Source: a virus | Lineage: Duplodnaviria; Heunggongvirae; Uroviricota; Caudoviricetes | IMG/VR virus record: IMGVR_UViG_2531839193_000009 | Strand: one strand, 5' to 3' | Length of the DNA stretch: 10,946 nucleotides | Part shown: in pieces, positions 1 through 10,946 of the stretch | Numbering within the stretch: position 1 is the first letter of the stretch | Layout of the letters: every line of letters begins with the position of its first letter | Program-made: the position numbers and the translations under genes | The notes under the pieces: model-generated | The model's input: only the letters and a program-made list of their open reading frames with translations | What the model was told of the DNA's origin: nothing | Database searches by the model: none

Positions 1-191
1 TGTATGAATCCCGCCTGAAGGGAAAGCTGCACGTAATCAGCAAGCGATATACGCAGCGAATTGAGCGGCATAACCTGAATCTGAGGCAGCACCTGGCACG
101 GCTGGGACGGAAGTCGCTGTCGTTCTCAAAATCGGTGGAGCTGCATGACAAAGTCATCGGGCATTATCTGAACATAAAACACTATCAATAA
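1..191 (+). CDS. insB: IS1 InsB transposase, C-terminal fragment (partial at window edge)
   Basis: In frame with the 3' end of the insB ORF of the second IS1 copy (3204..3707); stop TAA at 189-191. Confidence 0.8.
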
Positions 192-206
192 GTTGGAGTC
201 ATTACC
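1..206 (+). mobile_element. IS1, 3' terminal 206 bp including right inverted repeat (window starts inside the element)
   Basis: Bases 1-206 are identical to 3517-3720 of the full IS1 copy in this window and continue to the canonical end ...GTTGGAGTCATTACC at 206. Confidence 0.9.
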
Positions 207-298
207 AAAAAAACCGCCGAAACGGGTTAAGTGCGGGTGCGTTGAGGATGCCTGACACATCAAAGGTGGCGGGAGATTACTCTCCCGCCTGGTCACTC

Positions 299-454
299 TT
301 ACTCTCTAGATTCGTAGTCTACGAAAACAGCGACCTCCGTCTGGCCGATTCGGATTCGTACCTCGCAGAGGTCTTTCCTCGTTACCAGTGCCGTCACAAT
401 GACGGTTAAACAGATGACGATCAGGGCGATTAACATCGCCTTTTGCTGCTTCAT
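299..454 (-). CDS. hok: Hok/Gef-family type I toxin, 51 aa (HokD/RelF-like)
   Basis: MKQQKAMLIALIVICLTVIVTALVTRKDLCEVRIRIGQTEVAVFVDYESRE closely matches HokD as I recall it (single TM helix, conserved C...C). ATG at 454-452 preceded by AAGGAGAAG Shine-Dalgarno. Confidence 0.85.
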   Translation of the reverse strand: MKQQKAMLIALIVICLTVIVTALVTRKDLCEVRIRIGQTEVAVFVDYESRE

Positions 455-511
455 AGCCTGCTTCTCCTTGCCTTTCGGCACGTAAGAGGCTAACCTACAT
501 TTGTGAGACAT
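299..511 (-). CDS. mok: Mok-like regulatory ORF, 70 aa, same-frame N-terminal extension of hok
   Basis: ATG at 511-509 opens a frame that runs into and shares the stop of hok, the arrangement recalled for chromosomal mok/hok pairs. Confidence 0.5.
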   Translation of the reverse strand: MSHKCRLASYVPKGKEKQAMKQQKAMLIALIVICLTVIVTALVTRKDLCEVRIRIGQTEVAVFVDYESRE

Positions 512-575
512 AGATTGGGCCTCAGATTAATGTTAAGCGTCTTGCAGGACGCGTAATGTTAACTGGGGCTTTTCT
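500..575 (+). ncRNA. sok: Putative Sok-like antisense RNA region (approximate placement)
   Basis: Possible promoter on + strand inside mok (TTGCCT 468-473, 17 bp, TAACCT 491-496) would give an RNA antisense to the mok start/SD. Ends not defined; placed by analogy with hok/sok. Confidence 0.2.
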
Positions 576-792
576 CTGTCTGCCTTACAGTGACATACCC
601 GAGGCAGACAGCCTCAAGCACCCGCAGCAATCTTACCGACACCGATAAGAAAACGCTATTTTTTATTGCCAGCACCATCTATCCAGGCTAGTTTATCTGC
701 GTCAGAACGGCGCAATGCGCTCGCCTGAGATACGTTTACTTGCCATGGTAACAACAGGTAACGGCAATTGCTGTTTCTGTTTTGTTTCCTTC

Positions 793-824
793 AAAAACCC
801 CGGACCATCAATCCGGGGTTTTTG
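793..824 (-). terminator. Rho-independent terminator, bidirectional, closing the minus-strand operon
   Basis: Stem CCCCGGA (798-804) / TCCGGGG (812-818), 7-nt loop, A5 on one side and T5 on the other; 5 nt past the stop of the 27-aa ORF. Confidence 0.75.
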
Positions 825-828
825 TTTG

Positions 829-912
829 TTAACCCCAACGGCAAATCGAATACACCACCAGCGCCACCGCCATCGCAATTCCTACCGTGGTGAATGCCTC
901 AGGCCAGGTCAT
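829..912 (-). CDS. 27-aa hydrophobic peptide MTWPEAFTTVGIAMAVALVVYSICRWG (not in ORF track, below its size cutoff)
   Basis: ATG 912-910 overlaps the TGA of the upstream gene (ATGA); GGAGG 7 nt upstream; single predicted TM segment; stop TAA 831-829 just before the terminator. Confidence 0.4.
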   Translation of the reverse strand: MTWPEAFTTVGIAMAVALVVYSICRWG

Positions 913-1274
913 TGATTCACCTCCTGCGGTGGTTCCGGTAGCGGCATCCAGTGAGTTGAGCTCTCTACTTCAACGCCGTCTTTGTCCACAAAAGCCATCT
1001 TATTCCCGCCACGAGTGGGGCAAAAAACCTTATCCCAGGAACCGGGGAATACATTCCCGAGATCATCGAGAAGAATCACATCGCAATATTCAGCAGGAAC
1101 TGCATCACTACAGCTTATCCAGCCAGCCGGAGCTACCGGAGAGTTGCCAGCCTTACGCATGGCCATTTCCACGATTTCAACCATATCTCCTGGTGGAATT
1201 TTACAAAGTTGCCCAATACATTTCTGCTGCCTGGCATATTCGAGAATGTGCTCCAGTTTGGTTCGATTAATCAT
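909..1274 (-). CDS. Hypothetical protein, 121 aa, five Cys, no family recognised
   Basis: ORF track; start ATG 1274-1272 overlaps upstream stop (TAATG) and stop overlaps the next start (ATGA). Confidence 0.6.
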   Translation of the reverse strand: MINRTKLEHILEYARQQKCIGQLCKIPPGDMVEIVEMAMRKAGNSPVAPAGWISCSDAVPAEYCDVILLDDLGNVFPGSWDKVFCPTRGGNKMAFVDKDGVEVESSTHWMPLPEPPQEVNQ

Positions 1275-1939
1275 TATTTATCTCCCTTAAGCATGGCAGC
1301 GCGGCAGGCGTTCCAGCCATCAACATAATCAAACGTATTACTATCGTTTGGCCCGATTTCATCCGGCACTATCGGCTCTGGTTGGATAGTGACGTTGGCA
1401 AAGGCAGCACGCAAACCGGTTTTAATTTCTTCGATTTCATCAGAGCCAAGCGATGAATCTGACAGTGCGTGATGGAATGCGTAAGCCATGTCGTCGTTTA
1501 CTGCAACCGGCACTGCCGGCGCTGCGTAAAGCGGTGTTATATCTGCCCGAAAATCACATGCTTTATGCAGTCGTACCCAACACTCAACTTCCGCTTTGTC
1601 AAAATATATAGCAGTGAACGTATTAGATTCCTGGTCAACTTGAGTAAACGTCACCTTCCACGCTACAGCTACGGCTTTCCATCCATCAGGTTGTCGCATT
1701 CGCGGGGCAGCATAAAGCTCATGCATTCCATCAGGCAGCGAGTGACCCACATACTCACCGAACCCGTCAATACACATGCCCCCATCTTCAACAATGCATT
1801 CCGCTACAGGCTCTGCTTCCAGTGATGCCAGAGCGATAAGCGCCAGTTCACGAATTTCACCGCCGTCTATATCGTCAATATCATCGCGGCCAGAAATGTT
1901 AGCCAGCCATTGCAGTCGCTCTTTGGTAATAGTGGTCAT
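1274..1939 (-). CDS. Hypothetical strongly acidic protein, 221 aa
   Basis: Longest ORF here; ATG 1939-1937 overlaps the HNH stop (ATGA); about 39 Asp/Glu versus 17 Lys/Arg; LYAAP motif occurs twice. Confidence 0.65.
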   Translation of the reverse strand: MTTITKERLQWLANISGRDDIDDIDGGEIRELALIALASLEAEPVAECIVEDGGMCIDGFGEYVGHSLPDGMHELYAAPRMRQPDGWKAVAVAWKVTFTQVDQESNTFTAIYFDKAEVECWVRLHKACDFRADITPLYAAPAVPVAVNDDMAYAFHHALSDSSLGSDEIEEIKTGLRAAFANVTIQPEPIVPDEIGPNDSNTFDYVDGWNACRAAMLKGDK

Positions 1940-2301
1940 GCCGTAGCCCCTTCTTGATATTTTTCAAACCAGAACACAACCGGGTCAGATTTCATTTCAA
2001 CCAATCCCATACGAACCAGCGCTTTGCCTTTCCCGGACGCAAGGAATTCACGACGACCATCACTGATAATTCGTCGATAATCTTCCAGGCTACTGCAATG
2101 CTTGTGCAGATTGCATGGGTGGCATGCTGGTACCATGTTGGATATATCGTCACGTTCCTGGTGAAGCATATTTCCATCAAAACGAATGACCGGTTTTACA
2201 TGGTCTGCATGCCACTTTTCGCCAAGTTCGCAGCCGCAATAAGCGCAGCGACCACCGAACTTCATGCGCAGTTCTGCACGTTGTTTTTTCGTCAGTGCCA
2301 T
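1936..2301 (-). CDS. HNH endonuclease, 121 aa
   Basis: From the internal ATG at 2301: CAYCGC...HADHVKPV...N...ACHPCNLHK, a classic HNH/zinc-finger motif; AAGGAAA Shine-Dalgarno upstream. Confidence 0.8.
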   Translation of the reverse strand: MALTKKQRAELRMKFGGRCAYCGCELGEKWHADHVKPVIRFDGNMLHQERDDISNMVPACHPCNLHKHCSSLEDYRRIISDGRREFLASGKGKALVRMGLVEMKSDPVVFWFEKYQEGATA

Positions 2302-2302
2302 A

Positions 2303-2521
2303 TCAGCTTTCCTTATACGGATTAATTTTATTGTGCAGTGTGTTGAATGACGCCCATACCACGTCGTTATACAATTCAATAACTGGCTCAATTATTTTTC
2401 CGATTATCCAGACAAAAATTAGCGGGGATATCGGTGTCATCAACACGATAAACAGAATGAGAAACAGGAATTCTGTTGTTCTACTCTTTCGCGGATATTT
2501 TTTTCTAAATAATGTAACCAT
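2303..2521 (-). CDS. Small membrane protein, 72 aa (basic N-terminus, hydrophobic core)
   Basis: ORF track; FLFLILFIVLMTPISPLIFVWIIG hydrophobic segment; stop TGA ends 1 nt before the HNH start; weak SD, so start uncertain. Confidence 0.45.
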   Translation of the reverse strand: MVTLFRKKYPRKSRTTEFLFLILFIVLMTPISPLIFVWIIGKIIEPVIELYNDVVWASFNTLHNKINPYKES

Positions 2522-2613
2522 TCATTACCGCCCTTTCGAGCGGTCTCCTGATGATTTGAGGGTGCAGAAATCCCTCCGGTTAAGGATTAAATTTTTAACA
2601 GTGCTAAATTTAA

Positions 2614-2954
2614 TTATTCAGTTCTGGATTTTGTCGCCCTGCGTATCCGCGCTTTCGCGTTACGCTCAATCTGTATCAGCTTTTCTATATTTCTCCGCCT
2701 TTCCTGTTCCTCCTGGCGCAATAGCCTTACATCATCTGCCAGTCTGGTTTCTCTTTTTGCCACAGAGAGCATCCAGTCAAACGGCTCCACAACCGCACCG
2801 CAGATTTTACAGCGGACCTGACGCTCTTTTTCGTCAACCCGGACAGAGGCGTGATGGCAATATGGTCTTTCCGATGGTTCATAAAGAAAATTAACCTGAT
2901 TACGTGGGTCATCCTCTTTTACCGGAAATAAAACGATATTGCTTAACTCATCTT
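2614..2954 (-). pseudogene. 3' portion of a Zn-ribbon-like phage gene, cut at its 5' side by IS1
   Basis: Frame identified by the 112-bp repeat shared with 4983-5094, in which both mismatches are synonymous; encodes ...VRVDEKERQVRCKICGAVVEPFDWM...RRATKSRTE, stop TAA 2616-2614. Confidence 0.5.
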
Positions 2955-3009
2955 GGTGATGCTGCCAACTTACTGATTTAGTGTATGATGGTGTTTTTGA
3001 GGTGCTCCA

Positions 3010-3285
3010 GTGGCTTCTGTTTCTATCAGCTGTCCCTCCTGTTCAGCTACTGACGGGGTGGTGCGTAACGGCAAAAGCACTGCCGGACATCAGCGCTATC
3101 TCTGCTCTCACTGCCGTAAAACATGGCAACTGCAGTTCACTTACACCGCTTCTCAACCCGGTACGCACCAGAAAATCATTGATATGGCCATGAATGGCGT
3201 TGGATGCCGGGCAACAGCACGCATTATGGGCGTTGGCCTCAACACGATTTTACGTCACTTAAAAAACTCAGGCCGCAGTCGGTAA
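3010..3285 (+). CDS. insA: IS1 InsA, 91 aa
   Basis: ORF track; N-terminal CxxC...CxxC zinc finger, then HTH, as expected for InsA. Confidence 0.9.
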
Positions 3286-3707
3286 CCTCGCGCATACAGC
3301 CGGGCAGTGACGTCATCGTCTGCGCGGAAATGGACGAACAGTGGGGCTATGTCGGGGCTAAATCGCGCCAGCGCTGGCTGTTTTACGCGTATGACAGTCT
3401 CCGGAAGACGGTTGTTGCGCACGTATTCGGTGAACGCACTATGGCGACGCTGGGGCGTCTTATGAGCCTGCTGTCACCCTTTGACGTGGTGATATGGATG
3501 ACGGATGGCTGGCCGCTGTATGAATCCCGCCTGAAGGGAAAGCTGCACGTAATCAGCAAGCGATATACGCAGCGAATTGAGCGGCATAACCTGAATCTGA
3601 GGCAGCACCTGGCACGGCTGGGACGGAAGTCGCTGTCGTTCTCAAAATCGGTGGAGCTGCATGACAAAGTCATCGGGCATTATCTGAACATAAAACACTA
3701 TCAATAA
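3204..3707 (+). CDS. insB: IS1 insB reading frame (made as InsAB' by -1 frameshift in IS1)
   Basis: ORF track frame overlapping the insA 3' end; 3' part identical to window bases 1-191. Confidence 0.85.
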
Positions 3708-3762
3708 GTTGGAGTCATTATGAGGTAGCCTGAGTTTAACGGACACTCCTTCCTGAAATAGA

Positions 3763-4071
3763 ATGGCATCAGAAGGAGCTAATAATGAGCAGAAAACCCA
3801 ACGTTACTCTAAAGAGTTCAAAGCCGAAGCTGTCAGAACGGTTCCTGAAAATCAACTTTCGATCAGTGAAGGCGCTTCCCGATTATCTCTTCCTGAAGGC
3901 ACTTTAGGACAATGGGTTACCGCCGCCAGAAAAGGGCTCGGTACTCCTGGTTCCCGCACGGTGGCTGAACTGGAATCTGAAATTCTGCAACTGCGTAAGG
4001 CGTTAAATGAAGCTCGCCTTGAGCGAGATATATTAAAAAAGCAACAGCGTATTTTGCACAGGAGTCGCTGA
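3763..4071 (+). pseudogene. IS600 orfA, altered: 1-bp deletions in two A-runs change the N- and C-termini
   Basis: A4 at 3793-3796 versus A5 in the other copies puts the canonical ATG (3785) out of frame; A6G at 4035-4041 versus A7G changes the C-terminus to KQQRILHRSR. Confidence 0.7.
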
Positions 4072-4120
4072 AAAATACGCGTTAATCGAACAATGGCGAC
4101 AACAATTTCCCATTGAAGCG

Positions 4121-4939
4121 ATGTGTCAGGTATTTGGTGTATCCAGGAGCGGTTATTACAACTGGGTACGGCATGAACCCTCAGACAGAAAACAAAGTGA
4201 TGAGCGGCTAAAACTGGAGATTAAGGTGGCACATATCCGCACTCGCGAAACATATGGAACCCGGCGGCTCCAGACGGAGCTGGCAGAGAATGGCATCATC
4301 GTTGGTCGTGACCGACTGGCACGTCTTCGTAAGGAGCTAAGGCTACGCTGTAAGCAGAAACGCAAGTTCAGAGCGACTACGAACTCGAACCACAATCTGC
4401 CAGTTGCGCCAAATCTGCTGAACCAGACGTTCGCTCCTACAGCACCAAATCAGGTCTGGGTGGCGGACCTGACGTATGTTGCCACACAGGAGGGATGGTT
4501 GTACCTCGCTGGCATCAAAGATGTTTATACGTGCGAAATTGTCGGCTACGCCATGGGAGAGCGCATGACAAAAGAGCTGACAGGTAAAGCCCTGTTTATG
4601 GCGCTCAGGAGCCAGCGCCCACCTGCCGGGCTAATCCACCACTCTGATCGAGGTTCACAGTACTGCGCATACGATTACCGGGTCATACAGGAGCAGTCTG
4701 GTCTGAAAACATCAATGTCGCGTAAAGGTAACTGTTACGACAACGCTCCGATGGAAAGCTTCTGGGGAACGCTGAAAAATGAGAGCCTGAGCCACTATCG
4801 TTTTAATAACCGGGATGAAGCCATCTCAGTAATACGGGAATACATTGAGATTTTCTACAATCGTCAGCGTCGTCACTCTCGTCTGGGGAATATCTCCCCG
4901 GCAGCCTTCAGGGAAAAATATCATCAGATGGCTGCTTAA
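4121..4939 (+). CDS. IS600 orfB, transposase catalytic (DDE) part, 272 aa frame intact
   Basis: ORF track; the same protein appears disrupted in the inverted copy at 9437-10304. Confidence 0.8.
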   Translation: MCQVFGVSRSGYYNWVRHEPSDRKQSDERLKLEIKVAHIRTRETYGTRRLQTELAENGIIVGRDRLARLRKELRLRCKQKRKFRATTNSNHNLPVAPNLLNQTFAPTAPNQVWVADLTYVATQEGWLYLAGIKDVYTCEIVGYAMGERMTKELTGKALFMALRSQRPPAGLIHHSDRGSQYCAYDYRVIQEQSGLKTSMSRKGNCYDNAPMESFWGTLKNESLSHYRFNNRDEAISVIREYIEIFYNRQRRHSRLGNISPAAFREKYHQMAA

Positions 4940-4981
4940 AAAAGAACAAATGGTAGTGTCCGCTATTGCCAGTACACCTCA

Positions 4982-5110
4982 TACAGAGGCGTGATGGCAA
5001 TATGGTCTTTCCGATGGCTCATAAAGAAAATTAACCTGATTACGAGGGTCATCCTCTTTTACCGGAAATAAAACGATATTGCTTAACTCATCTTCTGGTT
5101 TTATTTCCAT
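4982..5110 (-). pseudogene. 5' portion of the Zn-ribbon-like gene, cut at its 3' side by IS600
   Basis: ATG 5110-5108 with AGGAGAGGAG SD (alternative ATG 5167); frame MEIKPEDELSNIVLFPVKEDDPRNQVNFLYEPSERPYCHHASV ends in a stop supplied by the IS600 terminus (4981-4979). Confidence 0.5.
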
Positions 5111-5167
5111 GCTCCTCTCCTTTGATGCGAATGCCAGCGGTAATTGAAGCCTGATAGCTAATTTCAT

Positions 5168-5590
5168 TCACAGTATCGCCTCCTGAAAATTACCCTGATA
5201 GAAAGCCAGTACACGCTGCATAGCTTCGCTCTTCCGGCACTCGCGACAGATTATATTCAGGCGCCTGTCGTAGCGGCGTATTTCTCCGTCAGGTAATGAC
5301 CAGATAAGGTCCGGATCAACAACAACCGGTTTCCTCACCTTTACTCTCGAGAGTTTTTTGCGGGCGCTTTGCCAGTCCTTGCGAGCCTGTTCAGACGGGA
5401 ATAAGCCGTAGCCAGAATTATATACATCACCACTTGCGACCAGTTCTATGCATAAGCGACCGACAGACGCACGACTGATACCTGTTTCATCTGACAACTG
5501 CCGAATCGTGACCCGACCGTCCTGATGCACGAGTTCCACAATTCGCGTCTTCAGTTCTTCCCGCTGTTCGGGAGTAAAAGGTTTCGCCAT
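5168..5590 (-). CDS. Helix-turn-helix DNA-binding protein, 140 aa
   Basis: ORF track; AGGAGG SD 6 nt upstream; segment VTIRQLSDETGISRASVGRLCIEL resembles a winged-helix/HTH. Confidence 0.7.
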   Translation of the reverse strand: MAKPFTPEQREELKTRIVELVHQDGRVTIRQLSDETGISRASVGRLCIELVASGDVYNSGYGLFPSEQARKDWQSARKKLSRVKVRKPVVVDPDLIWSLPDGEIRRYDRRLNIICRECRKSEAMQRVLAFYQGNFQEAIL

Positions 5591-5604
5591 AAATCCTCCT
5601 GAAA

Positions 5605-6351
5605 CTACTTAACAACCCTCGAATGGCTAACATTCGGACGCCAGCTCTCCCAGTTAAAATTCACCCAGCGCCCGCCGTTCATGACCATGCGATCCATCAC
5701 CCGCTCGCCGAGCAATGTTTTCATCACCTCATAGTTCAGGTTTGTCAGCATCCCCACGCTGCGCATCGACGCTGTCCGGCGATCAACAATCTGGTGCAGC
5801 ACCACCTGCTCGTTTTTCGTCTCGCGCTGAATGCCAATTTCATCAAGAACCAGCAGATCCACTTCGCACAGCTCCCGCAAAAATTTTTCGCCTGACTGCC
5901 CGTCGTCATAGCTGGCGTGCAGGGCGCTCATAACATCAGCCACGGTAACCACAATCACTGTCTGACCGTCTTTCAGCAGGCGATTCCCGATAGCTGCCGC
6001 TAAGTGATTCTTCCCGGTACCAGGTTTTCCGCTGAACGCAAAATTTGTACACCCGGTCATCAGTTCATCGGCGATGGATTTCGCCTGGCTTAACGCGTAT
6101 CGCTGGCCGTCGTTCTGCACCTGGTAATTCGCAAACGAGCATTTACGGTGCAACGGCTGGATGCCTGAGCGATTCAGAATTTTTTCCACCCGCAACTGGC
6201 GATTCAGGCGGTTGATCTCCTCGCTACGTTTCTGGCCTTCAGCAAGTTGCCACTCGCGCCACTCCGCTACCGTTCTGAATGGGGCGGTTACATGTGGCGG
6301 GGTCAGTCGGCGGATGCGTTCCAGAACGCCGCCTGTCGCAATATTTTTCAT
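5605..6351 (-). CDS. DnaC-like helicase loader ATPase (YdaV-like), 248 aa
   Basis: Walker A GKPGTGKNHLAAAIG and Walker B LLVLDEIG; AGGGGG SD; directly downstream of the initiator-like gene. Confidence 0.85.
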   Translation of the reverse strand: MKNIATGGVLERIRRLTPPHVTAPFRTVAEWREWQLAEGQKRSEEINRLNRQLRVEKILNRSGIQPLHRKCSFANYQVQNDGQRYALSQAKSIADELMTGCTNFAFSGKPGTGKNHLAAAIGNRLLKDGQTVIVVTVADVMSALHASYDDGQSGEKFLRELCEVDLLVLDEIGIQRETKNEQVVLHQIVDRRTASMRSVGMLTNLNYEVMKTLLGERVMDRMVMNGGRWVNFNWESWRPNVSHSRVVK

Positions 6352-6706
6352 GGTCCGTTACCCCCTGAAGCCTGGCGGGATCGCACTGTCCGGCAACGAG
6401 ACGGTGTTAACCTGTCGGAGCAACGTCTCAGGCCGAACACCTTTCGGCGCGAACAGGCCCTGGTATTCATTGGCGATGCTGTGTCGAATCACCTGCTCAG
6501 GTGTAAAACCCTGCTGACGGAATTTTTCCAGTTCCCGTATCGCCCCGTTAGCGCCCTGCTCCGTTCGAATCGGTTTTCGCAATGCCTGTCTGAACCGGAC
6601 CCACTCATGCCAGAGTGTTTCCGGCAACCAATCGGGCAGCTCAATAGCCTCCGGCTCGAATTTTTTAGACGCTCGTTTTTGGCGAGGGGGAGATCAGTAT
6701 TTAGAT

Positions 6707-6744
6707 CTTCCTCTTCCTCTTCCTCTTCCTCTTCCTCTTCCTCT
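6707..6744. repeat. (CTTCCT)6 hexanucleotide microsatellite, coding poly-Glu in the initiator-like gene
   Basis: Six perfect tandem CTTCCT units seen directly. Confidence 0.9.
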
Positions 6745-6745
6745 G

Positions 6746-6833
6746 GTAACGCTTTTTGATCCGTTTGTGTAACGCTGGCAGCGTTACCTTTTCGTTTCAG
6801 TTCGCGTATTTTTGTTACTCGCTCGTTTGTAAC
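6746..6833. promoter_or_regulatory. Array of GTAAC/GTTAC sites including the 19-bp palindrome GTAACGCTGGCAGCGTTAC (6769-6787); candidate iterons or origin
   Basis: GTAACGC at 6746, palindrome 6769-6787, GTTAC 6814, GTAAC 6829, spaced 15-27 bp, inside the linker-coding part of the initiator-like gene. Confidence 0.35.
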
Positions 6834-6977
6834 CGCCCGTTTTTTTTAGAGCTTTTTCCGTTATGACGTTCAAAGTTAGGTAGAGAAAGCCCACCGTCAT
6901 TTTCGACCAGCCATCCAACCTGAATTAACGCATCAGCAAAACCAGACATAAAAGTGATGCGATCTATTGCACTTTTT

Positions 6978-6996
6978 GTAACGCCGCGAGCGTTAC
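6978..6996. promoter_or_regulatory. Second copy of the 19-bp palindrome (GTAACGC-CGCGA-GCGTTAC)
   Basis: Same arms as the other two copies; lies inside the initiator-like coding region. Confidence 0.35.
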
Positions 6997-7169
6997 AATC
7001 TGCATTACCGTCTATCATTTGTTGATCCGCCCATGCCCAGAAGCGAATAACCTTCCCTAATGCGGCATCTGGATCAATATTCAGAATCTCAGCAAGCCTG
7101 AATATTTCCGGCTTATCCGGCGTAATAACCTCGAGCTTTATCCAGTTTGAAGCCATTTGTTTTCACCTT

Positions 7170-7188
7170 GTAACGCTCGCAGCGTTAC
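7170..7188. promoter_or_regulatory. Third copy of the palindrome (GTAACGCT-CGC-AGCGTTAC), just upstream of the initiator-like gene RBS
   Basis: Sits 14 nt upstream of the ATG at 7156, next to the AAGGTGA SD; candidate operator or 5'-UTR hairpin. Confidence 0.4.
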
Positions 7189-7233
7189 ATTTAACTGATA
7201 CCGAACAAAACAATCCGGCACGATTAATTTCAA

Positions 7234-7539
7234 TCAATGCACTACGACAGAATCGCCGGGCGACCCACCACCGCTGAAATGTGCTTTCCGGTAAACGGCC
7301 TGGACAGCATCATCATGCGCATCAATTGCCGTACTCAACGCTTCCTGCGCCGCCAGTAATGCACGGCGTTCCAGGGTATCGAAGATACAGAGTCGGTGAC
7401 GCAGCTCACGCGGAAGAATTGCCAGAACCGCAGGGATCAGTTTCTGAATTTTTTCCCTTTGCGCTTTCGTTTCACCTTTCAACCAACGGTGATAGATATT
7501 CTGCTGATTGTTCCAGTCCTTGCCTGGTACCAGAGACAA
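7234..7539 (-). CDS. Hypothetical protein (at least 101 aa) downstream of dicC; N-terminus unresolved
   Basis: Frame is open back to the dicC TGA and has no canonical start (track start is TTG); the ATG at 7642-7640 that overlaps the dicC stop is 1 nt out of frame. Confidence 0.45.
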   Translation of the reverse strand: MSLVPGKDWNNQQNIYHRWLKGETKAQREKIQKLIPAVLAILPRELRHRLCIFDTLERRALLAAQEALSTAIDAHDDAVQAVYRKAHFSGGGSPGDSVVVH

Positions 7540-7638
7540 TTCGCCGCCCCCCTGCCGCAGATATTCTTCAGTAATTGCGTTAGCGACCCACGCCTGCCCT
7601 TTTTCGGCTGCCAGGGCAACAGCACTGATTCGATGTGC

Positions 7639-7866
7639 TCATGCCTGATTTTCATGAATCACCTTCCAAGGTCGTTTTGCCTTACGATATTCGTCATAAA
7701 CTTTGGGGTCGTACTGAAGTTCCCCGCCAGATGCCTCTTGCAGGCGCATCGCGCGACCTTCAGGAACCAGTTCCCCCCATGCAGCAATGCTTGCCAGCCT
7801 AACTCCTGCGGCATTGGCAAGCTTTGTTTTGCTGCCAAAAAACGCTATAGCATCAATTTTCAACAT
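7639..7866 (-). CDS. dicC: DicC-like Cro-type regulator, 75 aa
   Basis: Divergent from the DicA-like gene; AAGGAG SD; sequence and length resemble DicC as I recall it. Confidence 0.75.
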   Translation of the reverse strand: MLKIDAIAFFGSKTKLANAAGVRLASIAAWGELVPEGRAMRLQEASGGELQYDPKVYDEYRKAKRPWKVIHENQA

Positions 7867-7942
7867 ATCGAGCTCCTTAGATTTTCCTAAGGAAACTAGA
7901 TCGTAGAGAAACCTAAGTCAAGAAAAATTAGAATTCCCTAAT
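7867..7942. promoter_or_regulatory. Divergent promoter/operator region with two TTAG-N6-CTAA operators
   Basis: TTAGATTTTCCTAA (7877-7890) and TTAGAATTCCCTAA (7928-7941), between the two divergent regulator starts. Confidence 0.55.
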
Positions 7943-8350
7943 ATGAAAAACGAAACCTTCGGTGCTCGCCTCTTACATAGGCGTAAAAAATTAAAACTGT
8001 CTCAGGCCGCATTAGGTAAGCTGGTCAAAGTGGCTCACGTAACAATTTCTCAATGGGAAAGAGATGAAACACAGCCGGCGGGGAAAAGATTATTCGCACT
8101 GAGCCAAGCGCTTCAGTGCTCACCGACTTGGCTTCTTTTTGGGGATGAAGATAAACAACCAGGCGAACCGATCCCGGATAATCAGCCAGCCATTCTGACA
8201 GAAGATCAAAAAGAGTTACTTCAACTGTTCGACGCACTGCCTGAGTCAGAGCAAAAGGCCCTGTTGTCAGAGATGCGTGCTCGAGTTGAAAATTTCAACA
8301 AACTTTTTGAAGAACTACTCAAAGCTCGCAAAAGAAGCGCAAACAAATAA
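7943..8350 (+). CDS. dicA: DicA-like XRE-family repressor, 135 aa
   Basis: N-terminal HTH (LSQAALGKLVKVAHVTISQWER) and C-terminal PESEQ...EMRARVENFNKLFEELLKA, matching DicA from memory. Confidence 0.8.
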   Translation: MKNETFGARLLHRRKKLKLSQAALGKLVKVAHVTISQWERDETQPAGKRLFALSQALQCSPTWLLFGDEDKQPGEPIPDNQPAILTEDQKELLQLFDALPESEQKALLSEMRARVENFNKLFEELLKARKRSANK

Positions 8351-8382
8351 TCCCCTTTTTTCTCCACACCCTGTAATAAAAA

Positions 8383-8410
8383 GCACAAACTTTCAAACAC
8401 TTGTGTTTTT
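8383..8410 (+). terminator. Weak intrinsic terminator after the dicA-like gene
   Basis: GCACAA/TTGTGT stem with a 12-nt loop, followed by T6. Confidence 0.35.
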
Positions 8411-8424
8411 TACATCAAAAAACT

Positions 8425-8476
8425 TAGGTTTTTCTACACAAAAATCTTGACCGCCCACCTTAGGTTATTCTAAATT
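8425..8476 (+). promoter_or_regulatory. Repressor-controlled promoter for the ydfA-like operon (P-dicB analogue)
   Basis: TTGACC (8447-8452), 18 bp, TAAATT (8471-8476); operator TTAGGTTATTCTAA (8460-8473) between -35 and -10, plus imperfect TTAGGTTTTTCTAC (8425-8438). Confidence 0.5.
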
Positions 8477-8552
8477 TCATTCATCAAGACACCGCACGGT
8501 GTTCTCAGCAAACAGTTCCGCTACCCCGGCGTTAAGGGGAAATGGGGTCAAC

Positions 8553-8708
8553 ATGAATACTATCGATCTTGGCAACAACGAATCTCTGGTGTACGGCGTG
8601 TTCCCCAACCAGGACGGCACATTCACCGCCATGACGTATACCAAAAGCAAAACGTTTAAAACCGAAGCTGGCGCACGTCGTTGGTTGGGAAGACATTCAG
8701 GTGAGTAA
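8553..8708 (+). CDS. ydfA: YdfA-like small protein, 51 aa
   Basis: MNTIDLGNNESLVYGVFPNQDGTFTAMTYTKSKTFKTEAGARRWLGRHSGE; first gene after the dicA-like gene as in Qin; track ORF starts at an upstream GTG. Confidence 0.65.
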   Translation: MNTIDLGNNESLVYGVFPNQDGTFTAMTYTKSKTFKTEAGARRWLGRHSGE

Positions 8709-8720
8709 AATGAACGAGAC

Positions 8721-9010
8721 TGAGGTAGCCTGAGTTTAACGGACACTCCTTCCTGAAATAGAATGGCATCAGAAGGAGCTAATAATGAGCAGAAAAACCC
8801 AACGTTACTCTAAAGAGTTCAAAGCCGAAGCTGTCAGAACGGTTCTTGAAAATCAACTTTCGATCAGTGAAGGCGCTTCCCGATTATCTCTTCCTGAAGG
8901 CACTTTAGGACAATGGGTTACCGCCGCCAGAAAAGGGCTCGGTACTCCTGGTTCCCGCACGGTGGCTGAACTGGAATCTGAAATTCTGCAACTGCGTAAG
9001 GCGTTAAATG
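8721..9010 (+). mobile_element. IS600-like left-end fragment (290 bp), truncated inside orfA
   Basis: Matches 3721-4009 of the full copy (with A5 rather than A4); identity stops at 9010/9011. Confidence 0.85.
8785..9010 (+). pseudogene. IS600 orfA, 3'-truncated
   Basis: Canonical MSRKTQRYSKEF... start; frame runs into unrelated sequence after 9010. Confidence 0.75.
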
Positions 9011-9443
9011 TTGGATAAAATTCGCAATCTGGACTGTTCAGCAAAATTCACTGAGCACAATTTTGTGTCGAGCGAATACACCGACTCAACCGGGCGCAAA
9101 CTCCCAATGTACCAAATCACCAAAAACGGCTTCGTTTTCCTGGTGATGGGCTTCACGGGCAAAAAAGCCGCCGCATTCAAAGAGGCATACATTGCTGAGT
9201 TCGACCGCATGGAGGCCGAACTGCGCCAGAATAACACCCCACCTGCTGACAAGATGATTCCGGGTGATGGTCGCACTCTGGTTGTTCACTTCGACAAATT
9301 CGGCAATGTCGAATTCACCGAAACCGTTCCTGATGGCGCACTGGTCTGTCCCCTGGAGACTTTCCGGTTTTATCTGGAAAAACAGGGATGGACTCTTGTT
9401 AACCGGGGCGCAATTAAAAATATGACTGTGGAACAATTACTTT
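9011..9443 (+). pseudogene. Rha-family phage regulatory protein fragment, truncated at both ends by IS600
   Basis: Motif YQITKNGFVFLVMGFTGKKAAAFKEAYIAEFDRME typical of the Rha domain as I recall it; no native start, 3' end cut at 9443/9444. Confidence 0.55.
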
Positions 9444-10304
9444 TGAGGTGTACTGGCAATAGCGGACACTACCATTTGTTCTTTTTTTAAGTCAGCCATC
9501 TGATGATATTTTTCCCTGAAGGCTGCCGGGGAGATATTCCCCAGACGAGAGTGACAACGCTGACGATTGTAGAAAATCTCAATGTATTCCCGTATTACTG
9601 AGATGGCTTCATCCCGGTTATTAAAACGATAGTGGCTCAGGCTCTCATTTTTCAGCGTTCCCCAGAAGCTTTCCATCGGAGCGTTGTCGTAACAGTTACC
9701 TTTACGCGACATTGATGTTTTCAGACCAAACTGCTCCTGTATGACCCGGTAATCGTATGCGCAGTACTGTGAACCTCGATCAGAGTGGTGGATTAGCCCG
9801 GCAGGTGGGCGCTGGCTCCTGAGCGCCATAAACAGGGCTTTACCTGTCAGCTCTTTGTCATGCGCTCTCCCATGGCGTAGCCGACAATTTCGCACGTATA
9901 AACATCTTTGATGCCAGCGAGGTACAACCATCCCTCTGTGTGGCAACATACGTCAGGTCCGCCACCAGGCCTGATTTGGTGCTGTAGGAGCGAACGTCTG
10001 GTTCAGTCAGATTTGGCGCAACTGGCAGATTGTGGTTCGAGTTCGTAGTCGCTCTGAACTTGCGTTTCTGCTTACAGCGTAGCCTTAGCTCCTTACGAAG
10101 ACGTGCCAGTCGGTCACGACCAACGATGATGCCATTCTCTGCCAGCTCCGTCTGGAGCCGCCGGGTTCCATATGTTTCGCGAGTGCGGATATGTGCCACC
10201 TTAATCTCCAGTTTTAGCCGCTCATCACTTTGTTTTCTGTCTGAGGGTTCATGCTGTACCCAGTTGTAATAACCGCTCCTGGATACACCAAATACCTGAC
10301 ACAT
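9437..10304 (-). pseudogene. IS600 orfB with several frameshifts
   Basis: Split into two track ORFs (9437..9949, 9858..10304); single-base indels relative to the intact orfB at 4121-4939. Confidence 0.8.
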
Positions 10305-10706
10305 CGCTTCAATGGGAAATTGTTGTCGCCATTGTTCGATTAACGCGTATTTTTCAGCGACTCCTGTGCAAAATACGCTGTTGCTTTTTTTAATGTATCT
10401 CGCTCAAGGCGAGCTTCATTTAACGCCTTACGCAGTTGCAGAATTTCAGATTCCAGTTCAGCCACCGTGCGGGAACCAGGAGTACCGAGCCCTTTTCTGG
10501 CGGCGGTAACCCATTGTCCTAAAGTGCCTTCAGGAAGAGATAATCGGGAAGCGCCTTCACTGATCGAAAGTTGATTTTCAAGAACCGTTCTGACAGCTTC
10601 GGCTTTGAACTCTTTAGAGTAACGTTGGGTTTTTCTGCTCATTATTAGCTCCTTCTGATGCCATTCTATTTCAGGAAGGAGTGTCCGTTAAACTCAGGCT
10701 ACCTCA
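9444..10706 (-). mobile_element. IS600-like element, full length, inverted; orfA intact, orfB frameshifted
   Basis: Ends TGAGGTGTACTGG... (9444) and ...GGCTACCTCA (10706), reverse complements of the IS600 termini. Confidence 0.9.
10340..10642 (-). CDS. IS600 orfA, intact, 100 aa
   Basis: MSRKTQRYSKEF...ILKKATAYFAQESLKNTR with the A7G slippery heptamer (10384-10391 on +). Confidence 0.85.
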   Translation of the reverse strand: MSRKTQRYSKEFKAEAVRTVLENQLSISEGASRLSLPEGTLGQWVTAARKGLGTPGSRTVAELESEILQLRKALNEARLERDTLKKATAYFAQESLKNTR

Positions 10707-10946
10707 ATGGCTTCATCCCGGTTATTAAAACGATAGTGGCTCAGGCTCTCATTTTTCAGCGTTCCCCAGAAGCTTTCCATCGGAGCGTTGTCGTAACAGG
10801 TTACCTTTACGCGTACATTGATGTTTTCAGACCAGACTGCTCCTGTATGACCCGGTAATCGTATGCGCAGTACTGTGAACCTCGATCAGAGTAGGTGGAT
10901 TAGCCCGGCAGGTGGGCGCTGGCTCCTGAGCGCCATAAACAGGGCT
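10707..10946 (-). mobile_element. Diverged IS600-like orfB internal fragment running off the window
   Basis: About 98% identical to 9603-9840 of the adjacent copy, with small substitutions and indels. Confidence 0.7.

Follow-up and report, generated by a model that had tools for sequence, protein, structure and literature searches.

The window analysed here is one draft contig in its entirety, AKNC01000062.1 of Shigella sonnei 3226-85 (10,946 bp, 2012), which starts within an IS1 and finishes within an IS600. Between positions 2614 and 5110, a gene read on the minus strand is cut in two by a block of two insertion sequences. The first is recognised as an IS1 (about 768 bp, inverted repeats GGTGATGCTGCC... 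and ...GGAGTCATTACC, insA and insB frames) at 2955-3720 on the plus strand, where the left repeat, insA (3010-3285) and insB (3204-3707) are present and the right repeat is short by its last 2 bp, leaving 766 bp without the terminal CC. A called IS1 gene at locus L027 has the Pfam match DDE_Tnp_IS1, and the other IS1 right end of the window, at 1-206, finishes ...CATTACC. The second element, at 3721-4981 on the plus strand, is an IS600 of the IS3 family (about 1264 bp, TG...CA termini, imperfect inverted repeats, orfA with HTH_Tnp_1, orfB with rve, 3-bp target duplication). Neither terminus is truncated (TGAGG...CCTCA), the element shares 99.8% identity with sequences annotated 'IS3-like element IS600 family transposase', and compared with other copies it shows three homopolymer deletions of 1 nt each. 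Pfam matches were obtained on called IS600 genes, and the 3-bp duplications TAC and TAG are seen at the loci L010 and L017.

When the two parts of the interrupted gene are joined across this block, they form a reconstructed frame of 118 aa (357 bp) that begins with the ATG at 5110 and is open throughout; an in-frame ATG further upstream, at 5167, would give 137 aa. The 3' part (gene nt 17-357 including the stop) lies at 2614-2954 and the 5' part at 4979-5110, both on the minus strand, the latter forming a 43-aa truncated ORF that stops at the TGA of the IS600 terminus. The first-pass annotation had joined the halves into one protein with a CHH...CKIC motif (C38-H39-H40 ... C54-K-I-C57) and proposed a search for the intact gene in related prophages, and such a gene does exist. 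A protein identical to the reconstruction is encoded without interruption in prophage P2 of S. sonnei 53G (L007, 10481-10837) and in other Shigella genomes, and related copies of the gene are present in 4011 of 5426 complete E. coli genomes.

The reconstructed protein matches the profile phrog_1621, a family annotated as function unknown, along its whole length (E 3e-56, residues 1-117 on profile positions 1-120 of 134). NCBIfam gives no hit and Pfam no family above cut-off, the best Pfam match, Zn_Ribbon_TF (PF08271), scoring 21.5 bits against a cut-off of 29 and so falling below the gathering threshold. A sequence search of the PDB returns S27E only (E 0.55), and Foldseek against the PDB finds nothing at E<=0.001, its best match being a zinc ribbon (E 0.2). 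Zinc ribbons in general have four conserved Cys/His ligands on two beta-hairpin knuckles. In the present family C38, H40, C54 and C57 (CxH...CxxC) are invariant in 27 homologues, and a structure model built on P0001, which is 96% identical to the reconstructed protein, has two short beta-hairpins bearing the Cys/His residues (strands 43-46 and 51-54, pLDDT about 60-76). While TFIIB-type and S27E-type zinc ribbons are the best Pfam, PDB-sequence and Foldseek matches, all below significance, they have CxxC instead of CxH at the first knuckle and lack the 55-residue basic helix that follows the knuckles in the 118-aa protein. We describe the product as a putative zinc-ribbon plus long-helix protein. 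The gene itself is inactive in the window, whether the join described below is real or not.

Part of the gene is found on both sides of the IS block. A direct-repeat search of the window gives 2843-2954 and 4983-5094 as a 112-nt direct repeat with 110/112 positions identical (98%), as the first-pass annotation had noticed, and a match of such length in 11 kb cannot be due to chance. Its two mismatches (2878 T / 5018 C and 2905 T / 5045 A) are both synonymous in the minus-strand frame, as claimed, but the count was incomplete. The true homology is 113 bp (2842-2954 / 4982-5094) and includes a third difference at 2842 / 4982 (G versus T; GTC / GTA, Val43) that is likewise synonymous. The synonymous share of random substitutions in this segment is 20%, and three out of three then has p ~0.008. 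A target-site duplication is a short identical direct repeat around one element, about 8-11 bp for IS1 and 3-4 bp for the IS3 family; this repeat is 113 bp long, has three differences and flanks two unrelated elements, so the earlier view that it is no such duplication holds. The true duplications, seen in other genomes, are AACTCATCTT for the IS1 and TAC for the IS600.

The origin of the flanks was assigned by comparison with complete S. sonnei genomes, 53G among them (P1 = L017, P2 = L007). Positions 1-3720 correspond to prophage P1, located at ttcA, and positions 3721-10609 to prophage P2, located beside modABC. The first stretch is colinear with 53G L017 (12521->8802) at 99.97%, with 1 SNP in 3720 nt, IS1 included; the P1 prophages of 53G and six further strains match it at 99.7-99.97%. 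The second stretch is P2 with the IS600-interrupted gene, matched by a single colinear HSP (CP044151; L010 11872->4993, 99.65%), and 53G L007 matches 4982-10609 at 99.72%.

The gene content follows the same division. The P1-derived block (1-2954), from a Rac-like prophage at ttcA, contains the IS1 right end, hok-like, DUF551, 221-aa, HNH and DUF4014 genes and the 3' part of the 118-aa gene. The P2-derived block (4982-9443), from a lambdoid/Rac-like prophage adjoining modABC, contains the 5' end of the 118-aa gene, DUF977, a DnaC-like loader, a broken replication initiator, YdaT-like, Cro-like, cI-like and DUF1391 genes, an IS600 fragment (8721-9010) and a truncated pRha-family gene. What comes after the 118-aa gene is DUF4014-HNH-DUF551 in P1 and QueH in P2, and the DUF4014 gene (2303-2521, minus strand) identifies the left flank as P1, its place in P2 being taken by the QueH-family gene. 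The right flank is marked as P2 by its DUF977 gene (5168-5590, minus strand), which is an exact protein match to P2 loci and only ~90.6% identical in DNA to the P1 counterpart (L017).

The same assignment can be made within the repeat. In 53G the P1 and P2 alleles differ only at gene nt 66, 93 and 129, all synonymous. The 3' piece of the window is identical to the 53G P1 allele and departs from the P2 allele at 3 positions, and the 5' piece is identical to the 53G P2 allele. Copy 1 (2842-2954, minus strand; G2842, T2878, T2905) thus carries the P1 allele and copy 2 (4982-5094, minus strand; T4982, C5018, A5045) the P2 allele, and therefore the repeat is gene nt 17-129 seen once per prophage. 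The idea that the flanks come from two diverged prophage copies is borne out by these exact matches of each half, and the comparison supports P1 and P2, two different S. sonnei prophages, as their likely sources.

Each prophage copy of the gene also has its own insertion, as had been suggested. In P1 an IS1 with a 10-bp target duplication follows nt 26, and 7/7 S. sonnei P1 loci examined have it at precisely that position. The order in 53G P1 is IS1-...CATTACC-AACTCATCTT-CTGG, the intact gene having one copy of AACTCATCTT, and the P1 junctions of other strains continue from the duplication through 139 bp to an IS600 with a TAG duplication (L017). In the window the left copy of the duplication stands at 2945-2954, and the right copy that other strains have has been lost through deletion. 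In P2 the gene of many strains has IS600 after nt 129 with a TAC duplication (at L010 the junction reads ...CAACCCGTAC-IS600-TACAGAGG...), of which the right copy is at 4982-4984 in the window. Many drafts and 7 complete genomes have an IS600 at precisely this P2 position. Gene calling yields the 43-aa ORF in 7 complete S. sonnei genomes as well, every one of them with the ordinary P2 arrangement, and a search for a second copy of the hybrid through a 62-aa version of the truncated ORF found only short draft contigs ending at IS600.

We turn to the junction between the two elements, which joins IS1 nt 766 to IS600 nt 1. The exact junction 29-mer is absent from 39 other loci and from viral_contigs, genome_contigs and metagenome_contigs, the source contig itself excepted. 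A 200-nt junction query against 5426 E. coli genomes and 72,556 plasmids gives only two-piece hits, with IS1 and IS600 apart. The contig has a second unique IS600 left-end junction at 10706/10707. Composite transposons, with the same IS twice and one short duplication, were considered and rejected: the ends of the IS1-IS600 block come from different families, and the inverted IS600 copies that bracket 3721-10706 have outer flanks (TTA / ATG) with no duplication. Recombination within the gene is also rejected, for it would give either an intact gene or the order A2-IS600-B-IS1-C1 (A, 3' part; B, repeat; C, 5' part).

It is very probable that the repeat is the overlap of two prophage gene copies, the IS1-broken P1 copy and the IS600-broken P2 copy, joined through a deletion and an IS600 exchange. 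The contig would join a P1 piece (gene 3' part plus IS1) to a P2 piece (IS600 plus gene 5' part), and therefore nt 17-129, between the two insertion sites, appears twice. For the first step, we propose a 141-bp deletion that would have taken the terminal 2 bp of IS1 together with the 139 bp separating it from P1's own IS600, leaving the left end of that IS600 intact, as in an IS600-associated adjacent deletion; this 139-bp P1 segment differs from the DUF977 region of the window at several bases. The second step would be an exchange inside IS600 between the P1 copy and the P2 copy, whether through cellular homologous recombination or through a switch of copies by the assembler within the 1.26-kb repeat, and the two are about equally likely. 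Recombination in a 53G-like chromosome would invert ~1.17 Mb, because P1 and P2 are opposite in orientation. The C at 3846 in the IS600 of the window is also found in the P1 IS600 copy of 6/7 strains, while 4/4 P2 copies in the gene have T. This shared C may be taken as weak evidence for an exchange inside IS600, since the same SNP is also present in IS600 copies elsewhere.

The overlap of two gene copies needs two extra events, a deletion and an exchange, which counts against it. On the same side stand the ordinary P2 arrangement of all 7 complete genomes with the 43-aa ORF, a junction found nowhere else searched, a draft contig with ends in IS elements, and the unique junction at 10706/10707.

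The alternative that survives best is an assembly chimera, in which P1 and P2 are separate in 3226-85 and the assembler bridged a gap through IS1/IS600; the alleles and insertions would then be real, and the adjacency and the "flanking repeat" would not. We give it slightly less than an even chance. In its favour, both ends of this draft contig lie within insertion sequences (IS1 at the start, IS600 at the finish), and no other sequence searched has the same arrangement. The IS copies also show homopolymer indels of the kind expected from a collapsed or low-quality consensus, in contrast to the nearly error-free unique DNA. The junction at 10706/10707 conflicts with 53G and CP044151 at a locus that is otherwise colinear. 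In addition, gene nt 130-357 do not differ between P1 and P2, and P2 mate pairs could for that reason have been assigned to a P1 contig. A real rearrangement is favoured by a junction that coincides with IS600 nt 1, as expected if genuine reads cross a genuine junction somewhere in the genome, and by complete genomes, which show several other IS600-mediated rearrangements at these same P1/P2 copies. The draft L033 also has a complete IS600 on the pRha side, so the region does vary between strains.

A one-step transposition is improbable. The left end of the P2-gene IS600 would have attacked the IS1 end in P1 intramolecularly, making the junction and the fusion at once without homologous exchange. 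An intact IS600 left end abutting a target 2 bp inside IS1 does look like a transposition product, and one event is more economical than two. However, the C at 3846 is that of P1's IS600 and not the T of the P2 copies, P1's own IS600 lies only 139 bp away in the right orientation, from where the junction is more simply obtained by a local deletion, and IS3-family elements usually move by copy-out-paste-in through a circle. A local duplication at one locus, either an IS1-IS600 composite with an overlong target duplication or a tandem duplication followed by divergence, would suit a repeat directly flanking the IS block and is nonetheless next to impossible, given that the outward-facing IS ends belong to unrelated transposases, the three differences are exactly the standing P1/P2 allelic ones, the sequence outside the repeat is P1-specific to the left and P2-specific to the right, and in other genomes the IS1 and the IS600 insertions each come with a short duplication of normal length.

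The P2 insertion site has a feature of its own. Beside the right end of IS600, separated from it by the 3-bp duplication and one base, is a 17-mer (4986-5002) with 14/17 identity to the IS600 terminus, inverted; about 0.01 IS600-end-like 17-mer matches are expected per window. In E. coli a second, different IS3-family element, which carries a group II intron, is inserted at the same gene nucleotide; its end weakly resembles the 17-mer, and the plasmid annotations searched for this element attach no name to it. The IS600 insertion in the DUF977 gene of P1, inspected by eye, has no end-like sequence alongside. Insertion of IS3-family elements beside sequences resembling their own ends has been reported for IS911, and the 17-mer beside this IS600, with the second element at the same nucleotide, would be a likeness to it. 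The site after nt 129 could be a natural IS3-family hot spot created by an 18-nt IS600-end mimic one target-duplication length away, a proposal we consider doubtful. If true, it would be a naturally occurring case of end-mimic-targeted insertion and would explain how two IS3-family elements (IS600 in S. sonnei P2, the intron-bearing one in E. coli) came to the same nucleotide.

Among known systems, the E. coli K-12 Rac prophage (adjacent to ttcA, with the ydaS/ydaT/ydaU/ydaV/ydaW region) is a near relative of both prophages. P1 adjoins ttcA in six strains, and P1 and P2 both have the series Cro/YdaS-like, YdaT, YdaU-type initiator, DnaC-like and DUF977 (YdaW-type); they are mosaic relatives and not Rac, and differ from it in the region downstream of DUF977. 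Expansion of IS1 and IS600 and recombination between IS copies have been described in the comparative genomics of Shigella. The present locus resembles this IS-mediated prophage decay in the many IS1/IS600 copies of its degenerate prophages, in the strain-dependent flanks of the same IS600, and in genes broken by simple insertions with normal target duplications. It differs in that the P1/P2 fusion with the IS1 (nt 766)/IS600 junction occurs in this draft contig only.

The case is one of ordinary IS-driven genome decay or of an assembly join; the process is already known, no new mechanism is involved, and its importance is little beyond housekeeping. It illustrates how IS elements can come to be flanked by a long "direct repeat" without a duplication event, when paralogous prophage genes broken at different sites are brought together across a shared IS. 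It also cautions that sequences placed side by side across an IS copy in a draft Shigella assembly may not be physically adjacent. A genuine join would be a strain-specific exchange between prophages ~1.2 Mb apart, a further instance of a well-known process.

A repeat search of the window gives a direct repeat of 112 nt with 98% identity (2843-2954 and 4983-5094), with one copy on each side of an IS1-IS600 block. Its two mismatches (2878 T / 5018 C and 2905 T / 5045 A) are both synonymous in one minus-strand frame. The homology is one base longer, reaching 2842 and 4982, where the copies differ a third time (G/T), again synonymously (Val43, GTC/GTA). Random substitutions here would be synonymous in only 20% of cases, so three out of three has a p of about 0.008. 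When 5110..4983 is joined to 2842..2614, an open frame of 357 nt encoding 118 aa (MEIKPEDEL...CHHASVRVDEKERQVRCKICG...KSRTE) is obtained. The near-identical copies described in the first-pass annotation therefore stand with small corrections (the extra base and the third difference), and its minus-strand frame joining the two halves is indeed open.

The window is the complete draft contig AKNC01000062.1 (GCA_000268045.1, 1-10946 reversed) of Shigella sonnei 3226-85, a lineage II strain (AKNC00000000; PMC5447701). The first base of the contig falls within an IS1 and the last within an IS600, and protein look-ups find its DUF977 and DUF4014 proteins in complete Shigella genomes. BLAST against Shigella prophage loci divides it into two blocks, 1-3720 and 3721-10609. 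The first is colinear (99.7-99.97%) with P1, a Rac-like prophage, in strain 53G and six other strains; one SNP in the 3720 nt separates it from 53G. P1 adjoins ttcA in six strains and has the gene order DUF977, the 118-aa gene, DUF4014, HNH, a 221-aa gene, DUF551 and hok. The Hok/Gef-family toxin ORF (299-511, minus strand) lies immediately inward of the IS1 with which the contig opens and is annotated as hokD-like in related E. coli prophages. The second block is a single colinear HSP (99.65%) with P2, a lambdoid/Rac-like prophage, of CP044151.1, and its portion 4982-10609 matches P2 of 53G at 99.72%. P2 adjoins modABC, and a QueH-family gene comes after its 118-aa gene. Unique DNA shows few differences: this block has a change in the length of a hexamer repeat, a single SNP and a single homopolymer indel, and the rest are homopolymer indels and a few substitutions within IS600 copies.

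The P2 block has several features of its own. A 19-bp palindrome (GTAACGC-N5-GCGTTAC), for which none is expected by chance, occurs three times about 200 bp apart (6769-6787, 6978-6996, 7170-7188), in and around the N-terminal part of the replication-initiator gene (ORF 6815-7156), and the copies may be binding sites for an initiator or a regulator. This gene is split into fragments in the window, and its reading frame contains a perfect hexamer array, (TCTTCC)6.5, at 6706-6744, whose length varies by strain (in the window, 12 nt more than in CP044151 and 6 nt fewer than in 53G). Further along, the first 290 nt of an IS600 (8721-9010) are fused to a truncated pRha-family gene (9008-9490), giving a 77-aa hybrid ORF (8785-9018); this fusion is old, because the same structure is kept in 53G and CP044151.

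We turn to the insertions that interrupt the gene. The IS1 of the window (2955-3720) is without the final CC of its right end (a complete end is present at 190-206), and the adjoining IS600 (3721-4981, termini TGAGG...CCTCA) is 99.8% identical to elements annotated as IS600. In P1 of 53G, the junction reads ...GCTTAACTCATCTT-IS1-AACTCATCTT CTGGTTTTATTTCCAT..., that is, IS1 lies in the gene with a 10-bp duplication. Beyond it come 139 bp (the first 26 nt of the gene, the intergenic spacer and the 3' end of the P1 DUF977 gene), and then an IS600 with TAG on both sides, a layout common to all seven S. sonnei P1 loci. In P2 of CP044151 the junction is ...TTTTCGTCAACCCGTAC-IS600-TACAGAGGCGTGATGG..., with IS600 after gene nt 129 and a TAC duplication. 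The resulting 43-aa ORF has the QueH gene beyond IS600 in all seven complete genomes carrying that ORF; a 62-aa reading of the truncated remnant is indexed in 136 blocks, all of them short draft contigs that stop at IS600.

In 53G the P2 copy of the gene is intact, and its product is identical to the reconstruction. Compared with it, the P1 gene of 53G (rebuilt by removing IS1 and one duplication copy) has exactly three differences in 357 nt (nt 66, 93 and 129), all synonymous. The 5' piece in the window (gene nt 1-129) has no difference from the P2 allele and three from P1, while the 3' piece (nt 17-357) has none from P1 and three from P2. The repeat begins with the IS1 target duplication (nt 17-26, with IS1 after nt 26) and extends to the IS600 insertion point. 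Because the two halves match the two alleles exactly, the repeat is gene nt 17-129 read once from each allele, and its synonymous differences are standing variation between two once-functional paralogues. The earlier proposal of two diverged prophage copies with the same gene hit differently in each is thus supported, with IS1 in P1 and IS600 in P2. Target duplication is ruled out as the source of the repeat, since the true duplications here are 10 bp and 3 bp, and a composite transposon is likewise rejected for the IS1-IS600 block.

The reconstructed protein gives a full-length match to phrog_1621 (E 3e-56). A database search gives 148 homologues, all in Enterobacterales and nearly all labelled "hypothetical" or "putative bacteriophage" proteins. 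Across 27 aligned homologues (down to 45% identity), C38, H40, C54 and C57 are invariant, as is much of the basic C-terminal segment LRxEExxRRxNIEKLIQIERNAKARIRR. The AlphaFold model of a family member (mean pLDDT 74.5, helix above 90) has two short hairpins bearing the Cys/His residues, followed by a single long helix (residues 63-117). Its top Foldseek match in the PDB, the TFIIB N-terminal zinc ribbon, is not significant (E 0.2), and the Pfam TFIIB zinc-ribbon model scores 21.5 bits on the reconstructed protein, below the threshold of 29. No NCBIfam model matched, and a search for a solved relative found none. Taken together, the invariant residues, the modeled hairpins and the non-significant TFIIB-like matches make "Zn-ribbon-like" a fair description. 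The reconstructed locus has a match in 4011 of 5426 complete E. coli genomes, where intact copies are common, so that the uninterrupted homologue anticipated earlier exists well beyond P2 of 53G. In Rac-like prophages the gene, annotated as a 118-aa "hypothetical protein", stands between DUF977 on its upstream side and the DUF4014 gene just downstream, in some cases adjoining them and in others separated by one or two genes.

A different IS3-family element (end TGAAGTGGTCAACAAAAACTGGCCACC) follows the same gene nt 129 in two E. coli loci (L026, 10129/10130; L030, 1041/1042), a point that corresponds to window 4981/4982 and leaves the same 43-aa product. This element contains a group II intron, whose reverse transcriptase gene lies at L026 10707-12230. 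Next to the site, the gene 17-mer GAGGCGTGATGGCAATA (4986-5002 and 2846-2862) has 14/17 identity to the IS600 terminus GAGGTGTACTGGCAATA, where chance would give about 0.01 matches of this kind per window. The 17-mer stands in inverted orientation to the IS600 right end, from which the 3-bp TAC duplication and one base separate it. The second element at the same nucleotide and the IS600-end-like 17-mer suggest a possible insertion hot spot that an end mimic may direct.

How did the P1 and P2 pieces become adjacent? The 141 bp (139 bp + CC) that separate IS1 and IS600 in P1 are missing from the window, where IS1 nt 766 abuts IS600 nt 1. A simple exchange between the P1 and P2 IS600 would keep them, so a further 141-bp loss is needed. 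Since IS600 has kept its end intact and IS1 has not, we infer that P1 underwent an IS600-associated adjacent deletion. This could have happened if a new IS600 copy had inserted at TTA in the end of IS1 and then recombined with the IS600 lying 144 bp from it. The window IS600 has C at 3846, as does the P1 IS600 in six of seven strains, while all four P2 copies inserted in the gene have T. This weakly favors an exchange inside the element to the right of 3846 over direct attack by the IS600 of P2, since IS600 copies at other places carry this SNP too. In 53G, P1 lies reversed at about 1.95 Mb and P2 forward at about 0.78 Mb, in opposite orientations, and an exchange in a similar chromosome would presumably invert about 1.17 Mb.

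Whether this join exists in the cell or was made by the assembler is an even call. In favor of a real join, the novel junction falls exactly at the first base of IS600, and complete genomes have several other flank changes at these IS600 copies: after P1's IS600 comes the P1 DUF977 in 53G but DNA from the ttcA side in six strains, two loci (L015 and L018) have an inverted P1 late region, and P2 has extra IS600 insertions in three (L004-L006). Pointing to the assembler, no other sequence searched has the arrangement of this draft contig, and the P1 and P2 sequences do not differ over gene nt 130-357, where read pairs could be misattributed. The IS copies of the contig also contain homopolymer errors while the unique DNA is clean. 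The IS600 at 3721-4981 has single-base homopolymer deletions at 3797, 4041 and 4944 relative to most or all other copies, making orfA 102 aa instead of 100, and a G at 4171 absent from all other copies compared; these likely reflect errors of sequencing or consensus calling in the draft. Another junction at an IS600 left end, 10706/10707 (IS600 nt 1, in reverse orientation, against IS600 nt 1104), is likewise unique to this contig and at odds with 53G and CP044151, which have an IS600 without nt 1-96 beside a full copy. This argument is weakened, however, by a draft locus (L033) with a complete IS600 and an unrelated flank at that place, so the region varies, and the junction at 10706/10707 reflects a rearrangement particular to this strain or else a misassembly.

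The repeat has the same origin whether the join is real or assembled. What the window records is the ordinary IS-driven decay and shuffling of Rac-like Shigella prophages, a process already known, for which no new mechanism is needed.

Follow-up and report, generated by a model that had tools for sequence, protein, structure and literature searches.

Two described systems meet in the DNA analysed here. The first is the Rac-like replication module, in which the genes follow the order cI, cro, ydaT, initiator, ydaV (DnaC-like loader) and DUF977. The second is the insertion sequence IS600, whose orfA matches HTH_Tnp_1 (PF01527, E = 1.4e-20) and whose orfB matches the rve integrase core (PF00665, E = 8.7e-26). 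In the IS600 copy from Shigella sonnei 53G plasmid A, which we used as the reference, re-reading one A of an A7 run yields a 385-aa transposase (OrfAB), and RefSeq annotates a programmed frameshift.

The window, by which we mean the whole 10,946-nucleotide stretch, is the complete contig AKNC01000062.1 from the draft assembly of S. sonnei 3226-85. It has the gene order of the Rac-like module, and several of its prophage and IS600 reading frames are disrupted. An earlier note had held that real decay and sequencing error fit these disruptions equally well, and had proposed comparison with homologues as one check. Both explanations are indeed live and the pseudogene calls needed outside evidence, but how well each explanation fits differs from lesion to lesion, and the proposed comparison, run on orthologous loci rather than on reads, largely settles which applies where. 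We consider it highly likely that the disruptions are of mixed origin: the prophage decay would be genuine and inherited, and the IS600 lesions would be consensus or assembly errors of one draft.

The same note described the disruptions as concentrated in homopolymers. Runs of at least 5 bases make up 3.8% of the bases between 3721 and 10946 and hold 4 of the 14 small indels there (binomial p = 0.0015), so the enrichment is real, but the other 10 indels are not homopolymer events.

The replication-initiation pseudogene of the prophage lies at 6358-7156 on the minus strand. Its intact form has 262 aa, and intact homologues in E. coli FDAARGOS_943 and FDAARGOS_944 share 99% DNA identity with the window copy. 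RefSeq labels these homologues 'hypothetical protein'; against PHROG 2509, 'replication initiation protein', residues 1-262 of the intact homologue align with positions 1-277 of the 277-position profile (E = 1.2e-89). A Pfam search with the initiator returned no family even at E <= 10, the DUF1376 domain (YdaU family) included, and the sole NCBIfam match, to DnaT, was trivial, spanning 19 residues and lying well under the cut-off. The label 'YdaU family' is found only on more distant E. coli matches.

In the window the initiator-like gene is broken into two ORFs of 113 and 89 aa. The gene had been described as one A short in an A8 run and in an A6 run; the broken frame is borne out, but alignment with the 99%-identical intact homologues overturns both run diagnoses. 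The A8 run (6840-6847, coding strand; T8 on the plus strand), from which the 113-aa truncated product arises, is two bases longer than the A6 of intact genes; a run of nine, as found in the 53G clade, would also be in frame. The intact homologues have the same A6 run at 6661-6666, which rules out a second lesion there; the actual lesion is a 10-bp, frame-breaking deletion at 6684/6685 (minus strand) that leaves the direct repeat AGGGGGATTT/AGGGGGAGAT one copy short. Between the two sites, a CTTCCT hexamer tract encoding a Glu run (6707-6742, minus strand) varies in copy number in frame, from 1 to 6 units across loci. A third prophage lesion, overlooked in the earlier note, affects a ydaT-family gene (7234-7655, minus strand) whose intact 140-aa homologue matches Pfam YdaT_toxin: a single-base deletion at 7617/7618, outside any homopolymer, shifts the frame after codon 13.

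These three lesions recur across independent assemblies from several projects. Nine further S. sonnei loci span the 10-bp deletion site, and each of them carries the deletion (L004, L006-L009 and L026-L029; fetched loci are designated by L and a number), and the repeat is intact in L001, L002, L022 and L023. The ydaT deletion is common to L004, L006-L009 and L026-L028, and both deletions occur in every S. sonnei locus covering them. The A8 run is shared with L006, L009 and L026-L029, and also with two E. coli NCTC records in which the 10-bp repeat is still intact; A9 is confined to L004, L007 and L008, which share SNPs at 9556 and 9729. At the protein level, the 113-aa initiator product is found on 159 contigs and the 89-aa product on 8. 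A 113-aa product bears the name SS53G_2911, yet the run is A9 in the complete chromosome of 53G; the truncated initiator is also present in a second, paralogous prophage (L029), and this conflict may be apparent only.

Could every frame disruption, those of the prophage genes included, be a homopolymer error of the sequencing platform? The first initiator lesion does lie in an 8-base run, and such runs are error-prone on several platforms. However, two of the three prophage lesions lie outside homopolymers, all three are found in many independent assemblies, and the A8/A9 difference follows shared SNPs; we regard this explanation as exceedingly improbable. By sequence comparison, the initiator and ydaT lesions are instead genuine inherited pseudogenes, because the same lesions appear in independent S. 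sonnei assemblies and the A8/A9 state tracks shared SNPs. For the initiator and ydaT, the same lesion is present in related assemblies in a pattern consistent with phylogeny; for IS600 copies 1 and 3 and the IS600 fragment at the contig end, it is not. The earlier caution that all pseudogene calls are provisional thus holds unevenly: the initiator and ydaT calls stand, and the 'broken' IS600 copies are probably spurious.

We propose that the prophage is a defective Rac-like lambdoid element undergoing inherited decay in S. sonnei. Slippage in its A run (A6 to A8) and the loss of a 10-bp repeat copy would have inactivated the initiator, ydaT would have lost a single base, and these lesions would then have become fixed in the species. 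IS600 and IS1 insertions, together with IS-adjacent deletions, would have cut or removed neighbouring genes. The A run would later have changed again, to A9 in one clade, and the Glu hexamer tract varied in length, as expected of slippage-prone repeats in a dead gene. IS600 copy 2 is a 290-bp 5' remnant (8721-9010, plus strand), identical to the reference and joined to the interior of the Rha gene. This junction is present in L004-L013; its 77-aa fusion product occurs on 135 contigs, and the 160-aa Rha product on 99.

The remaining IS600 copies present a different picture. Over their whole length, copies 1 and 3 match the reference at 99.4-99.5% identity, and they have the termini TGAGGTAGCC...GTACACCTCA, which identifies them as IS600/IS3 elements. 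Copy 1 (3721-4981, plus strand) is 1261 bp long compared to 1264 bp in the reference, and as written both its orfA and its frameshift site are broken. The earlier observation that it is one A short in two runs is confirmed against the reference and the sister copies. At 3793-3796 (plus strand) it has A4 where IS600 normally has A5, which shifts orfA at codon 4 and is private to the contig: the fetched loci show A5 here 54 times, and the lone A4 is the contig's own record, L025. At 4035-4040 (plus strand) it has A6 in place of the A7 slippery run of the programmed -1 frameshift, and A6 was not found there in the orthologous copies of L006, L009, L017 and L021. As written, no -1 slip in copy 1 yields the full transposase.

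A third short run in copy 1, not listed in the earlier note, is an A6 in place of A7 at 4938-4943 (plus strand), in non-coding sequence just past the orfB stop. The orthologous copy of L006 also has A6 here, and L009, L017 and L021 have A7; this contraction may be real. All three copy 1 indels fall in runs of at least 5, which make up 2.7% of IS600 bases (p = 2e-5). Besides the indels, copy 1 has one private substitution, and the orthologous copies also disagree with the window at 4170.

Copy 3 (9444-10706, minus strand; 1263 bp) retains an intact orfA and A7 slippery run, and its orfB is broken by private indels. Five single-base indels are present, in agreement with the earlier description of several, but their placement 'mostly in A/G runs' fares poorly. 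Two are extra Ts outside runs (9492 and 10007), and three are contractions in very short runs: T4 to T3 at 9854-9856, C3 to C2 at 9965-9966 and C2 to C1 at 9936. Owing to these indels, the OrfAB fusion ends at 261 aa. Private substitutions are found at 9969 and 10395, and none of the six orthologous copies (L004-L009) agrees with the window at any of these copy 3 sites. Directly adjoining copy 3 is an IS600 fragment at the contig end (10707-10946, minus strand), corresponding to reference positions 1113 down to 874. It has three single-base insertions (10800, 10814 and 10893), overlooked earlier, and neither these nor the 10706/10707 junction occurs in any other fetched locus.

Comparison with up to six relatives per IS600 copy shows that all orthologous copies disagree with the window at 3793, 4035, 4170, 9492, 9854, 9936, 9965, 9969, 10007 and 10395. 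The private variant k-mers are in no fetched locus except L025, and the private changes were not found in about 12,000 IS600 matches elsewhere. Among 9,595 matches in 3,487 E. coli genomes, the best identity to copy 1 is 99.5%; for copy 3 plus the end fragment, those genomes give 8,716 matches with a best identity of 99.2%. The closest of about 2,800 plasmid matches have 99.8% identity to copy 1 and 99.4% to copy 3. Among some 15 billion proteins, the aberrant 102-aa, 272-aa and 148-aa products, the last of which stems from copy 3, are found only on the window's contig. In total, 13-14 private differences fall in the 2,762 bp of IS600 copies 1, 3 and 4 and none in the other 8,184 bp (Fisher p = 4e-9, with 14); an entire IS1 and 54 runs of at least 5 lie in this clean portion.

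The private lesions are found in this draft contig alone and, within it, stay inside IS600 sequence, a pattern that points to consensus error. Whether each lesion is private or shared, and what exactly it consists of, can be read directly from these alignments, and they suggest that the IS600 frameshifts are probably errors rather than strain-specific mutations. For copy 1 this would mean under-called homopolymers, with A5 read as A4 and the A7 of the programmed-frameshift run as A6; copy 3 and the fragment at the contig end would have acquired single-base indels and substitutions, scattered along the sequence, during consensus calling or assembly. Copies 1 and 3 of the real genome would, if so, be ordinary intact IS600 elements.

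The opposite possibility is that all the lesions are real and that the IS600 copies of 3226-85 have decayed since the strain split from its relatives. Shigella genomes do gather IS and prophage pseudogenes, all three copy 1 indels lie in slippage-prone A runs, and the 4938-4943 contraction is common to L006. It is difficult on this account to explain why 2.8 kb of IS600 would accumulate 13-14 private changes when the remaining 8.2 kb, which is essentially identical to that of relatives, has none. A mutator background would also have altered some of the 54 other runs of at least 5, and the copy 3 changes include non-run insertions and substitutions, clustered within about 1.5 kb beside the contig end. 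We therefore judge it improbable that every lesion is real.

Alternatively, the IS600 variants could be real bases from other, diverged genomic copies that were merged by repeat collapse. Copy 1 is in fact a hybrid by both its flanks and its internal markers. L017 and L021 share its left junction, where it abuts IS1 (3720/3721), and L006 and L009 share its right junction, so that the left flank is that of one genomic IS600 copy and the right that of another; internally, C at 3845 is shared with the IS1-adjacent copies and A6 at 4938 with the prophage copy of L006. IS600-mediated inversions between strains also occur (L009). However, the private variants are in no IS600 copy of the other fetched loci, nor in the roughly 9,600 E. 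coli or 2,800 plasmid matches, and the corresponding ORF products are on no other contig, in a collection that includes complete S. sonnei chromosomes. Borrowing from other IS600 copies is rejected as the source of the private variants, no searched copy carrying them, and repeat collapse as a whole appears very unlikely.

The copy 1 orthologue in L006 is flanked by a TAC 3-bp target duplication; in the window, IS1 lies to the left of copy 1, and the flanks of copy 3 do not match as a target-site duplication would require. Both are consistent with later IS-mediated rearrangement. Given the hybrid copy 1 flanks and the unique 10706/10707 junction, the contig could be either a real strain-specific rearrangement or a chimeric join.

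Returning to consensus error as the preferred source of the IS600 lesions, a caveat is that long homopolymers hold only 3 of the 11 private IS600 indels, all of them in copy 1, which means that the full set fits no single known error mode. The homopolymer explanation fits copy 1 only. A homopolymer bias general to the platform is at most part of the explanation, given that the copy 3 and end-fragment indels lie outside long runs and that 54 other runs of at least 5 have the correct length. Nor does repeat status alone explain the errors, since the complete IS1 copy in the contig is clean. The sequencing platform of AKNC00000000 was not found in the literature, which gave the accession and lineage II only.

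A further possibility concerns the slippery run specifically. A6 is found at this run in other public S. sonnei assemblies, in all three copies of L014 and in L020 and L030; copies at those sites in sister genomes have A7, and in the copies with A6 the other A7 run is untouched. Contraction of A7 to A6 could then be a real, recurrent silencing of the IS600 transposase in S. sonnei, with the A8/A9 run and the Glu hexamer tract of the initiator likewise hypervariable loci. We consider this unlikely; if true, the A8/A9 run and the hexamer tract of the dead initiator would be usable as strain-typing markers.

Taken together, the frame disruptions in AKNC01000062.1 reveal no new biology; their main importance is for annotation hygiene. 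Proteins such as EIQ42211, EIQ42212 and EIQ42222, and the 'broken' IS600 copies, should be kept out of counts of IS decay and out of Shigella pseudogene statistics. As a practical rule, orthologous loci in sister assemblies should be checked before frameshifts in multi-copy IS elements are read biologically.

Set against annotated IS600, copy 1 as written is short of an A at two places, the slippery run and codon 4, and copy 3 has an orfB with five indels; judged by their relatives, these departures are probably not real. Against consensus errors in draft and long-read assemblies, the contig differs in that the copy 3 and end-fragment indels are mostly not in long homopolymers and its IS1 is error-free. 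It resembles them in the confinement of single-base indels to a multi-copy IS and in the under-calling of A runs, and the same A7 to A6 call is seen in the IS600 of L014, L020 and L030. Finally, the prophage region is 99% identical to the intact prophages of E. coli FDAARGOS_943 and FDAARGOS_944, and it departs from the Rac-like module through the frameshifts in the initiator and ydaT and through its interruption by IS1 and IS600.

The window spans all 10,946 bp of contig AKNC01000062.1 from the Shigella sonnei 3226-85 draft genome; a published table assigns that strain to lineage II. An IS1 tail (1 to ~216) precedes minus-strand genes of one lambdoid prophage (~217-2967) and an IS1 that is complete except for its last 2 bp (2968-3720). 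IS600 copy 1 follows (3721-4981, plus strand), and then a second, Rac-like prophage (4982-8720) with a 62-aa gene remnant, DUF977, ydaV (DnaC-like), the initiator gene, ydaT, cro, cI and DUF1391. The remainder consists of IS600 copy 2, a 290-bp 5' remnant identical to the reference IS600 (8721-9010), a Rha gene fragment (9008-9443), IS600 copy 3 (9444-10706, minus strand), and an IS600 orfB fragment, copy 4, that runs off the contig end (10707-10946, minus strand).

Base-by-base comparison with the E. coli FDAARGOS_944 and _943 chromosomes, in which this prophage region is 99% identical and all genes are intact, shows three length changes in the initiator gene, whose intact product has 262 aa. 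The A run at 6840-6847 has eight bases versus six in the intact genes, one copy of a 10-bp direct repeat is lost at 6684/6685, and a CTTCCT tract is expanded in frame at 6707-6742. The earlier note had blamed the broken frame on an A8 and an A6 run, each one A short. There is indeed a lesion at 6840-6847, but the A6 run at 6661-6666 is the same as in the intact homologues, and the second frame-breaking lesion is instead the 10-bp deletion. The earlier note also overlooked a single-base loss at 7617/7618, outside any run, that frameshifts ydaT. Its label 'initiator-like' was fair, as the intact protein aligns with PHROG 2509 ('replication initiation protein') along its entire length (E = 1.2e-89); a YdaU/DUF1376 assignment is unsupported, because no Pfam family matched the intact protein.

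Orthologous loci from the complete 53G chromosome, several more complete S. sonnei genomes and drafts of other projects bear on whether these lesions are real. The 10-bp and ydaT deletions occur in every S. sonnei locus that covers those sites. The A8 run is found in the window, in six of the fetched loci (L006, L009 and L026-L029) and in two E. coli NCTC records, where the 10-bp repeat and ydaT are intact. An A9 run occurs only in L004 (53G), L007 and L008, which share SNPs at 9556 and 9729, so run length follows relatedness, with the window matching its closest relatives. With A9 the frame is restored locally, and 53G has a 224-aa product whose end, past the 10-bp deletion, is still out of frame; the initiator was dead before further run-length variation. 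Its truncated 113-aa product is found on 159 contigs. The initiator and ydaT are genuine pseudogenes, and only one of the three real prophage lesions is a run change.

The CTTCCT tract, which encodes a Glu run, comprises between 1 and 6 units depending on the E. coli or S. sonnei locus; the changes always keep the frame, and the tract might serve as a VNTR marker. A 101-aa ORF that begins at a TTG codon (7234-7539) lies downstream of the ydaT frameshift. It holds the whole Pfam YdaT_toxin domain and is called as a gene in S. sonnei loci, so that a truncated YdaT product is conceivable. In L029 (FTTI01000143.1, 1158-1499), the truncated 113-aa initiator recurs, again with A8 and the 10-bp loss, in a second prophage context where its neighbours include a YdaS_toxin-family gene (Pfam PF15943) and a 140-aa ydaT that is intact; S. 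sonnei may therefore carry two paralogous copies of the pseudogene.

The IS600 lesions have a different distribution. Relative to the annotated IS600 of S. sonnei 53G plasmid A, copy 1 lacks a single base at each of three places, all within A runs, and has substitutions at 3845, 4170 and 4698. As the earlier note had it, two runs are one A short: A5 to A4 at 3793-3796 and A7 to A6 at 4035-4040, the slippery site of the programmed frameshift. The third, A7 to A6 at 4938-4943, is downstream of the orfB stop codon. If one A of the reference A7 run is read twice, the result is a 385-aa OrfAB without interruption, the length that RefSeq annotates as a programmed frameshift, but this product cannot be obtained from copy 1 as written. 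In copy 3, orfA and the A7 run are both intact, yet there are five indels, besides substitutions at 9556, 9969 and 10395. These had been described as lying mostly in A/G runs; in fact, the extra bases at 9492 and 10007 are outside any run, and the others are contractions from four to three (9854-9856), two to one (9936) and three to two (9965-9966). The hexamer AGTCAG (CTGACT on the coding strand) arises at both insertions, perhaps by chance or perhaps through a systematic miscall. In the end fragment, one extra base is present at each of three positions (10800, 10814 and 10893).

Orthologous IS600 copies, recognized by identical flanking junctions (L006, L009, L017 and L021 for copy 1; L004-L009 for copy 3), all contradict the window at 3793, 4035, 4170, 9492, 9854, 9936, 9965, 9969, 10007 and 10395. 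Variant k-mers at these positions, and at those of the end fragment, were absent from all fetched loci but the window's own record. No IS600 copy elsewhere matches the window's exactly, either in 3,487 E. coli genomes (copy 1, 9,595 matching places, best identity 99.5%; copy 3 plus end fragment, 8,716 and 99.2%) or in 890 plasmids (~2,800 matching places for each of copies 1 and 3, best identities 99.8% and 99.4%). The aberrant 102-, 272- and 148-aa ORF products are confined to this contig among ~15 billion proteins, complete S. sonnei genomes included. By comparison, 3845C, 4698C and 9556A also occur in other copies and are ordinary markers of a copy or lineage, and the A6 at 4938-4943, which the orthologous copy in L006 shares, may be real.

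Altogether, 14 private differences (11 indels and 3 substitutions) fall in the 2,762 bp of IS600 copies 1, 3 and 4, versus none in the other 8,184 bp (Fisher p = 4e-9), which include a complete IS1 and 54 homopolymer runs of at least 5. Because the unique parts of the locus are almost identical among S. sonnei assemblies, such a burst confined to the IS600 of one strain is not credible as mutation; a mutator background would have changed other runs as well. Diverged IS600 copies from which the variants could have been borrowed are absent from the data searched, which excludes that source. What remains is consensus error in repeat segments, which probably accounts for the lesions of copies 1, 3 and the end fragment. 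Decay and error, which the earlier note held to fit equally well, can thus be assigned separately: the initiator and ydaT lesions are shared and real, whereas the IS600 lesions are private and probably artefactual. Its proposed concentration in homopolymers is borne out in part, with 4 of 14 small indels of 3721-10946 in runs of at least 5, which hold 3.8% of bases (p = 0.0015), but the majority lie outside. Homopolymer-type error is limited to copy 1, where all three indels fall within the 2.7% of IS600 bases in such runs (p = 2e-5); the indels of copy 3 and the contig-end fragment instead suggest sequence of generally poor quality.

A6 in place of A7 at the slippery run also occurs in other public S. 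sonnei assemblies, in three of three copies of L014 (CP104423.1) and in L020 (LR213449.1) and L030 (CP102113.1), with the second A7 run unchanged in those copies; in L014 and L020, unique DNA too contains private indels in T or A runs. This might be a real, recurrent silencing mutation, but sister-genome copies have A7 at those sites, making a context-specific assembly error far more likely.

The contig joins two different lambdoid prophages via IS1 and copy 1, and near-identical fragments of paralogous 118-aa genes flank the join (2843-2954 and 4982-5094). The left junction (3720/3721) is found in L017 and L021 and the right (4981/4982) in L006 and L009. The two occur together in none of the fetched genomes, so copy 1 is a real recombinant IS600 or else the product of a chimeric assembly. 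At 10706/10707, 240 bp from the contig end, the left end of copy 3 is joined directly to position 1113 inside another IS600, no target duplication is present, and this junction is absent from every fetched locus except the window's own record. The left flank of copy 1 in L006 (4709-4723) reappears in reverse complement as the right flank of copy 3 in L009 (11701-11715), which indicates that the two copies, being in opposite orientation, have mediated an IS600 inversion in the L009 strain.

IS600, a member of the IS3 family with a programmed -1 frameshift, is well known. Shigella is a textbook case of Rac-like defective prophages and of gene loss driven by IS elements, and draft assemblies routinely contain errors in repeats and homopolymers. 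Nothing here departs from these patterns of IS600, Shigella prophage decay and draft-assembly error.

Follow-up and report, generated by a model that had tools for sequence, protein, structure and literature searches.

Three copies of a 19-bp palindrome, GTAACGC-N5-GCGTTAC, occur in and just upstream of the replication-initiator gene of a prophage, and the question that they raise is what reads them. We consider it fairly probable that the prophage's initiator recognizes the GTAACGC/GCGTTAC elements and that they form an origin of the lambda style inside its gene. A preliminary description had proposed such an origin; its main idea is partly supported, in that the kind of element is apparently right and a number of details are wrong. 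The window denotes here the whole stretch of DNA that was analyzed (10,946 bp).

The prophage remnant and its initiator gene

The window is a decayed remnant of a Rac-like prophage lying between IS elements. Region 4983-8720, with copies of IS1 and of the IS3 family on both sides, corresponds to the block for immunity and replication in a lambdoid prophage of the Rac type. It contains a DUF977 gene and the following genes:

7943-8350, plus strand: DicA/RacR-like repressor
7639-7866, minus strand: Cro/YdaS-like gene
7234-7655, minus strand: ydaT
6358-7156, minus strand: initiator pseudogene, in the "ydaU" slot
5605-6351, minus strand: ydaV, for a helicase-loader ATPase of the DnaC/IstB kind; the partner gene in the replication module (PF01695, E 1e-19, and annotation of homologues)

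The nearest E. coli chromosomes are 97.8% identical over 6300-7300, and Shigella is the source of many protein fragments with 99% identity. In the Rfam scan of the window, sok was the sole match.

The gene given as the replication initiator in the preliminary description is a pseudogene here, with two frameshifts with respect to intact relatives: 2 nt are inserted in the T-run 6840-6847, and 10 bp are deleted near 6686-6691. What remains is a pair of ORFs, 6815-7156 and 6358-6627. In ydaT, there is a frameshift by a 1-nt deletion near codon 13. The candidate origin of the window is, thus, a fossil that cannot fire on its own, since both the initiator gene and ydaT carry frameshifts and IS elements flank the region; the cis sites of the origin are intact.

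The reference for the protein is the intact 264-aa homologue (locus L001, 6059-6853). In the initiator, a linker joins an N-terminal domain resembling a winged helix to a C-terminal domain of the O-like kind. The winged-helix-like look of the N-domain (~100 aa) comes from the predicted fold; a profile search gave no PDB relative for it, and sequence searches of Pfam, NCBIfam, and PDB gave nothing meaningful. The intact homologue matches no Pfam family at E up to 0.01, and its sole NCBIfam match is a sub-threshold one to DnaT over the last 19 aa of the full protein. On the other hand, PHROG 2509 ("replication initiation protein") covers the whole of the intact homologue, with additional matches of its C-terminal half to "O-like" (PHROG 678) and "primosomal" PHROGs. 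The N-domain family comprises 6615 clusters at 50% identity (E up to 1e-3).

Palindromes, half-sites, and polypurine tract

With two mismatches or fewer allowed, GTAACGCNNNNNGCGTTAC has exactly three matches in the window, and all three are exact occurrences of GTAACGC-N5-GCGTTAC, as first described. The mean in shuffled sequences is 0.04, and three copies were reached in none of 200 shuffles. The 7-mer GTAACGC occurs eight times (1.05 expected), with seven of the eight copies within 6746-7188. The perfect arms of the three palindromes measure 9, 7, and 8 bp, and the centers are variable. The elements are:

7170-7188: upstream palindrome GTAACGCTCGCAGCGTTAC, in the ydaT-ydaU spacer (77 bp), 1 nt before the RBS AAGGTGA
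6978-6996: palindrome GTAACGCCGCGAGCGTTAC in the part coding for the N-domain, codons ~54-60, peptide CNARGVT; proposed auxiliary initiator site
6829-6836, minus strand: Rac-type extra half-site, GCGGTTAC on the coding strand
6814-6818, minus strand: Rac-type extra half-site, GTAAC on the coding strand
6794-6798, minus strand: degenerate outer left half-site GTTTC (GAAAC on the coding strand), 11 nt upstream of the linker palindrome
6769-6787: linker palindrome GTAACGCTGGCAGCGTTAC, with arms of 9 bp; the central dimer site proposed for the core origin
6746-6752, minus strand: outer half-site GTAACGC (GCGTTAC on the coding strand), followed by CC and the polypurine tract
6706-6744, minus strand: polypurine tract of 39 nt on the coding strand, ~6.5 copies of (GAGGAA), encoding poly-Glu

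All three palindromes had been assigned to the initiator gene. This holds for the copies at 6769 and 6978, which lie within its reading frame; the copy at 7170 lies in the spacer between ydaT and ydaU. The linker palindrome is at about nt 369 of the gene (nt 367 in intact relatives) and encodes the peptide GNAASVT. The palindrome 6978-6996 is at nt 160 on the coding strand, and its peptide is, in the AF2 model, a low-confidence loop joining two helices.

The half-sites reported around the linker palindrome are present (6746-6752, 6814-6818, and 6829-6833), in addition to the degenerate one at 6794-6798. The outer half-site 6746-6752 is 23 nt away from the inner half-site, compared with 11-12 nt in most relatives, and the wider gap amounts to one additional helical turn. 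At the equivalent of 6794-6798, relatives read GTAAC or GAAACGC; the degenerate form is conserved in 75 of 84 Rac-like sequences. The Rac type is characterized by two extra GTTAC half-sites that derive from substitutions in the otherwise conserved motif KKRALTNRRVA. The one at 6829-6836 arises by a change of RALT into RAVT. The equivalent of 6814-6818 reads GTTAC in about half of the 84 Rac-like sequences (L001 and L002 among them), the difference being a synonymous GTT to GTA. On the coding strand, the order in the linker is GCGGTTAC, GAGTAAC, the degenerate GAAAC, the palindrome, GCGTTAC, CC, and the purine run. The linker contains, therefore, one full 19-bp palindrome and three to four single half-sites, with the other two palindromes 209 and 401 bp away. 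In the intact homologue, the cluster 6746-6836 maps to residues ~105-137, immediately N-terminal to the 124 aa at the C-terminus that are shared with K-12 YdaU.

The purine tract adjoins the last half-site and is conserved at the DNA level in the family. With 50% G+C here, it is not a classical A+T-rich unwinding element. The number of GAGGAA copies differs between strains (two more here than in intact relatives), and homologues have (AGAGA)n at that position. In the charged stretch that follows the last half-site, 81 of the 96 Arg codons are AGA (84%), against 107 of 1314 (8%) elsewhere in the same ORFs; the peptide "REEKRREE" reflects, therefore, the (AGAGA)n purine tract.

Conservation across homologous loci

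The comparative set consists of 10 phage loci and 71 loci from species-representative genomes that encode the initiator N-domain, and 77 loci were compared. The hosts belong to Enterobacterales, Pseudomonadales, Xanthomonadales, Burkholderiales, Vibrio, Planctomycetota, Verrucomicrobiota (Akkermansia), and others, with a locus G+C content from 0.38 to 0.68. In most loci, GTAACGC-N5-GCGTTAC occurs at nt ~148-161 (around codon 50) and a second time in the linker, at nt ~338-392, with further half-sites around it. The linker palindrome occupies an equivalent position from Enterobacterales to Planctomycetota, and identical words are kept in loci of 43%-68% GC. In the homologues, the linker cluster stops just 5′ of C(C/T)AGAGAAGAGAAGAG.

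Other clades use other words in the same layout, with the word used alike at the N-domain site and at the linker site: GTCACGC/GCGTGAC (e.g., Pseudomonas nitroreducens, Paraburkholderia, and a Vibrio phage), GTCCGC/GCGGAC (epsilon15, phiPSA1, and an Anaerolineales MAG), GTAGAC/GTCTAC (Ralstonia phage Raharianne), and CTAACG/CGTTAG (a Pirellula MAG). Palindromes whose 6-nt arms are identical are found in both the N-domain and linker windows in 43 of the 77 loci, compared with three of 1154 control placements, in which the same two-window geometry was shifted elsewhere in the loci. The motif classes change together at every site of a gene.

Among motif-bearing homologues, the C-terminal domains vary (O-like, DnaT-like PF17948, or others), and so do the downstream genes (DnaC-like or DnaB). 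Only the N-domain, therefore, accompanies the motif throughout, and the elements travel with it, which fits sequence-specific sites that co-evolve with this domain. The motif classes mostly follow the protein clades, and the link between protein and motif could be due in part to shared descent.

In a search of plasmids, two phage-sized "plasmids" were found (52 kb and 41 kb, the latter with phage genes for a CII-family regulator, NinB, and Rha); neither proves autonomous replication.

Selection at the DNA level

The repeats could, in principle, be a by-product of the repeated peptide G-N-A-x-S-V-T, a product of chance, or a dispersed palindrome of the REP type. We regard this as very improbable. 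Both internal copies are indeed in the same reading frame with similar peptides, and, of 142 representatives, 123 have the peptide at the N-domain site, 99 at the linker site, and 89 at both. Nevertheless, the synonymous positions are fixed and covary, and, where the flanking residues change, their GT or GC codon endings stay. In a codon test anchored on the protein alone (site G-[N/H]-A-x-x-V-T, with a few mis-registered rows left out), the N-domain site has AAC together with GTT (50 loci) or CAC together with GTG (seven loci); the first base of the Asn/His codon is complementary to the synonymous third base of the Val codon. Elsewhere in the initiator genes, the usage among Val codons is 29% for GTT and 31% for GTG. 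At DNA-selected sites, the residue preceding Asn is G, S, C, or R, always with an NGT codon, and the residue preceding Val is mostly S, G, or R, with NGC codons. In addition, the third copy (7170-7188) is noncoding, and an expectation of 0.04 copies speaks against chance.

As to dispersion, the relaxed motif GTAACG-N7-CGTTAC (two bases looser than the 19-mer) has 73 copies within -60 to +520 of the initiator start in 74 related loci and none in the 216,722 nt of their flanks. In the K-12 Rac region, the relaxed motif is likewise absent, and so is the palindrome even with three mismatches allowed. The preliminary description had named a dispersed repeat as the outcome that would count against it; over the window and the flanks (217 kb), a palindrome of the REP/BIME type is not borne out, the three copies being the only ones of the window and the flanks having none. 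Palindromes and half-sites are, on the codon evidence, under selection as DNA and not as protein.

The geometry of the half-sites points in the same direction. Between direct neighbors of the same orientation, the distance is 11-12 nt (57 cases) or 23-24 nt (15 cases); between inverted neighbors, it is 14 nt (43 cases), 25-26 nt (nine), or 37 nt (two). The spacing proceeds in steps of about one helical turn, which fits sites lined up along one face of the helix, and, since several of the distances are not multiples of three, the reading frame is no explanation. The commonest architectures are >><, >><<, and ><<; half-sites in direct orientation occur in >>< and >>><<, and the Rac type is <<><<. 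The purine run starts 1-2 nt after the end of the last half-site in 36 of 54 loci. The distances between the N-domain and linker sites (189-231 bp) have no common helical phase, so that strictly phased looping is unsupported.

Variation within the population was followed in an IMG/VR alignment scan, which covers near-identical Rac-like loci only and was used for that purpose and not for diversity. Among 61 unique Rac-like sequences, four of the 42 arm columns are variable, compared with nine of the 15 center columns and 139 of 523 others, in agreement with the conserved arms and variable centers noted at the outset. Conserved arms with free centers fit a dimeric protein that would not read the spacer. 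The centers found include reverse-complement pairs (TCACA with TGTGA and TGCCA with TGGCA), and the center of the linker palindrome alternates between TGCCA and TGGCA.

Such flips of the centers suggest, however, hairpin or cruciform formation, and the main rival reading is that the palindromes are hairpins of the early mRNA (for stability, processing, or the tuning of translation) and not DNA sites bound by a protein. It accounts for the dyad covariation, since a conserved RNA hairpin would show the same compensatory changes in the arms across lineages. The upstream copy can fold in the mRNA into a 9-bp stem with a 3-nt loop, directly 5′ of AAGGUGA, the RBS of the initiator gene (z-score of the segment, -2.28). 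But a structure needs no fixed sequence, and yet the arm words recur at two to three places per gene, are the same from Enterobacterales to Planctomycetota and Verrucomicrobiota, and switch class at all sites of a gene together. Further, many half-sites are unpaired and in direct orientation, 11-12 or 23-24 nt apart, and the cluster keeps a fixed position beside a purine tract conserved at the DNA level. Hairpins as the function of the palindromes are, in our view, quite unlikely. On the mRNA strand, the palindromes are followed 3′ by AAGGUGAAAAC, AAAAAGUG, and ACAAACGG, which contain no U-run of an intrinsic terminator; the sole terminator-like call, at 6769, is on the antisense strand and within the number expected by chance, and a terminator reading was rejected.

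The upstream copy

The palindrome 7170-7188 is at -32 and ends 14 nt before the ATG at 7156. E. coli/Shigella, Winslowiella, two species of Serratia, and Pantoea have a copy at -31 to -43. No such copy occurs in Serratia fonticola (L096), Pectobacterium (L100), or Samsonia (L102); 8 nt separate the end of the upstream gene from the initiator start in L096. The upstream copy is found only where no upstream gene directly abuts the initiator gene.

A copy so close to the start of the gene raises the alternative that the sites are transcriptional operators only, for the initiator as an autorepressor or for another phage or host factor, with the origin elsewhere. The three sites, ~200 bp apart, resemble looping operator sets, and autorepression by Rep proteins at the inverted repeats of iteron plasmids offers a precedent. 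An operator role of the upstream copy is possible. However, with a crude consensus scan, no sigma-70-like site was found in 6300-8100, a region in which the initiator gene sits inside the early right operon; a promoter reading of the palindromes was likewise rejected, no promoter-like site being found there. Most homologues have no upstream copy and nevertheless keep the internal sites and the purine tract, which an operator-only role leaves unexplained, and the position in the linker agrees with the known arrangement of the lambda origin. The neighboring regulators vary among loci, and YdaT, a CII-like protein, can be set aside as the binder of the palindromes, since its footprinted operator is the unrelated TTGATT-N6-AATCAA (PMC9986795). 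Overall, operators without an origin role appear rather unlikely. The copy at 7170 itself could be a third origin site, a roadblock, an autoregulatory site, or an RNA element.

A candidate origin within the initiator gene

With the elements taken as recognition sites of the initiator, the N-domain would bind each 19-bp palindrome as a dimer, and further subunits would occupy the flanking half-sites, about one helical turn apart. The core origin would consist of the linker cluster 6746-6836 and the polypurine tract 6706-6744, and the duplex would open there, with the tract serving as a DNA-unwinding or helicase-entry element. The C-terminal domain of the initiator would then recruit the DnaC-like YdaV and, subsequently, the host helicase. 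Upstream by ~200 and ~400 bp, the copies at 6978 and 7170 would be auxiliary initiator sites that help to build a larger nucleoprotein complex; alternatively, initiator bound to these distal palindromes could impede the rightward early transcript entering its own gene. We infer initiator binding, origin firing, and unwinding at the purine tract; the comparison across loci gives the idea strong but indirect backing. In the literature search, we found no mention of the motif, of the purine tract, or of an origin of the epsilon15 or TL-2011b type (an absence that is no proof of novelty), and no report of binding or origin activity for any member of the initiator family.

For the window itself, the result is modest: a dead copy in an IS-riddled remnant. 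Tentatively, the arrangement may extend to the whole of this large initiator family without a Pfam entry, each member carrying a standard origin cassette within its own gene. The family numbers ~6600 clusters (at 50% identity) in Proteobacteria, Planctomycetota, and Verrucomicrobiota, including Akkermansia. The cassette might be composed of a binding site within the sequence that codes for the protein's own DNA-binding domain, half-sites nested in the linker at helical-turn intervals, and a (GAGAA)n tract. The peptide motifs G-N-A-x-S-V-T and REEKRREE could then be by-products of DNA signals, a suggestion that we hold with some doubt.

If true, the recognition word (GTAAC, GTCAC, GTCCGC, or GTAGAC) would be readable from the sequence, and the origin and its specificity would be predictable in thousands of phages and prophages. 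This would provide a sequence-readable origin for a phage initiator family that is very large and experimentally untouched; among its members are those of Salmonella phage epsilon15, E. coli phage TL-2011b, Xanthomonas/Xylella phages, and Akkermansia prophages. It would also be a clear case of dual coding, in which DNA sites dictate amino-acid motifs of the very protein that binds them.

Comparison with known systems

The mapped Rac origin is oriJ, that of K-12 Rac. The prophage type, the gene slot, and the type of YdaV partner are the same, and the C-terminal 124 aa of the intact homologue are 80% identical to those of K-12 YdaU. In contrast, the N-domain of YdaU is DUF1376, to which the first 140 aa of the intact homologue are unrelated, and the K-12 Rac region carries repeats of its own, GATGTTCAAACA. 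With a different N-domain and no motif in K-12, the knowledge of oriJ does not apply to the GTAACGC element; K-12 Rac is ruled out as a reference, and the comparison with mapped origins of Rac-type prophages suggested in the preliminary description would, with oriJ, be no test of the idea. "Rac-like" prophages would, thus, comprise at least two unrelated origin-and-initiator specificities, and results on K-12 oriJ are not transferable between them.

In satellite phage P4, the alpha protein binds at ori and at crr, ~4.5 kb apart. The recognition repeats are, as in P4, at two or more separated places, which are proposed here to cooperate. Unlike here, the sites of P4 are outside the coding sequence of the initiator's DNA-binding domain, and the protein families are unrelated.

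In iteron plasmids (pSC101, pPS10, F, and R6K), Rep monomers bind direct iterons and Rep dimers an inverted-repeat operator, and the Rep proteins repress their own genes at the inverted repeats. Similarly, a single word is used here both as direct single half-sites and as inverted repeats, with an inverted repeat just upstream of the initiator gene and a predicted winged-helix-like fold. The differences are that the sites are inside the coding sequence, that no promoter was detected over the upstream palindrome, and that there is no sequence similarity to Rep families.

The lambda origin lies inside gene O, in the part coding for the linker, and is bound by the O protein. It has four tandem iterons of ~19 bp with internal dyad symmetry, beside an A+T-rich region. 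The C-domain of O recruits the helicase loader, and phages exchange the sites and the N-domain together. The candidate origin described here is likewise in the linker of the initiator gene, between N-domain and C-domain; its sites are ~19 bp long with internal dyad symmetry, next to a strand-asymmetric region. Sites and N-domain are, again, exchanged together, and the C-terminal part of the intact homologue matches the "O-like" PHROG 678. The lambda-like linker origin first proposed stands, thus, in its layout, as compared across loci, and fails in two respects: the N-domain is not lambda-O-like (it is unrelated by sequence to lambda O, Pfam Phage_rep_O, and has no Pfam match), and there is no tandem array of four iterons, but one palindrome with single half-sites in a nested, inverted order. 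In addition, there are two further palindromes upstream, at 200 and 400 bp, of which one falls within the stretch coding for the DNA-binding domain, and a (GAGGAA)n or (GAGAA)n purine tract replaces the plain A+T-rich stretch of lambda. On the sequence evidence, the GTAACGC system fits a lambda-style origin whose protein family and site grammar differ from those of lambda.

Palindrome centres and half-sites of the initiator gene

The centres of the palindrome GTAACGC-N5-GCGTTAC occur, in different strains of the population alignment of Rac-like loci (L014-L094), as reverse-complement alternatives, TCACA/TGTGA and TGCCA/TGGCA (at positions corresponding to 6776-6780 and 7177-7181 of the window). 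The three-base alternative TCACA/TGTGA is the pattern that would be expected of template switching or of cruciform-mediated inversion at palindromes.

In initiator genes with half-sites of the GTCCGC class (here those of phages epsilon15 and phiPSA1), the auxiliary site is found at nucleotides about 55-115 of the gene, and not at about 148-161. In epsilon15, it consists of four nested half-sites (two GTCCGC followed by two GCGGAC), and this nesting mirrors the linker cluster. The same region of phiPSA1 contains one GTCCGC and two GCGGAC.

In the linkers, a purine tract, (AGAGA)n or (GAGGAA)n, encodes the widely conserved charged peptide of the initiators, 'REEKRREE' or poly-Glu (window 6706-6744; linkers of L004-L164). 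Its conservation at the nucleotide level spans phyla, and arginine is encoded by AGA in 84% of cases within the tract versus 8% elsewhere. The number of repeats varies between strains, with about 6.5 units in the window and 1.5-4 in relatives.

In the ydaU gene of E. coli K-12 Rac (L003), the N-domain of which is DUF1376, the sequence GATGTTCAAACA is repeated about five times (L003 4263-4563), with three of the copies clustered in the linker-coding region. These copies are candidate binding sites for oriJ, the mapped origin of that prophage.

N-domains in records filed as plasmids

Two records filed as plasmids encode the N-domain: NC_015459.1 of Pusillimonas sp. T7-7 (41 kb) and CP088505.1 of E. 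coli (52 kb). The Pusillimonas record carries phage genes (a CII-family regulator, NinB, and Rha) and thus looks like a circular phage genome; it may be an episomal prophage replicating from the N-domain initiator module.

Insertion sequences and decay of the remnant

The prophage remnant is bracketed and truncated by IS copies, among them several of an IS3-family element, whole or partial and in both orientations. A Rha-like ORF (9008-9490) is one example of a gene cut in this way. Such bracketing and truncation is genome decay of a Shigella-like pattern. The window also contains the antisense RNA of a hok/sok module.

1-204, 2950-3720, 3721-4981, 8721-9010, 9444-10706, 10707-10946: IS copies
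3204-3707: DDE_Tnp_IS1 ORF of the single IS1 copy
3763-4071 and 4121-4939: orfA and orfB of an IS3-family element
449-623, minus strand: sok antisense RNA (score 118 bits; gathering threshold 59)

ydaT and a possible operator

7234-7655, minus strand: ydaT, CII-like regulator, with a lesion near 7613
about 7208-7225, minus strand: TTGATT-N6-AATCGT element (TTGATTGAAATTAATCGT) in the ydaT-ydaU spacer

Compared with intact E. coli copies, ydaT has a deletion of one nucleotide near codon 13 and is therefore, like the initiator gene, frameshifted. The spacer element TTGATT-N6-AATCGT lies beside the upstream palindrome and could be a target of a CII-like protein; it resembles the footprinted YdaT operator of CP-933P, TTGATT-N6-AATCAA (PMC9986795).
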